A DNA stretch of 64,000 nt, from assembly GCA_010093705.1 (NCBI GenBank), contig MU006094.1:595550-659549 (forward strand), in the 5' to 3' direction. Below are positions 1 to 64,000 of this stretch, piece by piece (the first letter of the stretch is position 1; every line of letters begins with the position of its first letter). Source of the DNA: Patellaria atrata CBS 101060. Its lineage: Eukaryota. The notes under the pieces were generated by a model. The model saw only the letters and a program-made list of their open reading frames with translations, had not been told where the DNA came from and did not search any database. Position numbers and translations under genes: made by a program.

Positions 1-862
1 CGGGGGGAGACTTCGGATACGATGATCTTTTCCGCCCCCTTGGCTTTGAGTGTTTGGATGACGGAAAGGCCGATGGGACCACCTCCAAGGATCAAGACCG
101 CATCTCCGGCTTTGAAAGGGGATATCTTTACAGCATGCCATGCCACGGCTAGAGGCTCAACCAGTGCCCCTATTTCCAGAGAGACGTTGTCCGGAAGATG
201 GTAGAGACACGATTCTGGCACTACTACGTGCTCGGAGAGGCCTCCTCCCCAACCTGCACACAGCGTCAGTTAAGCTCATATTACTCCATGATGATCGATA
301 GAGATGCGTACCGCTTAGCCCAACAAACCCGTTGCTATAGCAGCAATTGATCAAGCCTTCTTTACATGCACCACAAGTCCCATCATAGATGATAGGTTGA
401 AGTACTACTCGATCTCCTACCTTGAAATCATTGACACCTTCTCCTACTTCTTCTACCACACCACTGAACTCGTGCCCGAATGTGAGAGGCACAGTTTCAC
501 CGGTAAGGGGGTGTGGAGTTGTTGGACAGAGACTAGGCCCACCAAGGTACTCATGGAGATCTATATATCATTAACTTTGCTTGCCGATGTTCGCGTGGTA
601 GCTCTTGGTTCTAAAGAGTTCCTAAAACAGGGGATATTTCCAAACAATTGCATACCGCTACCACATATCCCTACCCACGCTGGTTTCATCTGCAAGCACA
701 CTCCTCATCAGTACGGATTGTGCATCATATCGTACACCAAACTGAAGAACTCACTTTGACCTGACCCTTTCCCAGCTGGGGTACCGGGATATCCTCAAGT
801 CTAAGGTCTTCCTTCCCATGGAACCTAACCGCCTTCATCGTCCCATTTTCTGCTGAAGCCAT
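1..862 (-). CDS. Zn-dependent medium-chain dehydrogenase (2,3-butanediol/sorbitol dehydrogenase-like); 3' end runs off window
   Basis: Spliced reading MASAENGTMKAVRFHGKEDLRLEDIPVP...MKPAWVGICGS|DLHEYLGG...GHEFSG...CGACKEGLINCC...GGGPIG. Shows catalytic Zn (GICGSD, GHE), structural Zn cysteines and a Rossmann motif. Three GT-AG introns. Confidence 0.92.
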
Positions 863-1051
863 AGTTGAATTTTAAGTCAAAATCTAATTCAAGAATAAGT
901 GTTCTCAATAGTCAGTTAACGACGGTCCAAAGACACACGTACACCAAATATAGGCAAGACTATTGATCACTTGCCCCCACTCTCGACACCACGTCAGACT
1001 ATAACTATAATGACGGGATACCCAATGCGGTACTACTCCAGGGAAGCTTGG

Positions 1052-1090
1052 CCCCGCATCTCCCCTATGCGGGGTGTCAAACTGGCGGGG
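1052..1090. promoter_or_regulatory. Inverted pair plus extra CreA-type (SYGGRG) sites upstream of the dehydrogenase
   Basis: CCCCGCAT-N7-ATGCGGGG inverted repeat at 1052-1074, GCGGGG at 1085-1090 and CCCCAC near 975. Confidence 0.4.
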
Positions 1091-1516
1091 TAGCTGTATC
1101 CTTCCCTGTACGCTTCCCTACACTGTATGCCCGATGGCGTATGGGCGATTGTGGCCCCGTAAAACTTCAGGAGGATTCTGTACAGTATGGGGCGCATCCT
1201 TTCCAATTGTAGCGTACAAAAGGCTCGTGAACGTTCAGACAAAGGACGGATGCTATTTTGGTGTCCACACATGTCGCGAGCTACAGAACTGAGTGTGGAG
1301 AGAAACGGTGATGATTGAGACCAGCAATGCCAAAGGCATGTCCAGTCATCTATGATGGGAATACAAGACTAAAGGCAATTTGGCCGCCGACGTACCTGTT
1401 CGCAGGACGCATACTCCAACGATTCCTCGATGTCTCCATCCATCATTCTGTGAATTACCAATCCCAGGGGTAAGGCAGTAGTTCATAGCCAGTTGCAAAA
1501 GACGCACCGTACACAC

Positions 1517-4325
1517 CTACCTGATAACTCTCCCATCATCCCTCTCAACCCCATGTAATCCCTCCAAGATATCACTTCCCCCGAGTAAACCCCCACCCCG
1601 TCTCCTTTTTCTCTCCTCTCCCCAAATCTCATGAAACTTGATGCTGCAATCGCTCGTCGCAACCACCAGACATCCCTCTTCCTGCGTTCTATTCCACCAC
1701 ATGCCACCCTCACCCCTATTTCCCATATTCGGGCCACCGGGGTATGGAATAGCGTATAGCGCTCTAATCTCATCAAACCACGGTATCGCAACCACCTGCT
1801 CGCATGCTGGCCAAGTGAACACCGCAATGCGGTAGGGGTGCTCTGGTTGTGCGAAGCCAAAGGTGGCAGCTATCTCGCGACGTGTCGTGCTCCAGACAAG
1901 ACTAGTAACCTGGGCGCTGCAGTCGATGGTTGCGAGGCACGCCCCTGAAAGCGTATGGTAGAAGTGAATGCAGCGATCATTGGAACCACCACCGATGGCG
2001 ATGAGACCACGCTGAAAAGGACAGAAGGCGATTGCTTTGATCGCGGCGTTGAGAGTCCATTGATGTTTTGCTGCGGAAGCATCCAGAGAAAGGACTGAAT
2101 CGACACCAGGGATTATTGTCCATGTTTTGGAGCCGTCACGACCGATGCGAACATTGAGAACAGCAGGTGCAGTTGGATTGTGGTTTGCCAGGACCTTTTT
2201 TGTCTCGAAGAGATAGCAGATATTGTCGTTCGCGCCTGTTGTGAAGAACTCTCCGTCTGGTGACCAAGCCAGGCCGCACACTTGCTGTGAGTGGGGTGAA
2301 AGCCGTGCGAGAAGGGTCATGGAGCCGTGCCAGTCAAAAAGCGCGCAGGTCTGTTCATTAGGCCATTCGATGGCATAGAAATATATGTGACCAGCCTCAT
2401 CGCCAACGAGAAGTTCTTCCGTATTAACAGTGATTGCAGGATCCCGAATCGATTGTCTCTTAACGATCGTGGGGCGAAAACAGACGCATGATACCGATCC
2501 CGGCTGCCGTGAGTCGAATCGTGGTTCCTGATCGAGTGGACTCCAGAGAGTGATGTGGCCGTCAGCACGACCAACTGCAAGAATAGCTGAACCACCTTGA
2601 GTCGAGGAGAATGCTATTGATGTAACGTGTGCTGTTGAGATCGTATTCAGACCATTTGGGGTATTAACACCCCGAGCTTCAGACCAAAGATATACATGGG
2701 ATCCTAGGCCCACCGCGAGGCACTTGACTGTATGAGAGTACGCAAGCAGGGAACAGTAGAAGTCATCCCTCAAAGACGGCGCGTCTAGAACTGTAACAGA
2801 AAGTTAGCAAATGCAAAGTACTCCAGATTCGATCAAGTCATATCTGAAAGGAATGATAGGCACTGGTTTGCGCTGTTTTCTATTTTTCTTATTTACTATC
2901 ATAAGTTAGCGAAAGCTTATGTTTCGTCTTGTTAGGGACTCAACAAGAAACAGAGCCTTCTTTGACCCACTGATTGTCTTTCCATGTGGTATTTGTATAG
3001 AAATCACCTAACCGATTACCGTCGTTGTGATTTTCGGCATTTTTGGAAAGGACGGAACCGAGTATGCGTTCTGTGCGATCAAGATCTAGAGCGAGTGCCA
3101 GACGTCGCTCAAACGTTTCACCTTGACTATCAGGGTCTATTTGATCAAGAAAAGCTGACTTATAAAGAGGAGCGTTGGTTCCGCTACCAATCATACCACC
3201 TCTACCATCGGGAACGGCTATAGAGCTATCACTAACGATTGATGAACCTCCTACGTTCCAGACGGCACCTACACTAACCCGACGAATTCCTAAAGGGTTA
3301 CGGTGGTTACTGAGAACGCCCGGACTATTTGCGGATACCGACCTTGGACGGAGATTATTAATCCGGGACGGACTCATGTCCTCAGTGCCCTGGAGTGTAT
3401 TACGTATTCGCCGCGTGAAAGGATCGGGGCCTGCAGTACGGTTGCGGGATATTCTCTCGTGGAAGGTCAATGTATCGGCAGGTTTCCCCACCTCAAAACT
3501 ATCTCTTGGGCTTCCTAATGAGGGTCTCCTAGGGATAAATCGATCGGGAGTGGAGCCTCCTGCTATCGACCGTGGAGAAACAGCTCCGAAACCAGATCTT
3601 CTGTACGGGAGAGACGGCCGACGTAAAGGAAGCGGGGATAGAGGACTGGAACCACGACTCCTACGAAGCAGTGTAAAGCCTTCTCCTAACAGGTTTAGTG
3701 GAGTAAGTGTAGGTGAAGTGTTCATCTCAGTCTTATACATCAGTGAAACCTCCTTGCTCTCCGCGCAAGAGGATTTAGGTCTATGAAGATCAGAAGACGG
3801 AAAGGGTACTACAATTTCTTTTTCGTTGGATATTTCAAATCTCGAGATGTCTGAATTCCGTAATCCGGAAGTCAAGTCTGAACAAAAGGAACCATCGGAT
3901 GAGTAACCCTCGTCGGTTTCAGCGGTACCATCACTTTGAAAGTAGTCCCATTTAGTAGCGGATCGAGGGTATGATTCTGCTGAATATTGCGACTGCGTAA
4001 TCTTTACTGTAGTTCGTTTTGAATTGTTCTCTTCAGAACTAATGTGTGAACATTGAGTCAATTTAGCAATATGCTTGCGAGATGAACCCTCAGTCTTCTT
4101 CGTCTCAGGGCTGACTTGAACATGACTTCCTGGGGTTAAAGCTCGTCGGCTCTCCCAGATGCAATTCGAGTACCTTTGTAAAGTGTCATGGTTGAAGTCA
4201 TTCTTGTCCCCTGAGGATGACTTGTTTTGTGGACTTGGACAGAACCCCTCATCTTCGTGGAGGTAATCTAACGTGGACAAGTTGAGATATCGTGACTCAT
4301 GCTGTGATTGTCGGTCTGATTCCAT
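1517..4325 (-). CDS. AMA1: Cdc20/Fizzy-family WD40 APC/C activator, Ama1-like (about 902 aa, 3 exons)
   Basis: C-box (PDRFIP) in exon 1 (4325-2945), exon 2 2895-2844 (KPVPIIPF), exon 3 2792-1517 (VLDAPSLRDDFYCSLLAYS, WD40 repeats, GGGSNDRCIHF) and a C-terminal IR tail. Intron 2 must be AT-AC to keep the frame. Confidence 0.85.
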
Positions 4326-4749
4326 ATCGAATTATTCCTGCTTATTTTGTACACATTGAGGAAATTGAATGAAAGGCCCGGACAAATTCGTCCACGCAAT
4401 TTGAAACGCTGGTATTCACAGACCTAATAGAAGGTACCGTGAGACGAAAGTAAACGTATGGTACGAACGGCAGAAGAAAGCTTGCTGTTGCAATTAGTAA
4501 GTAGTCCCGGAATAACAAACGTATTCACACAATAATGCGAGTGCCGCCGTGAAAGATGAAATAATGTTGAGGGAAGAAGGTGTAGGAGTTTAGACCGAAA
4601 GGTGAGGTTGAAGAGAGTACCGTAGCCCGGGCGGCCTTTGATCAGCGGAACGCGTCACTTGCGAGCGTTGCAGTTGCTCTCCCAACTCCAAGCACGATAT
4701 AGTAACTTTCTCAACGAGCAGCTCTTACTTATCCTGAATGACATAGATC

Positions 4750-5963
4750 ATGGCTAGCGTGAGCACTTTTCATTTTTCCAGCGTGAAGTCTAAATAACCA
4801 CTAATACTGGGCGTCGCAGCATGGAGTACCTCGTGTATCGGCCTCAGAAGCTCCTACTGAGAAGTCAAGACAGCAAGAGCTTCGGAAAATCGAACAGTAT
4901 AAGGAACTGGTGAATTTAGTTAACACCAAGGTAAACTATCACAAGACCTTAGTTGCAACATAATACTCAGGTACCCTAGGCCGCAGAACAACAGTATACC
5001 ACAGAGGTTTTAGCACTCACTTCTACGTTGTTGAAGACTAATCCCGAGTATTACACGATATGGAATTATCGACGCAGGATACTTCAGTACCAGTTCAACC
5101 AATATGTCAAGGACCGGGCTCTCGGCGACGAAAACCATCAAGATGGGCAGGCGAACGTTGGCTCCGACCTCATTACGACTGACCTTCGTTTCATTATCCC
5201 TCTACTCATCGAATACCCTAAATGCTATTGGATATGGAATCATAGGTTGTGGTTATTACAACAATCATCCACCATATCGGGAGATAGTGTTTCCCTTCAG
5301 CTATGGCAGGAAGAGCTTGGGTTGGTAGGGAAAATGCTGCGTAGGGACAGTAGGAACTTCCTCGGCTGGAATTATAGACGACACGTGGTCGCTCAGTTAG
5401 AATTCCTGGGTCAACCGGAAAAGGAATCAGAGAGCATGACGGAAACCGAGTTCGCTTATACCACGAGAATGATCAAAGTCAATTTGTCCAACTTCTCAGC
5501 CTGGCATAATAGGAGTAAACTTATACCGAAATTACTTAACGAACGTAGTGCCGATGAATCAGCGCGGCGGAAGGTTCTTGATGCGGAATTTAAGCAGATC
5601 CAACGAGCGCTCTATACGGATCCCTATGATCAGTCACTGTGGTTCTATTATCAATTTCTAATGAGCACAATATCTCCCTCAGCGAAAAGGAGCTCTTTAA
5701 TTTTGCTGGAAATCACGAACTATGATCGCTTAAACTTTTACGAGCGCGAACTCGACAACCTGAGAGATATGCTGGACGGTGCTGAAGATTGCAAATGGAT
5801 ATACCAAGCCCTATTACAATATACATCTATCTATCTCGAACTGGATGCCGGTAACAAGACTATCACGACCTCCGAGATGCGGGCCTGGCTTGAAGAGCTT
5901 CGTAAACTCGATCCTCTTCGAAAGTCAAGATGGGATGACATGGAACAACGTCTTAATCTTTGA
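4750..5963 (+). CDS. BET4: Rab geranylgeranyltransferase (type II) alpha subunit
   Basis: MAS|HGVPR start with 2 introns. PPTA repeats NPEYYTIWNYRR, PKCYWIWNHR, SRNFLGWNYRR, SNFSAWHNRS and DQSLWFY. Confidence 0.93.
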
Positions 5964-5979
5964 TCCATTGTTAAGGGCC

Positions 5980-7674
5980 TCAGCTCTTCCATCTCAACAT
6001 GGTCAGCGAGAGCTTGGGGAAAGAAAAGCTATTTGCTCCATCCCAAGTGCTTTCAGTAATACCAACTTCACAGCTGTCGCTTGTATTGACGACATTTATA
6101 TCACGGCCGGATACCGTGTACACTTGGACATCTGAACCCTCAATACCATCCAAACGTACCGAAAAATCCTTAGTTTCGTGGATATTTACGACAGCCATAC
6201 TTATCATTCCATCATCCGAGATTGCTGCGCTTACGTCTAACCAAGGAGTCTCGATCGTGCCTCGGATCCAGACTGGCATCGTTGGACCTTCGTATTCTCC
6301 ACATCTAACGTTCACTGCTAGTGTATGACCTCGCATATACTTGCTGAACAATAATAGAGGCCACCATGTAGTCTGCTTAAGAATTCCCGACTTTGTAGTC
6401 ACCAATGGTGATATTACGTTTACTGACTGCGCAATGTTGGCCATTCCTATGTAACGGGATTGACGGATGAAGACATTCAGCCAGATGCTGACAGCGAGAG
6501 CATCTGAAAGTGTGTACCTGCTCTCAAGGTTAGCAGATTACAGTACAGAGCGTGAATTCCCAAAGCAAAGCGTAAGTGACGCACTTCTCTTCAGCTCCCT
6601 GCTCTCCGGGTGCTCTTAGGGGATCCCATACATTCCACTCATCAAAACAAATTGTCTGTCGAGGCACTGTTGGGGGCACCTTATTCTCGATGCGAGCTAA
6701 GTCGATCAGACCTGCTGTTATCTCAATAGCTCTCTCAGCAGAGCGAGGAGCTATCAAAAGTTAGGAGTCCCCAAAAACGTATTGGAGCTGACATCTTACC
6801 TGTTGCATTTGGAAGATGCTCCGAGGAAGCTGTGTAGATGTGTATACTATGCATCGAGATCAACGAAGCGGTGGTATCGCCACCTAGGCCATGGATATCA
6901 CATCGGATACATTCTTTCAAGACGTAAGAATCCCAAGTGCTATATCCATCTTGTCCGCAAAGTATCAACTGTATGGAGGGATCTAGAAGTTTGAGTGCTT
7001 TTGCCCATTGGTATGCTCTTTTCGCATAGTCTTCCTTGGTCATTTGACCGACCTGCCATGGTCCCCACATTTCGTTCCCTAGAGCCCAATACTTGACATT
7101 ATATGGCTTCTCTCGACCATTTTTCCGCCGGAGGTTTGCGTAATAGGTATTGGCCGAAGAATTGCAGTACTCAACCCATCCCAGGGCTTCATCAAGAGTT
7201 CCTGTCCCAAAATTCAAAGCAAGATAGGGCTCAGTACGAACGACTTCACACCAATGAAGAAATTCATCAGTTCCAAATTCATTAGTCTCCAGTCCCAACC
7301 ACGCGAGCTCGGGTCTAGGTGGTCGCTGATCTTTAGGTCCAACTCCGTCCAGCCAATGATAGGTGGCAACAAAGTTTCCACCAGGATATCTAACTACGGG
7401 CACTTTCAATTCTTGTAGAGCCTCAATAACATCCTTGCGGAAACCGTTTTCGTCTGACAGAGGATTTCCTGGGTCGTATATCCCTCCATAGATACATCGA
7501 CCCATGTGCCTGGTTACAATATCAGCATTGATCTGGTTTATTAAAACGGCATCTCGATTTCACCCACTCCGTGAACCCTCCATAGATGTTGTCATTTATT
7601 TTAGATATCTTATGTGATGCATTGATTGATATCGATGGTTCTTCTGTGTCTAAGATCTTGGTAAAGGCAGCCAT
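5980..7674 (-). CDS. abfC: GH51 alpha-L-arabinofuranosidase, intracellular AbfC type
   Basis: GFTE|HMGRCIYGGIY, RYPGGNF, WALGNE (acid/base), FDEWN (nucleophile) and ANIAQSVNVI. Three GT-AG introns; no signal peptide. Confidence 0.93.
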
Positions 7675-7792
7675 TGTGGTTAGAGACTCGGTCTTGAGGG
7701 GATAATTTTAAGGAATTTAGAAATACTGATAGGCAGCTGATTAAAGAGTTTATTAAATGATCACAATATGCTTTATTTCTGATCCTTTACAT

Positions 7793-8081
7793 GTGGAGAG
7801 ACGCATATTCATGAGTCGAACAGGAAAGGTATTACTATCCGTTATCCCCACTCACCTGCAGCAGTCCATCCACCACGCTAGTATATCTGTTTAGCCATAC
7901 GATTGGTGGACAATACTTTTCCTTGTAGAACTGACCTGGGTCTTCGGTACTTATTCCAACGACGTGCGAGCCCCAAACTGACACAATACATCACCGTATA
8001 GGTCGACATCTTGCTCTGACTTGACAATTAAGTTTACAGAGTCACCCTGCCTATACTAATGTGGAAATGAACCCGTTAGCC
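7793..8081. promoter_or_regulatory. Putative XlnR (GGCTAA) and CreA sites in the GH51/MFS divergent promoter
   Basis: TTAGCC (GGCTAA on minus) at 7891-7896 and 8076-8081; GTGGAG 7793-7798; CCCCAC 7846-7851. Confidence 0.45.
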
Positions 8082-8254
8082 ACCAGATTTCGGGACCTTA
8101 TTCATGAAGCTCTTATTTGACCGTTTCTGAAGAACCCCGAGACTAGGATGTCTTTATAGGCGGTACATGGATATATGAATCTTCTCCGCAAATACTCCTC
8201 CCGCTAGATATCTGGCGAACTAGAGATCTCAAGCATGGATGAATGCTAGTGAAC

Positions 8255-8291
8255 TATGCTAGGATGTGTATGCTAGGATGTGTATACTAGG
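8255..8291. repeat. 14-bp tandem repeat (TATGCTAGGATGTG, about 2.6 copies)
   Basis: tatgctaggatgtg tatgctaggatgtg tatactagg. Confidence 0.8.
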
Positions 8292-8440
8292 TAAACAACC
8301 GAGGATCATATCCTGCCATGTCGATACTCGATATAACACCTGTGTCGTACCCGGCCTTCGGAAACCGAGCTCTCTTCTATTGCTCGCTTTTCCTGAGATT
8401 TTGTAACTTCTAACTAACGAAGAAGAGGAAAAATTGCAAA

Positions 8441-10399
8441 ATGGCGCTCCCTCCCAAATGGTACCAAGTAAGGAACATGCTGGTCTCAAGATTCGAACTT
8501 CTCTAACACCCCTTTCAGTTCCTCATTGGCGTCTTCGCCTCTCTTGGTTCGCTTTTATTTGGTTACGATCTAGGTGTTATTGCCGGAGCCATTGCTTCGC
8601 AGTCTTTTGTCTCCCAGTTCGTTCCAAATGACGACGAGAAGTATTGGAATCTGAATCCCCCCCATGATTCGATTAGCTAATGAGCAAAACTCTTAGGGGC
8701 GCCGTAGTCTCTGTCTTTACCGGCGGCGCGTTCTTTGGCGCCATGTTCGCTGGGCCGACGGGTGATTACTTTGGACGGAAAATTACAATCCTGACTGGTG
8801 CATTGATCTTCTGTTTGGGCGGTGCTCTTCAAACAGCAGCCCAGAGTCTCGATTATCTCTATTCAGGCCGTTGCATCGCTGGTTTAGGGTAAGGGGATAT
8901 GTAATTCAGTATACGAGGCGGAAACTGATATCAAAATTAGTGTTGGATTTCTGGTCATGATCGTTCCTTTATATCAAGCAGAGTTATCCCATCCTTCTAT
9001 CCGTGGACGTATAACTTCGCTCCAACAGTTCATGCTCGGTATTGGAGCGTTGATTGCTGCTTGGGCTTCATACGGAACCTATATCAACTTCGCCCCTGAC
9101 AACAGCAGGCAATGGCGTGTAGCCCTTGGAATTCAGATTATCCCTGCCGGAATACTCGCGTTGCTCATTATGCTGTTCCCGGAATCTCCAAGATGGCTCA
9201 TCGATCATGGAAAGCCCGAGGAAGGATTGCAAACATTAGCGAAACTCCACGCGCATGGCAATGTCAATGATCCTTGGGTGCGCGCGGAATACGAACAAAT
9301 CCAGGAAGCGATCACCTTCGAGCATGAGCACGAGGCGAGGTCGTACGTGGAACTCTTTACAAATAAATCATCCTTCCGTCGCCTGTTTATTGCTTGCGCT
9401 CTACAAGCATCGGTACAGATGACTGGCGTATCTGCCATTCAGTATTATTCTGTGGACATTTACGGTCAAATTGGTATTGGCGGAGATGATACCCTGAAAT
9501 ACCAAGCTATCAGCAGTGTCCTCGCATTACTTGCCCAATTCGCTTGTATGATGGTCATCGACTACACAGGTCGCCGGAAACCACTCATCATTGGAAACCT
9601 TGTAAATATGGTAACGTTCATTATCGCAACTATTCTGTTAGCCAAATTCCCCCCGGGAAAAACACAGAACAACTCCGCGTCGTGGGCATTCATTATCATG
9701 ACCTGGTTGTACAATGTCTCTTTTAGTGCAACCTGTGGACCTCTCTCATGGATCATTCCAGCTGAGATATTTGACACAAGGACGAGGTCTAAGGGTGTGT
9801 CGATTGCGACCATGACGTCGTTTGCTTTCAATACGATGATCGGTCAAGTAACGCCGATTGCAATGTCAAATATCCATTACCGATTCTATATCCTGTTCGT
9901 GGTAAGTATCATTTTATCTTCTCCCATGCTATATTTAGCATTCCTCGACCTCTCTACGCTTACTCGACATCTACTGTACCGAGGAGCTGTTGGTTGGGAA
10001 CATTACGGGGACCTCCACACTTTGTACGGTGAAACCAATCGTGCGGCTACGAGAGTCTAGTAAATTTTCCATTTCCAGTACAGTAGAGCGAAAGATAGCT
10101 TGGAGAGCGGGTGTACAATAGGCGAGGCATCCCATGATAATGGAAGCTTTGCCCAATGTACAAGTAATTGATGCTAATTATGTGTGTAGGTCTGTAACTT
10201 TACAAACGCTTTGTTCTTCTGGGCTGTCCTTCCCGAAACAAAGAAGAGACCACTAGAAGAGATGAACTATTTGTTCACGAATGCTCCGTACTTCGTGCCA
10301 TTCATGAAGAAATCTGACTTCGAAACGAACGACCTGACTCATAGGGTGGAGGCTGTTGAGAGGAAGTTGAGCGTAACTGCACATATAGAGAAAGTTTAG
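8441..10399 (+). CDS. MFS sugar porter family transporter
   Basis: MALPPKWYQ|FLIGVFASLGSLLFGYDLGVI, DYFGRK, PESPRWL, SWIIPAEIF and PETK. Four introns; the last is 288 nt (9902-10189). Confidence 0.93.
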
Positions 10400-10951
10400 T
10401 AGTAGAATTATGTTCCACTTCTAGATAACGTACTTGTACAAATTACTGAAATTGTTCCTTTGTCGTGTCTGTTCAACATGTTTCATTTCAAATGTGTTTG
10501 AGCCTCGTCCACTTTGTCAACTTATATAGATATCATGGCTGTAATGGCGAAAATTAAACTATGCTACTTGGCTAAAGCCTGAGCATACTGAAAATGCAAT
10601 GAGCAGTGCAATGAGATATTTATTACACTCGTGGTGGTACCCTTGAACATCCGTGTTCCAAGGGCTCTGGTTCTATAATATTTTCGGCTTAACATCGGGG
10701 GAAAGCCGGAAGCTACAAGTCAACTGCTTTCAGGAATCTTTCCTTTGTTCCACTCCACATTTTCCTTTCTCCACAAACTTCCTCCTATCCATCCAGCGCT
10801 TACCCCAAAAGCTGTCAAATTCGAATTTGCGCATCGATCATAACACCCTATTACGACGGCAACCGACACACAGACATTGAATACCGCGGCGAAGCTTATA
10901 CGGCTTGCAGCCTTGTTTTCTGTTTCGCGCATGATCTCACATTACAGCACA

Positions 10952-12875
10952 ATGGACGGGACACCTGATATCACGCAAATCCTCAAAGCTTTAGGTACGC
11001 AACTCAAAATGATGTTCTCTTAAACGCTATATTAATAGCTACTGCAGCTTCACAAAAAACTCCAGCTTCTAATCAGAGTACTCCAGCTCCTCAACCGCAA
11101 TCCCAACTACCTCCACCTGCCGTTCCTCAGAATTATCCTGGCGCATATCCCACGGCAACACCCCCAACGGGGTTACAGTCGGGCTTTACACTTCCCCAAC
11201 CAACTAATACTGGAAGTGTGGATCTGAGCTCCATAAAGCCAGTGAGCACAGGCTCTGTCAGTATCTCGGATGCAATCGCCAAAGCACGAGGCTTTGCAGC
11301 AGAGAAAGGCGTGGCTTATGATGGACGTGTAAGCACAGGTAAATTCTATTCTGCTAAATATTCACATGTGCATGAGCTAAAATTCCCTAGGCCCGCGCGA
11401 AGATCCTAGATTAGCAGGCCGTTCATCCTATCGGCCAAGATCCCGTTCTCGATCGCGGTCACCGCCTAGGCGCGACTATCGCGACAATTATAACCCATAT
11501 CGAGATGAGCGTCGTGACGATTCTAGGCGCGGTGCTTCTTACGTTAGAGATCGTTCCCGATCCCCAGCGCCTCGTGGAAGAGACACATTCTCGCCCGCAC
11601 GTAATTACGGTGGTAGGAGTCCTCCTAGTAGAGGAGCCGATGAAAATTCTGAGACGATCTTTATCGAATCCACACTTGTAGGCTTGGTCATTGGTCGGCA
11701 GGGTGAGAATCTGCGAAGGATTGAGCAGGACACAGGGACTAGAATTCAGTTCGTTACTGGACCGGAATCTGGAGGCGCTCAACGTTCTTGCAAAATTTCC
11801 GGTAATCTTCGCGCACGCGCGGATGCAAAGCGAGAGATCTACCGTATCATCGATGAGAATGGGGGCAATATTCCAAAAGATGGCGGAATAAGTACCCGCG
11901 GAAATCGGATTGCTACTCCTGTTGCTCAAACCAAGCCAGGCCATCAACCTGCTCTCCGTGAAGGTGAGAATAGCATCCAGATTATGGTTCCTGACAAAAC
12001 CGTCGGCCTTATCATTGGCCGTGGTGGCGAAACTATCCGAGATCTACAGGATAAAAGCGGATGTCATATAAACATCGTTGGCGAAAATAAGAGTATAAAT
12101 GGTCTAAGACCAGTTAACCTCATCGGGAGCGTTGCTGCTGCAAACAGGGCGCAACAACTAATTCAAGAAGTTGTGGAAAGTGACACCAAGAACACCGCGG
12201 CTGCAAATGCGAATGCAACTGGGCGAGAACCCACCGCATATGGTGTGGACGATGGAAAAATTAACGAAACCATCCAGGTCCCTTCAGAAGCTGTCGGAAT
12301 GATCATCGGCAAAGGTTTGTCTAATGTTATGTCCGTGTTTCTTGAAACTTGATTCTGATTATTTAATAGGTGGAGAGACCATCAAAGACATGCAAAACCA
12401 AACAGGTTGCAAGATCAATGTCTCACAACCGTCTGGAGCTGACCACGAACGGGAGATCGGCTTAGTAGGTACGCGTAACGCTATTGAAGCAGCGAAGCGT
12501 GCCATCTGGGAGAAGGTAGATACCGTGGTTAGTAGTTCGGAATTGCTATTTTGGGGCACCTGCTAATCAATCTAGATCCAACGAGAGAAGAACGGAGGTC
12601 AAGGAGGTCGTAGAGGCGGTGGAGGAAGATTAAACTTTGATGACGACCAATATGGTGACCGATACTCACAACAACAGCAACCGTATGGTCAATATACTAG
12701 CCAAGCGGGTGCACCGCAAACTCAACAAGCGGTACCCGCTGGTGGTGATCCAGCTACTCTTGCGGATCCTTACGCAGCATATGGTGGCTACGCCAATTAT
12801 TACGCTATGTGGCATGCCTGGAATTCACAACAGGGCCAGGGCCAAGGTGAGCAGCAGAGACCACCTGGCGCCTAG
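10952..12875 (+). CDS. Three-KH-domain RNA/ssDNA-binding protein (FUBP-like) with RS-rich segment
   Basis: KH GxxG loops IGRQGE, IIGRGGETI and IIGKG|GETI; RSRSRSRSPP; C-terminal DPYAAYGGYANYYAMW; four introns; stop TAG at 12873-12875. Confidence 0.9.
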
Positions 12876-14312
12876 ATCGACCAGTGTGACATATTTCCGC
12901 CGTGACCGATGACTGCATTGCTCCTGGCCTAAATCTTACCGCATGACGACTGCACTTTTTCTGTTAAGCAGGACCCTCTGGATTCCCCCTGATACCCCTG
13001 GACGTTGTGCATTTGGAAATCGAACAATTCGCTCATCTTTCTTTGATGACGCTTTGATGCAGTATTTCGTATGGTATCTTTCGTGATCTCTGTCTCCTAG
13101 GATTTCATACTTGACTCCTCTGGTGCCTCGATTCACTTTATATTTTCGCGCTACTCCTCGTGCGGTAGGGCTCACCTGCGTGCTTCATGCGTGACAGTGA
13201 TTTGATCATCACGAACATTGATCAAAATCCTGCAACTTGATCTACTAGCCTAGGAGTGACTTCAAAGCTTTGAAAATGTATCAAGCTCGGGATCGTCATT
13301 GTTACTCATATCATCTTGCGTCCATCAAATCAAGCAGCCTAGTTCAAAATCCTTCTATTCGGCTGTATTTACAATCTACTGCAGCTCATCGCGCGCTCTT
13401 GGTATCGTAGTCGTAACATTCAAAGCTCTCCGGGACGAACACCAGGCGACATCGGGATGGATCTGGGCTTTTGGGTATACGCGCTAAGAGCTTTGGATGA
13501 TCTCTTGCTTTGACCTTAGAGTGGTCTTTGGCTAGGTTGTCTTCCTTTGACCGTTTTACGATTTTCAGAGGATGATACATGGGCCTTGATTCTCTAGCAA
13601 AAGTAGATGATTTCACTTTCCTCGGTCTCCATGTATATCTGCTTCCCCTTTCTATATTACCTCCTTTTCTTTTTAACCTCATCCCTTTTCCTTTCGATTC
13701 TTTACCCCTTCTCTTTATACTTCATCATTCTTCCTTTATGTCTTTTTTCCGGTTGGCTTATCTGGTTGGGAAAAAAACCATCTCTGGCCTGTGGATCCGT
13801 TCTCGAAATTTTCTATGGGATATGATGCATGCTGGGTAATTTCTCTTGGTGGCTTTCTTCATGACAGGCGTTATTGAGCGTTGGAATATTGATTGCGCTG
13901 TCATGCTCTGTAGTAGTTAGGAAAATGCAACTCGACCTCTCAATGAAAACATACTGTGCCAATAAGTGTATGACAGCTGCAATAGTCGTTCATAAAGTAC
14001 TAACAATCCAACTTACTTGTCAATGTAGCGTTATGCGCTGCAACTCAGGCCCGACCCTCCAGTTATTGCATCTGTGGGAAATGAAAAGGGGTACTGTAAT
14101 TACAACATCTCAACGATGATATACCGCATCTACTACCTTCAGGACAGTTGGAAGATGCCAGTTTTCCCACTAGACGAGTGATCGATTCAAAACATGTCGC
14201 GGGTAGGTAATTCAAGACGTAATCAAGGATCGCATTCATCAACTATAAACTCCTTTTGACACACTTCTAAGCGCCTCCCACCGTCCAATCTGGACGCCAT
14301 CCCTCACTCCCC

Positions 14313-17300
14313 CTATCTCCTCCCCACCTTACCCCTCGGACTCTTCACCACCCGTCCCCCCCTCGTCTTATCCATCCCCAACCCCCTTCTCTGACTCATA
14401 CTCCCGCCCTTACCTCCCCTCGCCTTCCCCCTCGCTCCACCCTGCGCTTTCACCTTTACCGCCTCATCGCCCTCATCATCCACATCCATGTCCTCCGCTC
14501 CTCCACCAGCCCGCCCCGCCCCCTTAAATTTCAACCGTCCCCTCTGCCCCCTGACCGCGGCATCGCGACCCCTAATCGCCTCCACGTACGCATTAACACC
14601 GCCCTCCAACGTGCCATCCCCAGGCTCGCCGCCGGCATCCATCTCCTCGTCCGACTCACCTTCGCGAAACACCAGTTTACCATCCAGATCCGTCTTCGCC
14701 TTCGTCCTCTTTCCATTCGGCGGGGGTATTCTAGTCTTGAGCGGTTTAGTCGTGGAGATGTGGCCCAAAGCGCGCGAGGAGAGGAGATCAAGCGGCTCGT
14801 CCTCGTCCTCCGTGATGAACGTGTTATTTCTCCTCTCTGCTTGGGGGGGCGCGGATTTCTTCGCCCCATTGTTACGGGGAGGCTCGGCCTCGGACTCAGA
14901 GCCGGTGTCGCTGTCGTCGGTATCGGAGCCGTAGACCGCCTCGTCGAACTCGGACTCAAATTTGCCCTTACGCTCTTTCTGCGGCGCGGTGTCGTCCTCG
15001 TCCTCGCCGTCGGCCGCAGCGTCCTTCTTGCGCTTCCTGCGTTCACGGGTTTTGCGGATGTTGGTGATGAGCTTTTTATCCTGCTCCGGAGTCCACTTCT
15101 CGACCTCCTCGACGCCAAAGCGGCGGATCATGCGCTCCAGTATATGTTTCACCTTAGCGCGGAAATGTGCTTTATGCTCCTTGCTCCAGCTCATCAGGTT
15201 CGGGATCAGAGTCTGCAAGCGAGGCTTAATCAGCATCTCTGGGAGAGAGATGACAGACACCTTGACGAAGCCTAAGACGCTCCTTACGATCTCCCGGTTC
15301 GGCGACGTGAGGAAGAGATCCATCGTCTGTACTAACTCCACGATCGTCTCCTCTTTAAGCTCTTGGCGGAACTCGTATAGGATTCGCGTTAACGCCGTGA
15401 TGCTCGCGCTGACCATGTGCGGGCTCGTTCCCGCCAACCCGGCACTCACCATCGTGAGGTACTCTGCCAGGCTCGCCTCCGCGTTCGCCGCATCGGCCGG
15501 CATGCCTGCGATCTTGGAGTGAACGACTAACCCTCCTTCAGCCATTTTTTTGCCCATTGCAACCAGGAGATCGAAGGCTGCGGCTCGGGCTTTTTCGTTG
15601 ACTTCTTTGCAAGCGAACACGACTTCGGATAATACTGAGGGGATGAAATGGAGATCTGACTTCGGGACGGTGGAGACGACTTCGAGGATTGCTGCGAGGC
15701 GGTCTCTGCGGGACGGGGCGGCCACCTTTTTCGCACTCTCTAGAAGTAGGATCTGTAGTTCTGCACTGCGTTGTACAAGAGCTACCTTACCGGTTTCGGA
15801 TTCCGCTAGGCGCGGGATTAGTTTGTATGCCTTTTTCTGAAGCTGAGGATCATCATCTTTGTTTATTATCAGGGAAGCGATTTGGAAGAGTGTTGTGTAG
15901 CTCGCGCGAGGAAGGTATATGGACATCGTGATGACTAGATCCATGAGTGTATGGGAGACTGGTGGCATCTTGGTCGCCGGTTTGGAGTCTTTCTGCTTCG
16001 CAGCTTGAGTTTGGGGACCAGCTTCTGGTAGAGACTGTGAGAGCATCGAAATCACCCTTTCGAACGTCTCGATGAGCTCCTTCTCTGGGATTATACTAAG
16101 ATAAGCATTAACACACTGGAGGATAGTCCCTCGATACTGAGGCAACGTTTCACTGTAAACATTGAAAAGTACGGCTAATATATTTCCTGCGAATGCAGCA
16201 AGATGGTCAAGATTCTTCTGTGCCTCTGCTTCGGAAATTCTGGACCGGATAAGTAAGTTCTCCTCTCCCTCGATGGCGAGAATTGCTTTATTGGAATCAA
16301 CAAGATTCCGCAATGCCCTGCACAGATCCGTCCGCAGCTCAGGTTGCTGGTATAGGAGATTTGATAACAACTCAGCGAATCGCTGGTCGAAAGCTTCCAC
16401 AAGATCCAAGGGAAGATCGCAATAGCCTGGAAGAATTGCCCAAGCTTGATGTACCAGTGTTTCAAATATTTTGATACTCATGGTCTTCTCTACATCTCCG
16501 TGATCGAGTACCTTCTGATGCATCGCCTCGGAGAACGGAATAAGTTCATCCTTGAAATGCTGAAGACGGGTGTTGCTCACTGCGTCCCTCATAATTGGAA
16601 GAAGCCATACTCTGCCTGGTACCCCAGGAATAGGGTCAATAATGTTTAGTGGGAGGACTTTGAGCACGCTGTCTGCACCCATGTTTTGGATCGCTTTGGA
16701 GAGCACATAATCGGCCTCCTTCTTGCCTGCAAATGACTCGTTGGCTCGAAGGTCACCTACAGTTTTAACAACGTCTGATAACAGCGGTGAAGAGCGCCAT
16801 CTTAACGCGTCAAAAAGTCCTGCTAAAACGTTGAAAACCTCCATCCAGGCAGCTTGGTACTTAACACTTAGTAAATCCGTAGCGGCCTTTGTCAATTTCT
16901 CCAGAATCTTTTCATCGTAAACGGAAGGGTCAAGAATTACAGAATCGGGTATACAATTGGCGCAAAAAGAGATCAGACATTCCGATGCGGATATGCGTAT
17001 ATTATGAGAAGGAGAACTGAGATAACTAGAAACCATAGAGAATAGTTGGGGAAGCTTGAGAAATATCTCATCCGGCTCAATTTGGGATGCAACATCATAC
17101 CCTCTTGATAGAACAGCGATCCAAGGTGGTAATAGTTGGGAATCCGTCTGAGCAGGTTTCAACATTTCTATAACTTCCAACATCCTGGGTAGCTTTGAGT
17201 GTGACACCTCGTCCGCGGCAATTCCTTCGAAGATTACTTCGAAGACCTCGAATGCGGTCATGGTGAGGTACTCGTTACTGGACCTTGAAATATTCAGCAG

Positions 17301-18090
17301 TAGCTCACATAGCGAATCGATCTTTTTGCTCGGCCATCCTCCAGATGCGGATGCGATGGTTTTGATAAGTTGGAGAGCATGTATCAATCCAGGATCATTC
17401 TGATGTGTATCACGCCCATGTTTCCTACTCTTGCTCGCCACCTCCGCAATATCACTCAGAGACCTTAATGCGGACTCCGCGCACATGTCCGCAGCGGGGT
17501 GATCCAAGGAAGGGCTAGGCGGAGGAGTCTTCAAAATTTTCGTCAGAGCTTCCTGCGCCCGTTTCCTAACCTTTGGTCTATGGTCTACAGCAATCGCGAG
17601 CAAACCTGCCACCGCTCTCCGCGGGCTGATTTGCGTCTGGGGCAATGTCCAGCTTTGTGCATCTTGGATAGCTAAGAGTGATTCTAGACAACCTATCGAT
17701 GATCTTAGGAGAGGCGCATCCGCATCGGAATGTGTCAGCGCGGGTGCAAGACTCGCGAGTATCTGGGAGAATTTGGAGCGAAGGAGGGGTGCAGGAACAT
17801 GTGGGGTTACGAGGTCTAAGAGATAAACTACGGCGGAAAGAACATCTTTGTTCACTATGCCTTTCTCTGATGATATGTACTGGCCTAGTAGTGAGAGGAG
17901 AGCGGCGAAATATGCGGTGGGCGTAGGTTCAGATTTCTGGTCGCGAAGAGTATCTTCCACCGCATTGAGTACCACTGCGGTCTAATATTATTAGCCAAAT
18001 TAAAATGTTCTCGGGCTAGTTATGTACCTGTTGCTGGTTCTGCTGCTTTGGGGACGACCGTATCTTGTCCAGTCTCTCAGCCAGAGACAT
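14313..18090 (-). CDS. RRP12: Ribosome biogenesis HEAT/NUC173 protein Rrp12
   Basis: MSLAERLDKIR...|TAVVLNAVEDTL (46-nt intron 17982-18027), DHRPKVRKRA, LQKKAYK and NREIVRSVLGFVKV; acidic/basic low-complexity C-terminus. Confidence 0.93.
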
Positions 18091-20403
18091 ATTTGCTGTC
18101 ATAAGAATCGAAGACTTGCAGTTCGTCTTGTCGATTTTCTTTCCCGCAGGGCCGCAAAAATTTGGGGAGGCCGGGAAAAACTGCCAATTCGGCAAAACTT
18201 ACGATTCGACACAAAAGTCCTTTCTCACCGCATTGGTTCAAATAGAATATGCTCTATGAAATTACAACATTATACTTGCACTCATCAGTCGTACCTTTGG
18301 TGATTTTGATCTTCGTAGACTACGGTCTATTGTTCCATCTTGGAGTGATTGTGGGTATTGAAACACACCACAAAGTATCAGTCCGAGTCTTCAAGCCTTA
18401 TTCGCTCACTGTACTCGACAGTACATACGGTAGTTTCCGATCCAGAGTCCAACCTAGCTGTATAGATAAATGAAAGGTAGAAAACGAGTCATATTTGATA
18501 CTATACAATTATGTGTAAAACAATTCTACAGGGTTTCATAAATGTAGATCTACCCAGATGAGAAGGGTTATATGAGGTATCGGAATCCACCTCCACAATC
18601 TGTCTCTGTTCCTCCCCCAATCTCTATTATGTACAAAAGAAAAAGAAAGTTGTACACTACCTAGGCTGATGCAGAGGGCTTCAAGAATTGATTAAACGGA
18701 AGAGACTCGATAGCGAGGTATATTCGAAGATTTGGACCTATGCATGGATAACCATTATTGACGGCTTATCTAGTCGTTTGAAACCAGACATGGTGAGTAC
18801 ATATACCTTGACCTTGGGGAATCTGTGATCTCCGGTGCCGATGCCGAGAATGAAGATGTCCCGCGTCTTGCTAAGACGTATGATAGAGATAGAATTCCCT
18901 CAGAGGTTTTGGTGGTTCTACAGTTACACAGTTTAACGATGAAGGCCAGCCCAAAAACATAAACGAAGCTTGGAGATTTTGTGGTTGGTTGCCTAGACCT
19001 GGTGATAGTGTAGATCATCCGTCTTCATCGTAGCCAGACATGTCTGGACATGCATGCGAGTATTTCTTAATGCAACCGGGGAGACCGGGAAAAGGCAACA
19101 GCAAGTCGGAATAGGGTAATCACTTCGCTTAGTTTCGATGAATGTACGGGTTAAAGTTTTGTTTGCCCTAGGAAGCTTTCCGTTGAAAGCGTGGTATTGA
19201 TCGCCGTGATACACACTTGGCGACGTAGTGGCTTGTTTGTGAGACATACTTAGGGTTGATGTACTGTAAGACATGCTTCGGGACGCTAGGGGAATTCGCA
19301 TTGTGCAATCTAGAGAGCTAACACTGAGAACAGGACGCTCCAAGAACCAAGACAAGGAATATCTTACAGAGAAGGAAATTGATTGTGGATGTGGAATGCA
19401 CGTTCCGCTGAAACGTGACTCTGGAGCAGCTCGTGCGATAAGCCGTCATATATACTGTAGATAATCAACATGTTCCACGGGTAAATGTTTCTCTATGGTG
19501 CTGCAGACGTTAGACGTACCAAGTGTCTGGTTATGCCGTAATGTTCAGAAGCATCCTGTCCAAATAGCTTGCTGCTACTGACAAAACCTTTGGACATGCG
19601 CTACAAGGGCTCTTGAGAGAAACAAAGCAAATTCACCGGAAAAACCTCAGGAAAAGAGCTATTTCTTCTCCTATATCGCCATTTATCGCGTGCTAGCAGA
19701 TCGGCGACCGATTTCTCGGACTTAAATCGTAAAATTACTGTAGCAGTCCTCTCATTGAGACCCAGATAGAGTACAAGAGCTTGTGTTTTTACTTATCAGT
19801 GACAATGACCGCGCGTAGCTCACTGAATAATGGAGCAACCCATTTCGAGGCCTACGCTGGTTTATTGGGTTTGATTCGTAAAGGTAAAGAGATATTGCTA
19901 GCCAACAGGTACAGACAAGCGGCACCTGCAGCAAGGATGTACTCTTGTTTTGCAAGCAACTAGATGAGTTTCGGTTGATATACTGCAGTGCCATGGGGTG
20001 TCGTGCATACGGAAAAGACTCTCATCACAGTACGCTTTCCGTTTACTGGTTGAGGGGTTCGCGGAGCCTCATCGAAGGGAGGGGATCGAGGACCTATTTA
20101 GTTACGACGAGAGAATGGGAGCAACGATAACGAAGTCCGCTCTCTGTCCCTCGTGTTTTTCTAGTCCTTCTCTTTCGCGGGGATGACTTGCCCCAGCAAC
20201 GACGCGTCTGACAAACTCTCTTCCGTGTCTCCCACCTAAACTTTTAACTTGAGATAATAGCAGAAAAAAGTACGCAACCGTTGATGATACTAAGAAAAGA
20301 CTGAAAGGACCGAAAGAGAGATAATATAGCGATCAGCTTATTCGCCTATTACACAAGGCAGAGAGCTGCAGGCAGGCGCAGAAGCTGACCCATCATCGCC
20401 GCC

Positions 20404-21207
20404 ATGGACGACCAATCGTTCCGGGCAGTATTGCAGCAAGGCGTTCAACCTGTCATCCATGAATTTCTTGAGAGTACCGAAGAGAGTCGAATACAAAGAT
20501 TGATGGCAAGCACGTCAATGATGCCAGCTCCTTCGCCAGCCGTAGGAAACTATCGCCATCAGTACGGGCAGCAGTCGACCTCTTCCGTGGGAGCTGGCGG
20601 AGTTTCTTGGCGGACAGCCTCAAACATCCCGTCAGCTACCTCGTTGAGTACACCATCTTTAAGCAACGCCTCAACCATAACCTACACCTCCTCTAATCAT
20701 ACCAGTCCTCCGAGCGTAAAGTATGCCAGTCAGTTGCTCGAAGATCATGATGGCGTTTTGGAGCAAAACTTTACTGGCGGTCCACATGTCTTCCAATGCC
20801 TCTTCCCGTTCCTTCGTTGCCACAAAATGTTTTCCGACTTTACACAATGGGATACACATAACATGAGTCATTTCAAAGGACGGAAACCTCCTCGAAATAT
20901 CTCATGCCCATACTGTGACCACTTTCGACCAATGCATGGCACCGAGGAAGAAATATGGAACGATCGGACTTCACATATATTGGGTCACATCCAGCATGGA
21001 CATCCACTCCATACAAAACCGGATTATAATCTCTTTGAACATCTATGGAGGGTTAAAGCCATTAGTGATATCGAGCTTCAGGAGCTGAGACAGAACCACG
21101 TTCTTTCCAAACCACAAGAAGAGCGGCGAGATAATGGATATATAAGGCATCAAGGGCAGACAGTCGACGGGAGGCGTGAAAGAAGACAACATCGGAGAGG
21201 GTCTTAG
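20404..21207 (+). CDS. Fungal hypothetical protein with C2H2-like zinc-finger motifs
   Basis: 267-aa intronless ORF with GCCGCCATGG start context; CLFPFLRC...H...HF and CPYC...H...H motifs. Confidence 0.75.
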   Translation: MDDQSFRAVLQQGVQPVIHEFLESTEESRIQRLMASTSMMPAPSPAVGNYRHQYGQQSTSSVGAGGVSWRTASNIPSATSLSTPSLSNASTITYTSSNHTSPPSVKYASQLLEDHDGVLEQNFTGGPHVFQCLFPFLRCHKMFSDFTQWDTHNMSHFKGRKPPRNISCPYCDHFRPMHGTEEEIWNDRTSHILGHIQHGHPLHTKPDYNLFEHLWRVKAISDIELQELRQNHVLSKPQEERRDNGYIRHQGQTVDGRRERRQHRRGS

Positions 21208-22246
21208 GGTCGTTCTAAAGATAAATAGCTGAAAAGAAAGGTTCCGCTTGAGTCTGTTGTTGCGTGCAAGCCTTGGTTTTGTTGGAAGCTCAACTCCTAT
21301 GGCAATTAGTCACTCACTTTGGTTTTTACTGATATGGAGGAATTACGATGGCATTTTAGAAGGTTATTTCCTGAAGACTGATCTTTTAGCAAGATCACAG
21401 CGGTCAAATTGTGTCGGAGGGATGGGTAAGAAAGTTCTAAGGGAATGGAAGCATGTGCCAAGCAATGAATCTAACAAAAAGTCCATTCAACCTTCTATAT
21501 TTTTGCTTCTAAGCATCACAGTAAATGTTTTTTTTCCCATCGCCGGCTATGCAGCCATACATAAACAAATCTCATCGCGCCCCTTTCGTGGTGACACGAG
21601 AAAGTCGGTAGGATGACCATTCAGAGCCTTGATAGCCTCGCGCTCAGCCTCGCCCTCGCCTCCAGCAGGCATCCAACTGCTAACCACCCAAAATTCTGTC
21701 AACCACTCGCTTTATGCCTCATCTTAGAAACCTCCAAATGTCAAGCGAATGGTCTGCTGATGTGCAGGTTTCGCTTTGCTCGCTTCTCACCGGCATTACC
21801 GAAAGAGGAAGTCGTGTGAGTATCAACAGCTGGTTCTACTCACCGTCTTTGCTGCCTTGCGCTTCTATCTATTCCTTACAAACCTTTTCCGTATCAAACG
21901 GAAAATTCAATTGTGGATGTCTTCACTGCTTTATACAGATACTTCCCTTTCCTTTCAGCTAATCACCGGTCAACTGAATATTTGGCGTACAGCGAAAAGG
22001 ATATCTCCACATTAAGCCCGTAGGAATATTTCACTAGTCATCGTAGCTAAACTGAATATCCTTTTGAACATGAGGCACAGCAAGGCTAAGAATGTCCTCA
22101 CAAGTGAAGTGATACTACACACAGGGTTGAATTTGTTCTTTCAAACCATATTACTCCCAATTATGTCTATGGAAACTTTCTAGGGCTACTTCAGAAAATG
22201 CTTAATATATCCTTCGCTAATACCAACTCTTCAGTATGATGAACAT

Positions 22247-23362
22247 CTATAACTTGCTTTCCGAGGACTCCAAGAACTCCTTACTAAATGCGTAATCAAT
22301 ATATCCCTCAGGTGACTTCGCGTTGTAGAAAGTATCGCGATTATACTTTCTAAGCGGAATGTTATTTCGAACCTTAAAGGGCAAATCTGGATTAGAGATG
22401 AAATACCGCCCAAACACAATCGCGATGGCCTTATCTGGATAGGTGTTATCGAGTGCTCTCTTAGCAGAATCCGGTTTATATCCACCAGCAAGGAATATAG
22501 GCGATTGATTATTCCAAATGTCAATAATGAAATCAACCTTATCCATGCTCTCAACATCCGCGTTTCCAGATACACGAGACTCCACAATGTGAAGGTAAGC
22601 AAGTTCCAGGTCCTTAAGGCCCTTGACGAGATGGCTGAACTGAGGAACCGGATCCTTCATCTTCATTCCTTGAAAGGTGCTGAAGGGACTAAGTCGAATT
22701 CCAGTTCTCTCGGCTCCCACGGCTCTGGTCACAGCTTTCGTAACTTCTAACGCAAATCGAGAGCGGTCCTCAACACTTCCTCCCCACTTGTCGGTTCGCT
22801 TGTTCGATACATCCTGAATGAACTGATCGACCAAGTAACCGTTCGCACCGTGAATCTCAACGCCGTCGAATCCCGCAATTTCTACTGCGTTCCTCGCTGC
22901 TTGGGCGTAGTCTTTGATAAACTGTTGGATTTCATCCTCAGTCAACGGTCGAGGAACAGGGGAGTTTTCATCCATAGGGAGGTCACTGGCGCTAACGAGT
23001 TCGTATCCGTCCTGGTTCAGTACTTTGGGGTTCGCTGCTCTTCCCAAGGCCCAGAGCTGCGCGTATATGTATGAACCCTTCGCGTGCACGGCATCTGTTA
23101 CTGCTTTCCAAGATTCAAGCTGCGCCGGATCATAGAGTCCGGGAACGTTGGGGAAGCCGCCCGCCCTGGGGCTGATGAAAGTCGCTTCGGTAATTAAGAG
23201 CGTACCAGGAGTGGATGCTCGCTGTGCGTAGTACTCTTTGACCATTGGCAGGGGTACGTGAGCATCATCCGCACGGAAGCGGGTTAAAGGTGCCATTACT
23301 ATGCGGTGTTGGAGAGAAGAGGTCCCAACTTTCAGGGGAGAGAAGAGCTTGGATGTAGACAT
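22247..23362 (-). CDS. Old yellow enzyme / NADH:flavin oxidoreductase
   Basis: MAPLTRFRA, EYYAQRAS, QLWALGR, FDGVEIHGANGYLVDQF (H/N/Y active site) and FGRYFISNPDL; intronless, 371 aa. Confidence 0.95.
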   Translation of the reverse strand: MSTSKLFSPLKVGTSSLQHRIVMAPLTRFRADDAHVPLPMVKEYYAQRASTPGTLLITEATFISPRAGGFPNVPGLYDPAQLESWKAVTDAVHAKGSYIYAQLWALGRAANPKVLNQDGYELVSASDLPMDENSPVPRPLTEDEIQQFIKDYAQAARNAVEIAGFDGVEIHGANGYLVDQFIQDVSNKRTDKWGGSVEDRSRFALEVTKAVTRAVGAERTGIRLSPFSTFQGMKMKDPVPQFSHLVKGLKDLELAYLHIVESRVSGNADVESMDKVDFIIDIWNNQSPIFLAGGYKPDSAKRALDNTYPDKAIAIVFGRYFISNPDLPFKVRNNIPLRKYNRDTFYNAKSPEGYIDYAFSKEFLESSESKL

Positions 23363-23520
23363 TGTGTGGTATGGAAACGGGACGCACAGTTCTATGAGGG
23401 GTATCTTTTATGGAAATACTAGAGAGATGTGAAATTTCAAGTAGGTGAGAGACAGATGATTGTATGGAGAATGTTGTCCGTATTGCTTGTTTATCATCAA
23501 GTTCAATGGGAACAACAGGC

Positions 23521-23628
23521 TATATTTATAGTAGGGAACGCGTGAAAGGGTCACTTTGCTTGTTAATAGCATATCTCCGGCTATCATTTCTATCAACATC
23601 CCGCGGGGTCTATTCTACTGTTTACTAA
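23521..23628 (-). promoter_or_regulatory. TATA box and Yap1/AP-1-type element upstream of the OYE
   Basis: TATAAATATA (minus) at 23521-23530; TTACTAA (plus strand) at 23622-23628. Confidence 0.45.
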
Positions 23629-24411
23629 ACGGTCGAATGGAGAGCGGAGATTATTGTTAGTTCACAAAACTTCGCAATTGCTAATCTAAGCATGCCGTCA
23701 TCAGAAGAAATTTGTCCACCAGGTCTCAATAGGAATAGCCTCGGTGATAATTCAAAGCTACGCAGACGACTGCAAACCTTCTCCGAACAACCTCAACTTC
23801 TTTCGTAACCTTACTACCATTGTCACAGTCTTCCTAACTTGCTTCATGGCAAGCTGACATGCCCTACAGTGGACAAGCTTTGATGACATCCTATCCTCAA
23901 CTCAGCACCATACTAGTTCCACCAACTCCAGCACCTCCGACGGTAACATCACGATATTCAACCTTGTGTTATTGGCCGTAGTGCTTATTTTGAAGAAGCA
24001 ACATGACGATAAGCTTAAACGAAACAAGACTGAAGAACTGAAAGCACTGCAAGGACAAGTAATGTAACAGATTCATAAGCATAGTAAAACATGCATCTAT
24101 CGATCTTCCCATCAAAGCTGTCAATTTCAGGGCATGAGGTCTTTTTTTTCCCTAGTCCTTTGCATCTAATGTACTTTTTGAGATATCATTCTTGTGTACC
24201 TGTACAATGCCGATGCCTGTACCTTGATCTTTCTGCAGCCAATTCCACTCTCAGCCTTTCACACAGTTACACGACACGAGCACTTGTCCACCCCGCACTG
24301 AAGCTCCAGGCAGCATCAAAACCCATAATCAAACTCTATCTCTATCTCCATCTCAATTGACGAACAATACGTTCTCTCTGTGGTGAAGCTCCATCAACAC
24401 TACCGCTAACA

Positions 24412-25565
24412 ATGGCACTTACTAAAGCTCACCTTACCTCCATCTTCAGCACCATAGTAAGCTGCATTCAATAGTTATCCTTACAGAGATTAAACCACAT
24501 ACATTCTAACAAGCGTGCTAGTATCTCCTCATCCTCACCGCAATATCCGCGTACGCTGTCTTCATCATGGCTATCCTCATCTGAACTATACACTAAAACC
24601 CCATAGCTATGCAACCTACATCGCACATGCTCTCTCACTTCCTCTCCCCACCGCAATCCCCAGCCTCGCCACCCTCACCCCTTCCATGGCCGGCCTAAGC
24701 GCTCTCTACCTGCTTCCCCGTGTCCCCACGTCCATGCTAAGGCAGCTCACTCTAAACAAGAAGTCACAGAAGGCAACGCTAACTCGCATCCTATTCTTCC
24801 TCTTACTCACCGTCTATGAGACCGTCCTGGCCACCCTAGCGGGAAACTACATCTCCTCCAGCACTCAAGACTGCGGGCTCCAAGAGCGATGGAAGTCCCT
24901 CTACCGCGCCAAGGACATCACCGGCATCAAACGCATCCAGGATTCGGGTGAGTGCTGCGGCTTTAGGAGTGTCTTTGATATGGCGTACCCGTTTCCCGGT
25001 AAGGGACATCCCAAGAGCACGTGTTCGGAGATGTACGGAAGAAATAGGAGTTGTTTGGGCAGCTGGAGGGGAGAGGAGAAGAAGGTTGCGGGGTTGGTCG
25101 TACTGGTTATCGTAGGTGTGTTTGTGTGGGAGGTGAGTTCCGTCCATGTCTCCTTTTTCATCTTTTGCTCTTTCCTCTTATCATATTTTCGAAAGCCAGT
25201 TTTTAGAAGTCATTTTCTTCCGCTAATACCCCATTCCTTAGCTTATTGTGATCTTCCTTGCATCTCCAAGCGACCAATCTTCTTGGACCTCCCCCCTCCG
25301 GCCCTTCTCTCGCCTCTTCTATCTACCTTCTGATCAGGATGTTGTGAACGGCCGCAACCGACAACGCTTCCTCGAAGATGGACCAAACCGTAACCGGTAC
25401 TCCGATAATCCCGACGCCGAGGGGGACGGTGGTCACGCCATCGAGGATGCAGGACGGGTGAGCGAGGATCTGCTCGAAGGAGACAGGGAGGATGAAGATG
25501 AGATCGGAAGGAACAATTGGGTCGGAGTGGAGGGAAGGGTACAGCCTTCGAGACTTAGGGGGTAG
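24412..25565 (+). CDS. TSP3: Fungal tetraspanin, Tsp3-like
   Basis: Spliced MALTKAHLTSIFSTI|YLLILTAISA|YATYIAHALSLP...; EC2 region CGLQERW...RIQDSGECCGF...C...SCLGSW; hydrophobic TM segments; acidic C-tail after a third intron. Confidence 0.78.
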
Positions 25566-26888
25566 GTGGCCTGGTCTACCGTTTGGGATGATCGGAATGA
25601 CGGGGAAAGGGAGGAAGGTGAGTTATCAAAAGAACACTGGATGCGTATATAGAGTGTTCGTAGTTTAGTCGTTGAGTTGAAAGCGAATATATGACGTCCT
25701 TATACCCCCTGGTGTCTCCTTTGCCGCCGCCCATATGAAAGCCGAAGTCCCTGCCTCGGATATCACAGAGATAGACCAACGTTCATGGCGGAACCCGATC
25801 CAATCCCTCGACGAAAAAGGAGAAGAGGTCTGCTCATCATGTACTTGGAGTGGTTACTTCGATCATCCCGCCCATACCGTCACTCCCACGGTTCACTTGC
25901 ATCGTGCCATTCCTTATACACGAGGGGATCAAGTGCGAACCCGAGCAGGATTACGGAGGAGGTAGTTGGGCTTCCGTCCGGGAAGTTGGTGTAGATTGGG
26001 CTATGATGAAGGATTAGAAGAGCCTGATCTGGAGGAGACAAAATATGATAAAGGACATAAGTAACCACCCCACGGACAGAAGACCAAGAGTAACAGGAAG
26101 CGAGAAATACATGCCACGGACCGCAAAGGGGATCCAGGAGCATTTCCCCCAAAAGATACCGCAGATGGTGCAAGCTGCACCTCACATGTTCATAAACGCG
26201 ACTCACAGGCTCGAACATTCTCTCATTCACAACCCTCCCTCTCAAACAAACGGACCCGCCCCTCCCAAACTCAGAGTCAAGACCCCTCCTTTATGTTTAG
26301 AAAAAGACGGAATACCGAACAATTCCGCCGTGGTCTAGTTGGTTTTCCTTATTTTCCCATTTTTCTTACTTCCCCTGTTCGAGTCTTGTCATCACCAACT
26401 TAATCCACACTGGGTAGAAGATAAACGAAAATCGCCCCTGGGTGGTTTTCTTGGCCCTTATCCTTCTCTAAGGATAAGGGTGTTGTTTTGCTCTTTTCTT
26501 TTTCTCTCCTTTATTTTTCTTTTTGGATGGCGATGAGGGTTGATGGTTAAGGGGAAGATAGGAAGGGGGATGAAGTTTTCTTTGACCATGAACCTGCAGA
26601 TGAATTATAGGAGAAATAAAAACAAGATAGAAGCGGAACAGATCTTAGAGGGTTGATAGTTCTATCACAAAACTTAAGTTTGACTTCGGCGATACACACT
26701 TGCGCAGTGCGAAAAACGGGAGATAACAAGGACAACATCTATCATTGAATAATACCTTATATTAACATCTATCTTTATTTTTAAGTGTCTCGCATGAGAG
26801 AGAACCACCCATGATTCAGTTCTACACAGATTCGCGCTCATTACAATCGAGAGGTAATGGAAGCTCCAATTATCGCGCTGAGAGAAAT

Positions 26889-28958
26889 CTACTCACCATC
26901 CTTCCCTTTATTCGAAGTTCTACGAGGATTCAACCCTAACTCAATCCCTTTGATTTGTAATGCGAGGCTCCTAGAGTTTGATCTACACAGCAGCAGATTA
27001 CCTCCCATATACCACACGCCAGGATGACCTGAAGGACGCCACATCTGGTTATCGTCAGTCTTTTCTCATCTCCCACCCCTCACCAACCAGAAATAGGGGT
27101 AACTGACCGCATTGAATTCACCTTCCTCATCCATCCCCCACACGTCCTTGCATTGATCCGCAATCTCATCTCCCAACGTTTTCCTCAAACTAGTCCTCAT
27201 GTTCTCATACCCAGTAGCAAGGACGACAACATCAGCGTCCAGCTTTCGTCCGTCCGCCAGGATCAGATGTTTCTCATCGAACCCACTAATGCCGTTCTCG
27301 CTCCTCATAGCCCTGATCTTTCCAGCAGCAATGAGCTCAGAGCAGCCAACGTCAATGTAATACCCGCCCCCTTGACGGTAATAGTTCGACAGGATCCCAG
27401 CTCCACCGATTCCCGAGTCTACCGCAAATCCCGCTTTCTGCAAGCCGATGAGGAGGTCTTTGTCAGCGGCGGTGATCTGATCAGTGGCGTCTCTTAGCAT
27501 TCTGAAGTAGATAGGCAAAGGCACAGATTGCTCATGCACGTCCGCATCTTCGGTCTCAGGGCCTCCCTCTCCGTACATTGTTTGTGTGAGCATGGGTAGT
27601 CCTTTGTCGCCGGTGATGACATATGTAGGACTGCGCTGGATGATGGTGACATCTGCACCGGCTTCATAATAATTCTGTGCGATATCGTGCCCGGAGTTAC
27701 CCGTCCCAACCACAACCACTTTCTTTCCCTGGGAATTGCCGTGAGTGCTCGCATCCTGGTGTTGAGATCCGTGATAGAGAGTGCCTTTGAACTGATCTTG
27801 CCCAGGGAACGTTGGAATTTTTGGCTCTCCAGAATGGCCAGTGCAGAAGACAACGTGCTTAGGGCGGAAAGTCCGTTTCTCACTCTTGTCCTTACGGGAT
27901 AGAGTTATAGTCCACGACATAGCTTCATCGGACCATTTGGATTCGACGATCGAGGTTTGTAACCAAACGTTAAGCTCCAGGAGGGAAGCATAAGCTTCGA
28001 AGAAATCTGCAATCTTGTCCTTCGGGGTAAAAGTAGGCCAGGTGCTGGGGAATGGCATGTACGGGAGATGACACATCTGCACTGGGTCATGCGTGACTAA
28101 GGTCTACCCATCGTTAGAGTTGACTGGATATCTTACGCATGATATAGATACTTACTCTATATCGTTTACGCCAATTATCTCCAATTCGCTGATTACGATC
28201 TATTAGAAGGCAAGGTACACCTATAGCTTGAAGCCTTGCGCCAATCATTAGACCAGCTTGACCTACAGAGTGTGAGAGCACGCTAATAATAAAGTCATTG
28301 AAAAGATTTAGATGGTCTTACCTGCTCCCACAATAAGAACTGTAGGGTCGTCATCTAAAAATTCTCTTTGGCGTTCCCGTCTTTCAAACCAGTTGCCCTT
28401 AACTTTACCCTCATTGAGGGAGTTCTTTCCCCCATGCGGTCGGTCGTGACCAGCAGCTTCTTCATGGCCCTTCAACTCGAATAGAGCAGTAGAGATTAGA
28501 TACCCTTTCCACTGGCCATGAACATCTTGAGTTAGCCTAATCATGCCTCTACCACGTCCCACTGCGGTTTCGAATGTATACATTGATTCCACCCATTGCA
28601 AGGGACCTAGATCTGCTAAAATCGGAGGCAGTTTGGTAGGTTCTCGGATCTTGAGATTGCTGAACCCAATCTTTTTCAGATTAACCTCATTTGAGAAGAG
28701 AGAGTTGATCTTTTCCAACGTGTGGAATGTTCTCAGGTCCCACGTCAGGGTGACAGCATCCCGCCACCAACAATCGTCGTGGAGGATGGACGACAGTTGA
28801 GATGCATCACCGCTAGCTAGGACATGCTCGAAGTTTGCAAGCCATTCTGTTGCAACGGCACGTGGATCAATCTCCTTAGGTGGTTTAACTGGGGATGGAG
28901 GAAGCTCAAGTACATGAGGATAGCTGCCAGCTTTAGGTGAAAGAAAATCTGTCGTCAT
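26889..28958 (-). CDS. Flavin-containing monooxygenase (fungal YUCCA-like with N-terminal extension)
   Basis: GAG|QAG FAD motif, IGDNWRKRY, TLVTHDPVQMCHLPY, F-x-G-x3-HGS, VGTGNSG NADPH motif and LATGY; last exon MWRPSGHPGVWYMGGNL; three introns. Confidence 0.92.
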
Positions 28959-29695
28959 TGTAATTTTACGACTTATGGATGAAAGTTGAGTGGGAAAAGA
29001 GCATAGATAGGTAAAGAGTGATGATAGAATTGAATATATAAGCTCACAACTGAAGAGATGGAAGTACTGGGTCAGTTACCCCTTGAAGAACAACTCCCTT
29101 TTGTCGACTCTATTTGTAGTTTGAATACGACTTACGGTTAGAGACTTTCCGTCTGTTTCGGTTTTCGATCGGTATAGGACTACCCCACGACCCCTCAGCG
29201 TGGAGTTGCTTCATACTGCGGGGTTGACCAACAAGAGCTCCACTTGTTGAACGAAACATCTCGTCTATCGGTACTGGATTGGTGTGTATAACATACCGTA
29301 AGCGTGATCTAATCGCGGAATATCGTTATAGGAAATGTTTAGGGGATCAAACCTAATGGGATAGGCCACTCTATGGCATGAATGGCGGATACTGACATAA
29401 TGCCCTATTTCCGGTACTAGAAATATATAGACTTTTAATCACCCCAGTCTCCGTAGCCGGGATAGAAAGCTACTCACGAAATCATATATTACATTCGAAG
29501 TGCTCATTCCTAGCTGAGGCACTGTTGCTTTCGATTTACCCCTGGATATCTGTCAAGAGGATGAACTTCACGAAGAGTGTTGTAAGTGACGTAAGAGAAT
29601 AGGAAATGTAATGATGAAGGCTACAATCACATCATATTCTAGCGTCCCTCTGCGCTAATATCAGCTATAGAGAAGGAACAATAAGACACTTCCCG

Positions 29696-30605
29696 TTAAC
29701 AAGTGCAGTGTAGGTCTCCCCCAACCCCATCTCCACCGTGGTGTCCTCCTGCAACTTCTTTCGCCCGTGCTTCAGCCGCATACCGACGGATGCTAGACTG
29801 TAAAGCAAACTTCACCTCGTCCGTAGTCATCCAAGCTGTATCCAAAGCATCGAAGGCCCGTTTCACAATGGCCCTGCTCTGAAAGGGAATTTCCTCAAGC
29901 ATAGCTTCGACTTTGACTTCCGGAACCGCTGTGATACTACTCACAAGTGCGTCGACCATGGACAAAATGCTCTCTTCCTCGCTTGCGGATTGTTTCAAGT
30001 ACAGAGAATACCGAGTATCGTCGCAACGGAAGGTTACCTCACCAGCTACAGATAATTAGATTCCTATTGATGAGTTGCTCTGTCCCCTCCTATGAAGACT
30101 TACATCCATACTGTCCATGCTCTAGACCGTGACCACATCCGAAGGCCCATTGTCCACCTTCAAACGCAGCAAACAGAGCACGGCAGCTGCCATAGTTGAG
30201 GTCTTCCAAATCATGGAACAAAGCACAACTCTCGAAACTGATCTCGGCAATGACTCCATTAACCAATACTGATATATGAGGTAGATTGTTGTTCGCGCAT
30301 GACTTCGTTCCGATGATATCGCAGAGTTTATCAATGGCATCCTCCGCTAAAGATTGAAATACGAATGTACGCGGAACGCAGGCGAAGGAGCGTTCAAGTA
30401 GGCGCTCAGGGCTGTAACAGTTAGGCGATCGCTTGGCCGACGGTGCGTTGAAAGATTCATTCCGCTCCATACGATGATCGAGATTGGGTTGACGGAAGGC
30501 TAGCTTAGTTGGAGATAATAAGCAACCGAGAAAGACAATGAGAGTCGCGATTGCCGATGGAATGCCGCTCGATCTTCGTTTGCGAGAACTACGTGGTTCG
30601 TTCAT
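29696..30605 (-). CDS. Hypothetical two-exon protein (about 283 aa) with an N-terminal hydrophobic segment
   Basis: ORFs 30090-30605 and 29696-29998 join in frame through a GTAAGT...CTAAT...TAG intron at 30046-30103. Confidence 0.55.
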
Positions 30606-31875
30606 GGTAATGGAATCTAGTATGGTTTGTTGAGTGTAGTAGAATAAGATATTTTTAGAGAATTCTTTTTAGAATTTAGGAATTTATTGAGCGCGTTCCG
30701 AAGTTTGATCCGTGACTTAGTTGTGCCAGCAGAAATATATCATCTGGGATATCTATCCTGCACTTGTGACAGCTATGTGGAACTTTCATATTTCATGTGT
30801 ACACAGAATATGCATTAAGTGAAGAAGACAATTGACACGTAATTAGTGAAATCGAGACACCGATAGAGATGAACGGTTATGGATAAAACATGATGAAAAT
30901 CAACTCCTCGAATAATGTGGTCATGTAATTGACGTTGAGACGGTGAGGAGGAGACTGTATGATGCGAAAGTAGTCTGGCACTATCTTAGGAACTTATTGC
31001 CTATAGGGTTCGTTGGACCTTGAGGATATTCAGCTTCCAAGGCCACGTACATAGTGAACTGGGCGAACAACAGCCAGCTGCCGATACGCTTACCCTGTAC
31101 ATACGACGGACAGAATACAGCAAGCATACAGCAAGTGAGGATTTGCAAACCTGACAAAAGAGATAGAATTGAAATACGCATTCAATTCATTACCTTGCAG
31201 AACACCCGCTGGTCTTATCACTCAGCTGTTCACAAAATTTGTAAGGTATGATACATTTACTCAATAACGCTGTGATATATCTGATGGATGCAGAAGAGGT
31301 TGAGATTTAATCTTGAGGTTCATCTTCGAAAGATGAGATGGGTACACGGCTTAACCTCGGAAATTGAACGAGAAGTCTAGATACCAACCTCATCCTGGTC
31401 CAACGTCACTCAAACATGCTCTACACTCTCATTATCCGATGCTATTCTGCATGCGATACTCAAGAAATGCATCAAATGTGGAAATCCCGGAAAGCGTCTG
31501 TATCTCCACTCACTCTTACCACAACCCCCCTCATTCACTGTAGAACTACGCTTGCTGTGCATTCATTGAACTGGTCTTCAAATACGGACTGTTAGCTAGT
31601 AAACAGAAAACAGCTTCATCACGAATTCTCATTACGTGTAGCTAGCCGGACATTGACTACAAATGACTGTACATGGAATGGGATGATTTATTGGTAAGGC
31701 GTTAGTATAACTTGGGTGTTTGGTCTAGTCCATTCACTGCATATATTTGAACTCAAAGATGGCCTGGAGTACGGTCCTCAGGAGTTGAGGTATGGTATCT
31801 ATTCTATGTCCTTTCGTTACGTTTCAGTATAAGGTATGATAAGTAGTCCGTCAGATCCACCTAGCTATGACTACA

Positions 31876-32933
31876 TCAGAGCCACGGCGGCCTATAACTT
31901 GTGGGCACCATCCTCGTGATCACGAAGAAGAACGGAGACGCCACATCCACTATCAACGGATGATCGACCAGATAATTTCTCCACGGCCATACTGCTAATT
32001 CATTCCTCTCCTGCAACCCCAAACTCGCCACGAACCGCTGCAAGCGCGCCTCACCCCAAACCTTACGCCCTTCCTTCGCCGCTTGGACATCTAGGCCGGG
32101 TAAATAGTCCTGTATGCTCTCGGGAACCTCATCGAAGCGTGAGATCGACAGCCTCAGAGCATATTCGAGAGCGCCCCGACCGACGTATGGAGTGTTGGTG
32201 AAAGGCGTGAAAAACTCAGTCGTCTGATAATGACGGCCCCAATCCCACAGAGTGGACTTAGGGGAGGATATCGGCTGGACCGAACGGTGAAGGTGGAACA
32301 GGAAGATGGAGAGTTCGCGGGAGCAAGGGGGAAGAGTGGACTTTAGTAATGAAGGACTCGCGTGATAAGTGCTCAGGAAGAGTTTATTGGTACGGAGAAG
32401 ATCCGGAGGGCCGGGGAAGAAGGAATTCCATGTGAGTATGCGGAAGTTGAGTTTACGCTTACAGAGCTGTTAGCGTTGGCTTAGGGACCAATAGGTTTCA
32501 GTTTGCGCGTACTTGGGTACAGACTCACTTACTTCAAGGCTTTTTAGAGTTTCTGTAATCACTTCGCATGTCTTATCATCACCTAGATCCTTTCTCCTCC
32601 ATGGTTTCAAGACAGGATCGAAGTGGTGTAGAACCCAGTTGCGGTTCACGTGACGGATGATAATCGGACGAACGGCAAGCACCCAGTGATTTACAATCAG
32701 ATCTGTTAGTTCCGTTGGGAGTTTGTTAGCTGTGATTTTGGAGAGTATGCTTTCTTTCGTGGGGCGTATGCTGTATATGAGAAGACTCGTGGAGAGCGCA
32801 TCGCTATCGATTGGGATACCGTAAATGAGATGAGTTTCGAGCTATGGACTGAATTCAGTGATAATATTGTTTCTATATTCAGTGGTACTTGTACCCTATT
32901 TCCCCCAAGTGGGTCCATGTCCCCGAAATACAT
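31876..32933 (-). CDS. Hypothetical four-exon protein (about 270 aa)
   Basis: Exons 32933-32895, 32841-32820, 32702-32533 and 32457-31876 join in frame via three GT-AG introns. The last exon is 194 codons with no internal stop. Confidence 0.62.
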
Positions 32934-33458
32934 GGTGCTGAATAGATGGTGATGTTGAGTTATAATTCTTGCAGTGATAATCCTAATAGCTGTGTAATAA
33001 CAATACTGCGGCCTCCTAAGACGCAGCGTAATTGACTAAGGCTTATTGGTTCTGAGGTAATTGCGTTTAATCCAAGAGCATATCAATGAATTCTCTCTAC
33101 CGGAGTTAGTCTTTAACCACAGTCTGATATGCTGGAGACCTCACTGTGACGACAAAATCTTTAAGCTGATATCCGTAAGCTGACTATAGCCCTAAGTCTT
33201 CATTAGATCTCCCGAAATAGTCGCTTTCTTGAGCAGAAACTATAGTGTCGTTTCCGGAGGCCGGTGGTCGGTGGACACGCGCGATATAGATAGTATTGAA
33301 ATTCCGAGGAGATTTTTACGCTGGATGAGATCTTTTAGTTTCTAATAGCGAATTTGCCAAACCATTTTCGAGACCTAGACTGTGCAAAGTTTTAGAATGA
33401 GGGGCAAAAAGAAGAGAAAGATACCGTTTATAATGCAAAAAGAATTGGTAAAAGACGA

Positions 33459-33560
33459 TTCCATTGCGGGGAATTGAACCCCGGCCTTGTCGGGGCCCTG
33501 AAATCAGTCGTATAGCTGAATTCTGAGAGCGACAAATCCTAGCCACTAGACCACAATGGA
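33459..33560 (-). tRNA. tRNA-Glu(CTC): tRNA-Glu (anticodon CTC) with 30-nt intron
   Basis: Acceptor TCCATTG/CAATGGA, A-box TGGTCTAGTGG, anticodon stem TGTCG/CGACA, intron after position 37, T-arm CGGGG-TTCAATT-CCCCG and downstream TTTT. Confidence 0.95.
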
Positions 33561-33789
33561 GTTATAGTAAATTTGAGAGAGATAGTTGTATAGAATCTCA
33601 CGGATCTGGTACACTGGGTGGGGAATGGAAATGACTATTTCAGGTGCACGGACGCTTTTCTTTTAACATCCGCCAAGAAGTACTAACTCACCAACGGCAT
33701 TAGCTCCGTATACACATCAACGTCAGGCTGGAAATTTCTAAGGTAGTTCTCAATCTCCATCACTTGTAGCTCCCTCACGATATCCCTTA

Positions 33790-35000
33790 TCAAAGTTTTA
33801 GCTTCTCTATGATATACCTAAGCTTAGGGCTTGGCTGTTCCATCGTTCGCTCTACATAACTAAGTTCCTTACTCAAATCTTGGTATAAATCATCAAGAGT
33901 TTAACGAGTAAAGTCCAAACTTCCAGTGTTATTCAAGACCATTAAGATCCTAACCTTCATTTCGTACCGTAGTGCGTTCCAGCCCGAACGGCGCCGAGCC
34001 ATGAAAATGTTTTGAAGCTCTAGTTTCGGTGAGAGGACGAATTTCGAGGACGAATTATTCGAATGAAAGCAATGGATCAATGGGTAGGAGAGATACTACA
34101 TTTAGAATCACTCTTCAAGCCCAAAACTCACCTCGTCTGATGCTAGGTTCATGTAGTCGACCCTGATTTGGAAGAAGCGGCCGAACAACATCATCAGTTG
34201 GTCGAAGTCGGCTGGACTATGAATTATCAGTATCCGAATCAATAATGATTAGATAGACCCACTTTTTCGCTTCACTTTCAGCTTTCATCAGTTGATTGAT
34301 CATTAAGAAAAGACGACCGGTCTCTTTCCTATGTTAATCTACACTTTTACGTTCTCATGCTGAACTCACTATTGTCAACCATTGTCAAGTATTCTTCCTC
34401 GCTAGGGCACTCTGTAAGGTACGTAGTGTCTAGATCTATACTTTGTCCTAGCAGCATATTCGATACGCCCTCTATGTTTGGTGTCAAATACAGTTTGAAA
34501 ATACGGCTTGTTAGAACTCCTACCTATCACAAGAGCAGTACACTCTATTTCTGAGCTTCTGTGCCTCAGCTACAGCTTTAATCAGGATATAGGTCGAAGA
34601 GTTGATAGTTTGGCCAATTCCAAATATAGTATGTGCGGTAGGCATTCCTCGGCGGAGAATGGAGTTGTCCTCAATGTCATCGAACCTAGGCAGTCAGCTT
34701 CGGGATTCATACGGTATGTACAATTCACGACGTCAAAGAAGACGTATGCAACAGATCTACCACGCTTTTAATCGTTTCCAAGGAACCTTCGGGCACGTGA
34801 TGCCATGCATTCAAAGCATCGATCAACACGTCTTTCACACCTTTCGATGGGGGAGAATTGATGTAGCGGAATGGTGCGAGGATGATTTATCTCGATGAGT
34901 GAAGAGTGTTACGTAATTTATGTGCACTTACACACTCTCGAGGTGGGCTCCATTCTCCACTTTCTCCTTGAGGTGATCCTTCTGGTTCGACCTGCACATG
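33790..35000 (-). pseudogene. Geranylgeranyl diphosphate synthase / trans-prenyltransferase pseudogene
   Basis: Multi-exon remnants [44 protein letters not shown] (FARM), GQSIDL, CPSEEEYLTMVDNKTG and FFQIRVDYMNL. Lesions: in-frame TAA 33901-33903, SARM D>V, frameshift near 34545, mutated acceptor near 34887 and a missing EDLDEGK segment. 5' limit uncertain. Confidence 0.88.
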
Positions 35001-35578
35001 GGTTTGGATAGGACCTCGTCAATGAAACATATGTAACGTAACTCAGGTAGTTATGCCTCGGACAAATATTGACACACCATGAGATAACGTGTCACGACAC
35101 TGACCCTGTATTTCCTACCTATTTTGACTGATTTACTGATGTTTAGTTTGTTTACCTAGAACCGGGATGTGCGGGAACCACTAGTTTTTTTAACCACCAT
35201 AACCAGCGCCTTAGGATCTGTATACGCACAATATTTCACAACCTACTAGTAGCGGTGTCTTGTATAGCGCCTCCATGCATGCACAAAAGCACGATTTAAA
35301 ATCAGAAAGGGAAAGTTCATGCAAGTACTACTATCTTGTTTCTGCTCACAAAATGTCTAATCGTCGAAATTTGAGGTTACTAGTCAGAGCCCAAGCATTC
35401 TAGTGGGCAGACATAAGTGTAAACCAGGGTGGGGTAAGTGGGAAAGGGGACAAATCATCAGTTCAAATTTACCCAAAGTTTTGGACTCAATGTGCTTAGT
35501 ATCATAAAAGGGATTATATCATAATTGTAATTTGCGGAGTTGTTGGTTATGCGATACCGGTAGGTATAAAGAGATAGG

Positions 35579-37429
35579 TTACTCTTCTACCAATAACGGT
35601 GGAGGCCGAACGTTCTCTGGGAATGTAGCTTCCCATACGGCCATGACCCGAAGCATCGTCCCTTCCTGGTTCTCTGGAGCTAACATGTGGAGCGCAAGTG
35701 GTCTTCCGTTGAAATTTACAAAGCCTAATAGGAGTTGTCCACTGGAAAGCCTGAGGCAGAACCAACGCTGCCAGTGCGGGAGTCGCAAGGGCCAAGGATG
35801 ACATCTAGATTATACTCATCAAGTAGTTTCTTGACACGACCTGAAGCGAAGCTTCGTAGAGCTTTTATGCTTCTCTTAAACGCTTCTTTCGTCGTCTGGT
35901 CATCTCTTGCAGCTTCTAGGAACGACTGATTCTCATTCCCTACACTAATTAGTCTCATGGCGACAACTGTTGCTTGCACTTACCAGGATTCAACTCCTTT
36001 TCAGCATGTGCCTTATTGAAGTCAACGAGCTCCTCGATATTCCGCGGTGCGTTCTCAAAGTGAGCTAGGAAGGCGGAAAAGCAGTTACGAAACGCACATG
36101 CTATATATATCAGCTCTGGCACACTCAATCGACCAGTGTAAAATGCGATGCATAAGGTAGAGATTTTCCATATTTTCCGTATGGGGCATTGCACCGACAA
36201 TCTCGTCCCATGAGGGGATTGGCATAAATAGAACAACTTTAGCTCCAAGAGAGCGTATTTTGTCTGCTGCAGCAAATAAAGCCGCATCAGTTTGTTCGAA
36301 ATACCCCTCTATGGTTTCCATTGCAGACGGGTATGACCGCCACTTTGTTGGGTCCAAAAAGCCCACCTTGAGGCCTTCTCAAGATGACACTAATGGCAGA
36401 TACTTCTCAAGGGCATCGCCTTGCATTATCGCCGCAAGATGTGCCAAGTCAGTGACATTTCGCGCGAACCCTCCTAAACTATCAAAGCTAGGGGCTGCAG
36501 GTTGAACAGCGGTGTTGTCAATTAATCCTGGTGTTATTTTCAGCGCGTAAAGGCCAGCGCGACAAGTAGGCATGATTATAGAACCTTCAGACTCTGTATC
36601 AATGGATATTGGTACAAAACCTGCTGCAACTCCAGCAGTGCTCCCGGAAGATGAGCCAGCAGGGGTCTAAGACATATTAGAAGAGGACGCAGAAGGAGTA
36701 CATCGCGCATACCGACTGACTCAGCCATGGTGATTTGGGAACAACACCCCCTTTGACATAAGGTGTCTGCGTCTGGAACTATGATCAATGCTTCATTTCA
36801 CGCAAAAGAGGATAGTTTTTACCTGGCCACCGGCCGCCGATCACCCGGCCATTAGCGCGGTACCCTTTTGATTGCCTAGTTTCTGGAGGTGTCAGTTAGC
36901 TTGACGCATATTGGACACTTGGGATACACCAGATATCCTACCGACATGTTAGTTTTACCAACAATAATCATACCAGCTTCTAGGAGCTTGTCTACCACTC
37001 TTGCATTTGCTTTTGCCCTTGCCTGGCCTAAAGCAAAGCTTCCACATGTAGTGGGCATTCTGAGCTCCGGAGTCAAGTAAGCATCCTAGCACATGTGAAC
37101 AATGCGAATAACGGCTGATACAGAGAGCTCATCCGTACCTTCACCAGGACTGGAACACCATGAAAAGGCCCACGAACCGAACTTTTCTCTCGCTCATTAT
37201 CCAGTCGGTATGCATTTTCCAGCACAGTATCCCAAGGGGTTGAGATAACGGTATTAAACTTTAATCATGCGTGATTGTGCTTCTCTATTTGCTCGAGGTA
37301 TAGAGCGGTAAGATTGATGCTGCTGGTAGCATTCTCTTGCAGCAGGCCTTGGATTTCAACTGCAGTCAGAGTGTTAGCGTGAGCCTTGGGTATTATGAAA
37401 ATATGGAGAGCTGTACGCTTTGGCGACAT
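35579..37429 (-). pseudogene. Amidase signature family pseudogene
   Basis: RGPFHGVPVLVK|D, IVGKTNMSE, PAGSSSGS and TESEGSIIMP. In-frame TGA at 37265-37267, 36841-36843 and 36379-36381; mutated donor TTATGC at 36155; frameshift near 35735. Confidence 0.88.
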
Positions 37430-37864
37430 GGTCTTGATTGATTTGATATAGAACGAAGCAGAAGATATTGTGAATATTTACTGTAGAGAACGTTGCATTA
37501 CTTGCTGGTTAGAGCTTGACAAAGAAAAGCAGCCACTTTTCTTTGTAGCAGCAAACTAACATAGTGCTCTATCGGGAGCTACCCGTACGGCAGGTGAATT
37601 CTGTTGGACCTATGTTTTCAATACTCGTTAGACTAACTACTCATTCTGTTAGCGACTTCTATATATTATGTGAGAAATTGATGTTCTGTCATATTATACT
37701 GTACTTTGTAGAACTACAACTAGACTAGAATTATCCCTGTCGCTATCAGCCAAACACCTTTAGACTTTTCCAGGTTTGATTCAAGTTTACTTCTTATAAA
37801 GCGAATAGATTATCGAAGTTATATGTTATTTTAGCTTTGAAGACGGTCTTTCCCTATCTTTCAC

Positions 37865-39215
37865 ATGATGGAGAGTAAACTCCCTCCAGCAAAAGCTTCA
37901 AAAATCTCCTGAGAACATTCCGCGTAAGTTCTCCTTAAAGTAATCTTAAACATTGGTCGTCACTAACCAACTATCCAGAAAATTCTAAAGCTTTTTCTGG
38001 GTATCAGTGGACTTATTTCTCTTCACTACAAGAAGATCCGATCCGTTTACGATCGGAGTCCTTTATAGCATTCGTGAATTGGCCTGCACTCCTAGAGCGC
38101 GCATCCAAGAAGCGGAAAGGAACCAGCTGCATCCTCCTTCCTGACATTGGCATTGGCTATAATCATATGGTTCGGATTGTCCAATTTATAGATGGAGCGC
38201 GATGGGTAGCACGACTGCGACTACCTCCTTTAGCAAGAGCTGATTCTTATAAAGATGTTCTGGAGACCGTAGAGAAAATTGAATTCAACACAATTTCTCT
38301 TTTAAGACAGAGGAGCAGCGTACCTATTCTCAAAATCCATGGATTCGAGGCACGAAACGATTGTGACATGAAGGTATCGCTCATCTTAATGGAATGTTTG
38401 GAGGCAACGTTGGAATCGATTTGGGTATGAGCATACCGGGGGAGTATGAGCAAATATTCACGTAGGTTAAAGATCTGTATTCGGAATATAAATGGACAAT
38501 TGACCGGATCTTTTTTATTTTAGGTCCAGCTAGCCACGGTGCAATTTCCTAAGATCGGAACAATTGTCTCCATAAATGAAGACAGCACGTACCAGCAAGG
38601 TCCAATACCTGGGCTGGGTGGCCCTTTTGACACAGCGTCTGAGTTCTTTCAAGTATGGGCGGCTAAGACCAAGTTTGGTATTACGGACGAGCAACTACGA
38701 ACAGCATCCGGGAAATATGCTGATGAGATTGTTCTATCAATCTCGTCCTTCCCAAAATCCATTGGCGATTTAGCTGACCAACTAAGTGTCTGCGATCACG
38801 GACCATTTTCTCTCTGCGATGGTGATTTTGGCCACAACAATACTATTGTTGATGATAGATATCATATCCTCGGTGTAATCGACTGGGAAGTAGCCTTTGC
38901 TGCACCGTGGGATATATTTTCAGATTTCCCTCTGGCCTTTCAACAGTCCCACCTGCTATCGATGCCCCGTGGAACTACAACGAGGACGGCTGTCCTAAGA
39001 GCGCCAACCTCAGACAACAATTTGCAGACCAGAAAGAGTACGTAGCAGCTGTTGCAAGGTACGAAGAAATTAGGAGCGGAGGAAAGAACTGTTCTCTATC
39101 AAAATCGCTGGGAGATCTAAGAAGGCTGCAATTCGAGACTGCAATGAAGCTGTATGAGAATGGAAAGATTGGATGGTACTCCAAACTGATCGAGAATTTC
39201 GTCTCTCACAGCTAA
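37865..39215 (+). pseudogene. Aminoglycoside-phosphotransferase (APH)/kinase-like pseudogene
   Basis: GIGYNHMVRIVQF..WVARLR, ILMECL, FPKIG, GPFDTA, DGDFGHNN and GVIDWE. Frameshifts near 38403, 38450 and 38935 split it into three ORFs. Confidence 0.82.
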
Positions 39216-42070
39216 TATTTCAATGTCTGTGTCAAAACCCGTTAGAGCAAACCTATACCTAAAGGATTGCTTAAAGAGCTTCTAAAGGTAATACTTAAGG
39301 TGATGCTTTGTGGTGATACTTGAGATAGGTAATATTGAAATCGGAGTTGCTTAAGACGCATGTTGCTCACCGGTGTTGCTTGGGATAGGTGATGCGATAG
39401 ACATGCGCATCTGCCTCGCATCTTAGTTTCGTTTACTAATAGTGGAAAATCATTCGAGATCTATTACGGGACTGATTGAGGAGACTCCAAATAGAACTAC
39501 GGCCATCCCGGGAGGTCCGGTTTCGCATGTGTTCGATAACTCCGGCTAAGCATCACTTCCTCAGCTGTGTACTGACAGCAGCAGCTAATGCGAGAGAGAA
39601 AATCCGCACCCTGTACGTGAATGTAGCAACGCATTCTTGGTTGGTGGAATACACTGGACAAAAGCCTGGGTGTGTTTAATCGGCAGAAATTGCGTACAAT
39701 CTCAAAGCACATGTAACGTCCAATTTGCATATAGAGTAGTGCTGGTGCAGACTCTTCTGCAATCCTGTGAACGGGCACTGGATGCAGCTCGGGCTAGGTA
39801 AGAGATAACCCAGTTGTGATAAGACTGGTGAGGACGGTCAGTATTCATCTCAGACGTTCATTTAGAAGTCAGAACCGCAACCCAAGATCTTCGCTTATCT
39901 AGAACTACAGCCGGGACTTAAGGATCGGCCCATACCCCTACAAGGTATAAATCATTCCTGTATCCCTGGCACTAATATAGAATAGTTGTTAGTTTACTTA
40001 TCGCTGAACAAGAATGTAGGTTTGATTCCCCAATATACATACCGTGATAGACATGTATTATATACACCACTCTGACTTACTCAAATCTTAGCTAAAACAG
40101 CCGAAACTAGCTAAAGTCAGGGCTGACAGTTCCATGGCCAGCATAGCCCATTTTCTCATCCTGTATTTTCAATGGTATTTTTCCTAACGGTCTATAATAT
40201 TTTACGAAGCCTCTAGCAGCCATATTCTGGGAAAAAGGAAGAGAAGAAAAGACAGAATTTGACTAAGAAGCTCCTTTGTGACTGCTATGATAAGTATCAT
40301 CTTGAGATTCTCACTGTCATTATGTTTGTATTCCTCATCCTGCCTCTGGTTCGTCATGTTCGTAATATTCATTGTTCAACCTCTCAATTCCGGAATTTTC
40401 AGCCCCATGTTTGTAACTTTGATCATATAAGTTCTCCATGCTCTCAACATTTGCGATCCCCTCCATGGTCTTAGTAGTCTTGGCGTTTTTGGTCACTCTC
40501 GACATCATCGCTATCACCATCTGTGTTGATATTGTGGCCGTGTATGGATCTGTTCGACCCTAGCTATGGCCATATCAAGATTATGGCGTCTTGCCTGATC
40601 ACATGAAATAGTCTATAGTCCAAGGGTCGCGATCGAGTCCATAGAGCTATCTGCTGCTCGATACCATATGCATCGAGTTTCGTAACCCCGACCGTAAGAG
40701 CATTAGCTCCGCCGCTCGCCCCAAAGTATCCACCAGGTATCCTTAGACAAACAATATGGAGCCGCTCGGCGAAGTTCCCAACGTAGGATAACGCCCTGTC
40801 TCTAGCACTTTATATAATATTTCTAACAGTATTCGAGAAATTTCGATGCCTCCGAGAGCCATGACGCGCCGCCTGAAGGTCAGCTTACGTATCTGATTTG
40901 GGGAGAAGCATCAATGTTGGCAACACCTATACACCCTTCGACCCGAGGAGATGACGTTATGATACACGAGCGGGCACCGGGGGTGGACGAGACACAGCCA
41001 GCCAGGGGAACTAGGAAATCCCACCATAACCAGCAGGGAGCAAGCTCGAGGTGCAATCTGTCTCCGAATCACTGTTCATCGACCACCTTCAGACTACAAA
41101 TACCCAGAGCATGGATCTTTGCAGCACGCGCTTCGAGGGCGCGGTCCTCATTCCGCACGGCATCGTTATCATTCACACCTGCCGCTAAACAGTAGCGCCT
41201 CTTAATACTTTGACGTGACACCTATCCCTAACAATATGTTAGATGGTGAAGCTTACCATCGGGTAAATGTGATGCTGACTAGTGAAAATAGTGGTATAGA
41301 ATGTTAGCTTGAGATGTTGTGTCAAACTGTATTAAAACAGATCTCTTACACAACATGTATCTGTGTTGTTTTATCTGTTTCCTTAGATTCATGCTCGTCG
41401 TCATTTTTCTGTATATAAATAGTCTGTATCTCTCAGTAGTAGCAGATCAAGCGATATTCTCCGTGCACCTGCAGATCCAGTTTATCTCACATCCTCCGCG
41501 CTGGCATGGCAGTCGTTTCGATCTTATCTTATCTAGTTCGTGATGTTGTGATATAAGACATATAATCTATAAGAGTTCTCTACTCTTGCTTTAAATTTTT
41601 TAGTTAAGGAATCAACATTATCATTCATCTTGAATCGAGAGCTTCAAAGATCTCTAGTCATGTAATTCTATAGAGCATCTGGCCGTAGACCAAGTTCCCG
41701 ATTGGCCTGCATAATTCTCAACGTAAATATTATCAAAAAATTGGCCAGATTGTTATAAAATTTTCTACCAACAGTATCAAACACCCGAAAAGAGGCTTAT
41801 GTTACCACGAAATATACATAGTATTCTCTACCTGGATCGGTCAAGCAACTATTTCTTTTTGAGCTACCTTATTGATTTAGCAAGCTGGCACCTGGTTTTA
41901 ACCATATTAGATTTTTGCAGTTGCAAGCAGCCCTATTGTTATACCCAGCTCTACCTGTAGCGGATTGCAGAACTACGAAGAATCTAAATACATGTGTGAG
42001 AAGCATTCCTTGAATATTCCGTTCTTCATATCCCTGAATCATACTCTTCAATCTTGTACCTAAGTACTCT

Positions 42071-42661
42071 TTAGCCGAAGTAACCCTGAGCTTGTCTTCC
42101 TAGCGACTGCTGTCCAGCAGAATTTGCATGGCATCCATCTTGAACTTCACCGTTTCGCAATCTGAAAGGACCAGGATAGGTTACGTTCTGAGTCGCATCA
42201 GCTGCAGCCTGCTGAGCCATAGATTCCGTCAACTCGGGCCCATTCGCGCCGGCCAAGAAGCAGGACTGTCCTGGGTCATATAGTGGCTGTCCTGTGATGT
42301 AGATCTTGGCGTCAGGGGCAGCGTGCTGACGGGCGTTTGCAATGAGCTGCTTAACTTCGTTGTAATTCACGCCATTCTGCGCAAAGATACAGATTTGGAC
42401 CCAAACTTCGGTGGGTTTGCCGTTTTGCTGCGCTTGTCGATCAAATGCTTGCCAAGAGGCCGAGTTGGTATTTGTCCAAGACTGAACAACGGCGCCACCG
42501 GTGCCGTATGGACCCCACATTTTTTGTCCACCGATAGCCACGTAACCTTGGGCTACATTCTCGGCCATCGAGCAGCCGATGAAGCCCATAGTGCGTTGGG
42601 CAAGTGCAGCCGTCTCAAAAGTGAGGGTGGCTGCGAGGAATTGGATAGGAGAGAAACGCAT
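42071..42661 (-). CDS. Small secreted protein, SGNH-hydrolase-like
   Basis: Signal peptide MRFSPIQFLAATLTFETAALA; FIGCSM (GDS-like block I) and C-terminal DGCH (DxxH); intronless, 196 aa. Confidence 0.8.
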   Translation of the reverse strand: MRFSPIQFLAATLTFETAALAQRTMGFIGCSMAENVAQGYVAIGGQKMWGPYGTGGAVVQSWTNTNSASWQAFDRQAQQNGKPTEVWVQICIFAQNGVNYNEVKQLIANARQHAAPDAKIYITGQPLYDPGQSCFLAGANGPELTESMAQQAAADATQNVTYPGPFRLRNGEVQDGCHANSAGQQSLGRQAQGYFG

Positions 42662-44086
42662 GGTGATTGATAGTTCTTATTGCGAATATTTGCAAGATCT
42701 TATTTGTCAAGGAAGTTTTTGTTGCTGTTGTGCGTTGAAGATGCTCTCATCCGACTCCTTCACTCTGCTCTTTATATCCGTCACGGCCATTGGGGAAAAT
42801 AAAACGGCCCGTTTACTCCATCCGGTGTTCGCTGAGTTCAATTAGAAGAAATGAAAAACCTCTCTAAGTCTTTTTTGCATGTCCACTGATACGAAGCGGG
42901 GTTCCTGAAAATGTAAAAATCTCGCTGAAATTCGCAAGTTCGGTATACCTGAACGGGATTTTTGGAGTTCAGGTGTAGGAAATTGGGGAAGAGGAGTTCC
43001 TCGTTCTTTAACACCAACCGAGTTGCGAAACTATCAAAATGGTCATTTTACTCCTATTCCCCTTTCTAAGTCTGTATTCTTCTAACCAGTAATTGTAGCT
43101 ACCCTTGTCTAGGAAACTATGGATAGGTTACATAGACGAGCGGAGAGCTGTTTATTCATATTGAGCTGCTATGGCGGGACGGAATTTCCGGGTTAATCAG
43201 ATATCGGTAGTATATAACGGTAGTGCGAAACAGGTTGTCGGTAGTGACAACGGTAATGAATTATACACGCCCGGTAGCGAATAACGGTAACTGTGGGGAA
43301 GTTGCAGTTTCAGGGGCAAAATATGGAAGTGAGACTTGGTAATTGAATAGGTATGGAATGATGGCAGTATAGCACAATTATTGATCCTATCCAATACCAC
43401 ATTTCTGCTCGACATTGTGTAGAGGCTCTGAGAATGAATCATCCCGAAATGTTAGGACGGAGGCCGAGATCACCCGATATTTCTCATCTCTTAATGCATC
43501 AGAATGTGTGGGCCCATCGAAAGGTATGTGTAGCCGTCGAGAACGAGTCTATACTGTATTTCTACAGTGAGTGAAAATGTTGTAACAGAGCGGGAAGCGG
43601 GCAGAGCGGAGCGGAGAAGATTTACTGCCAAGATGGCGCACGAAACGCTAACCCATATTTAGTTTAACGTTAGACCGCTAAGCGAAAGCTCCCACAACCT
43701 ACGAAAGTTTTGAACGACAACGCTTCCAACGGTAAATCCACGACATCAACGATAACAATCATTGCTTGGTGAAGTGTTCAAAGGCATAGGTCAGTACCAT
43801 ACCGGCGAACATCTGCAATCGCACTGCTCGAGAGCGACTGGATATTACGACACACGACTTGTCGACCGTTGCGCACTTCCTTCTGCTGCTATGGGATGAA
43901 ATCTCGAGCGCTACTGATTCCTTACTACAGAATCAAAGGAATTTGTCGCAAATATCTTGAATAGTCGCGTAATATCTGGTTCTCAAAGAGCTTGCGTTCC
44001 CTTCGCCTTCATATTATATCCAATTGCTCGTCATGATTTAGATACTAACATTCTCACCACCATAGTCCGCTTCATCAACCGCAATC

Positions 44087-44795
44087 ATGGGGTATGCCTG
44101 ATCCTACATTCTCATCTCTATTTACTAACCACCTTGTAGTATCTCTCGTGACTCCCGTCACAAGCGTGCGGCCACTGGTGCCAAACGCGCATACTATCGT
44201 AAGAAGAGGTATGCATAAACCCGATTGCATCTGCAACCTTCGTCAGTCTTACTGACTCCGGTACAGAGCTTTCGAGAAGGGTCGCCAGCCCGCCAACACT
44301 CGTCTTGGTGCAAAGCGTATCCATCTTGTCCGCACCCGCGGCGGCAACCGCAAATTTCGCGCCCTCCGTCTCGATTCCGGCAACTTCTCGTGGGGATCTG
44401 AAGGCATTGCCCGCAAGGTCCGCGTCATCGGCGTCGTCTACCATCCTTCTAACAACGAACTCGTCCGTACCAACACACTCACCAAATCCGCCGTCGTCCA
44501 AATCGATGCTGCTCCTTTCAGACAATGGTATGAGGCACATTACGGTACCGGCTTAGGTCGCAGGAGGCAGCAGAAGACCGAGTCCACAGAGGAGAAGAAG
44601 AGCAAGAGCGTAGAGAAGAAGCAGGCTGCACGTCTAAAAGCGGTTGGCAAGGTTGAGCCTGCTTTGGAGAGGCAGTTCGAGGCCAGTCGTTTGTACGCAG
44701 TTGTTTCGTCAAGGCCAGGCCAGAGCGGACGTTGCGATGGTTATATCTTGGAGGGTGATGAGTTGGCGTTCTACCAGCGTGCTATCAGGAAGTAG
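44087..44795 (+). CDS. RPS8: 40S ribosomal protein S8 (eS8)
   Basis: [39 protein letters not shown]...[15 protein letters not shown]; two CDS introns plus a probable 5'UTR intron at 43790-44065. Confidence 0.97.
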
Positions 44796-45478
44796 AGGTG
44801 ATATCTTAACTATGTATACTCTACTATGGCAGGGTTTAGGGATGATTCTGCGTTTCAATGGTTATCGTGGTAAAACGTGTCTATGAACGAAATCGAATAA
44901 GTGAATCACTATCTGGTCTATTTGAATACCCAGCTCACATAGCAGCATGAGCTAATCTCCCCAATTTGTACTGCTCGGCTGGACTGCGTATATTTCGCGG
45001 ATATGTTTCAAAAGTATAGGACCGCATGCTTCCAATCAAGACTTCCTCCGAACTCAAAAGTGGTAATAGTGGGCCTAGTACGACTATAGTACACGAAACA
45101 CTGCGGCGCTTAGATAGGCTGTTCCCGTCCCAGTGATCGCACGGTAAGAATCAAATGCTAAAGGCCTGCTGGAACATCAACCATGTCGCTTTAGATGAGA
45201 TCCCTTCAACCACCAACCTATAACCCCCATAAACGCCAAAGTGTATTTTGGAAATGCGACACTAGTCAGTAGACTCTTCGACCTACGGAAGAGCGGTTAG
45301 AACAGACATCTTGCCATATACTGAAGATTTGATGCCTAGTTGAAGCGTTCAACTCGGGGTAGACCGCCTGACTAATGGTGGCCCTAATGAGAAGTATTTT
45401 TTTCCATGTTCTAGTCGGGATATTAGGGCGTGATTATTACCACAGGAAACGGGTGTTTCGAGATATCATCATGCTATC

Positions 45479-48400
45479 TTAATTGGGAGATACCTGCCCG
45501 CCAAATATACTCAGTGAGAGAGATCGATCAGCTGAAGCGGAACTCCCGAGACTATTCTGTTGGCTTGTCGGTATTGAATCGGATAGGCCCTGTGGTGTAC
45601 TCTGTGGAGTTGAATGACTTCCTGGTATTGGACTTTCAAAAAGATCTGAAACGTTCAACTCTGTTGCGGGCGTAGCAGGTGGACCTCTAATCGGGACCGT
45701 CTTTTGCTTCTTTGCTCTTGCGGGGGTTCTCTTAGTCTCTCCATCCTGCTGATTTCTCTTCTTCGTCTGGGCCGTCTCTCCCCTTATAGCTCTATCAACA
45801 TCAATCCCCTCAATCTTGACATCCCCTCTTCCTTCTCTTCCAAAGATTTGCTGAGGGACCGCTAATTTGGCCATCTGTGCTTCACCCTGCCCTTCCACTG
45901 GATCGAAAGGGATGACTTTCGCGTTTTGAATGATATCAGTAATCTTGAAATCATCCTCCAGGTTCTTAGCCTCCTGGTGGTCTTTCCTCGTCATCGCTTT
46001 CGCACGTTGGAAGATCGCCTCCTCAATAGTACCCTTCAAGACCAATGTCTCGACCTCTACAGGCCGGGTTTGCCCAATACGATGTGCACGTTTGATAGCC
46101 TGCGCCTCAATACCTGGTCGATTGCAGGGGTTGAGGAAGAAAACGCGAGATGCTGCATTTACATTGAGACCGAGCGCACCGCTCCGGATGTCCATAAGGA
46201 GGACGCGGATAGTAGGATCCATGTTGAAGGCGACAATGTATTTGGAGCGTGTTTCTGCTCTAAGAGTATTTGCGTAGATTAGGTGTTTGATGTGGAGCAG
46301 TTCCAGACATTGAGCGATGTAATATGCAGCATTCTCTCCATCGTAGAAGACCAGAATTTTCTCCGCACGCTCGAGTCCAATGATCCGGCCGAGGAGATAA
46401 CTAATTTTAGCGGAAGTTGTGCCAATTACGTGAGAATTTCGAAGTGGAGACTCGGAAGGCAAGACGAATTTATCAAGTTCCGCTCGCTTCTTGCCACGTA
46501 TAGCTGTAATTTTCGCAGGGAGATTCATTTCTTGAGGCTCCTCTGTAGATTGATTAGACCATTGCTGTCGAGACTTTTTTGGACTCTTCGCTGCTGCGTG
46601 GATTTTTGCAGCTACTGGGGTCTCATCTACGCAGGAGATAGGAATAGAAGCGCTAAGCTGCCCTCCCTGGTTCTTGTCATCGTCTGAATCATAGTTGCTG
46701 TACGCTTGAGCGATTACTGTTTCTCCGAATTCTTTTAGGCCCTTGGTGGGTTCGACAGCAGTTATCTTGGTGTTAACAAATATCTGCGCTTGCAAAAGGT
46801 GGTAGATTCCTACGAGCATTGGTTGAACGACACCGCCTAAGGCCCATGAATGGCAAGATTGATCAGGCCACTTATCGACGAAAACACCTAACTCATGTGT
46901 CCTTCCCAAAGCTTTCCAACCAGGGCAGTCAAGAACAGCTCCTGCAAGTTTCATGCTTTCCTGGAGAAGTTTACGATCTTCTGGTGAGCACCTCGTATTT
47001 TCCTTTTCGAGGTAGGAAGTCGAAACACTAAGTGTACCCTGAACATCCTTTTCTCTAAATCCTGTCCAGATAATATTACTCTGACGAAGATTGGCAAGCA
47101 AATGAGCTCGAGGTTTCGTATTCTTTCTGTGGAATAGGTAATCTCCGTCTGTCCGCTCGCTTGTAATGGCATTTGACCGGAGAACTTGAATGAACAGATT
47201 AGCGGTCATTTTGTCATGAAATGAAGGCTCGAGATAGGTTGTATGATGGGTTAATGGGGGTAAAGTGATGTCTCTCTCAACATCACATGGTCGTGTTTTG
47301 ACAACTAAGCTGGAAAGTACTTTTCGCATCACACAAGAAAAACCCGAATAGGTTTTCCTTTGACGGTCTTCATGCCAATAAACATAATCTTCCCATTCCG
47401 CCGCACCTTCTGTAGATCGCGTCCAGGGGTGGACCTTCAGGAAATTTGAAGCCAGTAGACCGAGACTTTTCACAGCCCCAGCGTCTTCTTGAAAATCAAA
47501 TGATTTCCTTTCATCTATTGCTCTTTCACGTAAAGCTTCAGCATCTAAAGAATCCTCTATTCCATTTTTCAGCAAATCGACTTCAACACCAAGAAGGTCC
47601 TTAGCGGGTGTCCCGGTAATGACCCAACGCCTGTCTGCTGTTACTAGTTCTTTACCGACGAAAACTGCTGCAGAATTGGACGAGGAAAATCCATGTCCTT
47701 CATCAATAATAATTCGAAGGAAATGAAGATATTTCAGAGGCGAAGTGTATATTTCGTCGGCTTTGAGACATCGACAGTCCCGTATCCGAGATGCCCCGAT
47801 ATATTCACAGTTGCAAGTGGTGACAGACTTTTTTGAGAGGCGACGACCTTGACTGTCAGTACCATCCCGAACCTCTTGTTCGAACCTAGGCCGACTGAAA
47901 ATAATCAAATCAAACTCTGCGAGTTTACTCGGGCTTGGAAGAGGATCACCCGGTTTATCAATGACGATGGTCTTTAATGCGTTGTCCTCAACATGATCCT
48001 TCAATTGGAGCTGCCATTGGTGTACCAGGTTTCGAGGGACAACGACAATCGTTCCGCTACAAATCTGCACTTGTCGCGGTGCATATTTGCGCTGTCCCCT
48101 AACCAAGCGGACTGGTTCGACAGGAATGGAATAAGTAGCGGGACATTGATCTAGCTCTTTGATACATTGCATCATCTCTTCTCCAGTTCTAGCTTCTATC
48201 TTTCTCAAGGCAGCACGAGCAGGTATAGAATGCTTGTTGATAGTTGAAATAGTCATATTCACTAGGCTTGCCGCCACTGGACGACGAGCTAGGGATTGCT
48301 GATACTGAGATGGAATATTCGGCAGATGGTACTGTGTAGAAAGTATCACAGCAAGACATATCAGAGTTTTTCCCAGTCCCTGCTTTAATCAGACTAAGCT

Positions 48401-49306
48401 TTACTAAGAGAGTCATAAGGAACCTACCATAGTCTCTGCTAGAATGCCGCCCTTATTCGACTCGTAGTATCTTGGTGTACTCAAAAAGGAAACATCTCTC
48501 GGATTGTAATAATATACTTTACGCATGGGACTTGTTCGTTCATGAAGACGTGGGTCTAACTCTAGAACGGGTTCCGCTTCCCTCTGGACCATGAGAGCTG
48601 CAGAACGTGCTTGGTAGGGATACAAGAGTGTCTTGAGGCCCGGAATATGTATCTTATGGTTTAACAAATCATTGATAGCGCACCTCGAGAACCGGTTCCG
48701 CACCTTAGTAGCATCCGGAGAAGGTGATTCGAGCTTATTGAAGAGAAAGAATAGTGATCGATCTTCAAAGGTTCCCCAAACATTAAACATCTGCACGCAA
48801 TCCGGCATGGGAGCGCCATGCCAGGTATTTGGGGAAACATCGAGTCTTCCAATAAGATGGTGCAATGCTGATCTCAATAATCTTCCGTCGCGGGATGACT
48901 GATTGCGGTAAACATCATCCGGTAGAATGTAGACACGAATGATGATTTGATGATTTGTGAAGAGTCTATTCAAGTTGATGAACAGTCTGACGCAGTCTGC
49001 ATCCAATAGCTTTTGAACATCAACATTCAACGGTTCAGAGATATTGACTAAACCAAAGGTTTCCCGGTCGACCTCTTTCCAGTGAGCTGAATCGATATTT
49101 GCGTCATATTCATCGTGCCAGGTTAGTTCTATGTCCGGTGAAAGGTTTACTCGAAAGGTAGAATGATGCAAACATCCTACCGGTATGTAATCACGCAGTG
49201 CTGGACGTCGACTTCGATTTAGACATGCCGCGGGTCTAACCTTGGAGGATGAATCAGACGGAGAATCTTTCAGCGCGTCACTTTGGCTCAGATGAAAGCT
49301 ATCCAT
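45479..49306 (-). CDS. SNF2-family ATPase/helicase (Rad5/16-like subgroup)
   Basis: LYPYQ, GGILAETM|GLGKT (intron 48380-48427), IIIDEGH, RWVITGTP, GLNVNAASRVF and EAQAIKRAHRIGQ. Confidence 0.92.
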
Positions 49307-49816
49307 CTGATAAATTCACCCCGACTCTATAACGAAAATTGAATTTAGTAGTCAACATTGGCGAATTTTTGGCTTTATCGACGCGACGGGACGTGAGGCA
49401 GCCATTTAAGGGTCCGTGCACTATTTTCTCTTTTCCATCCTTGCAACCCCTTAAGTTGGGAGAGTATATTTTTTTAATCCATTGTATTGCATTATCTACA
49501 ATACTACGCATGCAGCCTCTTGGGCTATAGCGCTACTCTTCTATCTACATAAATCCCTATTCTAGGGCAATAATATGTCTAGTGAGAGTGTCTGGGGATT
49601 GAAGCTCCCCAGTTGTTCAAACTTTGCGGTCTAATCCAAGCATTAGAAAAACTGAACCAACTCCACTATATCCTTTGCTCTTCAATTCCCTGCATTATAT
49701 ATCGATCTAGTTTTTCCCCTGTATGCTATCATTTTGAATATGTTTCTTGTTCTTCTTCATTGATTTCTTTTTTATGTAGCAGCCAGTTAGCTGTTGAGAT
49801 TTGTGTACTATGTATT

Positions 49817-50105
49817 GGGAGAGTATACGGACAATTCAAAACGCACTTTTAGACCTAAGCTAACTGCAGGACTACTATATACCCAGAGGAGGTATCTAGT
49901 AAGAATATCTATACGGATAATTTATTATTCTATACAAAGATACTCGTGTCTATTTTCTCAACGCGATATTATATTTTGCTATAGAACACGTAAGGTATTA
50001 TCCGTATGGGGATTCCTGCCATAGATAACTCCTCTAGCGTATACAGTAGTCGTACAGTTAGCTCGGGCCTAAAAGTACGTTTTGAAGTGTCTGTATACTT
50101 TCCCC
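49817..50105. mobile_element. Non-autonomous fold-back / MITE-like element with long inverted arms
   Basis: Left arm GAGTATACGGACAATTCAAAACGCACTTTTAGACCTAAGCTAACTG... matches the reverse complement of the right arm (AAGTATACAGACACTTCAAAACGTACTTTTAGGCCCGAGCTAACTG...) for over 100 bp; mismatches are mostly transitions. Confidence 0.8.
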
Positions 50106-51542
50106 TTAGGTTACGGGAACGTTACATCAATCAGTTCAGTATCTAATTAAACAAGGGGTGTGCCTCCTCAGGTGTTTAGATAAAGTGGTCAATCGTCCCA
50201 ACTTCCTGAACTGGTTTGTTTGAGATGACATCGAGCCGATACTTGCGAGATTCATCTCTGTTGAGACTTATCATCGAGTATATAATATCACGAGGAATTT
50301 GTCATACCTGATCTTGCTCTAACTCAGTTCTCCTATTCGGATAGCTGAGGGTTATGATATATTACACGGATATAGTCCTCTCTGTATGGACTTTGCCGAT
50401 GACTAAAAGGTGTAACAGGCTAGAGCCTAGTGGTATGAGCGCGCCCTGCATCCGAAGATCAGCCAGTAATATTTTCCTCAAACCTGCCTTCAGACTCTTC
50501 TCTTCTTCTTTATCTTGATTGTAGATAGCATCTGGACTAGATAGTTGGAACACAATTACTAGAGGCCGCTCACAAAAGGCACATAACACTTATGTCTGTA
50601 AGAGTAGTTTCTCACAGTTATTAATCAGATTGCGACATGATGATTTCTTTTAGGCACCACGAAGTCTGAACCAGATGTTGTGCTGACACGCCACGCCCCT
50701 CATAGTTCAAACGCCAAAATGTCAGATACCGACCATTAGGGAGTCAGGCCAGAAATTCAGTCAGATCAAAGTAACTGTTCAATCGCTGTGTCTAAGCACC
50801 TTATCCGAAGATGTCCAATTCATTCGTGTTTCCTTCCACCACTGCCACTCCTTACTAAAGTCACGTTCCTTACGTTCTCTTCAATCACAAACTCGGAAAA
50901 TTCTACTCTCGCATCTTCCTAATCACCTGTACTTGTCGAATTTCATGGCACTTTGGTGCAGTAGTACGCGGTACTTGCTCAGGTCATCCTACTGCATTGC
51001 AACTGATCATGTGGCTGCTTAAGGATACTCATTTGGGTTTAAGGAAATGGAATCTGCTATTAATTATCATGTATTCGCCACAGCAAAATCAGTTCATCTG
51101 GTTTTTTGGGACCCCAAGGGGTCTTCTTTTTGGCGTTTTTTTCTTTCGTTATTCATCATAATTTTTATGCTAGTACGTAAGCGATGAGTGAGGGAAGCGT
51201 ATACTAATGATAAAATCGAAGTAGATATCTTGAAGGGGGAATAGATATAAGTCTAATATTAAATCTATGTGCCATGTTGTAAACAGAATTATATAGGTAG
51301 CCTCTTAAATCGACTTTAGTAACTCTAGTATTAGTCTTATTTATTTTGTAGAAATTTAAATTATCAATTGCACACGAGGAGGAGGCTATCATAAGTACAA
51401 CTTTTGTTTTACTTTTTGATTCATTTTATAAAGTTGTCTGACCTCTAGGAGGGAAAAAAGAGAAAGAGCTTACCTTCGGTTTGCTCGGGTCATAATGTGA
51501 AGAAAGCTTACCTGTCCCATAAGAAATAATCCAGTAGTGTAC

Positions 51543-52766
51543 CTACTGATCCTCTTCGGCATTACTTGAGCGCTTCTTTTGCAACGCCTTACTTCGACGA
51601 AGACTCTTTTTTTGTCTTCGCCGTGTTGAAGGTGCCTCCGGTACGAACCTTGTCATCAGGGGGCTCCTATAGTGACGCGGAATAAATTGGTGAGGTAACC
51701 ACACCACAGAATCAATATTTTCTGGAGGTTGATGGTATGGCTCCCATAGCCCTGCATCGCTGTCCAGCGCCTCTTGCTCGAATAATTCGGCTTCAGCCTT
51801 TCGAGATCTCATAGGATCTGACAACGATCCATTATCAGGAGCTTCTAGGGCCTCCCGACGCCAACGTGCTACCGAACGAGTGTTATATCTCGGTACTATG
51901 ATCCCTTGGTTGGCTCGTCTCAATGCTCTACGACGTGCATGTTTCCGTGCTATTTTGGTCATATCCGCCGCTGCAGAGTGTTCGGCTGTAGTGGGTTCTA
52001 CTGTCTCTGATTCTAGACCTATGGCCTTGAAGAAATCATTGTTTACGTTGAGCTCACCAGCTAGATTCGCCAGATCATTTCTTAGGGCGTTGGCATCCAC
52101 CGCTTGTGGAGTAGGACTTGGAGCTGGTGCTGACTCCGGATCAACAGATGACATGGGAGTATTATAGGGTACAATATGCACCGGCCCGTCTATGTCGAAT
52201 TGCGGCGTTCGAAGGAACTCCTGCTCCATCTCGGGATCTTTGTTAGGTATGAGACTATATTCCTCAGGAATAGTCTTCGCATCGGATATATCATGATCCT
52301 CATCGGCATTCTTGGAGTCCCGATGCGAAGTCTCAAGGTCTATCCCCCTTTCGTAGTCCAGCAGAATTCTATAACTTTGTCGGTGGATGGGAGGCTCTTC
52401 TTCATCCCTATGCACTTGAGCAGCATTAGTCTCTTCGGGATTCATTTCTGGTGGTTGTTCAATTCCGTTGCTGCTCTCGCCTCCCTCCTGTTTCCGCAAC
52501 CAGCCAAATATGTTGGTGATCTTAGAGAACGAAGAAAGGGTAGAGAAGATTCCGGATGCCACCGAGGACGTTACTTGGGTTTCTGGAATCCGACCACCAC
52601 AGCAAGGCAAATCATGGGTACGATAATGCCATTCTTCTATGTCTCCGAAACAGGTCGCCAGTCCACTAAAAAGTGTCTGCTGCTTATCGCAAGGACGAAT
52701 TTCCAAGTTATTTGGAAATCTGCTTCCTTCTGCGCATTGCCCATGGTGTTGTATTTCGAGACACAT
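51543..52766 (-). CDS. Hypothetical protein (about 407 aa) with Cys/His-rich N-terminus and basic NLS-like tracts
   Basis: Long ORF 51543-52940; likely start is AAAATG at 52766 (MCLEIQHHGQC...RPC...C...PCC). RKHARRRALRR and RRRQKKSLRR tracts. Confidence 0.65.
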   Translation of the reverse strand: MCLEIQHHGQCAEGSRFPNNLEIRPCDKQQTLFSGLATCFGDIEEWHYRTHDLPCCGGRIPETQVTSSVASGIFSTLSSFSKITNIFGWLRKQEGGESSNGIEQPPEMNPEETNAAQVHRDEEEPPIHRQSYRILLDYERGIDLETSHRDSKNADEDHDISDAKTIPEEYSLIPNKDPEMEQEFLRTPQFDIDGPVHIVPYNTPMSSVDPESAPAPSPTPQAVDANALRNDLANLAGELNVNNDFFKAIGLESETVEPTTAEHSAAADMTKIARKHARRRALRRANQGIIVPRYNTRSVARWRREALEAPDNGSLSDPMRSRKAEAELFEQEALDSDAGLWEPYHQPPENIDSVVWLPHQFIPRHYRSPLMTRFVPEAPSTRRRQKKSLRRSKALQKKRSSNAEEDQ

Positions 52767-55065
52767 TTTATTGTGTGATATAGGTGAATGACAAATCAGT
52801 ATATAGTGAATGGGTAGCTTGAATGCGTTTTGCTTATTGAACCCAGTGTTTGAAGAGAAGATTGGAGAGGTGGAAATTGCAGGAAAGAAGTGGGATAAAA
52901 TTATATTCAATCCTTTACTACTCCTATAATGAGACCACATCGTCTATAAACAGTGCACGTAGCAACCCCCTATGTTCTTTCATGACCATCGACATAGTAA
53001 CAAAAAAAAGTTTTCGACTTCAATAGAATGTCAAGGAAGATATGTTTTGAGACAAGAGGAGACCCAATATTGAACATTGCGTAAAAACATACGTCCCGAA
53101 ATGGCGACTGAGACATGCTTTGTGTTTGATTATATCTGAGTTCTCCAGAGGTGGCTATTCGCATCTTGGTGTGCACAGTAAAATCATATATACTGCAGGC
53201 GTGTATGATTGGAGAATTTTGGGAAGATTTAAGGGATTTAAGAGAAGGGAAAAGATGGTTATGGCTCTCGTTGAAACGCATTTGGTGCTACAGAGGTCAT
53301 GGTGAGAGCAAGCGAGCGAGGCAAAAACCAAACATATCGCTCATAACAATTGCACCGATTTGTTATATGTACATTTTCTATTGAAAGAATGTCTAAATTC
53401 ATTTCAGAAAAGTTCATTCGCGAGGTATTATGAGCTCAGCTCAAGCATAATTTGGTGATTGAGGCTGCAAGTCTTACTAATCTGCTTGTTAGTAGCTCAG
53501 GACTCTTGTTGGAATCAACAAGCAGTGATACACTTTCCTTGATGTTTTTGACACGTCTTGTTTCGTGTCTCTCATCCTTCTACTTCTGAGTTGCCTATAT
53601 GCTAATATGAAAAATTTATTAGATGCCTCTTTCCGCTCTGGGTATTTGTCAGAAAATATACATATAACGAAGTCACGCACCAACGCGTTTCTACTCGCTC
53701 TATTTTGATATTGTCCCATACATTCTTCTCATGCTATACGGTAACAGGCTCGTCGATCAGTATCATCCCCCCTGGTACCCCGGTTGGCAGATAGTGCCGG
53801 CTACCATGTCGCTGGAACGAAAGTGATACGCACATGTGGTGCCGTCTTCAGAAACACCGGGAAATGCTGTCTCAGAGCACTTCAGCTCGAGTGAAATTGT
53901 ACCAATACTTGGAACGCTCGCTTCCTTCAGCATATGGAGACATGCATGGTGCTTTAATCGTCTATGCATTGTACCGAGACATTACTCCTAAGCGGGAATC
54001 ACTAGTTTTACAGCTATATTCAAGACTCTTATATCGCTGGTTACAAGGCCAATGAAAATCTCTGCTGAGCAAGCCAAGGTGGATACCTATTCAAGCTTAG
54101 CAAGTAACTGGGTACTCTATTTTATATTACAGTTATCAGCTTCGGGAAGCAAGCATATTAAATGTTTTAGGATTAGGTAAGGAAGTTCTGTTATAAGCTC
54201 AAATAGAGGACTTGCGTACCATAGGCTGACTCACTTCCAAACTACAGTGGGAAGACATTGTTTGTAGTTTAGCAAGTCAATCTTTTAGGTACATCACCGA
54301 TTTGCATGCATTCCTATAATGGTTTCAGTGATTATTACTTTGAAATGTAGCCGATTGGACACCAGCTTCATGGTCAACACTTCTACACAACTAGTCTTAA
54401 CGGTTGCATGTTTCGTCCACTCCAGTTGTTCAAAGCTTATATGCCACCACGACAGACGTTTTCAAGCCGATTGAGGCTCTCTTCCGATATAGTTAGGCTA
54501 TTTTGGAAGGGCTGTGTAGAACGGTCAGAATACCACAGTTCCCCCTAACTCTCCCCTTCTCAAGTTATATGCTTTCTATACACTTGGTACCGCAGTCCTA
54601 CATCTTAAATAAACTCGCAACGCATATTGTATGAGCATTCGTACAGCTAACAGTCATTTTGTATACTATGTTTCATGAGGTACGATGGAAGTTGAACGCT
54701 CTTTGAAGGCAACTATAACCTTTTACCACTGTTCTGGGTAATATTCATCTAGTGCTCTATCATTTCTTTCCCCACTCTCCTTGCATGGTTTCATTCCGAC
54801 TCTCTGAGCTTGAGCTGCAGCCGTCATCCACCGCGCCACATCAGTCAGTTCGAACAAAGAAATGACAAACACCATTTTGCGAACAGTGAGCACTTAGATA
54901 GTGACACGACTATTATGACAAAGAAGATGAACGGTTGTGCAAAATGCATAATAGGAACAAAGAAAATTTCCTTCTTACAATCCGGCGATGTTTACACTTC
55001 CTTTAACCATTTCGGTCTTCGCATCATTCTCATTATAGTTCAATGAGAGTATTGATGTACAAAGA

Positions 55066-57635
55066 ATGGAGATACATCCACTCGAAGCTATCTACGCCGA
55101 GGAAGCCGTTGCTCCACCATTGTTGCGTCCGTTGTTAAGAAAAGACCCGTTGTGTTCGTCGGACTGGCAAGACCGTACTTTGCCAAAACCTTGGTCTTCA
55201 CATCCTTTCCCAGCTGCGCTGAGAGAGAGAACTGGTGTCGACAACATGTCAGAGATACAAATTCAGCGACTGAATGATCCAAAGATCGAAGATGGGCGGG
55301 GTGGGATCTCCTCGCACATACGCCGAAGGTCGCACAGTATTATCCGTCAACGACGATATTGTCGAAGATCGAATACGCCCCAGGGAATCGAAGTCAATAG
55401 TGTCGAGTCACCCAAGCTAGAAGAGAACTCATTAACGTTAGTGAGAAGGAGGACCGTAGATACTGTACGAAAGGAGGACCACAGCATCGTGACACCGCAA
55501 CAGGCGGATCTCTCAGATCATATTAGGGCAGCTTCAGAGGAATCGAGGGATTCTACAGAGTTAACACCACACGTTTGCCTTTGCCCCCCCGAACCCAAGG
55601 TTCCACGGCCAAGAAATGGTTAGTATATGCTCTCTTTCTCTCCAAATGTTTTTGAGCGTGAATTTTTTTTTTCTTTTTCCGATGCGTTCGTTTTTCTTTC
55701 TTTATATTTTCTTGTGCATTCTTACACTTTTCTTGATATCAATAACTAATCCCTTTCTTTGTAGCCTTTATCCTCTATCGTCAGCATCACCAAGCCAATA
55801 TTGCTGCTCAACACCCAGGTCTTCCAAATCCGGATATCTCAAAGATCCTCGGTGAACAGTGGAAAGCTGAAGAAGATAAAGTGAGAGAGCAGTGGAAAAT
55901 TTTGGCTGGAGTAAGTCTTACTGCACAGACTTAGCTAACTGCAATACTGACCCCGTAAAAGGAGGAGAAGGAGCGCCATCAGGCACAGTACCCCGACTAT
56001 CGCTTCAAGCCCCGTAGGCAGGGACGTAACAATAGCGGAGCCCTTACTAGCAGCGTATTATCAACTTCCCCGGATAGTGGACAACTGTGTGCCAGGTGCG
56101 GAGGACGCAGCATCATATCTCCCACTTACCCTCTTCCACACTATAGGAACAACAGCTTTACAGCAACCCCAGATCTGAGAGACGAAGCATTCGCGAACCC
56201 GAATCCTTCGCTGAATTCACAACATCACGCTTCAAACGCTGCTGTGTCTATTCGAATTCCCTCACCACCCAATTATACTAGAGCTTCTTCAATATCCCCA
56301 TCCCAGATACCACATCTCCCCCGCGTTATTCACTCTTCTCCTCCTACCCCTCGATTCCACCGTGAACTTTCCCACGTCCTACCAGGCCGTCCCAATATCA
56401 CAGAAATCGCACTTCCATCCGCAAAACGAGAAATGCTTTCACCCTTAGGTCCGGACGCGAAGCGTAGACGTATCGAGACTTCCAATCTCCCACCTAGGAC
56501 GCAATACGTCCCAGTGAGCGCTCGGCTAGGCAATGGAACCCCTTTCCCCTTCCCTTCGGGCCCTTATCCTTCCCGTGGCATGGCTACCCCCACTCGTCTC
56601 CCAATGCTACAGCAAAGCATCATCCAGCGTCGCAGTAGCGTTTCCCGCCCTGATACTCTCCTCACACGCCGCTCACCAGCATCTATGGGACCTCCTCCAC
56701 GGCCCAGCCCCAGGCACCTCTCTGCTTCCGCAGCAACAGCATCAAACCTGTCTGCTGCGGCGTCCAACAAGGCGCTTTCAGGTGCTCAACCGGCCGGGGA
56801 ACCATTGAGGCTCGCACCGCTGACGGATCAGTCGCGCTCGGTGGAAGCCATGGTGATGTCGACGCCAGTACTGGGGAAGATTTGGACGCTGCGGCGTATT
56901 GCACCGGCGCTGAAGCAGCCCGTAGATAGTCCGGGCTTCCCGGTGCGAGGAGCTATTGTGGCTGTGGAAGGCGATACGGATGAAGGAGTCGAAGTGATGA
57001 CTAGGTTCCTGGCCGAAGAGTTCAGACGTGAGGATGATGCGTACAAAGTTAGAGTAATGAGGGGCCCGGAGGTACCTAAAGGTACTAGTGAGGTTATGAA
57101 GAGAGATTATTTGAAGGTGATTGGGGAGTGGGAAAGCAAGGGTGAGGAGATGGAGAGATTCATCACCACCCCCATCTCGGTAAGTAACGAAGACGTAAGG
57201 GACAGAAGGGAAGAGGGGGAAATAGTGGAAGATGAGAAGACGAGTAGAATTGCGCAGCCGGAGCTGGAGCAAGATACCGCCAACAAACTGAGCAAGACTC
57301 CCCTGATCCTTCTCCCAACCTATCATCTCCGCGCTTCAGATGCCTACGCATCTCGGATGCCGATCCAAGATAACTACTCACCGATCGACCATTGGACGTG
57401 GATGGCAACGCTATGGCGAGGGATCGTGGGGCCGGATATCACAATTTTCGTCAAGGAGGTTCCTAAGGAAGAGATGGGAAAAGAAAAAGCGGTTGAGTTG
57501 AAAGAAGAAATTAAGACGATACTAGTTCAAAAAGTCAAAGGAGAGCCAATCGGCGAGAGAGAATTAAGAAGGGCAAGGTTTGAAATGGGGGAATGGGTTA
57601 GGGGAATTTGTACAGGGCTCGGGGGAACCCAGTGA
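55066..57635 (+). CDS. HMG-box transcription factor (Rox1-like)
   Basis: VCLCPPEPKVPRPRN|AFILYRQHHQ...PNPDISKILGEQWK...LAG|EEKERHQAQYPDYRFKPRR, with introns 55619-55764 and 55911-55961; C-terminal DHWTWMATLWRGIVGPD. Start codon uncertain. Confidence 0.88.
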
Positions 57636-57935
57636 GATGTAGATTGATACCAAAGATGTGGTAGATCCACGGTAAAATCGTACTCATGGCGTTTATCTTA
57701 ATATATCTGTAATTAATAAATCGAGTTGCACAGGAGATTTTCGCCGGAGGATTGGGATTCTAGGTGAGGCCAAACACATTGTATTCGCTATCAACCCATT
57801 TTTGAGAGATGCGGTGTCATCCGCCCACTTCGACCTATGCGACCCCGGCAATTTCTGTCACTCGATCGTACACGCTACCGTCCGACCCAACCCATGCAGT
57901 GATTAATCGGAAAGAAGAGGCTATTGCAGACCCGT

Positions 57936-58693
57936 TTATGAAGGAGGGGCGCCACGTCCAGCACCACGGCCTGTAATATTATCAGTAGATAATTTTTTGT
58001 CACAAAGAAGCTCTTCAATCGATAGAGATAATGTCAGCTCAACTCACCATAACCACCACGGAACTGCGGCGCAAATTCGCCAGGAGCACCACCCTCCTTA
58101 CCCTCACCACCAGCATCACGTCTTCTGTACTCGCCGCGATCACCGCGGTCACCGCCACGACCGCCGGGACGGGGCCTCCTCTCGCGGTCATCGCCGCCAA
58201 GCATGCCGCGAGGAGGTGCGTGCGAGCGCTGTTGCTTGATGTGGGTCTGGGGAACGATCTCAGCAGGGAGATGGAGCCATTCTCGCAAGTAATCGAGGCC
58301 CTCGGGGGTCAACGTATAGTAGTAGACTTGCCACGAGAAACGAGTCTTGAGGTAGCCACGGGAGGTGAGGGATTGACAGGCTTTGATGACCTATTAGGAG
58401 CTTTATTTAGTCGATGTTGGTAGAATCGTGTTAGGAGACGTACGTAAAGATTCTTAGTATCGATTTGGTCATGCTTGGGGAGATCAAAGTCCTTCTTCGC
58501 AACGAGGACGCCCTCTTTCCTCAATATGTCAGTACAATTTCCCCTGGATATCTGATACGCGCATATTTCATGCTGCAGGAGGACATACCGCGGAAGAGAT
58601 ACTCGTGGATCTTCTTGCGATCGGCCTTAGGAATCAGCCTGCATACATGTCAGTAGAAGTAAGTAGTACAGTAAGTTTGTTGATAACATACAT
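57936..58693 (-). CDS. RPS10: 40S ribosomal protein S10 (eS10)
   Basis: [29 protein letters not shown]...[16 protein letters not shown]...[17 protein letters not shown]...[14 protein letters not shown]; four introns. Confidence 0.96.
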
Positions 58694-59006
58694 GATTGCG
58701 GTGCTCCTTGAAGTTTGAAAAAGAGTGCGGAACCACAACTATTAACTGCTGATGCTTGGTGGAACTTTTGTGTGGTCGGTAAAGCTTCGGATCTTGGTAG
58801 GCGAGTGCAATGCCAAGACACTGTGGAATCAAAGTCCAACCTCCAGTCATGCACCACCGCTTGGAAAGAACAGACTTCTGCCAACCACCTCACTCAGTCC
58901 TCACGTCGCCTTGTTAATTTACTAGAATACAGAAAACTTGCGAAGCTTAAGTATAAGCAAAGTCAAAATCAGAAGAGCGAGCAGACATTCGATTACAGTC
59001 GATACT

Positions 59007-59894
59007 ATGGCGTCAAAGACTGTTAACATACTCTTCACATCATTTCCTGGTCTTGGATTACCTCCTACCCTATCTCTCCCCATCTCATCTTCATCTACGG
59101 TTTCTGATCTTACGGAGTTACTCCATGAGAGAATACCAGCCATCAATTATCGCCTCCTAATAACCACAAACTCCAACAAGTTATTACCTGAAAGTTCCAC
59201 TACACCGATATCGTCCTTGCTTACATCTGAAAATGATACATTTCTCCCTCTCCGCCTCTCTGTACCCTTATGTGGAGGTAAGGGTGGTTTTGGTTCTCAG
59301 TTGCGTGCAGCTGGTGGACGCATGTCCAGCCGAAAGAAGAAATCGAGAGGTGACGAAAATGGCTCCAGCAGAAACCTAGATGGACGAAGGTTACGAACAG
59401 TCACAGAAGCTAAAGCATTAGCAGAATATCTTGCTGTGAAACCCGAAATGGATAGGAAAGAGAAAGAAGAGCGGAGAAAGAGATGGGAACAAGTCCTGGA
59501 AATGGCAGAGAGGAAGGAAGAAGAGATCAAAAGTGGAGGAGCAAAGACAAGATTGGACGGGAGATGGGTTGAGGCGAAGGAGGATGCCGAGAATAAGACG
59601 AGGGATGCTGTTCTGGCAGCACTTAAAGCAGGGGTTATTGGGTCTAACCTTGCGACAATTGGGAGCGACAAATCCAGCACACCATCTGGAGAGAGTGAGG
59701 GGAGCGATAGCGAAATGGAAGAGGATGCAGCAGAATCCTCTACCAAACCCACGCTGTCCCAAAGACGTGTCCCCACTCGCACTTTCTTTGGATGGGAAGA
59801 GGACGAGGATATGAATGAGGATGATAGCGAAGATGACGAAGATGCGATTCCACCCACTCCAGAAGGGAAAGGAAAGGGCAGAGTATCAACATGA
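59007..59894 (+). CDS. SDE2: Sde2 ubiquitin-fold-activated splicing/silencing factor
   Basis: Ubiquitin-like N-terminus ending PLCGG, followed by KGGFGSQLRAAG and SSRNLDGRRLRTV. Confidence 0.93.
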   Translation: MASKTVNILFTSFPGLGLPPTLSLPISSSSTVSDLTELLHERIPAINYRLLITTNSNKLLPESSTTPISSLLTSENDTFLPLRLSVPLCGGKGGFGSQLRAAGGRMSSRKKKSRGDENGSSRNLDGRRLRTVTEAKALAEYLAVKPEMDRKEKEERRKRWEQVLEMAERKEEEIKSGGAKTRLDGRWVEAKEDAENKTRDAVLAALKAGVIGSNLATIGSDKSSTPSGESEGSDSEMEEDAAESSTKPTLSQRRVPTRTFFGWEEDEDMNEDDSEDDEDAIPPTPEGKGKGRVST

Positions 59895-60438
59895 ACCAAA
59901 AATCCGATGCTTTGGTTTGGCCGCTGCCCTCTTTTCTGTACCATTTCACGAGAGAATATGTGTATTGTTTTTTAACATTTTATAAGCACGTCGACGAGCA
60001 TTACCAGGCGTTTAGGATAGCAATAGGGATACCCAATAAAGATTTTTCTTTTTCCCATTCTTTAAAAAGGTGTACTATATGCATACTCCTAGGAATCCTT
60101 GAACTAGCGCAGTTCTTAAGTTGGACCTTGCTCGCGGCTTCTCTAATTTTTGTCATTCGAGGTCAATCGGCGACTGCAGTCGCCACGTAGTCCCAATTCC
60201 TACTTTATTATACCTATCCTTAACTTTGACATAAACTTTTATCCACATACACACTTATGTGTACATGTACTACTGCGCAAGGTCCATGCTTCATTTCAAC
60301 GCTTGCACACTTAGCTTCGATCCTTACACTCCCATTTACACTAGCATCGTTGGAAAATAAGTAGTGAAGAATCTCTACTCCTAGTGGTACCGTTTACTCA
60401 TCGGCTTAAGATCTCTCTGGGAGGGTTTCGAAGCATCT

Positions 60439-63400
60439 ATGGGGAAAGGAAAGAAAAAGGGGAAATCGAAGAAATCGAAGGCCAAGCAAACCGTGTCCGA
60501 GGACCCTCAGGACATTCAAAGGAAAGATAGCCCATCTCAGACCTTGGAAACACCGCCATCGCCAGTCTCTGCACATTCATATGCAAGTGCTATCGTAATC
60601 CCGAACGCAAATGCACAAGGACAATCCAAAGGGAAACAGAAAGCTCAGGAGCATCGGAGTGGCCGAATCCCATCCAACCCTCCTCCGAGTTACTTTTTAC
60701 AAGCAGCACGCCTCGCTCGATTAAAATGGCATGAATATATCTCCGCTATCACAGGCAACTATACAACATGTCTCAAAGAAATTGTCATTAGAAGCTTAGT
60801 GGAAGAGGTTCTAACAGATCCTGAAGACCCCGGTTTGGATGAGATTATTGAAAGATTTAAAGCTCTTTTAGACCTGGTGAGCACCGCAGAGCAGAGGAAA
60901 ATATCTACAAACGGAATATATTCAACTAACACCCGGGCAACTCATACTATCGACGCTTTAAATCCTAAGGGAGCTTCCTCAGTAGGCCTTAGTACTACCC
61001 GTCCCAACAAGAGCACAGCTGGATCAGATCCTTCATTTTCCTCTCCCATAACAGGTTTAAAGACGCGATTATTAGAGTTTCAGAAACACGTAGCAGAAAA
61101 ACTTCTGCATGATGCTGAACAACTGCGCCTGAAGCAGGTAAAAAAGCTCGAGCTTGTATCAAATCTTAGTAAAGAGGTCTCCAATCTCTATCAGATTGTA
61201 TGTACCCTCCTTGAAGAGACTGAGACCGTGGAACATTCCTTAGACAAGGTAGATGACTTTCCCACAAAGGGAAACTTTCTAGACACGATCAACAGTATTC
61301 AAGACTTAGCTATTGCGAATTCTCATCAGTTGGAATCGGAAGATAACACAGATACGAGTTCCTACATCAGTACTAGTCGTACTATGGGAACTAATCCAGG
61401 ATCAAGCGGGACACAAGAAGACTATGCAGTATCCCCAAAACATACCACTTCTAGCAACAGTTTCAGACACGATATCCTATCCACACCCAAGCAATCACAC
61501 ACTCCAGCCAGATCTCACAAACTAGCGGATAACATAAGCGAAAATAAGATAAACCAACTTACCATAGCGGGTCAGAAGAGAGTCGACTCAGTAGCATCCC
61601 TTAAGAATACGAGTCCTAGCCGCAGCTCCGATATTGATAAGGAAGAACTTCCAGGACCAAATAGGAGGACCAAATACTCTGAAACGTATAGTTCACCATC
61701 AGGGTCCCTGTCTCTCGCTGGTAATACCCTAACCGAGAAGTTGGTAGTAAGAGGCTCTACGAAAATATCTTCCACCAACAATTCACATTCAGATACCCCG
61801 AAGCAACATCCAGGGCCAAGCATCACAAAGGGGAATCCCACACTACCCAGTTTGCCACCAATGACCCATTTTGACACCGAAAATGTGAGTTCTAAGATAT
61901 CGATATCGTCCCACTCGCTTGCATTGGTTCCTCCGCCACCTGCAAAGCCGAGCCCTGATATATTGGCATCGTCCCCATCATCTCTATGGTGTTCCCTGCC
62001 CACAGCCCAGGTCGAGATTTCTACAACTGAAAGACGGAGTTCTGATGTGTCGGTACCACCGTCTTCAATGCCACCATCTCGGCCCCCCGAAGTTCAATTT
62101 GAGTATTCAGCTGTTGCGGTGCAAGGGTTCCGCGAAGCCACCCTCAGAGAAGCACGTTCGCTATCAACAACCCGTTCTGATACTCCAAAGGTGGATCCTG
62201 AGCTATCAGCATTGTCACCCTCACTTCCATCAGTTCAGTCCTCCAAGCCCCATCTCGGGGGTTCCCCTATCGCAGAGGAAGCTTTCCAGGGCCAGGCCTA
62301 CATAGGATTCAGTTTGCCATCAAGTTTTGAGCTTGGAAAATCTACTCCTATAGAGAAAGCGATATCAGGATGTAAGACAGAGACGAGTTCCAGAAGGACC
62401 TCCAGCCATACTATTGAACTGGTTGATGGTCCAGGTGAGATAAATATCGATTCCACGGAACCCTATTTATCATCAACAATCCAAGTTGAGGGTTCCACGA
62501 TGGCAAATTCGGAACATGATGTACCGATATCGTTGCCATCATTTCCGCCAGTTTCAATCGCCACGGGCCACCCCGAGGTCTCTACCACGCCGGAGCTAGT
62601 CTCGCAGGAACCACCCTCAACTGGACCCAGTTCATCCTCACTTCCGCCAGCCTCAATCACCATGAGCTACCCTGAGGGTTCTACTACGCCGGAATTAGTC
62701 TCCCAGGAGCCACCCTCCGCCAGGCCCAGTTCGCCATCACTACCCGAACCAGGGGTTTTCGCTAACGAGCAGAAGGAACTAATATTAGATACAATTTCTA
62801 GCAGCAGTCCTAGTCATGATACGGAGAAAGCTCCAGAACCAAAGGAGATATGGGTACACTTTACGGGGCCTGAATTGCCAAAACTTATCCCGTATGAGGG
62901 TCTCACTACTGGAGAGCAATTAAAGGAGACATGGGTACACTTTACAGGACCCGAACTGCCAAACCTCGTTCGGTTCGAGGGTCTCACCGAGGCAGAGAAG
63001 ATATTGGATGTAACTATATGGGAGCGTCCGTCTCCCCCTCTTCGTCTTCCCTCCCCTCCGATCAACGGTCCCACAATACTGGAGCAGACTTCCCAGGAAA
63101 CCACAATCGCGGAACCTGATTCGATGTCAGCGGACCAGTTCGAGGTTTCCTCTACCACAAAGCCAAGTTTTGATATATCAAGCTTGTCACCCCCACCTGT
63201 CTGGCATGTTCTACCGGAGTCGCAGTTTGTGGTTTCCACCGCACAGGAGAAGGCGGAATCAGAACTTCAATACACAACTGCCAACTGCGATTCCAATGGT
63301 GATATGGAGCAATTCGAAGGTCAACCGAACCAAAAAATGCTAAAGGGAAAGTTAGTAGAGCATCATTCACCATCGATAACTCGGTTCGGCTTTCCATCGA

Positions 63401-63549
63401 AGAGTTTCGATATAATAATATCGGGGCCTTCGTTTCCTTCACTTCGTCTACCCTCAATCCCGTTTGGAATTTCCACTATCGCTGAGCAAGCTTCCAAAGG
63501 GACGGTAGAGCTTTTTTCGTCACCACCGTTCTCTCAGGTAAAGGAGTAA
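60439..63549 (+). CDS. Large Ser/Pro/Thr-rich hypothetical protein (about 1036 aa) with internal repeats
   Basis: 1036-codon ORF with Lys-rich N-terminus and a coiled-coil-like segment; a further exon after the GTAAAG donor near 63538 is possible. Confidence 0.7.
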   Translation: MGKGKKKGKSKKSKAKQTVSEDPQDIQRKDSPSQTLETPPSPVSAHSYASAIVIPNANAQGQSKGKQKAQEHRSGRIPSNPPPSYFLQAARLARLKWHEYISAITGNYTTCLKEIVIRSLVEEVLTDPEDPGLDEIIERFKALLDLVSTAEQRKISTNGIYSTNTRATHTIDALNPKGASSVGLSTTRPNKSTAGSDPSFSSPITGLKTRLLEFQKHVAEKLLHDAEQLRLKQVKKLELVSNLSKEVSNLYQIVCTLLEETETVEHSLDKVDDFPTKGNFLDTINSIQDLAIANSHQLESEDNTDTSSYISTSRTMGTNPGSSGTQEDYAVSPKHTTSSNSFRHDILSTPKQSHTPARSHKLADNISENKINQLTIAGQKRVDSVASLKNTSPSRSSDIDKEELPGPNRRTKYSETYSSPSGSLSLAGNTLTEKLVVRGSTKISSTNNSHSDTPKQHPGPSITKGNPTLPSLPPMTHFDTENVSSKISISSHSLALVPPPPAKPSPDILASSPSSLWCSLPTAQVEISTTERRSSDVSVPPSSMPPSRPPEVQFEYSAVAVQGFREATLREARSLSTTRSDTPKVDPELSALSPSLPSVQSSKPHLGGSPIAEEAFQGQAYIGFSLPSSFELGKSTPIEKAISGCKTETSSRRTSSHTIELVDGPGEINIDSTEPYLSSTIQVEGSTMANSEHDVPISLPSFPPVSIATGHPEVSTTPELVSQEPPSTGPSSSSLPPASITMSYPEGSTTPELVSQEPPSARPSSPSLPEPGVFANEQKELILDTISSSSPSHDTEKAPEPKEIWVHFTGPELPKLIPYEGLTTGEQLKETWVHFTGPELPNLVRFEGLTEAEKILDVTIWERPSPPLRLPSPPINGPTILEQTSQETTIAEPDSMSADQFEVSSTTKPSFDISSLSPPPVWHVLPESQFVVSTAQEKAESELQYTTANCDSNGDMEQFEGQPNQKMLKGKLVEHHSPSITRFGFPSKSFDIIISGPSFPSLRLPSIPFGISTIAEQASKGTVELFSSPPFSQVKE
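62569..62990 (+). repeat. Two in-frame coding duplications (99-nt and 81-nt period)
   Basis: PEVSTTPELVSQEPPS/PEGSTTPELVSQEPPS (about 62571 and 62670); KEIWVHFTGPELP/KETWVHFTGPELP (about 62841 and 62922). Confidence 0.85.
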
Positions 63550-64000
63550 GTACTGAGTGAACCCACTCAACATAAATGCTCCTCTACATTACAGCCTTCA
63601 TGTTCACCTCGAAGTGATCCCGAGCGATCCAGATTGTTGTTTGAGAATGGAAAAAGACAGTCCATTTTGGATAATTGTAGCTAGTCTATTATTGGGTCAG
63701 AGTGCATGAAATAGCCAATACACAGTCTACCACTTTTAAATCTCACTATGGCTCAATCCCAACTTGAGAAATAAATTGCGTGTGTTCTTTTCTACTTGCT
63801 TTTACTTTACTCCATTATCATTTGAAGCACCGCGAACAAGCACGACAGTACCGAGTACACATATCCTACTTATTTTTGCGTAATTCAGGTGGTATAACGT
63901 AGTACATTTAGTGTAATTGTACAATTATCACGTATGATGGTGCTACTCGTCATTGTTGCTTCATCCGTTTCTTCATTTATATAGACCGTACTGGACGTCG

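Follow-up and report, generated by a model that had tools for sequence, protein, structure and literature searches.

A putative U2-type AT-AC intron, conserved among orthologues, in an Ama1-like gene of Patellaria atrata

In a 64,000-nt stretch of the Patellaria atrata CBS 101060 genome (contig MU006094.1, positions 595,550 to 659,549; called the window, with position 1 as its first letter), an Ama1-like gene on the minus strand is interrupted at 2843-2793 by what is very probably a genuine, anciently conserved spliceosomal AT-AC intron of the U2 type. This assignment covers the intron itself and excludes regulation. The same termini recur at the same phase-2 position in many related loci, and joined forms of the product are found in relatives.

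Gene structure and intron boundaries

The principal features of the gene, in window coordinates, are as follows.

2945..4325, minus strand: exon 1 of the Ama1-like gene, with the ATG at 4325 in an open frame from 2940 to 4331
2896..2944, minus strand: intron 1, GT-AG, 49 nt, phase 1 (GTTGAGT...GCTAAC...GATAG), placed by frame and consensus
2844..2895, minus strand: micro-exon of 52 nt, encoding a basic stretch, ...KPVPIIPF and the AG of an Arg codon
2793..2843, minus strand: putative AT-AC intron, 51 nt, phase 2, matching its orthologues in position, termini and branch distance
2804..2806, minus strand: TAA read in frame upon intron retention, after 13 translated residues
2791..2792, minus strand: AG immediately after the AC, a competing canonical acceptor; the single-intron model 2944-2791 is open and gives ...SVSF-LDAP
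1517..2792, minus strand: exon 3, with the third base of the Arg codon, VLDAP..., the WD40 propeller and the IR tail, in an open frame from 1517 to 2803

The sequence points to an Ama1-like member of the Cdc20/Fizzy family of APC/C co-activators. Exon 1 encodes the C-box DRFIP (3545-3531, minus strand; DRFIPRR in the longer translated context), and exon 3 ends in ...VIR, with the IR tail codons at 1525-1520 and the stop at 1519-1517 on the minus strand. Exon 3 alone matches the CDC20/Fizzy WD40 family PF24807 with an E-value of 3.9e-58 and a score of 197.5 bits, which lies below the curated cut-off of 200, and the orthologue P0004 matches solved structures of Cdc20 and Cdh1 at an E-value of about 1e-38. 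Identity of exon 3 to proteins named AMA1 or WD40 repeat-like by their sources is 60-69%, and several of the best matches carry the source name "meiosis-specific APC/C activator protein AMA1". We placed the end of exon 1 at 2945, since the GTTGAGT at 2944 is the only donor that puts the micro-exon in frame. All three exons are open, with no premature in-frame TAG or TAA of the restorative-editing (PSC) type in the window gene.

The minus strand reads exactly as the first-pass annotation had described, with ATATGA at 2843-2838, GCTAAC at 2808-2803 and TTAC at 2796-2793; the branch A, at 2804, precedes the 3′ end by 11 nt. The flanks are ...CCT TTC AG upstream and A GTT CTA GAC GCG CCG downstream. 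Exact excision of the 51 nt restores PFRVLDAP in a spliced model with an open frame and no stop, and retention runs into the TAA at 2806-2804, which cuts the protein off before the WD40 propeller; both had been predicted. Since an A flanks both intron ends, the window sequence alone would let the boundary slide by one base (AT-AC or TA-CA); we settled on AT-AC because exon 3 of the orthologous locus L040 starts with G and the GT-AG orthologues share the phase.

It had further been claimed that no plausible GT-AG alternative within exon 2 restores the frame. This holds there but not overall, where the canonical intron 2944-2791 skips the micro-exon in frame. Canonical GT/GC-AG models that keep the frame comprise four with a single intron and 36 with two, none of which retains the conserved ...PVPIIPFR. 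The AG at 2791-2792 causes a frameshift when combined with the AT donor and an in-frame skip of the micro-exon when combined with the intron-1 donor.

Apart from the termini, the signals are ordinary for a short fungal intron, so that recognition by U1/U6 and U2 should run as usual. At exon ligation, where the first intron base usually forms a non-Watson-Crick G-G pair with the last, a compatible A-C pair would take its place, a substitution established for yeast (PMC11585973). Precise removal would thereby join the micro-exon to the WD40 exon, make the Arg codon and restore PFRVLDAP; use of the AG two bases downstream would shift the frame, and retention would end translation before the propeller. 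A cost of the AT-AC termini in splicing efficiency is likely.

Orthologous loci and joined forms in relatives

We surveyed 80 related loci from metagenome contigs, of which 75 were informative. Comparison of orthologue genomic DNA at the PFR/VLDAP junction, a check proposed along with the original observation, shows AT-AC kept at the same phase-2 position in 31 of the 75. GT-AG occupies this position in 15 loci and a position shifted by 2 nt in one, AT-AG occurs in two (L032 and L037), AT-AA in one (L036), and 25 loci have no intron at the site. GT-AC was found in none of the 75. One more locus (L034), in which only the 3′ AC is visible, was counted outside the informative set. The AT-AC introns at this site represent 24 distinct sequences, namely 22 including that of the window, plus L061 and L073, whose termini were assigned by eye; with so many different sequences at one position, chance does not account for AT-AC here.

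Exon-3 frames are intact in the AT-AC loci (422-472 aa), with the exception of L074, in which the frame ends after 41 aa at a TGA and which may contain a further intron. Frames are likewise intact in the two AT-AG loci and the AT-AA locus, which have A at +1 and G or A as the last base; either these fungi allow exceptions to the A-C rule, or splicing of the three genes is poor. Retention leads to a stop in all 22 distinct AT-AC introns examined. The in-frame peptide halts about 17-25 codons upstream of the site in many orthologous loci, and many orthologues therefore seem to have an intron 5′ of the micro-exon as well.

The 22 distinct AT-AC introns share A at +1, T at +2, G at +5, A at -2 and C at -1 without exception (22/22 each), and T at +6 is found in 21, the sole exception being the window intron with its ATATGA. 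In 20 of the 22, the branch A and the 3′ end are 10-11 nt apart; in 9 of 13 GT-AG orthologues this distance is 10 nt. Both the CTRAY branch box and the RNGT-like positions +3 to +6 are of the major class.

AT/AC termini on major-class 5′ and branch sites are also the mark of U2-dependent ("type II") AT-AC introns, of which PMC11585973 gives two examples from S. cerevisiae: a natural AT-AC intron inside the RPL30 intron, and the suppressor pair of G1A with a 3′ G-to-C change (Parker and Siliciano 1993, as cited there). The likeness extends to a host group reported to lack the minor spliceosome and to the joint change of first and last bases, since orthologues are GT-AG or AT-AC and never GT-AC. 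Unlike the yeast cases, the AMA1 intron breaks a coding junction that needs exact joining, is conserved over lineages placed in three fungal classes, and has natural AT-AG and AT-AA forms adjoining a GT-AG revertant; also unlike them, its removal by the major spliceosome is something that we infer. The locus would repeat, in nature and over deep time, what classic work in yeast had shown, namely that the two terminal bases of an intron have to match: orthologues pair G...G or A...C but never G...C, and the AT-AG and AT-AA forms beside a GT-AG lineage make the evolutionary path amenable to study. Among RNA-seq junctions of Trichoderma longibrachiatum, AT-AC accounts for 69 of 14305 (PMC4324775). 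In the AT-AC literature on AMA1 and Pezizomycotina that we searched, represented partly by titles and the starts of abstracts, we found no published description of this AMA1 intron; PMC9907504 was discarded as a source because its "AT-AC" strings are polyketide-synthase domain strings.

On a gene tree, AT-AC introns fall into clades placed with Dothideomycetes, Lecanoromycetes and Leotiomycetes, and GT-AG is almost confined to one Sordariales-like clade, with one small Leotiomycete group in addition; taxon labels of the metagenome loci rest on similarity to named proteins and on this quick tree, 31 of whose 97 forks are unsupported. The tree omitted ten loci with exon-3 proteins identical to that of another locus, four with frames shorter than 300 aa (L065, L072, L074 and L076) and five missed by the motif search (L046, L061, L073, L077 and L078). 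Intron presence or absence changes seven times on it and the first base (A1/G1) three times. By this comparison the AT-AC state is old and common to the lineages placed with the three classes. Polarising the ancestral state by Eurotiales failed, as the Eurotiales-like sequences have no intron at the site, including L079, which is 80% identical to a Penicillium protein. An independent-pairs test of covariation between first and last bases yielded three pairs (two in agreement, one without difference; median p 0.5), and with so few pairs the covariation argument rests on the counts and the conservation.

AT-AC was probably replaced by GT-AG in the Sordariales-like clade and the small Leotiomycete group, and was deleted outright in several lineages. 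We prefer to explain its persistence elsewhere by the need for simultaneous change at both termini, under which single-step reversion would be selected against.

Joined forms suggest that the intron is excised in relatives. In Botrytis cinerea B05.10, the Bcama1 model (P0188, also present in Logan) reads ...APFKVLDAP across the junction. Two other B. cinerea models (P0189 and P0190) read through 16 codons, the first for Ile and the last for Thr, which fixes the termini as AT...AC and the length as 47 nt, as deduced from protein and not from DNA. A cluster from Oidiodendron maius contains joined ORFs on contigs of 2.7-4.8 kb, with an annotated model that omits the micro-exon; L040, 89% identical, is AT-AC. 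Two 901-aa ORFs (P0080 and P0229) on contigs of about 3.3 kb nest among AT-AC loci placed with Lecanoromycetes. We infer that the full-length ORFs on the 2.7-4.8 kb Logan contigs are mRNA-derived. Since the junction is joined both in Bcama1 and in these full-length ORFs, whose contigs are of mRNA size, the AT-AC intron is probably spliced out. P0080 was rejected as direct proof of splicing, its best genomic matches among the loci being only 79% identical (L038 and L053), and P0226 (...PFR followed by a stop) and P0227 (starting with LDAP) were rejected as evidence on the termini, as they are compatible with either A or G at +1 and with either C or G at -1.

A possible regulatory role

Any regulatory role for the AT-AC intron is speculative. 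The first-pass annotation had raised regulated splicing as a further route to restricting Ama1, and the two known routes that it named agree with the literature: Mer1 promotes AMA1 splicing in S. cerevisiae (PMC11585973), and Fusarium graminearum AMA1 (FgAMA1, PSC33) depends on restorative A-to-I editing (PMC10776026, PMC4817773). In two other lineages AMA1 is reported to be under post-transcriptional control, its activation depending on RNA-level steps that are unrelated to each other. A gate in the present lineages, with AT-AC kept by selection and slow or stage-dependent removal that would yield functional Ama1 only in sexual development, would parallel both the Mer1-dependent splicing of budding yeast and the restorative A-to-I editing of Sordariomycetes, and yet we consider it unlikely.

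The parallels are partial. With the Mer1-activated AMA1/SPO70 of S. cerevisiae, the window gene shares the family member and an intron whose 5′ site is weak and off-consensus and whose removal is needed for active protein. The yeast intron, unlike that of the window, is GU-AG with a Mer1 enhancer; no ACCC, as in an enhancer of the AYACCCUY type, occurs within the 51-nt window intron when read directly, and the two are likened by gene and not by intron position. FgAMA1 belongs to the same orthologue group, with a product that is likewise truncated unless an RNA-level step occurs; the mechanism there is deamination instead of splicing, and the window exons differ in having no in-frame stop.

Several observations favour a gate. 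Six independent origins of premature stops are reported for FgAMA1 orthologues. GT-AG occurs almost exclusively in a Sordariales-like clade, and it is from that class that the editing system has been reported. In L065, L072 and L076, all Sordariomycete-like, an in-frame TAG stands where a Trp codon is conserved, which none of the AT-AC loci shows in the exon-3 frames read (the first stop of L074 is a TGA). Bcama1 transcripts rise in apothecial disks (PMC5821092). One cluster includes an ORF that ends after ...PFR on a 3368-nt contig, compatible with a transcript retaining only the intron at this site, beside joined 901-aa ORFs on contigs of 3.2-3.3 kb.

Against this, the intron has been deleted in many lineages (25 of the 75 loci, with the seven presence/absence changes) and is absent from the Eurotiales-like sequences, so that it is dispensable, which argues against an indispensable gate. 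The link with Sordariomycetes amounts to a single phylogenetic event. A transcript-sized Oidiodendron contig retains a different, upstream intron and has the junction at the AT-AC site joined, and the need to change both termini together explains the persistence of AT-AC as well. The full historical scenario would be an ancient, selected gate that, through slow or factor-dependent removal, keeps functional Ama1 out of vegetative cells in Dothideomycetes, Lecanoromycetes and Leotiomycetes, and that gave way to GT-AG in Sordariomycetes when the editing of premature stops by A-to-I change in the sexual stage took over; we consider it just as doubtful. If it were true, RNA-level gating of AMA1 would have been reinvented three times, through Mer1-dependent splicing, an AT-AC intron and stop-codon editing. 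With the intron in AMA1, existing stage-resolved RNA-seq offers a direct way of asking whether development can be gated by a weak intron.

Alternative readings of the interval

Next in standing is a reading in which the micro-exon is unused and the real intron is the GT-AG intron 2944-2791, giving ...SVS, one Phe and LDAP. This model keeps the frame, and 55 of 120 public orthologue models (first search) skip or read through the region; the model type that omits the micro-exon is used by many public annotations. The in-frame skip, however, follows from the phases alone, as intron 1 is of phase 1 and the AG lies two bases past the phase-2 site. The peptide itself is conserved across classes: the micro-exon remains in frame at every intron-bearing locus, and each of the 22 distinct AT-AC and 13 GT-AG loci encodes the pattern [RK]x[VL]Pxx PF[RK], with synonymous changes in the codons. 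Among solved structures, the peptide lines up with ...KIPFKVLDAP in human Cdh1 and ...IPSLPDRILDAP in Cdc20. Intronless orthologues (the 25 loci and Eurotiales-like ORFs) encode the segment contiguously, and joined forms occur in the named Bcama1 model and in transcript-sized ORFs. We therefore regard an unused micro-exon as very improbable. Models lacking the micro-exon represent an annotation trap, and what they lose is conserved even in human Cdh1.

Editing of the A at +1 to inosine during sexual development, which would produce a canonical-looking GT donor, deserves still less weight. A-to-I editing is reported for sexual stages of some ascomycetes, and in the AT-AG loci L032 and L037 an edited +1 would yield GT-AG. 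An edited donor would, however, pair badly with the conserved terminal C, and reported fungal editing prefers U at -1 (PMC11156358), where the intron discussed here has G or A. One paper moreover assigns the origin of the editing system to the Sordariomycete ancestor, outside the AT-AC lineages.

A U12-type intron removed by the minor spliceosome is exceedingly improbable, as only the terminal dinucleotides agree with that class. The window intron has ATATGA at its 5′ site where U12-type introns have ATATCC, and their TCCTTAAC branch box is likewise absent from it; ATATCC is found in none of the 22 distinct AT-AC introns and CCTTAAC or CCTTGAC in none of the 38 distinct introns scanned. In its short U2-type architecture it does not differ from the GT-AG orthologues, and U12 splicing is reported missing in Ascomycota/Pezizomycotina (PMC2846911). 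The original description of the intron as non-canonical and U2-like, in fungi without a minor spliceosome, is in line with all of this.

Finally, a sequencing or assembly error concealing true GT and AG termini, for which we found no support, can practically be dismissed: window positions 1-6500 show no differing letter against DNA contigs from two runs, at word depths of 317 and 452 (a single sample, possibly the source of the assembly itself), a GT at 2843 with an AG at 2792-2791 would lose the frame, and the same AT-AC termini stand in 31 independent loci.

Structure of the AMA1-like gene in Patellaria atrata

The Ama1-like gene in the window comprises three exons on the minus strand, the second of them a micro-exon.

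Features of the AMA1-like locus and its neighborhood in the window.
4325-2945, minus strand: exon 1, with the ATG at 4325 and the C-box DRFIP
2944-2896, minus strand: intron 1, 49 nt, canonical (GTTGAGT...GCTAAC...GATAG)
2895-2844, minus strand: micro-exon, 52 nt, 3′ end ...CCT TTC AG
2843-2793, minus strand: AT-AC intron, 51 nt (ATATGA...TTGCTAAC...GTTAC)
2792-1517, minus strand: exon 3, starting A GTT CTA GAC GCG CCG, with the IR tail at its end
4980-5963, plus strand: protein prenyltransferase alpha-subunit repeat gene (PF01239, E 3.3e-38), divergent from the AMA1-like gene
1-880, minus strand: zinc-type alcohol dehydrogenase gene with introns (PF08240), downstream of the AMA1-like gene
5980-6537, minus strand: alpha-L-arabinofuranosidase C-terminal domain (PF06964)

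Exon 3 is predicted to encode a CDC20/Fizzy-type WD40 propeller: PF24807 matches at E 3.9e-58, with a score of 197.5 bits that falls short of the cut-off (200). The window reads exactly as the first-pass annotation had described: excision of the 51 nt (2843-2793) leaves the frame open through ...PFRVLDAP..., and retention leads over 13 codons to a TAA at 2806-2804. Two public runs contain this DNA, neither on record as RNA, and both are DNA-like, with contigs of 11.8 kb and 9.9 kb crossing introns and intergenic DNA uninterrupted. Their contigs show no differing letter over positions 1-6500 (word depths 317 and 452); both runs stem from one sample and are possibly the source of the assembly itself, so this identity excludes an assembler slip rather than giving independent confirmation.

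We enumerated all GT/GC...AG combinations between 2990 and 2780 and kept those open into the WD40 domain. Four single-intron and 36 two-intron models remained, so the AT-AC reading, for which the first-pass annotation saw no GT-AG alternative within exon 2, is not unique in keeping the frame. It is unique in keeping the conserved peptide: none of the 40 retains the ...PVPIIPFR segment. The most plausible canonical alternative is a single intron that starts at the intron 1 donor (2944), ends with the AG at 2792-2791 and thereby omits the micro-exon without a change of frame. This AG immediately follows the terminal AC of the AT-AC intron and, two bases downstream, would act as a built-in competitor, causing a frameshift if joined to the AT donor.

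Junction states and anatomy of the orthologous introns

A scan of metagenome contigs, with 30 aligned orthologues (A1) as query, yielded 80 loci (L001-L080), in each of which we located the DAP.LRDD motif and read the junction upstream of it. The junction was not reached in four (L006, L046, L077, L078) and in L034 the 3′ end alone was visible (...TAC), giving 75 informative loci. The comparison at PFR/VLDAP (slashes mark splice boundaries) found AT-AC conserved in 31 of them, always in phase 2 of the Arg/Lys codon. At the same position, 15 loci carry GT-AG, two AT-AG (L032, L037) and one AT-AA (L036); 25 are intronless, with contiguous PF/Y-R/K-V/I-L, and GT-AC occurred in none of the 75. In the Mycosphaerellales-like locus L048 (3001-4167), a canonical GT-AG intron is shifted 2 nt downstream (...CGAG/GTATGT...CGCAG/TA), which looks like an intron sliding out of the non-canonical state. 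Distinct intron sequences number 24 for AT-AC, including the window (22 in the detailed analysis plus L061 and L073), and 13 for GT-AG.

The segment before the intron belongs to the coding sequence. Upstream of the junction, all intron-bearing loci keep an open frame over at least 17 codons, and the micro-exon ends in [RK]x[VL]PxxPF, with synonymous codon differences (Pro CCA/CCT/CCG/CCC; Phe TTC/TTT; split codon AG/A, CG/A, AA/A or AA/G). In the 25 intronless loci and the Eurotiales-like ORFs, this segment runs directly into LDAP. With orthologue P0004 as query, its aligned counterparts in solved structures are ...KIPFKVLDAPELQDDFY (human Cdh1) and ...IPSLPDRILDAP (human Cdc20). Such conservation is atypical of a skipped exon; the micro-exon must therefore join VLDAP in frame, which requires removal of the AT-AC intron in AT-AC species. 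Retention leads to a stop in all 22 AT-AC introns examined. AT-AC loci have an uninterrupted exon-3 frame (422-472 aa), except L074, where the frame ends after 41 aa and a further intron is possible; the AT-AG and AT-AA loci likewise have one (425 aa).

The 22 distinct AT-AC introns are 46-53 nt long with invariant A+1, T+2, G+5, A-2 and C-1. T+6 is present in 21 (the exception being the window, ATATGA), position -3 is a pyrimidine in 21, and in 20 the branch A lies in a CTRAY/TTRAY box at a distance of 10-11 nt from the 3′ end. GT-AG orthologues are built alike: 9 of the 13 have their branch A at 10 nt. Intron interiors vary freely. Neither an ATATCC start nor a CCTTAAC-type box was found in any orthologous intron scanned; together with the invariant G+5 and the shared branch spacing, this bears out the earlier classification as U2-like, not U12-like. 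Because exon 3 of L040 begins with G, the one-base ambiguity disappears there and the boundary is AT/.../AC. The picture drawn by these sequences is that of a single homologous major-class intron whose two terminal bases occur in two states. The branch-to-acceptor distance, 10-11 nt almost throughout regardless of the termini, is unusually fixed and short.

According to passages of a recent yeast review, exon ligation involves a non-Watson-Crick G-G pair between the first and last bases of the intron, A-C can take its place, and the single natural yeast AT-AC intron lies inside the RPL30 intron (PMC11585973). Excerpts of other reports describe U12 splicing as missing from Ascomycota/Pezizomycotina (PMC2846911), list 69 of 14305 RNA-seq junctions of Trichoderma longibrachiatum as AT-AC (PMC4324775) and, in a survey, call AT-AC rare in fungal annotations (PMC7072748). 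On this background we read the window intron as one that the major spliceosome would remove by way of an A-C terminal pair. The sequence of the intron, its conservation, its paired states and its coding constraint are direct observations; the spliceosome at work and its efficiency are inferences. The intron belongs to a known kind, the U2-type AT-AC introns; our literature search found no published description of the one in AMA1.

Distribution, splicing and annotation in relatives

We mapped the junction states on a maximum-likelihood tree, quickly built from 62 distinct locus proteins, 37 named anchors and the Logan ORF P0080 (100 rows), in which 31 of 97 forks lacked SH-aLRT support. AT-AC forms a clade of 12 rows with Lecanoromycete anchors. 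Among Dothideomycete anchors it occurs in the window, L001, loci grouping with Pleosporales and L015 beside a Mycosphaerellales-like clade, and among Leotiomycete anchors in L040 with Oidiodendron, L043 with Pseudogymnoascus, L047 and, by deduction, Botrytis. These three classes diverged hundreds of millions of years ago. GT-AG occurs in a Sordariales-like clade, where L063 shares 90-93% identity with named Sordariales proteins, and in L039/L042. The latter two have a weak donor (GTAAAA/GTAAAC) and are sister to the Leotiomycete-like AT-AG/AT-AA trio L032, L037 and L036; L032 and a Stipitochalara longipes protein share 97% identity. This may be a living series from AT-AC over AT-AG to GT-AG. 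Intronless loci group with Hortaea, Lecanosticta, Friedmanniomyces and others. Eurotiales-like sequences (L079 and P0261-P0380; Penicillium, Aspergillus) read contiguously ...PFRILDAP or ...PFRTLDAP, plain ORFs included, and therefore lack the intron at this site; the Val of other lineages corresponds to Ile or Thr in them.

On the tree, the first base changed between A and G 3 times, the last between C and not-C 3 times, and intron presence 7 times; an independent-pairs covariation test had 3 pairs only and was not significant (median p 0.5). The simplest reading would be that AT-AC is a single old state, followed by reversion and by several losses of the intron; the direction of change is tentative, as no evidence roots the tree and the sequences from Eurotiales-like fungi are intronless. 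The finding is real and bigger than the first-pass annotation could see: judged from these loci, a U2-type AT-AC intron occupies a fixed coding position of probable AMA1 orthologues across lineages placed in three filamentous-ascomycete classes. Natural intermediates and revertants exist, and the intron is routinely mis-annotated.

Bcama1 of Botrytis cinerea B05.10 (P0188, 792 aa; NCBI, UniRef and Logan) reads ...LPVAPFKVLDAP. The models P0189 and P0190 (776 aa) read through, with 16 extra codons, Ile-Ser first and Ser-Thr last before VLDAP. Ile first and Thr last in known frames imply an intron AT...AC of 47 nt. An AT-AC intron is therefore already spliced out in the named B05.10 model. This annotation was presumably curated with RNA-seq. 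The annotated Oidiodendron maius protein (P0247) passes from ...GGPEH straight to NAPNLRDD. Its 90% cluster contains ORFs (490-819 aa, on Logan contigs of 2.7-4.8 kb) that read ...LPISPFKVLDAP; L040, with 89% identity in exon 3, is AT-AC. A Lecanoromycete-like cluster holds 901-aa ORFs (P0080, P0229) on 3.2-3.3 kb contigs with ...PFRVLDAP, and P0080 is nested among AT-AC loci in the tree. The cluster (P0226, P0227, P0229) also contains split ORFs, one stopping directly after ...PFR and another beginning LDAP.

In all three cases excision is deduced on the premise that such ORFs are plain open frames on contigs, which is backed by 28 of 105 proteins of one search that start just within the intron; full-length frames on mRNA-sized contigs are then read as spliced transcripts, suggesting that the AT-AC intron is excised in relatives. 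Of 31 ORFs starting inside the intron, 8 have Thr (AC) ahead of V and 15 have Arg (AG); the residue is unreadable in the other 8. One 444-aa ORF of the P0080 cluster, on a 3368-nt contig, covers exon 1 and the micro-exon and stops directly after ...PFR, compatible with a transcript retaining solely the intron before VLDAP.

A search with the exon-3 protein listed 120 proteins (750-2140 aa, 50-69% identity) from Dothideomycetes, Lecanoromycetes, Leotiomycetes and a few others, several named AMA1 by their source. Among these, 50 have ...P[FY][RK]V immediately before LDAP, 55 jump from the exon-1 end to [LVIF]LDAP or read through, and 15 did not match the motif. In these 55 models, the residue preceding LDAP (L 20, V 18, I 14, F 3) matches the expectation for predictors using an AG two bases past an AC, and suggests that the AT-AC oddity is possibly widespread. 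Models skipping the micro-exon are probably annotation errors due to the AT-AC intron. The 55 include most listed Pleosporales models, the Sclerotinia sclerotiorum model and several Botrytis and Pseudogymnoascus models. In the Oidiodendron maius model, found separately, the VLD of exon 3 is also removed.

A proposed regulatory role of the intron

The first-pass annotation proposed that the AT-AC intron is a gate restricting Ama1, a third RNA-level route beside Mer1 splicing and A-to-I editing. We consider this unlikely, even though its background was sound and matches literature passages: Mer1 promotes AMA1 splicing in yeast (PMC11585973), and Fusarium graminearum FgAMA1 is the premature-stop-codon gene PSC33 (PMC10776026, PMC4817773). 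Six independent premature-stop origins are reported for the FgAMA1 site in Sordariomycetes, in a passage whose authors contrast them with yeast AMA1 splicing.

In line with a gate, GT-AG is nearly limited to the Sordariales-like clade, and three Sordariomycete-like loci have an in-frame TAG at conserved Trp codons, found in no AT-AC locus read; this Sordariomycete link is, however, one event, and the intron was lost many times. The TAGs lie at codon 147 after DAP in L065 and L072 (...WPE.-stop-EV...) and at codon 115 in L076 (...CLS-stop-KP...). Beyond them the frame is open to the usual ...IR end, and they look like the restorative A-to-I editing sites of FgAMA1; L065 shares 78% identity with a protein of Xylaria digitata. 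One ORF fits retention of the AT-AC intron alone, but a transcript-sized Oidiodendron contig keeps another intron with the AT-AC junction joined. Moreover, the necessity of changing both ends together suffices for the persistence of the AT-AC state.
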